Source: a virus
Taxonomy: Duplodnaviria; Heunggongvirae; Uroviricota; Caudoviricetes
Length of the DNA: 17,001 nucleotides
IMG/VR virus record: IMGVR_UViG_3300028991_000008
Span: 1 to 17,001 of that record
Strand: one strand, 5' to 3'
A program made the position numbers and the translations under genes. Numbering within the stretch: the stretch's first letter is position 1; the number at the start of each line of letters is the position of its first letter. Below are positions 1 through 17,001 of the stretch, one piece after another. The notes beneath the pieces are model-generated. The model was given only the letters and a program-made list of their open reading frames with translations, did no database searches and was not told the origin of the DNA.

Positions 1-444
1 CTGGATGAAAAGGAAGGTAACCACACCACGGCATACCGTGATGGTGCGGGTATCTGGACCATCTGCCGTGGTGCCATCCTGGTGGATGGCAAACCTGTCG
101 TTCCGGGCATGAAGTTGTCGAAGGAAAAATGCGACCAGGTTAACGCCATTGAGCGTGATAAAGCGCTGGCGTGGGTGGAGAAAAACATCAGAGTGCCGCT
201 GACCGAACCCCAGAAAGCGGGGATCGCGTCATTCTGTCCTTACAACATCGGCCCAGGTAAGTGTTTCCCGTCGACGTTTTATAAACGAATTAATGCGGGC
301 GATCGCAGAGGAGCGTGTGAAGCGATTCGCTGGTGGATTAAGGACGGTGGGCGTGATTGCCGCACACGTTCAAATAACTGCTACGGACAGGTTATTCGTC
401 GTGACCAGGAAAGCGCATTAGCCTGTTGGGGGATAGATCAGTGA
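1..444 (+). CDS. Phage endolysin, T4-lysozyme-like (GH24) family, 5'-partial; gene continues upstream of the window
   Basis: Open frame from position 1 to TGA at 442-444. The translation (…[14 protein letters not shown]…[22 protein letters not shown]…) resembles my recollection of enterobacterial prophage lysozymes of the RrrD/phage 21 type. It is immediately followed by Rz/Rz1, as in lambdoid lysis cassettes. Confidence 0.85.
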
Positions 445-878
445 GAAGAGTAGCCGCGATTATCTCCGCTCTGGTTATTTGCATCATCGTCTGCCTGTCA
501 TGGGCTGTTAATCATTACCGTGATAACGCCATTACCTATAAAGAACAGCGCGATAAAGCCAGGTACATCATCGCTGACATGCAGAAGCGTCAACGTGATG
601 TAGCAGAACTTGACGCCAGATACACAAAGGAGCTTGCTGATGCTAACGCGACTATCGAAAGTCTCCGTGCTGATGTTTCTGCTGGGCGTAAGCGCCTGCA
701 AGTCGCCGCCACCTGTGCAAAGTCAACGACCGGAGCCAGCAGCATGGGCGATGGAGAAAGCCCAGGACTTACAGCAGATGCTGAACTCAATTATTACCGT
801 CTCCGAAGTGGAATCGACAAGATAACCGCGCAGGTCAACTACCTGCAGGAGTACATCAGGACGCAGTGCTTAAAATAA
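441..878 (+). CDS. Rz: Rz-like inner-membrane spanin (i-spanin)
   Basis: Translation from GTG 441 ([34 protein letters not shown]…) is close to lambda Rz (…[30 protein letters not shown]…). The start overlaps the endolysin stop as GTGA. It has an N-terminal transmembrane segment and a coiled-coil-like remainder. Confidence 0.92.
640..825 (+). CDS. Rz1: Rz1-like outer-membrane lipoprotein spanin (o-spanin), embedded in the +1 frame of Rz
   Basis: ORF nested wholly inside Rz in another frame. ATG 640 is preceded by AGGAG. The product [20 protein letters not shown]… has a signal peptide and a lipobox-like Cys, followed by a proline-rich stretch ([13 protein letters not shown]), like lambda Rz1. 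Confidence 0.85.
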
Positions 879-917
879 TTTTAATTTCACTGAAATTTAA
901 TACGTGACTTTCAGGAA

Positions 918-945
918 AATGCCTCGCAGATGAGGGGCATTTTTG
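918..945 (+). terminator. Putative Rho-independent terminator downstream of Rz/Rz1
   Basis: Imperfect GC-rich inverted repeat (tgcctc … gagg(g)gca) followed directly by TTTTT, about 40 nt after the Rz stop. Confidence 0.55.
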
Positions 946-1237
946 TACAGGTATTTCACCGCGCACCGCAGCGCACTCAACCACGTCGAACCAAACCCTT
1001 TGGAATGAGCCTTTGAGTAGTCAGTTAGTGCTGGTGAGCCTTGACGGGCTGATCTCCTATGCAGCAAAGGTTCATCTCAAAGTAAGGCGAACGCTATGAC
1101 AAACCAAGATTCTATAGACCTATCTGATCTTCGTGGAATGGTCAGTTTTCCAGACAAAAGGTAATCACCATAGTCGTATGGCTATGAATCTTGTTGCTGC
1201 AGATAAGCATTTTGTGATTGAAGTGGTCAAATCTCTC

Positions 1238-1266
1238 AAATGCAGTAAAATGCAGTGCGCTATAAT
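1238..1266 (+). promoter_or_regulatory. Candidate sigma70 promoter for the 206-aa accessory gene: consensus -10 TATAAT (1261-1266) overlapped upstream by a tandem AAATGCAGT direct repeat
   Basis: Perfect TATAAT hexamer 29 nt upstream of ATG 1295, followed by GGAGGG/AGGAGA Shine-Dalgarno sequences. No good -35 hexamer. The tandem repeat AAATGCAGT (1238-1246 and 1248-1256) occupies the -35 region. Confidence 0.4.
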
Positions 1267-1294
1267 TCAATAACGGAGGGAGTAAGGAGAAGTC

Positions 1295-1915
1295 ATGAAA
1301 GATCAAGATGTTAGGTTCGCGGTGCATCATAAGCTTTTGAAAGAATCGCATTTAGATCCAGACTGCCTTGTGGTCGATGAATTTTCCATATCCCTTGGCG
1401 CCAGTAGAGCAGACATTGCTGTAATAAATGGTGTTATACACGGGTACGAGCTCAAAAGTGAATATGACTCTTTGGAGCGTTTGCCTCTTCAAATCAAGCA
1501 TTATTCTTCTGTAATGGACAAGGTTACTCTTGTCGTAGCTGAGAAACATCTTGAGGGAGCATTAAAGTTAATCCCAGGTTGGTGGGGCGTTAAAACGGTT
1601 TCTGTTGGGCCAAAAGGCGCCATTCTTATAAAGCACATGCGTGGAGAAAAGCTTAATCGAAACCATGACACATTGATGCTCGCTCAATTGCTTTGGAAAG
1701 ATGAATGTATCGACGTACTTGAACGATGGGGCTATTCCAAAGGAATCAAAAGCAAGCCCCGATTTGAGTTATGGAATATTATTGCGGAAAATATTCCAAT
1801 AGCGAATCTCAGGCTTGAAGTCAGAACAGCCTTAAAGAAACGCGTAGGCTGGAAAGTTAAGGCTTGGCAGGATGAGTCTGCGCCAACCAATAAAGCTGTC
1901 TCACGACTAACGTAA
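1295..1915 (+). CDS. Hypothetical accessory (moron) protein, 206 aa, with a PD-(D/E)xK-like nuclease motif; candidate defence component
   Basis: ORF with strong RBS (AGGAGA) and ATG start. Motif E29 … D40(IAVINGVIHGY)E52-L-K54 fits the restriction-endonuclease-fold catalytic signature. AT-rich composition unlike the flanking phage genes. No counterpart at this position in lambda. Confidence 0.8.
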   Translation: MKDQDVRFAVHHKLLKESHLDPDCLVVDEFSISLGASRADIAVINGVIHGYELKSEYDSLERLPLQIKHYSSVMDKVTLVVAEKHLEGALKLIPGWWGVKTVSVGPKGAILIKHMRGEKLNRNHDTLMLAQLLWKDECIDVLERWGYSKGIKSKPRFELWNIIAENIPIANLRLEVRTALKKRVGWKVKAWQDESAPTNKAVSRLT

Positions 1916-2924
1916 TATGGTGCGTATGTGCAACTTTACGCCATTCTTTAGAGCCGCCAGATTTGTTAGCGCCTAATGATCTTTGGTAAATGTAATCATC
2001 CCCCCAACTAAATTTGGAGCCAAAGACTTGATACTCTGGCGAACTAACAAGGGTAGTACATAAGTTTTTAGTTTGGCCCCATCCATTTCCTTTAACTGCG
2101 GTACCTTTTACAAAGATCCATGAGGTATCGTTCGAATATCTCACTGAGACATACTGAGACATGAAGCGTGGGTCTACGCTCGTAATGGTAGAGCTAGCGG
2201 TGGGATAATCACTAAAACTTGGCGTTCTTCCATTGCTAAAATTCTGTACTACGTACATCCAAAGATCGTATTCATGGCGCGGAATATGATGAACTTGATG
2301 TTGCGGTATCCCTGCCTGTGATGCCGGGTATGCGGTTGAAGATAAAATCAAGTTTCTCCACGGAGCCTGGCCTGATAATGTGTTGACCATGCTTAATGCT
2401 TGTTGTTTTAAACTATCAGTTGCGTTTTGAATATCTCCAAAATCAATGATTACATCAATTAAACTAGGATGAATATTTAAGTGGTTAACCAGACTTGTGA
2501 ATTGGTGCCATGTCTGGGGGGTGATAGATATAGCGAGCCCATTGATTAAGTTGTGTTGAACAGCATGTATATAGTTTGTTGAATATGCGGGAGAAACAAC
2601 AGGGATAATTTCCTTACCATTTACTCTAGCATCTTGGATACACATATCTAGAGGATGATGGCGGCTCGAACCATGTTTATCTAAATATTTAACATCCAGC
2701 AAAACAGGACGATTGGCTTTCCAGGATGCCGCAAGGTTAATACCGAAGTCAGATAAGTAAGAACTCAAACTCTTCTTGTAGCATTCGTTTTCATAATCCC
2801 AGTCTATGTCTGGAATGGTAATGATCGGAGTAAAACCAGAGAGCGTAGTTTGATCTAAAAGCATCAGAGATTCATATTCAGCAGGCTTCCATTTCAGCTG
2901 TGGATAATATTGATGTTGACTCAT
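1857..2924 (-). CDS. Hypothetical accessory (moron) protein, 355 aa, unknown function; candidate defence component, convergent with the 206-aa gene
   Basis: Long minus-strand ORF with a near-perfect Shine-Dalgarno (minus strand AAGGAGTTTTAATG). AT-rich, with an AT-rich upstream region (2925-3060). Its 3' end overlaps the 3' end of the 206-aa gene by 59 nt. I recognise no motif with confidence. Confidence 0.8.
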   Translation of the reverse strand: MSQHQYYPQLKWKPAEYESLMLLDQTTLSGFTPIITIPDIDWDYENECYKKSLSSYLSDFGINLAASWKANRPVLLDVKYLDKHGSSRHHPLDMCIQDARVNGKEIIPVVSPAYSTNYIHAVQHNLINGLAISITPQTWHQFTSLVNHLNIHPSLIDVIIDFGDIQNATDSLKQQALSMVNTLSGQAPWRNLILSSTAYPASQAGIPQHQVHHIPRHEYDLWMYVVQNFSNGRTPSFSDYPTASSTITSVDPRFMSQYVSVRYSNDTSWIFVKGTAVKGNGWGQTKNLCTTLVSSPEYQVFGSKFSWGDDYIYQRSLGANKSGGSKEWRKVAHTHHITLVVRQLYWLAQTHPAKP

Positions 2925-2947
2925 TAAAACTCCTTAAAATCTTTACT

Positions 2948-2985
2948 TATTCTAAGTATAGTGTTATGGCGTAATGCCAATTGTT
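2948..2985 (-). promoter_or_regulatory. Candidate promoter region for the 355-aa gene
   Basis: On the minus strand there is a TATACT -10-like hexamer (plus 2955-2960) and a TTGGCA -35-like hexamer (plus 2975-2980), but the spacing is only 14 nt. The whole region is AT-rich. Assignment is weak. Confidence 0.25.
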
Positions 2986-3147
2986 TTTATACACTTGAAA
3001 ACATTGGGAAAAGTTGAGCTATATCTAAATTTACAAAATAGGATGTTATAGAAATCGAGGTTTCAACTAGGCATGGAACTGCAAAATTTTTAATGCCTGC
3101 ACGCGAAAGTCGTTGGCGGGTCCTTTCCGGTGATCCAGACCGTTACG

Positions 3148-3159
3148 GGGCGGCGACCT
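3148..3159 (+). other. cosN: cosN 12-nt cohesive-end sequence GGGCGGCGACCT (identical to lambda)
   Basis: Exact match to the lambda cohesive end as I recall it, in a flanking context that is also lambda-like. Confidence 0.9.
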
Positions 3160-3197
3160 CGCGGGTTTTCACTATTTATGAAAATTTTTCGGGATCC

Positions 3198-3295
3198 ATG
3201 TCCGGTTTCTCTTCAAGTTAACTACATGAAAAATATAAAAACAGGCTTTCCGTGAACCGGACATGCGCAAAAAATGGGCATGTGAACCGGACATG
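3198..3295 (+). repeat. cosB: cosB-like array of three terminase small-subunit binding repeats (core AACCGGACATG, one inverted and two direct)
   Basis: CATGTCCGGTT at 3198-3208 (inverted) and GTGAACCGGACATG at 3252-3265 and 3282-3295 (direct, 30-bp spacing). An AT-rich tract between the first and second copies could be an IHF bend site. Confidence 0.7.
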
Positions 3296-3342
3296 ACCGA
3301 TTTTGTTGTGATTGTGAGGTGAGAGTTTTTGCGAGGTGAGGA

Positions 3343-3852
3343 GTGGCTACGCAGACTGAAGTTGCCAGGCATTTAAGTCTGACCGATCGCCAGCTTCGCA
3401 GATTGCAGAAATTGCCGGGGGCCCCGATATCGAATAAGCGAGGGCAACTGGATCTGGATGCCTGGCGCGATTTTTACATATCGTATCTGAGGAGAAGTAA
3501 AAACGATGTGCCTGATGGCGATAGCGAAGACGACTATGAGGAGAAATTGCTTATTGCCAGATGGGAACTGACAGCGGAACAGGCTGTTACACAGCAGTTA
3601 AAAAATGAGGTGTCAAAAGGAAAACTTATTGACACCGGGTTCTGTATTTTTGCCCTCAGTAAGCTGGCAATGGCGTTATCCAGTACGCTTGATTCCATCC
3701 CTTTATCCATGCAGCGACAGTTTCCTGATTTAACACCGCGCCATCTTGACCATCTGAAAACCCTTATTGCGAAGGGAGCAAATCAGTGTGCGCGGGCGGG
3801 GGATAAATTACCGGATTTACTCGATGAATATATCAGAGCAACAACTGAATAA
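3343..3852 (+). CDS. nu1: Terminase small subunit (Nu1-like) with a divergent N-terminal DNA-binding domain
   Basis: GTG start after GAGGTGAGGAG. The C-terminal half (…TGFCIFALSKLAMALSSTLDSIPLSMQRQFPDLTPRHLDHLK…LPDLLDEYI) resembles lambda gpNu1. The N-terminal HTH region (EVARHLSLTDRQLRRL) does not. Confidence 0.9.
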   Translation: MATQTEVARHLSLTDRQLRRLQKLPGAPISNKRGQLDLDAWRDFYISYLRRSKNDVPDGDSEDDYEEKLLIARWELTAEQAVTQQLKNEVSKGKLIDTGFCIFALSKLAMALSSTLDSIPLSMQRQFPDLTPRHLDHLKTLIAKGANQCARAGDKLPDLLDEYIRATTE

Positions 3853-5752
3853 TATGATGGGCGCTGTCACAACAGCATTACAGCCCCTGATAAGGGCATT
3901 GCCGGTGACGCCAGTTGAATGGGCTGATCAAAATTATTATCTGCCTAAAGAATCTTCATATGGTGAGGGAGAATGGAAAACGCTGCCATTCCAGATCGCC
4001 ATCATGAACAGCATGGGGAATGATCAGATCCGCACTGTTAATCTGATTAAATCTGCCCGTGTTGGCTATACAAAGATGTTGCTGGGGGTGGTTGGGTATT
4101 TTATTGAGCATAAATCACGAAACAGTCTGCTTTTTCAGCCCACTGATTCTGCTGCTGAAGATTTTATGAAGTCTCACGTGGAGGCGACGATTCGGGACGT
4201 GCCATGCCTGAAAGACCTTTCCCCATGGCTGGGTCGTAAACATCGTGATAATACCCTCACGCTGAAACGCTTTTTATCGGGTGTGGGTTTCTGGTGCCTG
4301 GGTGGTGCGGCAGCAAAAAACTACCGTGAAAAATCCGTGGATGTGGTCTGCTATGACGAACTTTCCTCGTTCGAGCCGGATGTCGAAAAAGAGGGCTCGC
4401 CAACCCTGCTGGGGGATAAACGTATTGAGGGCTCGGTATGGCCAAAATCCATTCGCGGCTCGACGCCTAAAATAAAAGGTTCCTGCCAGATCGAAAAAGC
4501 GGCCAACGAGTCGGCGCATTTCATGCGTTTTTATGTGCCCTGCCCGCACTGTGGGGAGGCGCAGTATCTGAAATTTGGCGATGAATCCACGCCTTTTGGC
4601 CTTAAATGGGAGAAGGACATCCCCGAAAGTGTTTTCTACCTCTGTGAACATCATGGCTGCGTGATCCATCAGTCTGAACTGGACCAGAGCAACGGGCGGT
4701 GGATCTGTGAAAACACGGGGATGTGGACCCGTGACGGTCTGACGTTTTTCAGCGCCGAGGATAATGAAATTCCGCCGCCGCGCTCCATCACGTTCCATAT
4801 CTGGACGGCGTACAGTCCGTTCACCACCTGGGTACAGATAGTCTATGACTGGCTGGATGCACTGAAAGATCCCAACGGCCTGAAAACCTTTGTGAACACC
4901 ACGCTGGGCGAGACCTGGGAAGAGGCCGTGGGCGAAAAACTCGATCACCAGGTACTGATGGATAAGGTCGTGCATTACACGGCGGCGGTACCTGCCCGGG
5001 TGGTTTATCTGACGGCGGGCATTGACTCGCAGAGAAACCGTTTTGAGATGTATGTCTGGGGATGGGCACCGGGAGAGGAAGCTTTTCTGGTGGATAAAAT
5101 CATCATTATGGGGCGTCCCGATGAGGAAGAGACGCTGTTACGTGTGGATGCGGCGATCAACAAAAAATACTGCCATGCAGATGGAACCGAAATGACCATT
5201 TCCCGTGTCTGCTGGGACACCGGGGGGATCGATGGTGAAATTGTTTATCAGAGATCAAAAAAACACGGTGTTTTCCGGGTGCTGCCGGTAAAAGGCGCGT
5301 CTGTCTATGGCAAGCCGGTGATCACCATGCCAAAAACCCGCAATCAGCGGGGCGTGTATCTGTGTGAAGTGGGGACGGACACCGCAAAAGAAATTCTCTA
5401 TGCCCGTATGAAAGCCGATCCCACGCCTGTGGATGAAGCCACGTCGTATGCCATCCGTTTTCCTGATGATCCGGAGATTTTTTCGCAGACAGAGGCGCAG
5501 CAACTGGTCGCGGAAGAGCTTGTGGAGAAGTGGGAAAAAGGAAAGATGCGTCTGCTGTGGGATAACAAAAAGCGGCGTAACGAAGCGCTGGACTGCCTGG
5601 TGTATGCCTACGCGGCATTACGTGTGTCCGTGCAACGCTGGCAGCTTGATCTGGCTGTACTGGCAAAATCCCGGGAAGAAGAGACGACCCGGCCAACCCT
5701 GAAAGAACTGGCAGCGAAGCTGTCCGGAGGAGTGAATGGTTACAGTCGCTGA
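3824..5752 (+). CDS. A: Terminase large subunit (gpA-like)
   Basis: The translation from ATG 3824 (MNISEQQLNNMMGAV…) closely follows lambda gpA over its length (e.g. WADQNYYLPKES, KSARVGYTKMLLGV, WCLGGAAAKNYREKSVDVVCYDE, HIWTAYSPFTTWVQIV). The start overlaps the Nu1 3' end, as in lambda. Confidence 0.95.
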   Translation: MNISEQQLNNMMGAVTTALQPLIRALPVTPVEWADQNYYLPKESSYGEGEWKTLPFQIAIMNSMGNDQIRTVNLIKSARVGYTKMLLGVVGYFIEHKSRNSLLFQPTDSAAEDFMKSHVEATIRDVPCLKDLSPWLGRKHRDNTLTLKRFLSGVGFWCLGGAAAKNYREKSVDVVCYDELSSFEPDVEKEGSPTLLGDKRIEGSVWPKSIRGSTPKIKGSCQIEKAANESAHFMRFYVPCPHCGEAQYLKFGDESTPFGLKWEKDIPESVFYLCEHHGCVIHQSELDQSNGRWICENTGMWTRDGLTFFSAEDNEIPPPRSITFHIWTAYSPFTTWVQIVYDWLDALKDPNGLKTFVNTTLGETWEEAVGEKLDHQVLMDKVVHYTAAVPARVVYLTAGIDSQRNRFEMYVWGWAPGEEAFLVDKIIIMGRPDEEETLLRVDAAINKKYCHADGTEMTISRVCWDTGGIDGEIVYQRSKKHGVFRVLPVKGASVYGKPVITMPKTRNQRGVYLCEVGTDTAKEILYARMKADPTPVDEATSYAIRFPDDPEIFSQTEAQQLVAEELVEKWEKGKMRLLWDNKKRRNEALDCLVYAYAALRVSVQRWQLDLAVLAKSREEETTRPTLKELAAKLSGGVNGYSR

Positions 5753-5942
5753 ACTGCAGGCGCTGCGTCAGGCGCGCCTTGATTTATTAACCGGTAAACG
5801 GGTGGTGTCTGTCCAGAAAGATGGTCGCAGAATTGAATATACGGCGGCTTCTCTGGATGAGCTTAACCGGGCGATCAATGATGCGGAGTCGGTACTGGGG
5901 ACAACCCGGCGTCGCCGTCGTCCGCTGGGAGTGAGGTTATGA
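5736..5942 (+). CDS. W: Head-tail joining protein gpW
   Basis: 68-aa product (…LLTGKRVVSVQKDGRRIEYTAASLDEL…RRRRRP…) resembles lambda gpW. GGAGG RBS. Start overlaps the gpA 3' end. Confidence 0.9.
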   Translation: MVTVAELQALRQARLDLLTGKRVVSVQKDGRRIEYTAASLDELNRAINDAESVLGTTRRRRRPLGVRL

Positions 5943-7531
5943 AACGAACGCCTGTCCTGATTGATGTGAACGGCGTTCCGCTTCGGGAGAGCCTCAGCTA
6001 CCACGGGGGCGGTGCAGGATTTGGCGGGCAAATGGCGGAGTGGTTGCCACCGGCGCAGAGTGCCGATGCGGCCCTGCTGCCCGCGTTGCGTCTGGGGAAT
6101 GCCCGTGCAGATGATCTGGTGCGCAATAACGGGATAGCGGCTAATGCGGTGGCCCTGCATAAGGATCATATTGTCGGGCATATGTTTCTGATCAGCTACC
6201 GTCCGAACTGGCGCTGGCTGGGGATGCGGGAGACTGCGGCAAAAAGTTTTGTCGATGAGGTGGAGGCGGCCTGGTCAGAATACGCAGAAGGGATGTTTGG
6301 CGAGATCGACGTGGAAGGGAAACGCACGTTTACGGAATTTATTCGTGAAGGTGTGGGCGTTCATGCGTTTAACGGCGAAATCTTTGTGCAGCCGGTCTGG
6401 GATACGGAGAGCACGCAACTGTTTCGTACGCGTTTTAAAGCCGTGAGTCCGAAACGGGTGGACACGCCAGGACACGGTATGGGGAACCGTTTTCTGCGGG
6501 CCGGTGTGGAGGTCGATCGATATGGTCGTGCCGTTGCGTACCATATCTGTGAGGATGATTTTCCGTTCTCCGGGAGTGGACGATGGGAACGGATCCCGCG
6601 TGAACTTCCCACCGGGCGTCCGGCCATGCTGCATATTTTCGAGCCGGTGGAGGACGGGCAGACCCGTGGGGCCAATCAGTTTTACAGCGTCATGGAACGG
6701 CTGAAGATGCTCGATTCCCTGCAGGCAACACAGCTTCAGTCGGCCATTGTTAAAGCCATGTATGCAGCGACGATTGAAAGTGAACTTGATACCGAAAAGG
6801 CCTTTGAATATATCGCGGGGGCACCGCAGGGTCAGCAGGATAATCCGCTTATTAATATTCTGGAGAAGTTCTCCAGCTGGTATGACACGAATCACGTGAC
6901 GCTGGGCGGTGTCAAAATTCCGCACCTTTTCCCCGGGGATGATCTGAAACTGCAGACCGCACAGGATTCAGACAATGGATTTTCGGCACTTGAACAGGCG
7001 CTGCTGCGGTATATCGCCGCCGGTCTTGGCGTTTCCTACGAACAGTTGTCCCGTGATTACTCGAAGGTCAGTTACTCAAGTGCCCGCGCCTCCGCCAATG
7101 AGTCGTGGCGCTATTTTATGGGGCGGCGAAAATTTATTGCGGCCCGGCTGGCCACGCAGATGTTTTCCTGCTGGCTGGAAGAGGCACTTCTTCGGGGGAT
7201 TATTCGTCCGCCACGGGCGCGTTTTGATTTTTATCAGGCGCGATCAGCCTGGTCACGGGCAGAGTGGATTGGTGCCGGAAGAATGGCCATTGACGGGCTC
7301 AAGGAGGTTCAGGAATCAGTGATGCGTATTGATTCCGGACTGAGCACGTATGAGAAAGAGCTGGCGCTGATGGGCGAGGATTATCAGGACATTTTCCGCC
7401 AGCAGGTCAGGGAATCTGCAGAGCGGGAAAAAGCCGGACTCTCACGCCCGGTGTGGATAGCGCAGGCGTATCAGCAGCAGATAGCGGAGAGTCGCAGGCC
7501 GGAAGAGGAGACAACACCACGTGAGACGTAA
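5939..7531 (+). CDS. B: Portal protein gpB
   Basis: The N-terminal ~110 residues are almost identical to lambda gpB (MKRTPVLIDVNGVPLRESLSY…). ATGA overlap with W. Confidence 0.95.
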   Translation: MKRTPVLIDVNGVPLRESLSYHGGGAGFGGQMAEWLPPAQSADAALLPALRLGNARADDLVRNNGIAANAVALHKDHIVGHMFLISYRPNWRWLGMRETAAKSFVDEVEAAWSEYAEGMFGEIDVEGKRTFTEFIREGVGVHAFNGEIFVQPVWDTESTQLFRTRFKAVSPKRVDTPGHGMGNRFLRAGVEVDRYGRAVAYHICEDDFPFSGSGRWERIPRELPTGRPAMLHIFEPVEDGQTRGANQFYSVMERLKMLDSLQATQLQSAIVKAMYAATIESELDTEKAFEYIAGAPQGQQDNPLINILEKFSSWYDTNHVTLGGVKIPHLFPGDDLKLQTAQDSDNGFSALEQALLRYIAAGLGVSYEQLSRDYSKVSYSSARASANESWRYFMGRRKFIAARLATQMFSCWLEEALLRGIIRPPRARFDFYQARSAWSRAEWIGAGRMAIDGLKEVQESVMRIDSGLSTYEKELALMGEDYQDIFRQQVRESAEREKAGLSRPVWIAQAYQQQIAESRRPEEETTPRET

Positions 7532-9026
7532 TCTTTCACACATTATTGCAGCAGCATTCAATGAACCGCTGCTTCTGGAGCCCGCCTATGCGCGGGTTTT
7601 CTTTTGCGCGCTCGGGCGTGAGATGGGGGCAGCAAGTCTTTCGGTACCACAACAGCAGGTACAGTTTGATGCTCCCGGAATGCTGGCTGAAACGGACGAG
7701 TACATGGCCGGAGGTAAACGACCGGCCCGTGTTTACAGGGTGGTGAACGGTATTGCTGTACTGCCGGTGACCGGCACGCTGGTGCACCGGCTGGGTGGTA
7801 TGCGGCCATTTTCCGGAATGACAGGCTATGACGGTATTGTCGCCTGTCTTCAGCAGGCAATGGCGGATAGCCAGGTGCGGGGCGTACTGCTGGACATTGA
7901 CAGTCCGGGCGGGCAGGCCGCCGGCGCGTTTGACTGCGCTGACATGATTTACCGCCTCCGTCAGCAGAAGCCGGTCTGGGCACTGTGCAATGACACGGCC
8001 TGTTCTGCAGCCATGCTGCTGGCGTCGGCCTGCTCCCGACGGCTGGTTACCCAGACATCCCGTATCGGTTCCATTGGCGTGATGATGAGCCATGTCAGCT
8101 ATGCCGGTCATCTGGCGCAGGCCGGTGTGGATATCACGCTGATTTACTCAGGGGCGCACAAGGTGGATGGCAATCAGTTTGAAGCGTTGCCGGCAGAGGT
8201 TCGCAAGGACATGCAGCAGCGGATTGATGCGGCGCGCCGGATGTTTGCCGAAAAAGTGGCGATGTTTACCGGTCTGTCTGTTGATGCAGTCACGGGAACA
8301 GAGGCCGCTGTTTTTGAAGGTCAGTCCGGCATTGAGGCCGGGCTGGCGGATGAATTAATCAATGCGTCGGATGCCATCAGTGTGATGGCCACGGCGCTGA
8401 ACAGTAATGTCAGAGGAGGCACTATGCCGCAATTAACTGCAACGGAAGCCGCCGCGCAGGAGAACCAGCGAGTGATGGGGATCCTGACATGCCAGGAAGC
8501 GAAAGGACGTGAACAGCTTGCCACGATGCTGGCAGGACAACAGGGCATGAGCGTTGAACAGGCCCGGGCGATTCTGGCCGCGGCGGCACCGCAGCAGCCG
8601 GTGGCATCCACGCAGAGTGAAGCCGATCGCATTATGGCGTGTGAAGAAGCGAACGGTCGTGAACAACTGGCGGCAACGCTGGCGGCGATGCCGGAGATGA
8701 CGGTGGAAAAAGCCCGCCCGATCCTGGCTGCTTCACCGCAGGCGGATGCCGGGCCCTCACTCCGTGATCAGATTATGGCCCTGGATGAGGCAAAAGGGGC
8801 TGAGGCGCAGGCTGAACAGCTGGCTGCCTGCCCGGGAATGACAGTGGAGAGCGCCCGGACTGTGCTGGCTGCGGGATCAGGTAAGGCAGAACCGGTTTCT
8901 GCATCAACAACCGCCCTGTTTGAACATTTCATGGCGAACCATTCACCGGCAGCGGTACAGGGTGGCGTGTCACAGACGTCGGCAGACGGTGATGCGGACG
9001 TGAAAATGCTCATGGCCATGCCATGA
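7521..9026 (+). CDS. C: Head maturation protease / scaffold protein gpC
   Basis: GTG start overlapping the B stop. The N-terminal and protease regions resemble lambda gpC (…FNEPLLLEPAYARVFFCAL…GMTGYDGIV…DIDSPGG…KVDGN…). The C-terminal part is a repeat-containing scaffold region. Confidence 0.9.
   Translation: MRRNLSHIIAAAFNEPLLLEPAYARVFFCALGREMGAASLSVPQQQVQFDAPGMLAETDEYMAGGKRPARVYRVVNGIAVLPVTGTLVHRLGGMRPFSGMTGYDGIVACLQQAMADSQVRGVLLDIDSPGGQAAGAFDCADMIYRLRQQKPVWALCNDTACSAAMLLASACSRRLVTQTSRIGSIGVMMSHVSYAGHLAQAGVDITLIYSGAHKVDGNQFEALPAEVRKDMQQRIDAARRMFAEKVAMFTGLSVDAVTGTEAAVFEGQSGIEAGLADELINASDAISVMATALNSNVRGGTMPQLTATEAAAQENQRVMGILTCQEAKGREQLATMLAGQQGMSVEQARAILAAAAPQQPVASTQSEADRIMACEEANGREQLAATLAAMPEMTVEKARPILAASPQADAGPSLRDQIMALDEAKGAEAQAEQLAACPGMTVESARTVLAAGSGKAEPVSASTTALFEHFMANHSPAAVQGGVSQTSADGDADVKMLMAMP
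8424..9026 (+). CDS. nu3: Nested in-frame scaffold protein (Nu3-like), sharing its C-terminus with gpC
   Basis: Internal in-frame ATG 8424 preceded by a strong GAGGAGG RBS (8413-8419). Lambda Nu3 is likewise encoded in-frame within the 3' part of C. Confidence 0.7.
   Translation: MPQLTATEAAAQENQRVMGILTCQEAKGREQLATMLAGQQGMSVEQARAILAAAAPQQPVASTQSEADRIMACEEANGREQLAATLAAMPEMTVEKARPILAASPQADAGPSLRDQIMALDEAKGAEAQAEQLAACPGMTVESARTVLAAGSGKAEPVSASTTALFEHFMANHSPAAVQGGVSQTSADGDADVKMLMAMP
8457..8890 (+). repeat. Three tandem protein-level repeats (~47-52 aa, period ~141-156 nt) in the C/Nu3 scaffold region
   Basis: QRVMGILTCQEAKGREQLATMLAGQQGMSVEQARAILAAAAPQ / DRIMACEEANGREQLAATLAAMPEMTVEKARPILAASPQ / DQIMALDEAKGAEAQAEQLAACPGMTVESARTVLAAGSG. 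The copies are diverged at DNA level. As far as I recall, lambda has a single clear copy. Confidence 0.8.
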
Positions 9027-9062
9027 AGCCAGTGCTGACCATCAATATGAGGTTTTTACAAT

Positions 9063-9410
9063 ATGGTAACGAAAACCATCACTGAACAACGTGCAGAAGT
9101 ACGTATTTTTGCCGGTAATGATCCGGCTCATACCGCCACAGGCAGCAGCGGGATTTCTCAGGCAACACCGGCACTGACGCCCCTGATGCTGGATGAAGCC
9201 AGCGGGAAACTGGTGGTCTGGGACGGACAGAAAGCCGGTAGTGCGGTTGGCATACTGGTACTGCCGCTTGAAGGCACAGAGACGGTGCTGACGTATTACA
9301 AGTCGGGGACCTTTGCGACGGAGGCAGTCCGCTGGCCTGAAAGTGTGGATGAACACAAAAAGGCCAACGCCTTTGTCGGCACAGCCCTGAGTCACGCGGC
9401 GCTGCCATAA
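9063..9410 (+). CDS. D: Head decoration protein gpD
   Basis: …NDPAHTATGSSG…TPLMLDEASGKLVVWDG…GILV…TYYKSGTF…AFVGTA… resembles lambda gpD. Confidence 0.93.
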   Translation: MVTKTITEQRAEVRIFAGNDPAHTATGSSGISQATPALTPLMLDEASGKLVVWDGQKAGSAVGILVLPLEGTETVLTYYKSGTFATEAVRWPESVDEHKKANAFVGTALSHAALP

Positions 9411-9417
9411 CACGTTA

Positions 9418-9439
9418 TCAGGCCACCGCGTTGGCCTGA
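9418..9439 (+). other. Perfect 8-bp stem-loop (TCAGGCCA-ccgcgt-TGGCCTGA) in the D-E intergenic region
   Basis: Inverted repeat read directly from the sequence. No following T-run, so it is more likely an RNA stability or processing element than a terminator. Confidence 0.5.
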
Positions 9440-9467
9440 CTGATTTCTGAATGAAAGGAACTGATTT

Positions 9468-10496
9468 ATGGGATTGTTTACGACCCGCCAGTTACTCGGT
9501 TATACCGAACAAAAAGTGAAATTTCGTGCGCTGTTTCTGGAGCTGTTTTTCCGCCGTACGGTGAATTTCCACACCGAAGAGGTGATGCTGGATAAAATTA
9601 CCGGAAAAACGCCGGTGGCAGCCTATGTCTCCCCGGTTGTTGAAGGAAAAGTGCTGCGTCATCGTGGTGGTGAAACCCGCGTGTTGCGTCCGGGCTACGT
9701 CAAGCCGAAACACGAATTTAATTACCAGCAGGCGGTGGAGCGCCTTCCCGGTGAAGATCCGGCGCAGCTGAACGACCCGGCCTACCGTCGTCTGCGTATC
9801 ATCACCGATAACCTCAAACAGGAAGAGCACGCCATTGTCCAGGTGGAAGAAATGCAGGCGGTGAATGCCGTTCTGTATGGCAAATACACCATGGAAGGGG
9901 AGCAGTTCGAGAAAATTGAGGTTGATTTTGGCAGATCGACGAAGAATAACATCATACAGGGTAGCGGTAAGGAGTGGTCAAAACAGGACCGTGACACGTT
10001 CGACCCGACATATGATATCGACCTTTTCTGTGATCAGGCCAGCGGTCTTGTGAATATTGCCATCATGGACGGTACCGTCTGGCGTCTGCTGAATGGCTTT
10101 AAGCTGTTCCGCGAAAAACTGGATACCCGTCGCGGCTCAAATTCACAACTCGAAACGGCAGTGAAAGACCTGGGGTCGGTGGTGTCTTTCAAGGGGTATT
10201 ACGGTGATCTGGCCATTGTGGTGGCGAAAACATCTTATGTGGCAGAGGACGGTACCGAAAAACGTTATCTGCCGGAGGGCACACTGGTCCTGGGAAATAC
10301 GGCTGCTGAGGGCATCCGTTGCTATGGTGCCATTCAGGATGCGCAGGCGTTGTCCGAAGGTGTGGTGGCCTCTTCCCGTTATCCGAAACACTGGATGACC
10401 GTGGGCGATCCGGCCCGTGAATTCACCATGACGCAGTCCGCACCGCTGATGGTGCTGCCGGATCCGGATGAGTTTGTGGTGGTACAGGTGAAATAA
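9468..10496 (+). CDS. E: Major capsid protein gpE
   Basis: Extensive similarity to lambda gpE across the length (…PGYVKPKHE…EEMQAV.AVL.GKYTM.GE…KLDTRRGSNS.LETAVKDLG…GDPAREFTM.QSAPLM.L.DPDEFV.VQ…). Confidence 0.95.
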   Translation: MGLFTTRQLLGYTEQKVKFRALFLELFFRRTVNFHTEEVMLDKITGKTPVAAYVSPVVEGKVLRHRGGETRVLRPGYVKPKHEFNYQQAVERLPGEDPAQLNDPAYRRLRIITDNLKQEEHAIVQVEEMQAVNAVLYGKYTMEGEQFEKIEVDFGRSTKNNIIQGSGKEWSKQDRDTFDPTYDIDLFCDQASGLVNIAIMDGTVWRLLNGFKLFREKLDTRRGSNSQLETAVKDLGSVVSFKGYYGDLAIVVAKTSYVAEDGTEKRYLPEGTLVLGNTAAEGIRCYGAIQDAQALSEGVVASSRYPKHWMTVGDPAREFTMTQSAPLMVLPDPDEFVVVQVK

Positions 10497-10504
10497 TCCG
10501 TGAG

Positions 10505-10533
10505 CGGGGGCGAAATGCCCCCGTGTCTTTTTT
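10505..10533 (+). terminator. Intrinsic terminator-like hairpin between E and FI
   Basis: 7-bp GC stem CGGGGGC-gaaat-GCCCCCG followed by a T-rich run (gtgtcTTTTTTc), 9 nt after the E stop. Confidence 0.6.
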
Positions 10534-10548
10534 CACAGGGGGCTGGAT

Positions 10549-10917
10549 ATGGCAACAAAAGAAGAAAATCAGAAACGTCTTCGTGAACTGGCTGGCCTGC
10601 TGGGGCGCGAGGCGGATATGTCGGGGAGTGCAGCGGATATCGCACAGCGTGTGGCAGAGTGGGAAGAGGAGGTTTGCGCATCGGAAAATGAAATCGCAGA
10701 TGTTGATGATACCGTTTATGAGCAGGCATACAGGAACACCGGTGAGGATGCTTTCGGTATTCTGGAACGTATCAGGCTTCTGAAGTGTTTTTACCTGTGC
10801 GGTGTTGACGATGAAACAGGTGAGCCTGTTGAGCATGTTGATGCTGGCAGAGTAATTCTGATGCCCCCCTCAGTGGCAAAAGACATGGTCAAGAGTGGAA
10901 TGGCCGTTTATGCGTGA
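10549..10917 (+). CDS. FI: DNA packaging / head completion protein FI-like
   Basis: 122-aa acidic protein in the FI position between E and FII, with AGGGGG RBS. Only weak N-terminal resemblance to lambda FI, so the call rests mainly on synteny. Confidence 0.75.
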   Translation: MATKEENQKRLRELAGLLGREADMSGSAADIAQRVAEWEEEVCASENEIADVDDTVYEQAYRNTGEDAFGILERIRLLKCFYLCGVDDETGEPVEHVDAGRVILMPPSVAKDMVKSGMAVYA

Positions 10918-11263
10918 TTTTCAGAATGCCTTCGATGCAGCCCTCGCCGGGGTGGACAGCACGATTGTTGAAGTGATGGGACTCTGTGCGCAGTTCACCT
11001 CGGGGGCACAGCGTGGCGGCGAAGTTCAGGGGGTTTTTGACGATCCGGAGTCGCTGGGTTTTGCCGGTGGCGGGGTCCGTATTGAAGGAAGCAGCCCGTC
11101 ATTATTTGTGCGGACGGATACGGTGCGTGCCGTGCGGCGCGGTGACACGCTGACCATTAACGGCGAGATGTTCTGGGTGGATCGTGTTTCTCCGGATGAC
11201 GGGGGCAGCTGTTATCTCTGGCTCAACCGTGGGCAACCACCCGCTGTTAACCGGCGACGATAA
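10910..11263 (+). CDS. FII: Head-tail connector protein FII
   Basis: MRDFQNAFDAA…GVFDDPES…GVRIEGSSPSLFVRTD.VR..RRGDTLTI…FWVDRVSPDDGGSC.LWL.RG.PPAVNRRR resembles lambda gpFII. ATG 10910 chosen over upstream GTG 10895 by homology. Confidence 0.9.
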   Translation: MRDFQNAFDAALAGVDSTIVEVMGLCAQFTSGAQRGGEVQGVFDDPESLGFAGGGVRIEGSSPSLFVRTDTVRAVRRGDTLTINGEMFWVDRVSPDDGGSCYLWLNRGQPPAVNRRR

Positions 11264-11278
11264 ACGCAGGGTGAAATT

Positions 11279-11788
11279 ATGGCGATAAAAGGGCTTGATC
11301 AGGCGATTGATAATCTGAGCCGGGTTCGTAAAAACGCCATTCCGGCGGCTTCAGCAATGGCCATTAACCGCGTGGCCACAACGGCGATTAATCAGTCTTC
11401 GTCACAGGTTGCCCGGGAAACCAGGGTGAGCCGGAAACTGGTAAAGGAACGGTCCAGACTGAAACGGGCGACGGTCAGAAATCCGAATGCCAGAATTATC
11501 GTTAACCGCGGTGATCTCCCTGTGATTAAGCTGGGGATCAGGATGCTGGGCCGTCGTCCGAACAGCATACTTAAAGCTGGTCAGCATCGGTATCAGCGGG
11601 CATTTATTCAGCGATTAAAAAATGGTCGCTGGCATGTCATGCAGCGTGAGGCCGGGAAAAAACGTTACCCCATTGATGTGGTGAAAATCCCGATGGCGGC
11701 CCCACTGAAACAGGCGTTTGATGAAAACGTTGACCGTATCCGTCGTGAACGCCTGCCCAAAGAACTGGCATATGCGCTGAAACAATAA
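11279..11788 (+). CDS. Z: Tail completion protein gpZ
   Basis: MAIKGL.QA..NLSR…AMAINRVA…SQVARET.V.RKLVKER.RLKRATV.NP.ARI.VNRGDLPVIKLG… resembles lambda gpZ. Confidence 0.93.
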   Translation: MAIKGLDQAIDNLSRVRKNAIPAASAMAINRVATTAINQSSSQVARETRVSRKLVKERSRLKRATVRNPNARIIVNRGDLPVIKLGIRMLGRRPNSILKAGQHRYQRAFIQRLKNGRWHVMQREAGKKRYPIDVVKIPMAAPLKQAFDENVDRIRRERLPKELAYALKQ

Positions 11789-11808
11789 CTGAGGATTGCG
11801 ATAAAACG

Positions 11809-12204
11809 ATGAAACATACTGATATCCGTGCAGCCGTACTGGATGCACTGGAGAAGCATGACACCGGGGCGACGCTGTTTGATGGTCGCCCCGCTGTTTT
11901 TGAGGAGGCGGATTTTCCGGTGGTCGCGGTTTATCTGACGGATGCAGAGTATACCGGTGAAGAGCTGGATGCTGATACCTGGCGGGCCACACTGCATATT
12001 GAAGTTTTCCTGCCTGCTCAGGTGCCGGATTCAGAGCTGGATTCGTGGATGGAGTCCCGGATTTATCCGGCGATGTCCGCGATCCCTGCACTGGCAGGGA
12101 TGATTACCACGATGGTTCAGCAGGGCTATGACTATCGTCGTGATGACGATATGGCGTTATGGAGCTCTGCAGATTTGACTTATACCATTACATACGAGAT
12201 GTGA
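11809..12204 (+). CDS. U: Tail terminator protein gpU
   Basis: [50 protein letters not shown]… is near-identical to lambda gpU. Confidence 0.95.
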
Positions 12205-12211
12205 GGACGAT

Positions 12212-12964
12212 ATGCCAACACCAAATCCCCTGGAGCCGGTAAAAGGTGCCGGTACCACTCTGTGGGTTTACACCGGCAAGGGTGATGCTTATGCAAACCC
12301 GTTGTCAGATGATGACTGGCAGCGACTGGCTAAGGTGAAGGATCTGACGCCGGGCGAGATGACGGCAGAATCCTACGATGATAACTACCTGGATGATGAA
12401 GACGCGGACTGGAGCGCGACCGGGCAGGGACAGAAATCTGCAGGTGATACCAGTTTTACACTGGCCTGGAAACCGGGAGAGGAAGGTCAGAAAGGGCTTA
12501 TAGGCTGGTTTGAAAGCGGCGATGTCCGGGCCTATAAAATCCGTTTTCCGAATGGCACGGTGGATGTGTTTCGTGGCTGGATCAGCAGTATCGGTAAGGC
12601 AGTGACGGCGAAAGAAGTGATCACCCGAACAGTGAAAGTGACCAACGTGGGCAAACCTTCCGTGGCGGAAGAACGCAGCGAAATTACGCCAGCCACTGCA
12701 ATTAAGGTGACACCGACATCCGGTACCGTGGAAAAAGGAAAAACAACCACCCTGACTGTTTCTTTTGAGCCGGAAAGTGCAACCGACAAGACGTTCAGAG
12801 CGGTTTCCGCCGATCCGTCAACGGGAACCATTGCTGTGAAAGATATGGTGATCACTGTGACGGGGGTTAAGGCTGGAAAAGTGAGTATCCCCGTGATTTC
12901 CGGTAATGGTCAGTTTGCCACGGTAGCTGAAGTCACCGTTACTGAAGCGGGCGCTGCAGGGTAA
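12212..12964 (+). CDS. V: Major tail tube protein gpV with a C-terminal Ig-like domain
   Basis: [57 protein letters not shown]…, close to lambda gpV, including the C-terminal Ig-like region. Confidence 0.95.
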
Positions 12965-12977
12965 ACGGAGGTCATAC

Positions 12978-13409
12978 ATGTTTCTGAAAACAGAACAATT
13001 TGAATATAACGGTGTGTCTGTCACGCTTTCTGAGCTGTCTGCGCTGCAGCGTATTGAGCATCTTGCCCTCCTGAAACGGCGGACAGAAGAGGCGGAAGCC
13101 AGCGGCAACCTGCAGGTAAGCGTGGAAGATCTCGTCAGAACCGGCGCGTTTCTGGTGGCGATGTCCCTGTGGCATAACCATCCGCAGAAAACGGGGTCAC
13201 CGTCAATGAATGAGGCCGTGATGCAGATTGAGCAGGAAGTCCTGACCACCTGGCCTGCTGATGCCATTGCCCGGGCGGAAGATGTGGTGTTGCGTCTGTC
13301 CGGGATGAGCGGGCCTGTTCATGCGGATACTGATATTACCGAAGTGGCGAAAAATAGCGCGCTGACTGATGATGATTTTTCTGCGGGAAAGTCTTCGACG
13401 GCGAGCTGA
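12978..13409 (+). CDS. G: Tail assembly chaperone gpG
   Basis: MFLKTE.FE.NGV.VTLSELSALQRIEHLAL.KR…GAFLVAMSLWHNHPQKT..PSMNEAV.QIEQEVLTTWP… resembles lambda gpG. Confidence 0.95.
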   Translation: MFLKTEQFEYNGVSVTLSELSALQRIEHLALLKRRTEEAEASGNLQVSVEDLVRTGAFLVAMSLWHNHPQKTGSPSMNEAVMQIEQEVLTTWPADAIARAEDVVLRLSGMSGPVHADTDITEVAKNSALTDDDFSAGKSSTAS

Positions 13410-13849
13410 ATTTTGCCCTCAGACTGGCGCGTGAGATGGGGAGGCCTGACTGGCGCGCCATGCTTGCCGGGATGACATCCACCGAATATGCCGACTGGCG
13501 ACGTTTTTACCGCACGCATTATTTTCACGATACCCAACTGGATATGCATTTTTCCGGGCTGACATACGCCGTACTCAGCCTGTTTTTTTGCGATCCGGAT
13601 ATGCATCCCTCGGATTTCAGTCTGCTGGCTCCCCGGAGAGAGGAAGAGCAGACGGAGATGCCGGATGAGGAAGACATGCTGATGCAGAAAGCGGCAGGAC
13701 TTGCCGGAGGCGTCCGGTTCTGTGGGGTGGGAGGGGATGATATTTCACCTTCTGCGGATGTGGTGGATGTCAGCGAAGATGATGTTGCATTAATGATGGC
13801 TTCAGCGGGGATTTCCGGAGGTGTGAGATATGTCCCAGCCGGTTGGTGA
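12978..13849 (+). CDS. T: Tail assembly chaperone gpGT fusion made by -1 frameshift at 13385-13391 (T-region 13391-13849)
   Basis: The -1 frame after the slippery site reads …LNFALRLAREMGRPDWRAMLAGM.STEYADW.RFY…FSGLTY..LSLFF.DPDMHP.DFSLL…, which resembles the lambda gpT region. There is no independent start with an RBS at the head of the T frame. Confidence 0.85.
13385..13391 (+). promoter_or_regulatory. Programmed -1 ribosomal frameshift slippery heptamer G GGA AAG (G to G-T fusion)
   Basis: GGGAAAG lies in X XXY YYZ register relative to the G frame, 6 codons before the G stop. The -1 frame is open from here to 13849 and encodes gpT-like sequence. Confidence 0.85.
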
Positions 13850-16403
13850 TCTTGTTATTGACCTGAGTCTGGATGCGGTCCGTTTCGATGAGCAGATGAG
13901 CCGGGTAAGGCGTCATTTTTCAGGGCTGGAGACTGACGCCAGAAAAACCGCCAGTGCTGTTGAGCAGGGGCTGAGCCGCCAGGCGCTGGCTGCACAAAAA
14001 GCCGGGATTTCCGTCGGGCAGTATAAACAGGCCATGCGTACGCTACCCATGCAGTTCACCGACGTGGCCACGCAGCTTGCCGGTGGTCAGAATCCCTGGC
14101 TGATCCTGCTGCAACAGGGCGGTCAGGTGAAGGACTCCTTCGGCGGGATGATCCCCATGTTCAGGGGGCTTGCCGGAGCGATCACCCTGCCGATGTTCGG
14201 GGTCACCTCGCTGGCGGTGGCGACAGGTGCGTTGGCGTATGCCTGGTACCGGGGAGACGCCACGCTTTCAGAATTTAATAAAACGCTGGTCCTTTCCGGC
14301 AATCAGTCCGGACTGACTGCCGATCGCATGCTGACGCTCTCCAGAGCCGGACAGGCAGCGGGGCTGACGTTTAACCAGGCGAGTGATTCACTGGCAGCCC
14401 TGGTGAATGCCGGTGTGCGTGGTGGTGAACAGTTTGATGCCATCAACCAGAGTGTCGCGCGTTTTGCTTCTGCATCCGGTGTGGAAGTGGACAAGGTCGC
14501 TGAAGCCTTCGGGAAGCTGACCACAGACCCGACGTCGGGACTGATGGCGATGGCACGCCAGTTCCGTAACGTGACGGCGGAGCAGATTGCGTATGTTGCT
14601 CAGTTGCAGCGTTCCGGAGATGAAGCCGGGGCATTGCAGGCGGCGAACGATATCGCCACGAAAGGCTTTGATGAGCAGACCCGTCGCCTGAAAGAAAACA
14701 TGGGGACGCTGGAAACCTGGGCGGATAAAACAGGGAAGGCGTTCAAATCGATGTGGGATGCCATTCTGGATATTGGTCGTCCGGAATCCTCAGCGGATAT
14801 GCTTGCCAGTGCGCAGAAGGCATTCGATGAGGCGGATAAAAAATGGCAGTGGTACCAGAGCCGGAGCCAGCGCCGGGGAAAGACCTCCTCTTTCCGTGCC
14901 AACCTTCAGGGGGCATGGGATGACCGTGAAAATGCCCGTCTGAGTCTGGCAGCGGCAACGCTGCAGTCGGATATGGAAAAAGCCGGTGAACTGGCGGCAA
15001 GGGATAAGGCTGAGCGTGACGCGTCACAGCTGAAGTATACCGGAGAGGCACAGAAGGCGTATGAACGGATGCTGTCGCCGCTGGATAAATATACCGCCCG
15101 CCAGAAGGAGCTGAATCAGGCCCTGAAAGACGGGAAAATCCTGCAGGCGGATTACAACACGCTGATGGCGTCGGCAAAAAAGGATTATGAGTCGACGCAG
15201 AAAAAGCCGTCCGGTGTGAAGGTGTCTGCCGGTGAGCGCCAGGAAGACCGGGCACATGCAGCCCTGCTGGCGCTTGAAACCGAGCTCAGGACGCTGGAGA
15301 AGCACAGCGGTGCGAATGAGAAAATCAGCCAGCAGCGCCGTGATTTATGGAAAGCGGAAAATCAGTATGCGGTCCTGAAAGAGGCCGCCACGAAACGCCA
15401 GTTATCTGAGCAGGAAAAATCCCTGCTGGCCCATGAGCAAGAGACGCTTGAGTACAAACGCCAGCTGGCTGAGCTGGGCGACAAGGTGGAGCACCAGAAA
15501 CGGCTGAATGAGCTGGCAAATCAGGCTGCGCGGTTTGAACAGCAGCAGAGTGCGAAGCAGGCTGCAATCAGCGCAAAAGCCCGGGGGCTGACGGACCGTC
15601 AGGCACAGCGGGAGTCGGAATCGCAGCGTCTTCGTGACGTGTATGGTGATAATCCGGATGCGCTGGCGAAGGCCACATCTGCACTGAAGAACACCTGGTC
15701 TGCGGAGGAGCAGCTTCGTGGAAGCTGGATGGCCGGGCTGAAGTCCGGCTGGGGCGAGTGGGCGGAAAGTGCGACGGACAGTTTTTCGCAGGTCAGGAGT
15801 GCAGCCACGCAGACCTTTGACGGTATTGCACAGAATATGGCGGCAATGCTGACCGGCAGTGAGCAGGACTGGCGAGGTTTCACCCGTTCGGTGCTCTCCA
15901 TGCTGACAGAGATTTTTCTGAAGCAGGCCATGGTGGGGATTGTCGGGAGTATCGGCAGCGCCATGGGGGGTGCTTTCGGTGGTGGGGCGTCTGCCTCCAC
16001 GGGGACGGCCATTCAGGCTGCGGCGGCGAACTTCCATTTCGCGACCGGGGGATTTACGGGGACGGGGGGCAAATATGAACCTGCGGGGATTGTTCACCGC
16101 GGGGAGTTTGTCTTCACGAAGGAGGCAACCAGCCGGATTGGTGTCGGCAACCTGTACCGCCTGATGCGTGGCTATGCGGAAGGTGGTTATGTTGGCGGTG
16201 CCGGAAGTCCGGCGCAGATGCGGCGGACGGAAGGCATTAATTTTAATCAGAACAATCACGTGGTGATTCAGAACGACGGCCCCAACGGGCAGGCAGGGCC
16301 GCAGCTGATGAAAGCGGTGTATGACATGGCCCGCAAGGGGGCGCAGGATGAGATTCAGGCGCAGATGCGTGATGGCGGCGTCTTTTCCGGAGGCAGGCGA
16401 TGA
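13830..16403 (+). CDS. H: Tail tape measure protein gpH
   Basis: 857 aa with extensive identity to lambda gpH (M..PVGDLV.DLSLDA.RFDEQM.RVRRHFSG…QAMVGIVGSIGSA.GGA.GGGASAS.GTAIQAAAA.FHFATGGFTGTGGKYEPAGIVHRGEFVFTKEATSRIGVGNLYRLMRGYA…). Confidence 0.97.
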   Translation: MSQPVGDLVIDLSLDAVRFDEQMSRVRRHFSGLETDARKTASAVEQGLSRQALAAQKAGISVGQYKQAMRTLPMQFTDVATQLAGGQNPWLILLQQGGQVKDSFGGMIPMFRGLAGAITLPMFGVTSLAVATGALAYAWYRGDATLSEFNKTLVLSGNQSGLTADRMLTLSRAGQAAGLTFNQASDSLAALVNAGVRGGEQFDAINQSVARFASASGVEVDKVAEAFGKLTTDPTSGLMAMARQFRNVTAEQIAYVAQLQRSGDEAGALQAANDIATKGFDEQTRRLKENMGTLETWADKTGKAFKSMWDAILDIGRPESSADMLASAQKAFDEADKKWQWYQSRSQRRGKTSSFRANLQGAWDDRENARLSLAAATLQSDMEKAGELAARDKAERDASQLKYTGEAQKAYERMLSPLDKYTARQKELNQALKDGKILQADYNTLMASAKKDYESTQKKPSGVKVSAGERQEDRAHAALLALETELRTLEKHSGANEKISQQRRDLWKAENQYAVLKEAATKRQLSEQEKSLLAHEQETLEYKRQLAELGDKVEHQKRLNELANQAARFEQQQSAKQAAISAKARGLTDRQAQRESESQRLRDVYGDNPDALAKATSALKNTWSAEEQLRGSWMAGLKSGWGEWAESATDSFSQVRSAATQTFDGIAQNMAAMLTGSEQDWRGFTRSVLSMLTEIFLKQAMVGIVGSIGSAMGGAFGGGASASTGTAIQAAAANFHFATGGFTGTGGKYEPAGIVHRGEFVFTKEATSRIGVGNLYRLMRGYAEGGYVGGAGSPAQMRRTEGINFNQNNHVVIQNDGPNGQAGPQLMKAVYDMARKGAQDEIQAQMRDGGVFSGGRR

Positions 16404-16729
16404 AAACCTTTCGCTGGAAAGTGAAGCCGGATATGGAGGTGAACTCGCAGCCGTCGGTGCGTGAAGTGCGTTTTGGTGACGGCTATTCGCAGCGTATGGC
16501 GGCAGGGCTGAATGCTGACCTGAAAACATACCGGGTGATGCTTTCCGTGACCCGGGAGGAGGCCCGGCATCTGGAAGCATTCCTGGCAGAGCACGGGGGC
16601 TGGAAGGCATTTTTGTGGAAGCCACCCTATGCATACCGGCAGATAAAGGTGACCTGCGCCGGGTGGTCTGCGCGGGTCGGGATGCTGCGGGTTGAATTCA
16701 GTGCCGAGTTTAAGCAGGTGGTGAACTGA
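16400..16729 (+). CDS. M: Minor tail protein gpM
   Basis: MKTFRWKVKP.M.V.S.PSVR.VRFGDGYSQR…LSV.REEA..LE.FL.EHGGWK.FLW.PPY..RQIKVTCA.WS.RV.MLRVEFSAEF.QVVN resembles lambda gpM. ATGA overlaps with H and L. Confidence 0.95.
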   Translation: MKTFRWKVKPDMEVNSQPSVREVRFGDGYSQRMAAGLNADLKTYRVMLSVTREEARHLEAFLAEHGGWKAFLWKPPYAYRQIKVTCAGWSARVGMLRVEFSAEFKQVVN

Positions 16730-17001
16730 TGCAGGATATTCATGAAGAAAGTCTGAATGAGTCGGTGAAATCAGAGCAGTCACCGCGGGTGGTGCTCTGG
16801 GAAATCGACCTGACGGTGCAGGGCGGTGAGCGGTATTTTTTCTGCAATGAGCTGAATGAAAAAGGGGAGCCGGTGACCTGGCAGGGGCGGAAGTATGAGG
16901 CGTACCCGATTGAGGGCAGCGGCTTTGAGATGAACGGGAAGGGCAGCAGTGCCAGACCGTCGCTGACGGTGTCCAATCTGTTCGGTCTTGTCACCGGTAT
17001 G
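16729..17001 (+). CDS. L: Minor tail protein gpL, 3'-partial (runs off the window end)
   Basis: MQDI..E.LNE…EQS…VVLWEIDLT..GGERYFFCNE.NEKGEPVTWQGR.Y..YPI.GSGFE.NGKG.S.RP.LTVSNL.G.VTGM resembles the lambda gpL N-terminus. Confidence 0.93.
   Translation, partial: MQDIHEESLNESVKSEQSPRVVLWEIDLTVQGGERYFFCNELNEKGEPVTWQGRKYEAYPIEGSGFEMNGKGSSARPSLTVSNLFGLVTGM

What the first reader, a model, noticed from the sequence alone, without database searches (positions are those of the whole stretch)
1295..2924. Two-gene convergent accessory cassette in the Rz-to-cos moron slot: candidate anti-phage defence or superinfection-exclusion system
Two genes with no lambda counterpart (206 aa on the plus strand, 355 aa on the minus strand) lie between the lysis cassette and cos, where lambda carries bor. 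Each has its own strong Shine-Dalgarno and upstream AT-rich region. Their composition is clearly more AT-rich than the flanking phage genes, which suggests separate acquisition. This end-of-genome slot is a known place for lambdoid cargo genes, and defence systems often sit at such variable prophage hotspots. The smaller protein has a nuclease-like motif and the larger one has no motif I can recognise. I cannot match the pair to a named defence system from memory.
Basis: partly seen in the sequence, partly recalled or inferred. Interest (0 to 1): 0.85.

Follow-up and report, generated by a model that had tools for sequence, protein, structure and literature searches.

The report
Prophage nuclease and TIM-barrel gene pair
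Between the lysis genes and cos, this lambda-like prophage carries a two-gene relative of the phage P4 gop-beta-cII and PD-lambda-2 anti-phage systems with no toxin gene: a predicted DNA-cutting enzyme and a TIM-barrel partner whose gene ends overlap on opposite strands in almost every bacterium that has the pair.

Summary
Two convergent ORFs (1295-1915 +, 206 aa; 1857-2924 -, 355 aa) lie in an AT-rich block between Rz and cos, each with an AAGGAG Shine-Dalgarno. The small protein is an sce7726 / Phage_P4_cII protein with a PD-(D/E)xK nuclease fold and an intact E-D-ExK motif. The large one is a Pfam Beta_protein, an orphan TIM barrel, and it fails the sce7725 model. These are the beta and cII components of the validated P4 gop-beta-cII defence system, and beta is also PD-lambda-2C. 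This cassette has no gop, HigB or Xre-peptidase.

New here: every one of the 163 pairs found in 167 nuclease-selected loci across many phyla is convergent. In 159 the 3' ends overlap in one fixed frame. Conserved C-terminal motifs of both proteins are encoded antisense to each other, with anchor codons exactly 34 nt apart in 59 of 71 pairs. The two proteins co-evolve and are under purifying selection. The pair moves between unrelated prophage slots, integrase-flanked elements and chromosomes.

Defence is inferred from homology and context, not shown. One natural beta knockout with an intact nuclease argues against a simple toxin-antitoxin model. Verdict: a new minimal variant of a known kind, of moderate interest.

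The parts
1295..1915 (+). sce7726 / Phage_P4_cII-family gene (206 aa), a predicted PD-(D/E)xK nuclease: catalytic core at about residues 25-116, helical C-terminal domain at 126-182, disordered tail at 192-206
1857..2924 (-). Beta_protein-family gene (355 aa), a single-domain TIM barrel with no specific solved relative
1857..1915 (.). 59-nt antisense overlap of the two 3' coding ends. In this clade the ancestral dual-coded junction carries a 39-nt in-frame expansion (anchor spacing 73 nt instead of 34)
   Evidence: no excess RNA structure here
1284..1289 (+). Shine-Dalgarno AAGGAG of the nuclease gene, 5 nt before the ATG
   Evidence: read
2930..2935 (-). Shine-Dalgarno AAGGAG (minus strand) of the beta gene, 5 nt before the ATG
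   Evidence: read
1224..1251 (+). promoter-like site (TGGTCA, 16-nt spacer, TAAAAT) upstream of the nuclease gene; weak and not statistically supported
922..945 (+). terminator-like hairpin plus T-run after Rz, the left boundary of the cargo slot
3147..3158 (+). lambda-type cosN (GGGCGGCGACCT), the right boundary of the cargo slot
   Evidence: read; identification as cosN rests on my own knowledge of the lambda cos sequence

Best explanation
The cassette is the minimal form, without gop, of the beta/cII module that also forms part of the P4 gop-beta-cII and PD-lambda-2 anti-phage systems. It is carried as prophage cargo that most likely protects the lysogen against other phages. In the proposed mechanism the sce7726/cII-type PD-(D/E)xK nuclease is the effector that cuts DNA. 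The beta TIM-barrel protein is its obligate partner and either senses infection or makes or binds a small ligand or nucleic acid that gates the effector. In other lineages the same beta protein is wired to different toxic effectors: the Gop membrane protein, or HigB with an Xre-peptidase. The antisense overlap of the two 3' ends keeps the genes physically inseparable and may couple their expression through convergent transcription. Shown here: family membership, folds, conserved catalytic residues, obligate convergent pairing, dual coding, co-evolution, purifying selection and mobility. Inferred: the anti-phage role, which protein is effector and which is sensor, and any regulatory role of the overlap.
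For: Homology to both non-gop components of P4 gop-beta-cII. That system protects against lambda and P1 (PMC9122126) and is triggered by a phage accessory gene (bioRxiv 10.1101/2023.04.06.535777). [quoted passage not shown] The nuclease has the PD-(D/E)xK fold with invariant E-D-ExK, also kept in P4 cII. Beta has an active-site-like set of conserved acidic, basic and aromatic residues across 20-30% identity. Of 167 nuclease-selected loci, 163 have beta, all 163 pairs are convergent and 159 overlap. In a set selected on neither protein, 35 of 43 betas have the nuclease. The proteins co-evolve (r 0.76, Mantel 0 of 2000). dN/dS is 0.03-0.08. The pair sits in a variable cargo slot next to cos, as the P4 hotspot does. 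It occurs in about 4% of complete E. coli genomes as two variants in two different prophage slots. Elsewhere it lies beside integrases, IS elements and some defence genes.
Against: No phenotype exists for any two-gene version. The components shown to be toxic in the related systems (Gop, PD-lambda-2B) are absent here. The PD-lambda-2 clone extends only 396 bp past the gene set on the side where beta lies, inferred from accession order, so it cannot hold an intact nuclease gene; beta can therefore work in defence without the nuclease. Eight of 43 betas lack the nuclease. E. coli RM10410 has beta broken by IS elements while the nuclease ORF is intact with all catalytic residues, so the nuclease is not simply a lethal toxin held by beta. 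Distant sce7726-like genes sit unpaired inside operons of lytic phages Mx4 and Edson, so the nuclease fold also serves phage-own functions. Beta's chemistry is unknown: structure searches give only generic TIM barrels and no domain fusions were found.
Confidence: 0.5

Rival explanations
1. Addiction or stabilisation module. The pair is a selfish toxin-antitoxin-like element, with the nuclease as toxin and beta as neutraliser or the reverse. Its overlap prevents separation and it stabilises the mobile element, without a dedicated anti-phage role.
For: Beta neutralises Gop toxicity in P4, as reported through PMC9122126. Vassallo et al. describe PD-lambda-2C as related to a P4 antitoxin. The inseparable dual-coded junction and the wide spread on mobile elements fit an addiction pair.
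Against: A natural beta disruption with an intact nuclease is viable. Eight of 43 betas exist without the nuclease. PD-lambda-2C is not needed to neutralise the toxin but is needed for defence. Many toxin-antitoxin systems also defend, so this rival overlaps the best explanation.
Confidence: 0.17
2. Restriction-modification-like system. Beta is a TIM-barrel DNA-modifying enzyme, comparable to the DNA transglycosylase DpdA, that marks self DNA. The PD-(D/E)xK nuclease cuts unmodified incoming DNA.
Against: The DpdA and TGT hits score no better than dozens of unrelated TIM barrels, and a designed barrel is the top hit. There is no sequence link to TGT or any other family. Loss of the modifier with an intact nuclease should be lethal, yet it occurs. 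Beta functions with non-nuclease partners in P4 and PD-lambda-2.
Confidence: 0.08
3. Phage-own function. The pair serves the carrying element itself, for example DNA repair or recombination, degradation of host or competitor DNA during lytic growth, or control of lysogeny, as the historical P4 name cII suggests. It is not host defence.
For: The top structural hit is an MmcB-like repair-nuclease family protein (3dnx), and one source names a homologue 'DNA repair protein MmcB-like'. Unpaired sce7726-like genes lie in early or middle operons of lytic phages Mx4 and Edson. From memory, P4 cII mutants have a clear-plaque phenotype; the paper (PMC249035) could not be read.
Against: The pair lies after a terminator-like site, outside the late operon, in a slot used for lysogenic-conversion cargo. 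It also occurs on chromosomes with no phage genes nearby. P4 gop-beta-cII is non-essential for P4 and protects against other phages.
Confidence: 0.15
4. Decaying remnant. The cassette is a gop-beta-cII or PD-lambda-2 system that lost its toxin gene and no longer functions.
For: No gop, HigB or Xre-peptidase gene is present.
Against: Both genes are intact in 30 of 30 and 28 of 30 near-identical copies, with dN/dS of 0.03-0.08. The whole enterobacterial clade and roughly half of the 77 diverse genome loci are stand-alone pairs. The stand-alone pair keeps the ancestral overlap that P4 has lost, so the two-gene form looks ancestral rather than degenerate.
Confidence: 0.03

Closest known systems
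Phage P4 gop-beta-cII (PADLOC models gop, beta, cll)
   Same: It has a Beta_protein (PF14350) gene convergent with an sce7726/Phage_P4_cII gene. The nuclease catalytic motif is conserved in P4 cII. It is non-essential cargo next to cos on a mobile element. It is validated against lambda and P1 (PMC9122126).
   Different: There is no gop: no homologue in the window or in any of 169 other loci. Identity is low (nuclease 27%, beta 22%). The nuclease here is 206 aa against 264 aa. P4 has lost the 3' overlap (27-nt gap with a terminator, anchor spacing 345 nt), whereas this cassette keeps a 59-nt overlap.
PD-lambda-2 (Vassallo et al. 2022; HigB-like A, Xre-HTH/M78-peptidase B, beta-family C)
   Same: The 355-aa protein's best PADLOC hit is PD-Lambda-2_C (4.7e-32). 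C is required for defence. Most PD-lambda-2-type loci in metagenomes (35 of 43) also carry the convergent, overlapping sce7726 gene.
   Different: There are no A or B genes here. The published system is defined as three genes without the nuclease, and the tested clone could not contain an intact one.
NCBIfam sce7725 / sce7726 pair
   Same: The small protein is a clear sce7726 family member.
   Different: The partner is not sce7725 by the model: no hit for the window protein, and 1 of 70 beta homologues hits it weakly at 1.5e-4.
MmcB-like / SPO1766 and other small PD-(D/E)xK nucleases (NucS, Can2 and Cap4 nuclease domains, type II restriction enzymes)
   Same: Same fold and catalytic E-D-ExK arrangement.
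   Different: No detectable sequence relationship to any solved structure. It has an extra helical C-terminal domain and is tied to a TIM-barrel partner.
Other cargo of the lambdoid Rz-to-cos slot (bor, iss)
   Same: Same slot, AT-rich, after the late terminator.
   Different: Unrelated proteins. bor and iss are single lipoprotein genes for serum resistance.

Membership tests
NCBIfam NF033832 sce7726 family | Whole-protein score above the curated cut-off (70 bits), full-length match | tested here: met
   184.1 bits, residues 1-183 on model positions 1-182 of 184
Pfam PF26915 Phage_P4_cII | Match to the Pfam model | tested here: inconclusive
   The model is not in the local Pfam copy (one search gave no hit). 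The 99% identical cluster representative P0034 and all 120 listed homologues carry precomputed PF26915, named Phage_P4_cII. P4 cII itself aligns at 27% identity, E 1e-18.
PD-(D/E)xK nuclease superfamily | Restriction-endonuclease-like alpha/beta core fold | tested here: met
PD-(D/E)xK nuclease superfamily | Catalytic acidic residues and the (D/E)xK lysine are conserved | tested here: met
   E29, D40, E52 and K54 are invariant in 45 sequences and kept in P4 cII
PD-(D/E)xK nuclease superfamily | Metal-dependent nuclease activity | not testable with these tools
   Needs biochemistry
Pfam PF14350 Beta_protein | Whole-protein score above the gathering threshold (27 bits), full-length match | tested here: met
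   190.2 bits, residues 6-342 on model positions 1-342 of 342. All 70 diverse partners also match.
NCBIfam NF033831 sce7725 family | Score above the curated cut-off | tested here: not met
   No hit at E up to 1 for the window protein. Only 1 of 70 beta homologues hits, at 1.5e-4.
gop-beta-cII defence system (P4; PADLOC models gop, beta, cll) | beta component present | tested here: met
   PADLOC 'beta' PDLC02985 at 4.3e-10, weak; same Pfam family as P4 beta
gop-beta-cII defence system (P4; PADLOC models gop, beta, cll) | cII component present and convergent with beta | tested here: met
   PADLOC 'cll' PDLC02989 at 5.2e-31; the orientation is the same as in P4
gop-beta-cII defence system (P4; PADLOC models gop, beta, cll) | gop component present upstream of beta | tested here: not met
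   No minus-strand ORF of 40 aa or more lies between 2925 and 3171. The one minus-strand ORF further on (3172-3372, 66 aa) spans the cos-proximal region and the start of the small-terminase ORF and was not scanned on its own. phmmer with P4 gop finds no homologue in the window or in any other locus.
gop-beta-cII defence system (P4; PADLOC models gop, beta, cll) | Protects against phage (lambda and P1 for P4) | not testable with these tools
   Needs plaque assays
PD-lambda-2 defence system | HigB-like component A | tested here: not met
   Absent from the window; present in 11 of 77 other loci
PD-lambda-2 defence system | Xre-HTH/M78-peptidase component B | tested here: not met
   Absent from the window; present tightly coupled upstream of beta in 13 of 77 loci
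PD-lambda-2 defence system | beta-family component C | tested here: met
   PDLC03984 at 4.7e-32 (covers only residues 141-344) and PDLC03983 at 2.5e-25
Type II toxin-antitoxin pair | One product is toxic alone and is neutralised by the other | tested here: inconclusive
   No expression data. A natural IS-disrupted beta with an intact nuclease and beta genes without a nuclease argue against strict mutual dependence.

The most novel reading that the evidence does not exclude
The convergent, antisense-overlapping beta/cII pair is itself an ancient, autonomous two-gene immune module: a TIM-barrel sensor or enzyme plus a PD-(D/E)xK nuclease. It is the common core onto which P4 added gop and PD-lambda-2 added HigB and an Xre-peptidase. 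On this reading, its dual-coded junction (W-R-A read against Q-L-A on the same decamer), frozen across phyla, is a functional device for inseparability or convergent-transcription control and not a historical accident. Beta would then be a new kind of TIM-barrel immune component with chemistry still to be found.
Probability: 0.35. Interest if true: 0.75.

Novelty: new variant of a known kind. Interest (0 to 1): 0.55.

Why it matters
Beta is a large orphan family: 3,709 clusters at 50% identity, all single-domain. It is required in two validated defence systems, yet its biochemical role is unknown. Three results reframe gop-beta-cII and PD-lambda-2 as elaborations of one core module. First, beta is nearly always locked to a conserved nuclease by an antisense coding overlap. 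Second, the stand-alone pair is common, present in about 4% of complete E. coli genomes. Third, most PD-lambda-2-type loci carry a fourth gene that the published description overlooks. Together these give a minimal two-gene system in which to work out what beta does. The junction is also a rare case of a deeply conserved dual-coding region in bacteria. Current detection rules, as I recall them, require gop or the HigB and Xre genes and so would miss all of these stand-alone loci.

Tried and rejected
1. Megablast of the cassette against the phage and plasmid collections found nothing.
2. Profile searches against PDB sequences found no relative of either protein.
4. The AFDB50 library was unavailable.
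5. Pfam scans of 70 beta homologues at E up to 1 showed no second family.
6. The exhaustive beta search found no domain fusions among the top 150.
7. I tested for a shared hairpin or terminator in the overlap. Mean z is about 0, the same as gene-interior controls, so this idea is rejected.
8. An Rfam scan of the whole window found nothing.
9. A search for gop homologues or conserved third genes found none in the window's clade.
10. The broad beta alignment A3 was too divergent for pattern-based locus scans, and the word-indexed profile search added few sequences. I therefore anchored the reverse co-occurrence test on the Xre-peptidase instead.
11. The primary P4 paper (Ghisotti 1990, PMC249035) is not held. 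Its content is cited only through PMC9122126 or marked as memory.
12. A quick regex for the junction motif in the independent set was badly designed, returned 0 and is not used.
13. The flank-gene scans are descriptive only, because no background rate was computed.
Full report
**Observation**

The window holds two convergent ORFs at exactly the stated coordinates: 1295-1915 on the plus strand (206 aa) and 1857-2924 on the minus strand (355 aa). Their 3' ends overlap by 59 nt. Each gene has an AAGGAG Shine-Dalgarno 5 nt before its ATG. GC falls to 0.36-0.44 across 1050-3150, against 0.50-0.56 in the flanks.

The block sits between the lysis genes and the packaging genes. To the left are the lysozyme (82-444) and Rz (426-878, with Rz1 embedded), followed by a terminator-like hairpin at 922-935. 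To the right are a lambda-type cosN at 3147-3158, a small-terminase-like ORF at 3343-3852 and the large terminase from 3767. Separate promoters are not established. One weak promoter-like site lies at 1224-1251, none lies upstream of beta, and the region has fewer such sites than shuffled sequence.

**What the proteins are**

The 206-aa protein matches NCBIfam NF033832 (sce7726 family) over its full length, at 184 bits against a cut-off of 70. It also matches PADLOC 'cll' (5e-31) and phrog_984. Its near-identical cluster carries Pfam PF26915, named Phage_P4_cII.

The 355-aa protein is a full-length Pfam Beta_protein (PF14350, 190 bits against a cut-off of 27). Its best PADLOC hit is PD-Lambda-2_C (4.7e-32), with a weak hit to P4 'beta' (4.3e-10). 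It does not meet the NCBIfam sce7725 model, and only 1 of 70 beta homologues touches that model weakly.

**Relation to known systems**

In phage P4, gop and beta are co-directional and cII is convergent on beta. P4 cII keeps the E-D-ExK motif (27% identity to the window protein), and P4 beta is 22% identical.

- gop-beta-cII protects against lambda and P1, and Gop is toxic without beta (PMC9122126).
- A phage accessory gene, orf184, triggers its cell-death activity (bioRxiv 10.1101/2023.04.06.535777).
- PD-lambda-2 is HigB-like A, Xre-peptidase B and a beta-family C. C is needed for defence but not for neutralising the toxin (PMC9519451).

The window has no gop. No minus-strand ORF of 40 aa or more lies between the beta start and position 3171, and P4 gop has no homologue in any of 170 sequences. 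It also has no HigB or Xre-peptidase gene. The cassette is therefore the bare beta/cII core. I found no paper that tests or describes a two-gene version, and the only joint mention lists both proteins under 'unknown function'.

**The pair as a unit**

I fetched 80 genome loci and 80 viral loci by similarity to the nuclease alone and searched them with iterated HMMs.

- Of 167 loci, 163 also encode a beta homologue. Two of the four exceptions are contig ends. The other two are the same contig (L013 and L125, which share length and coordinates), with 2.8 kb of room and no beta detected; I did not look into it further.
- All 163 pairs are convergent. In 159 the 3' ends overlap by 11-158 nt, and every overlap is 2 mod 3.
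- The taxa include Proteobacteria, Firmicutes, Myxococcota, Acidobacteriota, Elusimicrobiota, Gastranaerophilales and CPR lineages, plus Gordonia and Mycobacterium phages.

Next I measured the distance between the codon for the conserved nuclease Arg (R183 here) and the codon for the conserved beta His (H336 here). It is exactly 34 nt in 59 of 71 non-redundant pairs. It is 73 nt (34 + 39) in the window's clade and 345 nt in P4.

In the loci with 34-nt spacing, a conserved decamer TGGCGAGCTG reads W-R-A in the nuclease frame, and its reverse complement reads Q-L-A in the beta frame. Conserved C-terminal motifs of both proteins are therefore dual-coded. The junction shows no excess RNA structure (mean z about 0, the same as controls), so it is not a shared terminator.

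The two proteins co-evolve. Their pairwise identities correlate at Pearson 0.76, none of 2,000 Mantel permutations reached that value, and the correlation is still 0.48 among pairs with beta identity below 50%. Both genes are under purifying selection, with dN/dS of 0.03-0.08 against 77-85% identical relatives, although dS is near saturation. They are intact in 30 of 30 (nuclease) and 28 of 30 (beta) near-identical copies.

**Reverse test and accessory genes**

For a sample selected on neither protein, I anchored on the PD-lambda-2B-type Xre-peptidase.

- 44 of 75 loci with enough room have beta directly downstream.
- 35 of 43 such betas with at least 560 nt beyond the stop have the convergent, overlapping nuclease.
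- 34 of those 35 overlaps are again 2 mod 3.

So most PD-lambda-2-type loci carry a fourth gene that the published definition does not include. The published clone (ECOR42 QOYB01000002, 228989-232396; genes 229385-232009) extends only 396 bp past the gene set on the side where beta should lie, judged from accession order. That is too short for an intact nuclease gene.

Among the 77 diverse genome loci with a pair:

- 13 have the Xre-peptidase tightly coupled upstream of beta, and 11 also have HigB.
- A few have small one-TM proteins in the same position, which may be gop analogues.
- Roughly half, including the whole enterobacterial clade nearest the window, have nothing coupled.

Distant sce7726-like genes in the lytic phages Mx4 and Edson are unpaired.

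**Mobility and context**

The cassette DNA is found at 99% identity or more in 127 of 5,426 complete E. coli genomes. It is always chromosomal. [quoted passage not shown]

Only 25 genomes match the cassette together with these exact flanks. Strain 55989 has a different small terminase, so the flanks are mosaic. Related prophages fill the same slot with bor/iss plus ybcV/ybcW/ylcI, Rha, PerC, a TonB-like gene, DUF1398/AlpA or KilA-N. This confirms that the slot takes variable cargo.

A second variant, whose nuclease is 54% identical, sits in a different slot of Rac-like prophages in another 93 genomes. Elsewhere the pair lies:

- in a lysis-to-terminase slot of an HK97-type Klebsiella prophage;
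- next to integrases in two Vibrio elements;
- next to an IS element on a Psychrobacter chromosome.

A sample of 147 flanking genes from 65 loci is dominated by integrases, transposases, recombinases and satellite-type primases, with some defence genes (type I R-M, DarG, dGTPase, RmrA, mad2). This is descriptive only, because I computed no background rate.

**Mechanism**

The best-supported reading (confidence about 0.5) is a prophage-borne defence or exclusion module. The PD-(D/E)xK nuclease would be the effector, and beta would be the sensor or gating partner. Beta is the constant element that other lineages have wired to Gop or to HigB and the Xre-peptidase.

Several observations argue against a simple model in which the nuclease is a toxin and beta is its antitoxin:

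- E. coli RM10410 has beta split by IS elements, yet its nuclease ORF is intact and differs only at the non-catalytic positions P106S and D193A.
- 8 of 43 betas lack the nuclease.
- PD-lambda-2 defends without it.

An effector that needs activation fits these facts better, but that remains inference. The rivals are a pure addiction module, an R-M-like modifier plus nuclease, a function serving the phage itself, and a decaying remnant. Each is weighed in its own section of this report. The remnant idea is largely excluded by the selection and distribution data.

**Verdict**

The cassette is a new minimal variant of a known kind, not a categorically new system. What is new is the recognition that the convergent, dual-coded beta/cII pair is the conserved core shared by two named systems, together with the unexplained rigidity of its junction.

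Noticed in passing
loci L170-L272 (for example L175:4001-6807, L186:4004-6889); also L042:6001-9122: Most PD-lambda-2-type loci (HigB, Xre-peptidase, beta) carry a fourth gene: a convergent sce7726/cII-type nuclease overlapping the 3' end of beta (35 of 43 with enough flank). The published system is defined as three genes, and its clone ends 396 bp beyond the gene set on the side where beta should lie, so the nuclease was never tested with it.
   Followed up: partly
window 1850-1900, compared with L002:6001-7636 and 58 other loci: The window's clade has a 39-nt (13-codon) in-frame expansion inside the otherwise rigid 34-nt dual-coded junction. It separates the nuclease W186 codon from the beta Q-L codons. 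P4 has lost the overlap altogether (27-nt gap with a terminator).
   Followed up: partly
L005:5196-10868 (E. coli RM10410, NZ_CP042350.1): The beta gene is interrupted by IS66-family and IS2 elements, while the adjacent nuclease gene stays intact with all catalytic residues. This is a natural beta knockout.
   Followed up: partly
L167:3992-4561 (Myxococcus phage Mx4) and L168:3935-4528 (Bacillus phage Edson): Distant sce7726-like nuclease genes sit inside co-directional operons of lytic phages with no beta partner, so the nuclease family also has unpaired, probably phage-own, members.
   Followed up: partly
L056:2211-2750, L071:7602-8087, L084:3149-3649: Small proteins of 160-180 aa with one predicted transmembrane segment are tightly coupled upstream of beta in three unrelated loci. 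They may be non-homologous analogues of P4 Gop. Pasteurella phage Pmp11 (L169) has a P4-like three-gene layout.
   Followed up: no
window 610-825 (+), inside Rz (426-878): An embedded out-of-frame ORF has a lipoprotein signal (LLGVSAC). It is the expected Rz1 spanin gene nested in Rz.
   Followed up: no
window 3343-3852, compared with L004:7230-7778: The small terminase next to the cassette differs between this window (starts MATQTEVARHL) and E. coli 55989 (starts MNVNKKKLADIF). Only 25 genomes match the cassette with these flanks, against 127 for the cassette alone, so the packaging module around the cassette is mosaic.
   Followed up: partly
window 946-1294: About 350 bp of apparently non-coding sequence of intermediate GC lies between the post-Rz terminator-like hairpin and the nuclease gene. 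It holds only short ORFs (56 aa on the minus strand, 46 aa on the plus strand), has no Rfam match, and belongs to the segment that travels with the cassette from at least position 1100.
   Followed up: no

What the first reader, a model, noticed from the sequence alone, without database searches (positions are those of the whole stretch)
1295..1915. 206-aa protein carries a PD-(D/E)xK-like catalytic signature (E29, D40, E52-x-K54)
The segment VVDEF…RADIAVINGVIHGYELKSEYD has an acidic residue, then a strand-like hydrophobic stretch starting with Asp, then E-L-K twelve residues later. This is the arrangement of the restriction-endonuclease-fold active site. A small nuclease in a prophage moron could act as a defence effector, or as a homing or anti-host function. 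The codons are D40 = 1412-1414, E52 = 1448-1450 and K54 = 1454-1456.
Basis: inference. Interest (0 to 1): 0.6.

Follow-up and report, generated by a model that had tools for sequence, protein, structure and literature searches.

The report
Phage-defence nuclease paired with beta protein
The 206-residue protein very likely is a restriction-enzyme-fold (PD-(D/E)xK) nuclease, but it belongs to a family that is already named (sce7726 / satellite phage P4 cII) and sits tail-to-tail with a "beta" TIM-barrel protein, forming a stripped-down two-gene version of the known gop-beta-cII anti-phage system carried by a lambda-like prophage.

Summary
The ORF at 1295-1915 (+) and all four quoted codons are correct. 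The pattern alone means little: 57% of shuffles of the same protein contain it. Conservation and fold make it real.

- **Motif:** E29, E52 and K54 are invariant and D40 is 99% conserved in 152 family representatives, including P4 cII. A RecB/NucS-type Q66xxxY70 motif follows.
- **Family:** The protein scores as NCBIfam sce7726 family and PADLOC "cll", the cII part of P4's gop-beta-cII defence system.
- **Partner:** The convergent neighbour at 1857-2924 (-) is a Beta_protein-family TIM barrel.
- **Missing parts:** gop is absent, and so are the HigB and Xre-peptidase genes of PD-Lambda-2.
- **Location:** The pair is a low-GC insert between the lysis gene Rz and cos of a lambdoid prophage. It occurs in 126 of 5,426 complete E. 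coli genomes.

Beta + cII is the conserved core. In 77 of 80 loci from many phyla the genes are convergent, and the 3' ends overlap in a fixed register in 71 of 74 non-redundant pairs.

The likeliest mechanism is a Mg-dependent DNA nuclease effector controlled by beta, which is an inference. I rate it a new variant of a known kind, of moderate interest.

The parts
1224..1251 (+). Sigma-70-like promoter candidate (TGGTCA-16-TAAAAT) upstream of the cII-like gene
   Evidence: Consensus scan. This is weak evidence: the region has fewer such sites than its shuffles.
1284..1289 (+). Shine-Dalgarno AAGGAG, 5 nt before ATG 1295
   Evidence: Read directly from the sequence.
1295..1915 (+). cII-like / sce7726-family gene, 206 aa (stop codon included)
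   Evidence: ORF. NCBIfam NF033832 scores 2.3e-54, 184 bits against a cut-off of 70. PADLOC 'cll' scores 5.2e-31. PHROG 984 scores 7e-52. RefSeq annotates it as 'sce7726 family protein'.
1295..1654 (+). N-terminal PD-(D/E)xK nuclease domain (residues 1-120)
1379..1381 (+). E29 codon (acidic residue on the first core strand)
   Evidence: 100% conserved in 152 sequences.
1412..1414 (+). D40 codon (catalytic Asp on the second core strand, in the R38-A-D40 context)
   Evidence: 99% conserved. R38 is 98% conserved.
1448..1456 (+). E52-L-K54 codons ((D/E)xK on the third core strand)
   Evidence: E52 and K54 are 100% conserved.
1490..1504 (+). Q66-x-x-x-Y70, a RecB/NucS-type motif on the helix after the ExK strand
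   Evidence: Q66 is 100% conserved. Y70 is 94% Y, otherwise mostly F. The helix spans residues 63-73.
1658..1855 (+). C-terminal helical domain (residues 122-187), probably DNA-binding
1856..1912 (+). Non-conserved tail (residues 188-206), predicted with very low confidence, encoded antisense to the C-terminus of beta
   Evidence: pLDDT is below 50 for residues 188-206. Homologs vary in length here. The overlap is mapped.
1857..1915 (.). 59-nt overlap of the 3' ends of the two convergent genes
   Evidence: No hairpin or terminator lies here.
1857..2924 (-). Beta-family gene, 355 aa, a TIM-barrel protein and the obligate partner
3148..3161 (+). cosN-like sequence GGGCGGCGACCTCG, which marks the right end of the phage genome; the two-gene insert lies between Rz and cos
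   Evidence: Exact match, with 0.01 expected by chance. That this is the lambda cohesive-end sequence is from my own knowledge.

Best explanation
The ORF encodes a member of the sce7726 / phage-P4-cII family. It has an N-terminal PD-(D/E)xK nuclease domain carrying the full RecB/NucS-type motif set (E29, D40, E52-x-K54, Q66-x-x-x-Y70) and a C-terminal helical domain that probably binds DNA. It is one half of an obligate two-gene module. The other half is the convergent 'beta' TIM-barrel protein at 1857-2924 (-). The pair is the gop-less core of the gop-beta-cII anti-phage system of satellite P4. Here it is carried as a low-GC insert between Rz and cos of a lambdoid prophage. The proposed mechanism has four steps. 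(1) The prophage expresses both genes from their own convergent promoters. (2) Beta acts as the sensing or controlling partner. (3) On infection by another phage, cII uses divalent-metal catalysis by D40, E52 and K54 to cut DNA. (4) This blocks the invader directly or kills the infected cell. Shown here: family membership, fold, invariance of the catalytic residues, obligate pairing with beta, absence of gop, and the prophage context. Inferred: nuclease activity, DNA as substrate, beta as controller, and the anti-phage role of the two-gene form.
Confidence: 0.65

Rival explanations
1. Restriction-modification-like logic. Beta is a TIM-barrel enzyme that modifies DNA or a nucleotide, as the DNA transglycosylase DpdA does. 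The cII nuclease then discriminates modified from unmodified DNA. The convergent layout would be like that of some R-M gene pairs.
Confidence: 0.1
2. Addiction or stabilisation module. cII is a toxin and beta its antidote, or the reverse. Their only role is to keep the prophage or island in the genome, with no role against other phages.
For: P4 gop/beta was read as a toxin-antitoxin pair. The module occurs on mobile elements and islands. The interlocked 3' ends prevent the two genes from being separated.
Against: The three-gene relative and PD-Lambda-2 both give measurable phage protection. The insert sits where other lambdoid and P4-like elements carry defence cargo, next to cos. Toxin-antitoxin behaviour and abortive infection are not mutually exclusive.
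Confidence: 0.1
3. cII is a non-catalytic DNA-binding regulator, as its historical P4 name and some database names ('regulatory protein') suggest. The nuclease-like fold would serve only for DNA recognition.
For: Sources name some homologs 'regulatory protein' or 'phage regulatory protein cII'. A helical C-terminal domain resembles a SAP DNA-binding domain.
Against: Inactivated PD-(D/E)xK domains normally lose the acidic or lysine residues. Here E29, D40, E52, K54 and Q66 are 99-100% conserved across thousands of clusters from many phyla.
Confidence: 0.08
4. A DNA repair or recombination nuclease that serves the prophage itself, in the manner of MmcB-like or Cas4-like enzymes, rather than defence.
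For: The best structural neighbour, 3dnx SPO1766, belongs from my own knowledge to the MmcB-like repair family. One database source names a homolog 'DNA repair protein MmcB-like'.
Against: The gene is not with the phage recombination or replication genes. It sits in a variable low-GC insert. It also occurs in non-phage chromosomal contexts and is always paired with beta.
Confidence: 0.05

Closest known systems
cII protein of satellite phage P4 (component 'cll' of the gop-beta-cII defence system; DefenseFinder Rst_gop_beta_cll, PADLOC PDLC02989)
   Same: It is in the same family: PADLOC cll scores 5e-31, both score as sce7726, and tblastn gives 27% identity over the full length. It has the same E, D, ExK and QxxxF/Y residues. 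The beta partner is likewise convergent. The position next to cos of a mobile element is also shared.
   Different: P4 cII is 264 aa with a long C-terminal extension. P4 has a third gene, gop, upstream of beta. P4's beta and cII do not overlap: a 27-nt gap holds an annotated terminator. The window has no gop and has a 59-nt overlap.
PD-Lambda-2 (Vassallo et al. 2022): HigB-like A, Xre-HTH/M78-peptidase B, beta-like C
   Same: The window's beta scores better on PD-Lambda-2_C models (4.7e-32) than on the P4 'beta' model (4.3e-10). Many PD-Lambda-2-type loci in other phyla also carry a convergent, overlapping cII gene.
   Different: The window has no A or B. The E. coli PD-Lambda-2-type locus has no cII.
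NucS/EndoMS C-terminal domain and other RecB-family nucleases (Cas4, AddB, lambda Exo)
   Different: There is no detectable sequence similarity. The protein lacks the Cas4 iron-sulfur cysteines and the NucS N-terminal domain. Its C-terminal helical domain is different.
SPO1766 (PDB 3dnx), which I recall as a member of the MmcB-like PD-(D/E)xK family
   Different: It is a single-domain protein of unknown function. There is no significant sequence match. No beta partner is known for it.

Membership tests
PD-(D/E)xK (restriction-endonuclease-like) superfamily | Alpha-beta-beta-beta-alpha-beta core fold | tested here: met
PD-(D/E)xK (restriction-endonuclease-like) superfamily | Catalytic D on the second strand and (D/E)xK on the third strand, conserved in the family | tested here: met
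   D40 lies on strand 37-45, and E52 and K54 lie on strand 47-54. They are 99-100% conserved in 152 sequences.
PD-(D/E)xK (restriction-endonuclease-like) superfamily | Divalent-metal-dependent phosphodiester cleavage | not testable with these tools
   This needs purified protein and nuclease assays.
RecB-like subgroup (RecB, AddB, Cas4, NucS, lambda Exo) | QxxxY motif on the helix after the ExK strand | tested here: met
   Q66 is 100% conserved and Y70 is 94% Y, otherwise mostly F, on helix 63-73. That the motif defines the subgroup is from my own knowledge.
NCBIfam NF033832 sce7726 family (corresponding to Pfam PF26915 Phage_P4_cII) | Score above the curated cut-off over the full length | tested here: met
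   184.1 bits against a cut-off of 70, with residues 1-183 matching profile positions 1-182 of 184. PF26915 is precomputed for the 99%-identical P0001 and for all listed homologs. The local Pfam copy gave no match for this protein or for any of 39 family members, so it apparently lacks that model.
gop-beta-cII defence system (Rousset 2022; PADLOC / DefenseFinder) | cII ('cll') gene present | tested here: met
   PDLC02989 scores 5.2e-31.
gop-beta-cII defence system (Rousset 2022; PADLOC / DefenseFinder) | Beta gene adjacent | tested here: met
   PF14350 scores 9.4e-56. PDLC02985 'beta' scores 4.3e-10, with stronger hits to PD-Lambda-2_C. The gene is convergent, as in P4.
gop-beta-cII defence system (Rousset 2022; PADLOC / DefenseFinder) | gop gene upstream of beta | tested here: not met
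   There is no plausible ORF between beta (ends at 2924) and cos/nu1 on the minus strand. tblastn with P4 gop gives only noise, E at least 0.4. The window is therefore not a full member as the system is defined.
gop-beta-cII defence system (Rousset 2022; PADLOC / DefenseFinder) | Protection against phage infection | not testable with these tools
   This was shown only for the three-gene P4 locus.
PD-Lambda-2 (Vassallo 2022) | HigB-like A and Xre-HTH/M78-peptidase B upstream of the beta-like C | tested here: not met
   C is present. A and B are absent from the window.

The most novel reading that the evidence does not exclude
Beta + cII may be a self-sufficient two-gene anti-phage module found across many phyla, with the PD-(D/E)xK protein as the effector nuclease. 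gop-beta-cII (P4) and the four-gene form of PD-Lambda-2 would then be elaborations of it. Its two genes are physically interlocked. In 62 of 73 non-redundant pairs, from Proteobacteria, Firmicutes, candidate phyla radiation (CPR) lineages, Bacteroidota, Acidobacteriota and others, the codon of invariant cII R183 and the codon of invariant beta H336 lie exactly 39 nt apart. The conserved cII N-W-R codons are the antisense of the conserved beta C-terminal A/S-N-L. Every overlap length leaves remainder 2 when divided by 3. Because no terminator separates the genes, each mRNA must carry antisense to the other. This could give reciprocal, RNA-duplex-based control of nuclease and partner, as in convergent type I toxin-antitoxin loci.
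Probability: 0.3. Interest if true: 0.65.

Novelty: new variant of a known kind. Interest (0 to 1): 0.45.

Why it matters
The mechanism of gop-beta-cII is unknown. One 2024 preprint describes its genes as being of unknown function. I found no paper in the searchable library that describes cII/sce7726 as a nuclease.

- **A testable effector.** A confident PD-(D/E)xK assignment with named catalytic residues gives the system an effector that can be mutated and assayed.
- **A minimal system.** The gop-less pair in this prophage is the smallest natural version, so it is the cleanest one in which to test that effector.
- **A link between two systems.** Beta + cII is the conserved core, and it also accompanies many PD-Lambda-2-type loci. 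That ties together two defence systems that are catalogued separately.
- **An unusual gene layout.** The invariant tail-to-tail overlap is rare for a conserved bacterial gene pair and is worth a regulatory study.

None of this is a new kind of biology. Nuclease effectors in prophage-borne defence modules are common.

Tried and rejected
- **Sequence searches.** Searches against PDB chains, with the single protein and with a 39-sequence profile, gave only noise.
- **Local Pfam.** The copy gave no hit for the protein or for any of 39 family members, including at permissive E-values, so there is no sequence-level link to a PDDEXK Pfam family.
- **Structure searches.** Foldseek against the PDB found nothing significant, with only weak splicing-endonuclease, YaeQ and XPF hits. 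The afdb50 library was unavailable.
- **gop, HigB and Xre-peptidase.** I looked for them in the window by ORF listing and tblastn, and they are absent.
- **Terminator or RNA structure in the overlap.** None was found: z-scores were +0.5 and +0.9, and there was no terminator-like site.
- **Beta-anchored locus searches.** These failed because beta alignments are too divergent for the pattern search. I anchored on PD-Lambda-2B instead.
- **Literature.** Ghisotti et al. 1990 (PMC249035) is not held, so statements about P4 gop and beta come through Rousset 2022. A search on 'Beta_protein/PF14350' returned only irrelevant papers.
- **Homing endonuclease reading.** I rejected it because there is no intron or intein context and the gene is always paired with beta.
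- **'cII regulator' reading.** I rejected it as the main explanation because the catalytic residues are invariant.

Full report
**1. The observation**

The window holds an ORF at 1295..1915 (+) of 206 aa. AAGGAG at 1284-1289 precedes it.
- E29 is GAA at 1379-1381.
- D40 is GAC at 1412-1414.
- E52 is GAG at 1448-1450.
- K54 is AAA at 1454-1456.

The pattern alone carries no weight. 57% of 20,000 shuffles of this same protein contain an E...D...[DE]xK arrangement with those spacings. Whether the observation means anything depends on conservation and fold.

**2. Conservation**

A word-indexed search found 315 homologs. A full HMMER profile search found 5,549 clusters at 50% identity with E <= 0.001, of which 1,385 had E <= 1e-30.

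In 39 homologs down to 40% identity, E29, D40, E52 and K54 are invariant. I then aligned 152 sequences: this protein, P4 cII and 150 cluster representatives.

| Residue | Conservation in 152 sequences |
|---|---|
| E29, E52, K54, D58, R62, L63, Q66, E137, R183 | 100% |
| D40, R7 | 99% |
| R38 | 98% |
| Y70 | 94% Y, otherwise mostly F |

Q66-x-x-x-Y70 is the extra motif that, from my own knowledge, marks RecB-type PD-(D/E)xK nucleases such as RecB, AddB, Cas4 and NucS.

**3. Fold**

AlphaFold2 with the 39-sequence alignment gives pLDDT 89.2 and pTM 0.84. The elements, in order:
- helices 3-14 and 16-20;
- strands 25-32 (carrying E29), 37-45 (D40) and 47-54 (E52, K54);
- helix 63-73 (Q66, Y70);
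- strand 76-82, helix 83-92 and a hairpin at 98-116;
- a four-helix C-terminal domain (126-182) and a tail predicted with very low confidence (188-206).

This is the alpha-beta-beta-beta-alpha-beta order of the restriction-endonuclease core.

Negative results:
- Foldseek against the PDB found nothing significant.
- Sequence searches against the PDB found nothing.
- The local Pfam copy found nothing.

The superfamily assignment therefore rests on structure, topology and motif, not on sequence.

**4. What the protein is**

It is a named family:
- NCBIfam NF033832 'sce7726 family protein' scores 184 bits against a cut-off of 70.
- PADLOC model 'cll' scores 5e-31.
- PHROG 984 scores 7e-52.
- Its homologs carry the precomputed Pfam family PF26915 Phage_P4_cII.
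- tblastn hits the cII gene of satellite phage P4 over the full length, at 27% identity and 1e-11.

RefSeq already annotates the same gene as 'sce7726 family protein' in E. coli. The 2.5-kb region is present at 80% coverage or more in 126 of 5,426 complete genomes.

**5. The partner**

Beta diverges faster than cII, at 21-30% identity where cII keeps 40-47%. It still keeps polar residues: Y6, E16, D161, D239 and H336 are invariant. D77, R216, Y240, Y263, D309 and W328 are at least 90% conserved. It may therefore be an enzyme.

**6. Relation to known systems**

P4 carries gop (133 aa) and beta (355 aa) on one strand and cII (264 aa) convergent to them. Rousset et al. 2022 showed that gop-beta-cII protects against lambda and P1. 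They read gop and beta as a toxin-antitoxin pair (PMC9122126). Silas et al. showed that a phage gene, orf184, triggers cell death through it.

Vassallo et al. 2022 described PD-Lambda-2 as three genes: a HigB-like A, an Xre-HTH/peptidase B and a beta-like C. C is required for defence (PMC9519451).

The window has neither gop nor A nor B. There is no ORF between beta and cos, and tblastn gives only noise. The window fails the membership test for both catalogued systems on a defining component. What it holds is their shared core.

**7. Beta + cII is the conserved unit**

Of 80 genome loci found with the cII profile, 77 have beta immediately convergent. The loci come from:
- Proteobacteria and Myxococcota;
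- Firmicutes;
- Bacteroidota, Acidobacteriota, Elusimicrobiota and Armatimonadota;
- Gastranaerophilales;
- several candidate phyla radiation (CPR) lineages.

Two of the three exceptions are cut by contig ends. One, L016 from a Xenorhabdus prophage, has a kinase fragment and a PP2C phosphatase instead. The same two-gene layout without gop is seen in Burkholderia, in an Acinetobacter prophage, in loci of Enterobacteriaceae and in phage Rac-SA53.

Eleven of the 80 loci also carry PD-Lambda-2 A and B upstream of beta. I also anchored independently on PD-Lambda-2B. Three of those four loci have beta plus a convergent cII.

HigB/peptidase pairs also exist alone on plasmids. The E. coli PD-Lambda-2-type locus has beta but no cII (the system's published coordinates are). 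Beta therefore behaves as a hub that pairs with different partner modules, and cII is one of them. In the window cII is the only partner.

**8. The interlocked 3' ends**

In 71 of 74 non-redundant pairs the two genes overlap at their 3' ends, by 11 to 158 nt with a median of 50. Every overlap length leaves remainder 2 when divided by 3.

The distance from the codon of invariant cII R183 to the codon of invariant beta H336 is exactly 39 nt in 62 of 73 pairs, across phyla. It is 78 nt, also in frame, in the window's clade.

In the majority form the conserved cII N-W-R codons are the antisense of beta's conserved C-terminal A/S-N-L. In the window the overlap is 1857-1915. The cII tail (residues 188-206), which is not conserved and is predicted with very low confidence, is encoded opposite beta's C-terminal helix.

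There is no hairpin or terminator in this stretch. Each transcript should therefore run into the other gene. The pairs are related by descent, so the counts are not independent events. Still, the register has survived divergence to about 25% identity in beta. Whether this reflects antisense regulation or only compaction is untested.

**9. Context**

The window is the late region of a lambdoid prophage:
- lysozyme at 82-444;
- Rz at 426-878;
- the insert;
- the cosN-like sequence GGGCGGCGACCTCG at 3148-3161;
- nu1 at 3343-3852;
- terminase A, portal and head genes.

GC falls to 37-44% across positions 1000-3200, against 50-55% in the flanks. P4's gop-beta-cII also lies next to cos.

**10. Mechanism**

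The best-supported reading is that cII is a divalent-metal-dependent DNA nuclease with a helical DNA-binding domain, and that it is the effector of the module. Beta would be the sensing or restraining partner. Activation during superinfection would lead to cleavage of phage or host DNA.

- Shown: family, fold, invariant active site, obligate pairing, absence of other candidate effectors, and mobile low-GC context.
- Inferred: catalysis, substrate, the direction of control, and defence by the two-gene form.

The rivals are an R-M-like scheme with beta as a modifying enzyme, a pure addiction module, a non-catalytic regulator, and a phage repair nuclease. Each is listed with its tests. I give the main reading 0.65.

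**11. Novelty and verdict**

In the searchable literature I found no description of cII/sce7726 as a PD-(D/E)xK nuclease. One 2024 preprint calls the gop-beta-cII genes of unknown function. One database source does label a homolog 'MmcB-like'.

The instance in this window is a gop-less two-gene variant, so I rate it a new variant of a known kind with moderate interest (0.45). The most novel reading that the evidence leaves open is this: beta + cII is a self-sufficient, phylum-spanning defence core whose fixed-register antisense overlap has a regulatory role.

Noticed in passing
window 1857-1915; loci L002-L089: The 3' ends of the convergent cII and beta genes overlap in 71 of 74 non-redundant pairs from many phyla. 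The overlap length always leaves remainder 2 when divided by 3. The cII R183 codon and the beta H336 codon lie exactly 39 nt apart in 62 of 73 pairs, and 78 nt apart in the window's clade. Conserved residues of both proteins are dual-coded: cII N-W-R lies antisense to beta A/S-N-L. No terminator lies between the genes.
   Followed up: partly
L045 5416-8122, L053, L061, L065, L068, L073, L077, L080; L092-L094: Many PD-Lambda-2-type loci (HigB-like A, Xre/M78-peptidase B, beta-like C) carry a fourth gene that the published three-gene description does not list. It is a convergent cII-family nuclease overlapping beta by about 155 nt. The E. coli PD-Lambda-2-type locus (L099) lacks it and instead has a convergent DUF6119 gene 264 nt away.
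   Followed up: partly
window 3148-3161 (+): There is an exact lambda-type cosN sequence, GGGCGGCGACCTCG. The two-gene insert therefore occupies the last ~2.3 kb of the phage's linear genome, between Rz and cos. This is the same cos-adjacent position as the defence hotspot of P4-like satellites.
   Followed up: partly
window ~904-1100: A short stretch between Rz and the cII-like gene is 85-87% identical to part of the rha / anti-repressor genes of P22-like phages. No intact ORF is present here, so it looks like a recombination scar at the left edge of the insert.
   Followed up: no
window ~1000-3200: This is a low-GC island, at 37-44% against 50-55% in the flanking lysis and terminase genes. 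That is consistent with horizontal acquisition of the pair.
   Followed up: partly
L016 5001-6810 (Xenorhabdus koppenhoeferi prophage): This is the only complete locus with a cII homolog but no beta. The gene again sits right after an Rz lysis gene. A protein-kinase fragment, a PP2C phosphatase and a KilA-N protein follow it. It is either a decayed module or an alternative partner.
   Followed up: partly
phage records (Staphylococcus, Bacillus and Lactobacillus phages): About 280 lytic and large phages of Gram-positive hosts encode distant relatives of the nuclease domain only (residues ~14-145, 26-30% identity). Most are annotated as hypothetical and one as 'nuclease'. I did not check whether they have a beta partner.
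   Followed up: no
window 1857-2924 (-), beta protein: The protein historically called an 'antitoxin' is predicted to be a complete TIM barrel with invariant Y6, E16, D161, D239 and H336. This suggests an enzyme or a small-molecule-binding sensor rather than a simple neutralising protein.
   Followed up: partly

What the first reader, a model, noticed from the sequence alone, without database searches (positions are those of the whole stretch)
1857..2924. 355-aa minus-strand protein with no recognisable motif, oriented against phage late transcription
The gene has a near-consensus RBS (AAGGAG, 6-nt spacer) and its own AT-rich upstream region next to cosQ. It is transcribed opposite to the lysis-to-head late transcript. 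Q-antiterminated late transcription would therefore read antisense through it, which could shut the gene off during lytic growth. That fits a function expressed from the resident prophage in lysogens.
Basis: partly seen in the sequence, partly recalled or inferred. Interest (0 to 1): 0.6.

Follow-up and report, generated by a model that had tools for sequence, protein, structure and literature searches.

The report
Prophage beta/nuclease two-gene defence-like cassette
The "orphan" gene belongs to the known phage P4 Beta protein family and is half of a widespread two-gene cassette (a TIM-barrel protein plus a predicted nuclease) that this lambda-like prophage carries as cargo next to its packaging site, most likely to fend off other phages.

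Summary
The 355-aa minus-strand ORF (1857-2924) is real and under purifying selection (dN/dS 0.08). It is not motif-free. It is a full-length Pfam PF14350 "Beta_protein" (E 9e-56), and RefSeq already names it "beta family protein".

This is an sce7726 / P4-cII-like protein with an intact PD-(D/E)xK nuclease motif and fold. The two genes overlap tail-to-tail by 59 nt.

The same convergent pair recurs from Enterobacterales to Gordonia phages, in prophages, satellites and defence islands. Of 19 cII-like clusters from viral contigs, 18 have it.

The pair sits in a low-GC cargo island between Rz and lambda-type cos. Related prophages carry other cargo in this slot; lambda carries bor there.

Distant relatives belong to tested anti-phage systems: P4 gop-beta-cII and PD-lambda-2. 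This version lacks gop, and I found no experimental test of it.

Best reading: a self-contained, lysogen-expressed defence cassette, with the nuclease as effector and the TIM-barrel Beta as sensor or regulator. Antisense shut-off by late transcription is plausible but unproven. Beta's orientation relative to the flanking phage operon is not conserved across contexts.

The parts
1857..2924 (-). beta family gene (355 aa), predicted TIM-barrel protein; the finding itself
2930..2935 (-). Shine-Dalgarno AAGGAG, 5-nt spacer (TTTTA) to the ATG at 2924
   Evidence: Read from the sequence. AAGGA is invariant in the upstream alignment of six genera.
2986..3030 (-). Conserved upstream blocks (ATTTAGATATAGCTCAA at 3030-3014, TTTTCA at 3001-2996, TATAAA -10-like hexamer at 2991-2986); candidate own promoter or operator of beta
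   Evidence: Phylogenetic footprint across window, Pantoea, Pectobacterium, Klebsiella and Edwardsiella. The consensus scan found no full sigma-70 match here, so promoter function is inferred only.
1295..1915 (+). sce7726 / P4-cII-like gene (206 aa), predicted PD-(D/E)xK nuclease with a C-terminal helical domain; partner of beta
1224..1266 (+). Candidate promoter of the nuclease gene: TGGTCA-16-TAAAAT (1224-1251), a second TATAAT (1261-1266), and tandem ATGCAGT repeats (1240-1246, 1250-1256) overlapping the -10
   Evidence: Promoter scan. Conserved almost base for base in five genera.
1857..1915 (.). 59-nt tail-to-tail overlap of the two coding regions
   Evidence: Coordinates. A 3' overlap is the rule in relatives, commonly 59, 44, 41 or 11 nt. 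The extra 16-aa tail of the window's nuclease is not conserved, and residues 192-206 are predicted disordered.
1100..3117 (.). Low-GC cargo island (36-44% GC) holding only the two-gene cassette
   Evidence: Composition profile. The full 2.4 kb is present in 126 of 5426 complete E. coli genomes, while the flanks are in about 4100. Homology to lambda begins only at about 3118.
904..1099 (+). Remnant of a rha (P22-type) gene between Rz and the island
   Evidence: 85-87% DNA identity to rha of P22 and related phages over query positions 5-200. No intact ORF here.
3118..3159 (+). Lambda-type cos: segment matching the lambda right end (the segment expected to carry cosQ) at 3118-3147, and the cosN cohesive end GGGCGGCGACCT at 3148-3159
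   Evidence: Alignment to the lambda right end and sequence.
426..878 (+). Rz spanin gene; last late lysis gene upstream of the slot
   Evidence: Pfam Phage_lysis 4.6e-35.
3343..3852 (+). Nu1 small terminase gene; first head gene downstream of the slot
   Evidence: Pfam Phage_Nu1 1e-18. RefSeq names it 'terminase small subunit'.

Best explanation
The ORF encodes a Beta-family TIM-barrel protein. It is one half of an autonomous, horizontally mobile two-gene cassette. The other half is the convergent, 3'-overlapping sce7726/cII-like PD-(D/E)xK nuclease gene at 1295-1915.

The cassette is a gop-less relative of the phage P4 gop-beta-cII locus. This lambda-like prophage carries it as cargo in the variable slot between Rz and cos.

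Most likely mechanism (inferred): both genes are expressed from their own promoters in the lysogen, and together they protect the host and prophage against superinfecting phages. The conserved nuclease is the effector. The faster-evolving Beta protein is the partner that restrains or licenses it and responds to a phage cue, possibly through a conserved Asp/Asp/His/Glu/Arg pocket on the barrel.

Shown here: family membership, folds, catalytic-motif conservation, pairing, architecture, cargo status and purifying selection.

Inferred only: expression in lysogens, anti-phage activity, and which partner is effector and which is sensor.
For: Identity:
- Pfam Beta_protein 9.4e-56.
- The partner matches sce7726_fam at 2.3e-54 and PADLOC cII at 5e-31.
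- P4 has the same beta-then-convergent-cII layout. Identity to P4 is 22% for beta and 27% for cII.

Folds:
- Beta is a confident TIM barrel. Its family-wide invariant polar residues, D77, D239 and H336, with R133, D161, E16 and E218 nearly invariant, lie mostly at strand ends.
- The partner has a PD-(D/E)xK fold and motif.

Obligate pairing:
- 18 of 19 cII-like clusters from IMG/VR have an adjacent convergent beta, usually with a 3' overlap.
- The same pair occurs in Edwardsiella, Yersinia, Vibrio, Acinetobacter, Burkholderia and Gordonia phage Powerball.

Defence-type contexts:
- Next to a type I R-M system.
- In a satellite-like element with a large Toprim/DUF927 primase related to P4 alpha, and an AlpA-family gene.
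- Downstream of cI-type repressors.
- Beside hok/mok and HicAB.

Cargo status: low GC, present in 2.3% of E. coli genomes, and in a slot that is variable between related prophages.

Autonomy: conserved upstream regions for both genes.

Literature on relatives:
- P4 gop-beta-cII protects against lambda and P1 (PMC9122126).
- Its cell-death response is triggered by phage orf184 (bioRxiv 10.1101/2023.04.06.535777).
- The Beta-like PD-lambda-2C is required for defence but not for neutralising the toxin (PMC9519451).

Beta diverges faster than the nuclease: 30% against 54%, and 27% against 45%.
Against: - No experiment exists on this gop-less two-gene form in the literature I could search.
- Identity to the tested relatives is low, and those systems contain extra toxic components (gop, or HigB-like plus Xre-peptidase) that are absent here.
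- In P4, Beta was described as the antidote to Gop, not to cII, so the role assigned to the nuclease is an extrapolation.
- One viral contig (L062) keeps an intact cII-like gene without beta. This argues against the nuclease being a constitutively lethal toxin.
- The consensus scan did not detect a canonical -35/-10 promoter for beta.
- In this orientation, late transcription would raise nuclease mRNA and oppose beta mRNA. That sits awkwardly with a simple toxin-antidote model.
Confidence: 0.6

Rival explanations
1. The pair is an addiction or toxin-antitoxin module whose main role is to stabilise the prophage or island rather than to defend against phages. The nuclease would be the toxin and Beta the antidote.
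For: P4 gop/beta behave as a toxin-antidote pair, and PD-lambda-2 is toxin-antitoxin-like. The two genes are tightly and almost obligately paired. The cassette lies beside other TA loci: hok/mok and HicAB.
Against: The genes are convergent with separate promoters, not a co-transcribed TA operon. L062 carries the nuclease gene alone. Both tested relatives gave phage defence. The two roles are not mutually exclusive.
Confidence: 0.15
2. The pair is a restriction-modification-like self/non-self system. The TIM-barrel Beta would modify DNA, or make a modified base, and the PD-(D/E)xK protein would cleave unmodified incoming DNA.
Confidence: 0.08
3. The pair serves the phage's own biology, for example DNA repair or recombination, or lysogeny control (P4 cII was named from a plaque phenotype). 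It would not be immunity.
Against: The distribution is patchy (2.3% of E. coli genomes), in a slot that is interchangeable among near-identical prophages. The genes are described as non-essential in P4. The pair also occurs on non-phage chromosomal islands: next to a type I R-M system in Edwardsiella, and near RHS toxin genes in Burkholderia.
Confidence: 0.1
4. One reading: a lone lysogen-specific gene of unknown type, switched off in lytic growth by antisense late transcription.
For: Orientation against the late operon is confirmed. There are four sampled cases with the cassette in the lysis region: the window, Yersinia L004, and L062 and L067 among the viral contigs. In all four the cII-like gene runs with the lysis genes. 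Beta is antisense in the three that have it; L062 lacks beta. Lambda bor shares the position and strand.
Against: The gene is not alone and not of unknown type. In nin-region insertions the orientation is reversed. No expression data are available.
Confidence: 0.3

Closest known systems
Phage P4 gop-beta-cII locus (Ghisotti et al. 1990; anti-phage activity shown in Rousset et al. 2022, PMC9122126)
   Same: - Beta homologue of identical length (355 aa).
- A cII/sce7726 homologue convergent with beta.
- The cassette lies directly beside cos, with beta transcribed away from cos.
- Non-essential cargo in a hotspot.
   Different: - Only 22% (beta) and 27% (cII) identity.
- No gop gene. P4-type clades have a coupled 133-181-aa ORF upstream of beta and a long cII (244-270 aa). 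The window type has none, and its cII is short (about 190-206 aa).
- P4 has an intergenic terminator between the two genes, whereas here the coding regions overlap by 59 nt.
PD-lambda-2 (Vassallo et al. 2022, PMC9519451), component C
   Same: Its C component is a Beta-family protein. The window protein scores better against the PADLOC PD-Lambda-2_C models (5e-32) than against the P4 beta model (4e-10). C is needed for defence against lambda-vir.
   Different: PD-lambda-2 pairs the Beta-like protein with a HigB-like protein and a toxic Xre-peptidase fusion. Neither is present here. Here the partner is a PD-(D/E)xK nuclease.
Lambda bor and similar lysogenic-conversion 'morons' between Rz and cos
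   Same: Same genomic slot and, for bor, the same orientation against late transcription. The GC content is distinct and the content varies among related prophages.
   Different: The proteins and their functions are unrelated. Bor is an outer-membrane lipoprotein, whereas this is a cytoplasmic two-gene cassette.
MmcB-like / restriction-endonuclease-like PD-(D/E)xK nucleases (for the partner gene)
   Same: Fold and the E...D...E-x-K catalytic signature.
   Different: No significant sequence match to any solved structure. It has an added C-terminal helical domain. It is almost always paired with a Beta-family TIM barrel.

Membership tests
Pfam PF14350 Beta_protein | Full-length match above the curated gathering score | tested here: met
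   190.2 bits against a cut-off of 27, E 9.4e-56, residues 6-342 on profile positions 1-342 of 342.
Pfam PF14350 Beta_protein | Retention of residues invariant across the family | tested here: met
   P33, D77, P108, P200, D239 and H336 are invariant in 79 diverse members, including the window protein and P4 beta.
P4-type gop-beta-cII system | beta gene | tested here: met
   PADLOC beta 4.3e-10. End-to-end BLASTP alignment to P4 beta at 22% identity.
P4-type gop-beta-cII system | cII gene convergent with beta | tested here: met
   PADLOC cII 5.2e-31. 27% identity to P4 cII. P4 layout.
P4-type gop-beta-cII system | gop toxin gene immediately upstream of, and co-oriented with, beta | tested here: not met
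   There is no ORF of 90-200 aa upstream of beta. None of the six small flanking ORFs hits any PADLOC model, while the P4 gop control scores 4.8e-70.
P4-type gop-beta-cII system | Protection against lambda and P1; toxicity triggered by a phage gene | not testable with these tools
   Known only for the P4 and ECOR59 systems.
PD-lambda-2 | Beta-like C component | tested here: met
   PADLOC PD-Lambda-2_C 4.7e-32 and 2.5e-25.
PD-lambda-2 | HigB-like A and Xre-peptidase B components adjacent | tested here: not met
   Apart from short overlapping frames without database matches, the island holds only beta and the sce7726-like gene. The small ORFs give no PADLOC hit.
NCBIfam NF033832 sce7726 family / PD-(D/E)xK nucleases (partner gene) | Match above the curated cut-off, an intact E-D-ExK motif, and a restriction-endonuclease-like fold | tested here: met
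Prophage moron / lysogenic-conversion cargo | Insertion between conserved phage modules, atypical composition, and variable occupancy among related phages | tested here: met
   GC 36-44% against 50-56%. 126 genomes carry the cassette, against about 4100 with the flanks. Alternative cargo occupies the slot in other prophages.
Prophage moron / lysogenic-conversion cargo | Own promoter and terminator; expression from the repressed prophage | tested here: inconclusive
   Both genes have conserved upstream regions, with a 9-of-12 sigma-70 match for the nuclease gene only. No intergenic terminator is possible because the genes overlap. No expression data are available.
Type II toxin-antitoxin operon | Two co-transcribed genes in one operon | tested here: not met
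   The genes are convergent, each with its own upstream region.

The most novel reading that the evidence does not exclude
The beta plus cII-like pair, not the three-gene P4 locus, would be the ancestral minimal core of a very large, cross-phylum immunity family (about 4400 Beta clusters at 50% identity). In this reading Beta is a true enzyme or small-molecule sensor built on a TIM barrel, not a passive antidote. The conserved convergent, 3'-overlapping architecture would be part of the mechanism: mutual antisense transcription sets the Beta-to-nuclease ratio. Here, Q-antiterminated late transcription could tip that ratio, so that prophage induction or a superinfecting phage's interference with host transcription unleashes the nuclease.
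Probability: 0.15. Interest if true: 0.7.

Novelty: new variant of a known kind. Interest (0 to 1): 0.42.

Why it matters
The mechanisms of gop-beta-cII and of the Beta-like component of PD-lambda-2 are unknown. This locus shows that Beta and the cII-like nuclease form a self-standing pair without gop. The pair keeps the same convergent, overlapping layout from enterobacteria to actinobacteriophages.

That gives a simpler two-gene system to dissect. It also yields concrete, mutable residues: nuclease E29/D40/E52/K54, and Beta D77/D239/H336.

The result adds the lambda Rz-cos interval to the list of prophage slots that carry candidate immunity cargo.

For annotation, it corrects an apparent orphan gene to a known family.

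Tried and rejected
- **Spurious ORF:** rejected by homologues and dN/dS.
- **A gop gene hidden in the flanks:** none found by ORF listing, PADLOC or phmmer.
- **A specific enzyme assignment for Beta:**
  - The PDB profile search found nothing.
  - Relaxed Pfam scans of 79 members gave no consistent second family.
- **Link to NCBIfam sce7725:** only 2 of 79 Beta members hit it weakly (E 0.003). Left open.
- **Structured RNA or terminator in the 3' overlap:** folding is no better than shuffles (z 0.85 and -0.72). There were no Rfam matches in 1-4000.
- **Broad genome survey from the Beta side:** the first attempt failed because the alignment was too divergent. The second returned only 6 loci, so I surveyed from the more conserved cII side in viral contigs instead.
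- **A conserved rule that beta is antisense to the flanking phage operon:** rejected by nin-region insertions.
- **Literature:**
  - 'beta family protein' plus 'defense' returned only unrelated papers.
  - No paper in the library addresses the two-gene form.
Full report
**Observation.** The window has an ATG-initiated 355-codon ORF at 1857..2924 on the minus strand. AAGGAG lies at 2935-2930. Upstream DNA is AT-rich: 36-37% GC, against 50-56% in the neighbouring phage genes. The gene faces against the lysozyme (82-444), Rz (426-878), Nu1 (3343-3852) and terminase genes, all on the plus strand. Window 3118-3147 aligns with the right end of phage lambda and is followed by the lambda cohesive end GGGCGGCGACCT at 3148-3159. 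The gene start is therefore about 190 nt from the cosQ-bearing segment. These parts of the observation are correct.

**The "no recognisable motif" claim is wrong.**
- The protein matches Pfam PF14350 (Beta_protein) over its whole length at E 9.4e-56.
- It matches the PADLOC models PD-Lambda-2_C (4.7e-32) and P4 beta (4.3e-10), and phrog_9159.
- RefSeq already labels it "beta family protein" in the 126 of 5426 complete E. coli genomes that carry this 2.4-kb stretch.
- The frame is conserved. Thirty-three full-length homologues run from 99% to 31% identity across Enterobacterales and Vibrionaceae. dN/dS against the Edwardsiella copy is 0.078.

**The missed partner gene.** On the plus strand, 1295..1915 encodes a 206-aa protein.
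- It matches NCBIfam sce7726_fam (2.3e-54) and the PADLOC cII model of gop-beta-cII (5.2e-31).
- Its dN/dS is 0.039.
- The two coding regions converge and overlap by 59 nt (1857-1915).
- Phage P4 has the same layout: gop and beta rightward, cII leftward and convergent on beta. Identity to the window proteins is 22% for beta and 27% for cII.

**The pairing is near-obligate and the architecture is conserved.**
- Neighbourhoods of diverged Beta homologues always show the convergent cII-like gene. Examples are Edwardsiella at 77%, Yersinia at 61% and Vibrio at 53% identity.
- Neighbourhoods of diverged cII-like proteins always show a convergent Beta gene. These come from an Enterobacteriaceae satellite-like element, an Acinetobacter prophage, a lambdoid phage and a Burkholderia chromosome.
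- I fetched 80 IMG/VR loci from the cII side. They fall into 19 clusters at 90% identity, and 18 of these have an adjacent convergent beta.
- 3' overlaps of 59, 44, 41 or 11 nt are typical.
- The one exception, L062, has beta replaced by a kinase fragment and a PP2C-like gene.
- Gordonia phage Powerball gp33 (Beta family) converges on and overlaps gp32. That gene is annotated "exonuclease", and it is an sce7726 member by profile comparison (probability 100%, E 2e-53, 37% identity). The layout therefore spans phyla.

**What the proteins look like: Beta.**
- AlphaFold2 on a 48-sequence alignment gives a confident model (pLDDT 93.5, pTM 0.92) with alternating strand-helix units.
- Profile searches of the PDB and relaxed Pfam scans add nothing further.
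- An exhaustive search finds about 4400 cluster representatives. In the 150 best hits listed, nearly all are single-domain proteins of 350-370 aa.
- Across 79 diverse members the invariant residues are P33, D77, P108, P200, D239 and H336. Y6, P8, L10, E16, R133, D161, E218, G308, I312 and W328 are nearly invariant.
- D77, R133, D161 and D239 fall at or near strand ends. That is where TIM-barrel active sites lie (established knowledge). An enzymatic or ligand-binding pocket is therefore a reasonable inference, not a demonstration.

**What the proteins look like: the partner.**
- The model is confident (pLDDT 89.9), except for the non-conserved C-terminal tail at 192-206 that creates the long overlap.
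- E29, D40, E52 and K54 are invariant in 37 homologues.

**Cargo status.**
- GC falls to 36-44% between about 1100 and 3117.
- Just left of the island lies a remnant of a P22-type rha gene (904-1099).
- Similarity to lambda resumes only about 30 nt before cosN.
- Prophages sharing 96-97% identical cos-Nu1 DNA carry other genes in this slot: PerC plus YlcI in an O157:H7 strain, and a TonB-like gene in strain PEC011.
- Lambda itself has bor and lambdap78 there, both on the minus strand.
- Elsewhere the cassette sits:
  - next to a type I R-M system;
  - in a satellite-like element with a large primase related to P4 alpha;
  - immediately downstream of cI-type S24 repressors, with beta co-oriented;
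  - beside hok/mok in Rac-SA53, where the depositors already noted "beta" and "CII phage-like protein";
  - beside HicAB in Powerball.

**Own regulation.**
- The 70 nt before the nuclease gene are almost invariant in five genera. They contain TGGTCA-16-TAAAAT (1224-1251), a second TATAAT (1261-1266), and two ATGCAGT repeats 10 nt apart over the -10.
- Upstream of beta, two blocks are conserved in the same genera despite unrelated flanks. One includes a TATAAA hexamer at 2991-2986. No canonical -35 was found there.
- The overlap region shows no unusual RNA structure, and there are no Rfam matches.
- Because the coding regions overlap, the two mRNAs must be partly complementary. Whether this is regulatory is unknown.

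**Relation to known systems.**
- P4 gop-beta-cII lies beside P4 cos in a defence hotspot and protects against lambda and P1. Gop is toxic without Beta (PMC9122126).
- Its cell-death response is triggered by phage orf184 (bioRxiv 10.1101/2023.04.06.535777).
- In PD-lambda-2, the Beta-like C component is required for defence but not for neutralising the toxic Xre-peptidase (PMC9519451).
- The window lacks gop. None of the six small flanking ORFs hits any PADLOC model, while P4 Gop scores 4.8e-70 as a control.
- Across 25 Beta clusters, a coupled gop-like ORF occurs only in the three P4-type clusters, which also have a long cII of 244-270 aa. The other clusters that could be assessed have no gop-like ORF. 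Their cII is short (about 190-220 aa), except in Gordonia phage Powerball, where it is 253 aa.
- The window therefore fails membership of the three-gene system and of PD-lambda-2 as defined. It is a two-gene variant sharing their Beta component and, with P4, the cII component.
- I found no paper testing this variant.

**Mechanism.**
- Best supported (about 0.6): a lysogen-expressed, self-contained anti-phage cassette. The conserved nuclease is the effector, and the faster-diverging Beta is the restraining or sensing partner. Beta is 30% and 27% identical where the nuclease is 54% and 45% identical.
- Rivals: an addiction module, an R-M-like modifier-plus-nuclease pair, or a phage repair or lysogeny function. 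Each has weaker support; see the rival list.

It is partly reasonable.
- Late read-through would be antisense to beta here, and also in the Yersinia (L004) and L067 lysis-region insertions. In L062 the cII-like gene is likewise co-oriented with Rz, but beta is missing there.
- The same read-through would be sense for the nuclease gene.
- In nin-region insertions the orientation is the opposite.
- No expression data could be consulted.

**Verdict.** This is a real gene of a known family, already named in RefSeq. It was misread as an orphan because its partner and its family were not recognised. What is new is modest but useful: a gop-less, two-gene, convergent TIM-barrel-plus-nuclease cassette with unknown mechanism, occupying the lambda Rz-cos cargo slot.

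Noticed in passing
window 1240-1256 (+): Two ATGCAGT repeats spaced 10 nt apart overlap the -10 of the nuclease gene's candidate promoter. They are conserved in Pantoea, Pectobacterium, Klebsiella and Edwardsiella. This looks like an operator, possibly for autoregulation through the protein's C-terminal helical domain.
   Followed up: partly
window 2967-2990 (+): A plus-strand terminator-like hairpin (TGGCGTAATGCCA followed by a T-run) lies just beyond beta's start codon. It would stop a non-antiterminated plus-strand transcript only after that transcript had crossed the whole of beta in antisense. No plus-strand terminator was found between 1915 and 2967.
   Followed up: no
window 904-1099 (+): A roughly 200-bp remnant with 85-87% identity to the rha gene of P22 and related phages, with no intact ORF. 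It looks like a scar of earlier cargo turnover in the Rz-cos slot.
   Followed up: partly
window 3252-3265 and 3282-3295 (+), with a likely inverted copy near 3195-3208: The repeated sequence GTGAACCGGACATG lies between cosN and the Nu1 start. Its position fits cosB-type binding sites for the small terminase.
   Followed up: no
L062 3414-5810: A lambdoid viral contig has an intact cII-like gene right after Rz but no beta. A truncated Ser/Thr-kinase-like ORF and a PP2C-like ORF take beta's place. The nuclease gene can therefore persist alone.
   Followed up: partly
L013 5001-7620; L110 2864-5758: In Acinetobacter and Achromobacter prophages the cassette sits directly downstream of the cI-type S24 repressor with beta co-oriented, the position rexAB occupies in lambda. 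This hints at co-expression with the repressor in lysogens.
   Followed up: no
L113 2429-4241 (Gordonia phage Powerball gp33/gp32): The gene annotated 'exonuclease' (gp32) is an sce7726/cII-like protein (hhalign E 2e-53). It overlaps the 3' end of a Beta-family gene by 89 nt, next to HicAB. The public annotation hides the pairing.
   Followed up: yes
Alignment A4 (Beta family members): Two of 79 Beta-family proteins give weak hits (E 0.003) to NCBIfam sce7725_fam, the family that NCBI pairs with sce7726. A Leptospira paper lists sce7725 and sce7726 proteins within one small genomic region. sce7725 may be a very distant Beta relative.
   Followed up: partly
Literature: Acinetobacter plasmids pAC1633-1 / pAC1530: In a figure of these plasmids, an sce7726-family gene is labelled together with an ImmA/IrrE metallopeptidase gene. 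This recalls the Xre-peptidase component of PD-lambda-2 and suggests partner swapping among these modules.
   Followed up: no
window 82-444 and 3767-5752: The mechanical ORF list starts the lysozyme at a GTG, giving a 120-aa product that matches only positions 27-125 of the Pfam model. It starts the large terminase at a TTG upstream of the RefSeq start in the near-identical strain. The true starts probably differ from the listed ORFs.
   Followed up: no

What the first reader, a model, noticed from the sequence alone, without database searches (positions are those of the whole stretch)
1857..1915. 59-nt overlap between the 3' ends of the two convergent accessory genes
The stop of the plus-strand gene (1913-1915) lies 59 nt inside the minus-strand gene, whose stop is at 1857-1859. 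There is no terminator between them. Each transcript must therefore extend into the other gene as antisense RNA, so the two genes are coupled through transcriptional interference or RNA duplex formation. That is unusual for an operon and suggests reciprocal regulation, for instance toxin-immunity-like balancing.
Basis: seen in the sequence. Interest (0 to 1): 0.5.

Follow-up and report, generated by a model that had tools for sequence, protein, structure and literature searches.

The report
Ancient tail-to-tail overlap, beta/cII-like defence pair
The 59-base overlap is real, but it is a recently lengthened local version of a tail-to-tail overlap shared by nearly all relatives of this prophage gene pair (the P4 beta/cII-like pair), and its length comes from a lost stop codon, not from a tuned regulatory device.

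Summary
Observation confirmed. The + ORF 1295-1915 (sce7726 family, P4 cII-like) and the - ORF 1857-2924 (Beta_protein family, P4 beta / PD-lambda-2 C-like) overlap by 59 nt. RefSeq annotates the same overlap in 127 E. coli genomes.

The pair is a low-GC insert between Rz and cos/Nu1 of a lambdoid prophage. It has no gop, HigB or Xre-peptidase gene.

In 189 related pairs from many phyla and phages, all are convergent and 183 overlap (10-266 nt). About 63% (119 of 189) share exactly the same nucleotide register between the two conserved protein cores. The cores abut, so each gene's stop codon must lie inside its partner.

The 59-nt length is specific to this lineage. Relatives 77-85% identical stop sce7726 at TAG where the window has TGG (1865-1867), which leaves 11 nt of overlap. 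The change is synonymous in beta. The 16 added residues are unconserved and predicted disordered, and their number is what chance gives.

P4, which defends against phages, has a 27-nt gap with a terminator, and two other relatives also lack overlap. Obligatory complementarity of the mRNA 3' ends is therefore shown. Selected reciprocal antisense regulation is not shown and remains a minority possibility.

The parts
1295..1915 (+). sce7726-family gene (P4 cII-like), 206 aa. The N-terminal part is PD-(D/E)xK-like (invariant D40, E52, K54) and is followed by a helical domain. The conserved core ends at about W186-K187. Residues 191-206 are a lineage-specific tail.
   Evidence: NCBIfam NF033832 2e-54; PADLOC 'cll' 5e-31; tblastn to P4 cII 2e-11; alignment A1; AF2 mean pLDDT 88 with residues 192-206 below 50; weak fold match to 3dnx, E = 3e-4
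1857..2924 (-). Beta-family gene (P4 beta / PD-lambda-2 C-like), 355 aa. TIM-barrel-like fold with a long C-terminal helix (residues 325-350) that is encoded partly inside the overlap.
   Evidence: Pfam PF14350 9e-56; PADLOC PD-Lambda-2_C 5e-32 and 'beta' 4e-10; AF2 mean pLDDT 92; Foldseek best hits are TrpA/TIM barrels, E about 2e-4, TM 0.37-0.5
1857..1915 (.). The 59-nt 3'-3' overlap. It encodes beta residues 337-355 plus the beta stop on the - strand, and sce7726 residues 188-206 plus the sce7726 stop on the + strand.
1865..1867 (+). TGG (Trp191 of sce7726) where relatives 77-85% identical have the stop codon TAG. The A-to-G difference at 1866 is synonymous in beta (Ala353, GCT to GCC). It lengthens the overlap from 11 to 59 nt.
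   Evidence: junction alignment with L008-L011; L101-L113; 190-aa homologues P0004, P0014, P0019
1284..1289 (+). AAGGAG Shine-Dalgarno of sce7726, 5 nt before the ATG at 1295
   Evidence: sequence
2930..2935 (-). AAGGAG Shine-Dalgarno of beta, 5 nt before the ATG at 2924-2922
   Evidence: sequence
1224..1251 (+). Sigma-70-like promoter candidate for sce7726 (TGGTCA-16-TAAAAT, 9 of 12). This is a consensus match only.
2967..2989 (+). Weak terminator-like hairpin with a T-run on the + strand, just beyond the beta start codon. It is the first such site a sce7726 or late transcript would meet after crossing the whole beta gene in antisense. Not significant by itself.
   Evidence: 5 sites found, 2.2 expected
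1080..3100 (.). Low-GC (36-44%) accessory insert between the lysis cassette (R 82-444, Rz 426-878) and cos/Nu1. The flanks are 47-56% GC.
3148..3159 (+). GGGCGGCGACCT, identical to the lambda cohesive-end (cosN) sequence. It places the cassette at the right end of the packaged genome, next to cos, as in P4.
   Evidence: sequence; the identification as lambda cos rests on my own knowledge; Nu1 and terminase genes lie downstream

Best explanation
The overlap is a structural inheritance of the beta/sce7726 (P4 beta/cII-like) gene pair, not a device specific to this locus.

In the ancestral pair the conserved C-terminal cores of the two convergent genes abut with no spacer: sce7726 '...LKxRxxW[RK]' lies against beta '...WxxxGxNHHxxxVVxxQ[LI]'. 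Each gene therefore has to find its stop codon inside the partner's coding sequence. Any indel there would damage one or both proteins, so the register is frozen.

Where each gene stops depends on the partner's codons. An 'NTT-ANN' codon pair on one strand (seen at Leu-Lys, CTT AAA, in sce7726 and at Ile-Asn, ATT AAC, in beta) reads TAA in the other gene's frame. As a result the tails lengthen and shorten in steps of 3 nt.

The window belongs to a sub-clade that acquired a 39-nt insertion between the cores. In that sub-clade the overlap is labile (gaps of 39 and 14 nt, overlaps of 11 and 59 nt). The E. coli/E. albertii lineage went from 11 to 59 nt by a single TAG-to-TGG change that is silent in beta and adds 16 disordered residues to sce7726.

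Shown consequences: the two mRNAs must be complementary at their 3' ends, no intrinsic terminator separates them, and the genes are physically inseparable.

Inferred: the pair is the two-gene core shared by phage-defence modules (gop-beta-cII, PD-lambda-2-like operons). It is carried here as a prophage accessory insert next to cos. A PD-(D/E)xK-like protein (sce7726) probably acts with or is controlled by the TIM-barrel-like beta protein.
For: Family survey. 73 pairs from species-representative genomes and phages, 39 from viral contigs and 77 from metagenomes are all convergent, and 70 + 38 + 75 of them overlap. Overlap length is 2 mod 3 in 65/73 and 75/77. The core-to-core register is identical (+2 nt) in 57/73 and 62/77. 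The record titles name Gordonia and Mycolicibacterium phages, Patescibacteria, Bacteroidota, Acidobacteriota, Myxococcota and Proteobacteria.

Stop-codon rule and tail variability: anchored two-frame display.

Window-specific extension: TAG versus TGG, synonymous in beta. Relatives with sce7726 of 190 aa. Tail pLDDT below 50. The run-on length is within chance.

The sub-clade with the 39-nt insertion shows overlaps of -39, -14, 11 and 59 nt.

No terminator enrichment: 11/73 per strand against about 10% background, and no structure in the window.

P4 has a 27-nt gap plus a terminator and its system defends against lambda and P1 (PMC9122126).

Gene identities.
Against: A frozen register does not exclude that the arrangement was selected in the first place. 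189 of 189 pairs are convergent, including the three without overlap, which is more than dual-coding constraint alone requires for those three.

No transcript data were available, so real 3' ends, RNA duplexes and interference are unknown.

The register was computed with HMMs seeded on the window proteins and extrapolated without indels at the profile ends.

Many loci come from mobile elements, so wide taxonomic spread may partly reflect horizontal transfer. Protein identities of 17-45% nevertheless indicate deep divergence.

The defence function of this gop-less pair is inferred, not tested.
Confidence: 0.65

Rival explanations
1. Selected antisense coupling. Convergent transcription without a terminator is the point of the architecture. 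Each mRNA extends into the partner, and RNA polymerase collision or RNase III cleavage of the 3' duplex sets the beta:sce7726 ratio. In this prophage, Q-antiterminated late transcription on the + strand would raise sce7726 and silence beta on induction or infection.
For: All 189 pairs are convergent, including the non-overlapping ones. No conserved intrinsic terminators. The mRNAs are necessarily complementary (geometry). sce7726 is co-directional with the lysis and terminase genes here, and in L015 and L020 it sits directly after Rz in the same orientation. From my own knowledge, there are precedents in 3'-overlapping type I toxin-antitoxin pairs and in convergent restriction-modification genes.
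Against: The CDS overlap varies from 10 to 266 nt and is lost in P4, which is functional (PMC9122126), and in L013 and L016. The change from 11 to 59 nt in this lineage is a silent-site accident. Without terminators the RNA overlap would be long whatever the CDS overlap is, so the 59 nt itself adds nothing. P4 has inserted a strong terminator for cII. There are no expression data.
Confidence: 0.18
2. Linkage selection. The overlap persists because it makes two co-dependent genes of a mobile defence or addiction module inseparable by recombination or deletion.
For: The pair is almost never found apart when enough flank is available. sce7726 occurs without beta only in Mx4 (L007) and L015. The pair combines with different upstream partners (gop; HigB + Xre-peptidase; none) as a unit.
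Against: Simple adjacency gives nearly the same linkage. The non-overlapping members are still paired. No test can separate this idea from a frozen accident.
Confidence: 0.1
3. Annotation or ORF artefact: one of the two ORFs does not really extend into the overlap in vivo. For example, the last 16 codons of sce7726 may not be translated or may be functionless, or the sequence may contain an error.
For: Pallejà et al. 2008 (PMC2478687) classed 124 of 178 long convergent overlaps as 3'-end extensions caused by stop-codon mutation or frameshift. The sce7726 tail is unconserved and disordered.
Against: The same sequence is present in 127 complete E. coli genomes, 29 viral contigs and several metagenomes, so it is not a sequencing error. 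There is no stop before 1913. An 11-nt overlap would remain even with the ancestral stop. The part of beta inside the overlap is a confidently predicted helix.
Confidence: 0.05

Closest known systems
P4 satellite gop-beta-cII locus (DefenseFinder/PADLOC 'Rst_gop_beta_cll'; Ghisotti et al. 1990; Rousset et al. 2022, PMC9122126)
   Same: Homologous beta (PF14350) and cII (sce7726 family) genes in convergent orientation. Both cassettes lie next to cos in a temperate mobile element. The P4 system protects against lambda and P1, and its toxicity is triggered by phage orf184 (bioRxiv 10.1101/2023.04.06.535777).
   Different: There is no gop, the toxin of the P4 system, in the window or in any of the 79 other loci examined. 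P4 cII is 264 aa with an extra tail of about 80 aa. P4 beta and cII do not overlap: a 27-nt gap holds an annotated terminator. Identity is low (cII 27%).
PD-lambda-2 (Vassallo et al. 2022, PMC9519451)
   Same: The window's beta scores best on the PADLOC PD-Lambda-2_C models (5e-32). In 29 of 73 related loci the beta gene is preceded by PD-Lambda-2 A (HigB-like) and B (Xre-peptidase M78) in an operon.
   Different: The window has no A or B gene. PD-lambda-2 is described as a three-gene system, without the convergent sce7726 partner seen here.
Long convergent gene overlaps produced by stop-codon loss (Pallejà et al. 2008, PMC2478687; Huvet & Stumpf 2014, PMC4161906)
   Same: The mechanism that produced the 59-nt length is the same: a point mutation of a stop codon with read-through to the next in-frame stop inside the neighbour.
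   Different: Such overlaps are reported to be conserved mostly in very close species only. Here the underlying overlap and its register are conserved across phyla.
3'-overlapping antisense pairs in type I toxin-antitoxin systems and convergent restriction-modification genes (from my own knowledge; not tested here)
   Same: Convergent transcription units whose RNAs are complementary at their 3' ends.
   Different: In those systems one partner is usually a non-coding RNA, or the regulation has been shown experimentally. Here both partners encode conserved proteins and no regulation has been shown.

Membership tests
gop-beta-cII (Rst_gop_beta_cll) | gop toxin gene immediately upstream of beta | tested here: not met
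   No ORF of more than 66 aa lies between beta (2924) and Nu1 (3343) on the - strand. The PADLOC gop model hits P4 gop at 5e-70 but hits none of the three small window ORFs tested, 3172-3372 (-), 897-1067 (-) and 1133-1273 (+). phmmer with P4 gop finds only P4 among 80 sequences.
gop-beta-cII (Rst_gop_beta_cll) | beta homologue (PF14350) | tested here: met
   PF14350 9e-56 over the full length; PADLOC 'beta' 4e-10
gop-beta-cII (Rst_gop_beta_cll) | cII homologue (sce7726 family) convergent to beta | tested here: met
   NF033832 2e-54; PADLOC 'cll' 5e-31; tblastn to P4 cII 2e-11; orientation
gop-beta-cII (Rst_gop_beta_cll) | anti-phage / abortive-infection activity | not testable with these tools
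   Needs plaque assays. Shown only for the P4-type three-gene locus (PMC9122126).
PD-lambda-2 | A: HigB-like toxin gene | tested here: not met
   Absent from the window: there are no suitable ORFs upstream of beta. It is present in related loci, e.g. L033 with PD-Lambda-2_A 5e-34 and PF09907.
PD-lambda-2 | B: Xre HTH fused to an M78/IrrE peptidase | tested here: not met
   Absent from the window. It is present in 29 of 73 related loci, e.g. L055 with PD-Lambda-2_B 8e-146.
PD-lambda-2 | C: Beta_protein family gene | tested here: met
   PADLOC PD-Lambda-2_C 4.7e-32 and 2.5e-25
Convergent overlap created by 3'-end extension (stop-codon loss) | close orthologues terminate earlier at a stop codon that is mutated in the query | tested here: met
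   TAG in L008-L011 and in nine of the ten 77%-clade loci among L101-L113 (L101-L103, L105, L107-L109, L112, L113) against TGG at 1865-1867. Homologues of 190 aa.
Convergent overlap created by 3'-end extension (stop-codon loss) | the extension is unconserved or unstructured | tested here: met
   Alignment A1 shows no conservation after WK(V)(K/R). pLDDT is below 50 for residues 192-206.
Antisense-coupled convergent pair (type I TA-like / excludon-like) | transcripts shown to overlap and to affect each other's level | not testable with these tools
   No transcript data. Only the absence of terminator motifs could be shown.
PD-(D/E)xK nuclease superfamily (sce7726 N-terminal domain) | D...(D/E)xK catalytic motif on a restriction-endonuclease-like fold | tested here: inconclusive
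   D40, E52 and K54 are invariant in 23 sequences. The best fold match is 3dnx (E = 3e-4, TM 0.38-0.51), followed by splicing endonucleases and Can2-type nucleases at non-significant E values. A PDB sequence search found nothing.

The most novel reading that the evidence does not exclude
The fixed-register, terminator-less 3' overlap of beta and sce7726 is a selected switch. In the lysogen, convergent transcription holds the PD-(D/E)xK-like sce7726 protein and the beta protein at a set ratio. When + strand transcription surges, through prophage late read-through from pR' or a perturbation caused by an infecting phage, beta is silenced by antisense and collision while sce7726 rises, which fires the defence. 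On this reading sce7726 would also be an unrecognised fourth component of PD-lambda-2-type systems.
Probability: 0.12. Interest if true: 0.7.

Novelty: new variant of a known kind. Interest (0 to 1): 0.4.

Why it matters
For this locus the result is mainly a clarification. The two 'accessory genes' are a gop-less relative of the P4 beta/cII pair. The 59-nt figure has no special meaning.

Two points go beyond the locus, and I found neither in the papers I could search.

(i) beta and sce7726 form a near-obligate convergent pair whose coding cores abut in the same nucleotide register across very distant bacteria and phages. Convergent overlaps are reported to be conserved mostly only among close species, so this is an unusually deeply conserved one. 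It is a clean natural example of how each gene's stop codon is dictated by the partner's codon choice.

(ii) This pair appears to be the common core of two named defence systems (gop-beta-cII and PD-lambda-2-like operons). That suggests the systems share a mechanism and that current three-gene definitions may miss a component.

The arrangement also causes annotation errors: the sce7726 homologue is not annotated in phages DumpsterDude and Mycofy1.

Tried and rejected
- Intrinsic terminators near either 3' end: none in the window, and no enrichment across 73 loci.
- Conserved RNA structure in the overlap: not better than shuffles. I did not attempt covariation analysis because the region codes for protein on both strands.
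- A sigma-70 promoter for beta between 2925 and 3160 on the - strand: no acceptable match.
- gop or another third gene in the window: none.
- NCBIfam model for beta proteins: none hits.
- PDB sequence search for sce7726: no meaningful hit.
The closer alignment A2 returned mostly near-identical prophages.
- Looking for annotated PD-lambda-2 operons on plasmids with the B protein: found HigB + ImmA/IrrE pairs without beta, which was uninformative for this question.
- Ghisotti et al. 1990 could not be read, so the P4 arrangement is taken from the GenBank record.
- megablast of the cassette against the phage collection: no match. It is known only from prophages in bacterial genomes.
- The idea that the sce7726 tail is a conserved functional extension is rejected. 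It is not conserved, it is disordered, and apparent conservation of tails in other clades is the shadow of the partner's conserved residues on the other strand.

Full report
**1. The observation**

The window holds a + strand ORF at 1295-1915 (206 aa, stop TAA at 1913-1915) and a - strand ORF at 1857-2924 (355 aa, stop at 1857-1859). They share 59 nt.

Both are genuine genes. The + gene matches NCBIfam sce7726_fam at 184 bits against a cut-off of 70. The - gene matches Pfam Beta_protein PF14350 end to end at 190 bits against a cut-off of 27. Each has an AAGGAG ribosome-binding site 5 nt before its ATG.

A 2-kb stretch containing both genes occurs at 99% identity or higher in 127 of 5426 complete E. 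coli genomes. PGAP annotates the same two CDS there with the same 59-nt overlap.

**2. Context**

The pair is a low-GC (36-44%) insert in a lambdoid prophage. It lies between the lysis genes (lysozyme 82-444, Rz 426-878) and cos/Nu1/terminase. GGGCGGCGACCT at 3148-3159 is the lambda cohesive-end sequence (my own knowledge). Nu1 starts at 3343 and TerL at 3767.

sce7726 points the same way as the lysis and packaging genes, and beta points against them. In Xenorhabdus (L015) and Photorhabdus (L020) a sce7726 homologue also sits directly after Rz in the same orientation.

**3. What the genes are**

PADLOC assigns the + gene to 'cll' (5e-31). It assigns the - gene to PD-Lambda-2_C (5e-32) and 'beta' (4e-10). 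tblastn links the + gene to P4 cII (2e-11).

In P4 the order is gop, beta (rightward), then cII (leftward). Beta and cII are therefore convergent, as they are here. P4 gop-beta-cII protects against lambda and P1, and gop and beta are thought to be a toxin-antitoxin pair (Rousset et al. 2022, PMC9122126). The toxicity of the system is triggered by phage orf184 (bioRxiv 10.1101/2023.04.06.535777). PD-lambda-2C is required for defence but not for neutralising the toxin (Vassallo et al. 2022, PMC9519451).

The window has no gop. The positive control worked: the PADLOC gop model hits P4 gop at 5e-70, but phmmer with P4 gop found nothing in the window or in 79 other loci. The window also has no HigB or Xre-peptidase gene.

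Structure predictions are confident, with mean pLDDT of 88 and 92. sce7726 has an alpha/beta N-terminal domain with invariant D40, E52 and K54, a PD-(D/E)xK-type motif, followed by a helical domain. Its best fold match is 3dnx at E = 3e-4, followed by nuclease folds at weak scores. Beta resembles TIM barrels (TrpA, E about 2e-4, TM 0.37-0.5) and ends in a long helix at residues 325-350.

**4. Is the arrangement conserved?**

I collected three samples:
- 72 loci from species-representative genomes
- 40 loci from viral contigs
- 80 loci from metagenomes

I also included annotated phage loci. I located both genes in each locus with HMMs built from the window proteins and their hits.

Every pair with enough flanking sequence is convergent: 73 + 39 + 77 = 189. 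Of these, 183 overlap, by 10 to 266 nt, with a median of 50. Three clear exceptions have no overlap:
- P4: gap of 27 nt, with a strong 13-bp-stem terminator
- Photobacterium galatheae L013: gap of 14 nt
- Xenorhabdus vietnamensis L016: gap of 39 nt

The other three apparent non-overlaps are a frameshifted beta (L117) and two pairs with only a partial beta match (L134, on a contig of about 1x coverage, and L184). sce7726 without beta was seen only in phage Mx4 and in L015.

**5. A frozen register**

Overlap length is 2 mod 3 in 65 of 73 and in 75 of 77 pairs. The distance between the last conserved sce7726 position ('...LKxRxxW[RK]') and a fixed conserved beta position ('...NHHxxxVVxxQ[LI]') is exactly the same (+2 nt) in 57 of 73 and 62 of 77 pairs.

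By their record titles these pairs come from Gordonia and Mycolicibacterium phages, Patescibacteria, Bacteroidota, Acidobacteriota, Myxococcota, Armatimonadota and many Proteobacteria. Their protein identity to the window is 17-45%.

The two conserved cores therefore abut. Each protein's variable tail (sce7726 0-27 aa in most pairs, up to 34 aa; beta 0-47 aa) is encoded antisense inside the partner's conserved core.

The two-frame display shows how the stops arise. An 'NTT-ANN' codon pair on one strand reads TAA in the other gene's frame. Beta often stops opposite the invariant Leu-Lys of sce7726 when Leu is CTT (or CTC, which gives TGA). It reads on for 23-47 more residues when Leu is CTG or TTG. 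sce7726 often stops opposite the conserved Ile-Asn of beta.

Overlap length is thus a by-product of the partner's synonymous codon choice. Apparent conservation of some tails is the shadow of the partner's conserved residues.

**6. The window's 59 nt**

The window belongs to a sub-clade (window, L001, L008-L016) whose register is about -37. This means a 39-nt insertion separates the cores, and the insertion encodes an 11-residue beta tail ending PA[KR]P.

Within this sub-clade the overlap is labile:
- L016: gap of 39 nt
- L013: gap of 14 nt
- Edwardsiella, Klebsiella, Pantoea and Pectobacterium, plus nine viral contigs: overlap of 11 nt
- E. coli and E. albertii: overlap of 59 nt

The junction alignment shows TAG in the 11-nt relatives where the window has TGG (1865-1867). 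The A/G difference at 1866 falls on the third position of beta Ala353 (GCT/GCC), so it is silent in beta.

The 16 added residues (WQDESAPTNKAVSRLT) are not conserved and have pLDDT below 50. Stop density in this antisense frame is 8.7% per codon. A 16-codon run-on is therefore unremarkable, with P of about 0.23 (my arithmetic).

In contrast, the beta residues encoded inside the overlap belong to a confidently predicted helix.

**7. Terminators and RNA**

Neither strand has a terminator-like site near the 3' ends. Folding of 1830-1960 (+) and 1790-1940 (-) is no better than shuffles.

Across the family, terminator-like motifs within 250 nt downstream of each stop occur in 11 of 73 loci per strand. 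The rate in random windows is about 10%.

The mRNAs must therefore be complementary at least across the CDS overlap, and probably much further. This holds equally for the 11-nt and the 59-nt variants, so the extra 48 nt adds nothing to any antisense effect.

The first + strand terminator-like site after sce7726 is a weak hairpin at 2967-2979, beyond the beta start codon.

**8. Interpretation**

The best-supported reading is that the overlap is an ancestral property of the beta/sce7726 pair. It is frozen by dual-coding constraint wherever the cores abut, and it is free to drift wherever a spacer has arisen. The 59-nt value is a neutral stop-codon loss.

This matches the general finding that long convergent overlaps mostly arise by 3'-end extension (Pallejà et al. 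2008, PMC2478687). It differs from that finding in one respect: the underlying overlap is conserved far beyond 'very close species'.

The step from there to selected reciprocal regulation is not supported by the labile overlap, or by P4, which has a gap and a terminator and still defends.

It cannot be excluded, however. Convergent orientation is universal, even where there is no overlap, and there are no expression data. I give the possibilities these weights: 0.65 for the frozen/neutral reading, 0.18 for selected antisense coupling, 0.10 for linkage selection and 0.05 for artefact.

**9. Classification**

The locus is not a member of gop-beta-cII, because gop is absent. It is not a member of PD-lambda-2, because the A and B genes are absent. 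It is a two-gene variant consisting of the core that both systems share.

I found no paper that describes the conserved overlap or its register, or that names sce7726 as a partner of PD-lambda-2-type operons. The searchable library is incomplete, so this is absence of evidence only.

Noticed in passing
L030, L033, L035, L036, L039, L045-L052, L054, L055, L057-L060, L062-L064, L066-L069, L071, L076 (upstream of beta, same strand): In 29 of 73 related loci the beta gene is the third gene of a PD-lambda-2-like operon: HigB-like A, then Xre-peptidase M78 B, then beta. sce7726 converges on it as a fourth gene. PD-lambda-2 is published as a three-gene system. The functional ECOR42 clone extends only about 396 bp past gene C, so it cannot have held an intact convergent sce7726 gene.
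   Followed up: partly
L003 (Gordonia phage DumpsterDude) 2432-3133 +; L005 (Mycolicibacterium phage Mycofy1) 2480-3142 +: The sce7726 homologue is not annotated in these two phage records. In DumpsterDude a small reverse-strand gene 32 is annotated inside it. The cause is probably that the real gene overlaps the neighbouring beta gene by 89-107 nt.
   Followed up: partly
window 1872 (A here, C in most E. coli copies, e.g. L001, L012, L080-L116): A single SNP inside the overlap changes both proteins at once: sce7726 D193/A193 and beta H351/Q351.
   Followed up: no
window 3148-3159 and 3343-5752: A lambda-type cos sequence (GGGCGGCGACCT) is followed by Nu1-like and large-terminase ORFs. The cassette therefore sits at the very right end of the packaged genome, next to cos, as the defence hotspot of P4 does.
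   Followed up: partly
H16 (NZ_CP027312.1), H17 (NZ_CP115370.1); L001 8417-9630: In some E. coli genomes an IS3 or IS2 element interrupts the beta/sce7726 region. In strain 14EC047 an IS3 element splits the small terminase gene and the large terminase is frameshifted, so several of these prophages are defective.
   Followed up: no
L117 3501-4566; L075 about 4450-5130: The beta gene is frameshifted (L117) or degraded (L075) while sce7726 stays intact. These are examples of decay of the pair.
   Followed up: partly
window 922-945 (+): A terminator-like hairpin with a T-run lies directly after Rz, upstream of the insert. Late, Q-antiterminated transcription would have to read through it, and through the whole cassette antisense to beta, to reach cos and the head genes.
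   Followed up: no
L070, L072, L073 (Streptococcaceae, Enterococcus, Listeria): Firmicutes pairs have a different register (+7) and a different phase (overlap is 1 mod 3, at 10 or 31 nt). L070 and L073 have a 13-14-bp-stem hairpin with a T-run 11-12 nt past the beta stop, inside sce7726.
   Followed up: no
L120 (Paraburkholderia plasmid), L121 (Acinetobacter plasmid): HigB + ImmA/IrrE (PD-lambda-2 A/B-like) pairs occur on plasmids without any beta gene. The A/B module and the beta/sce7726 module therefore appear to be separable units.
   Followed up: no
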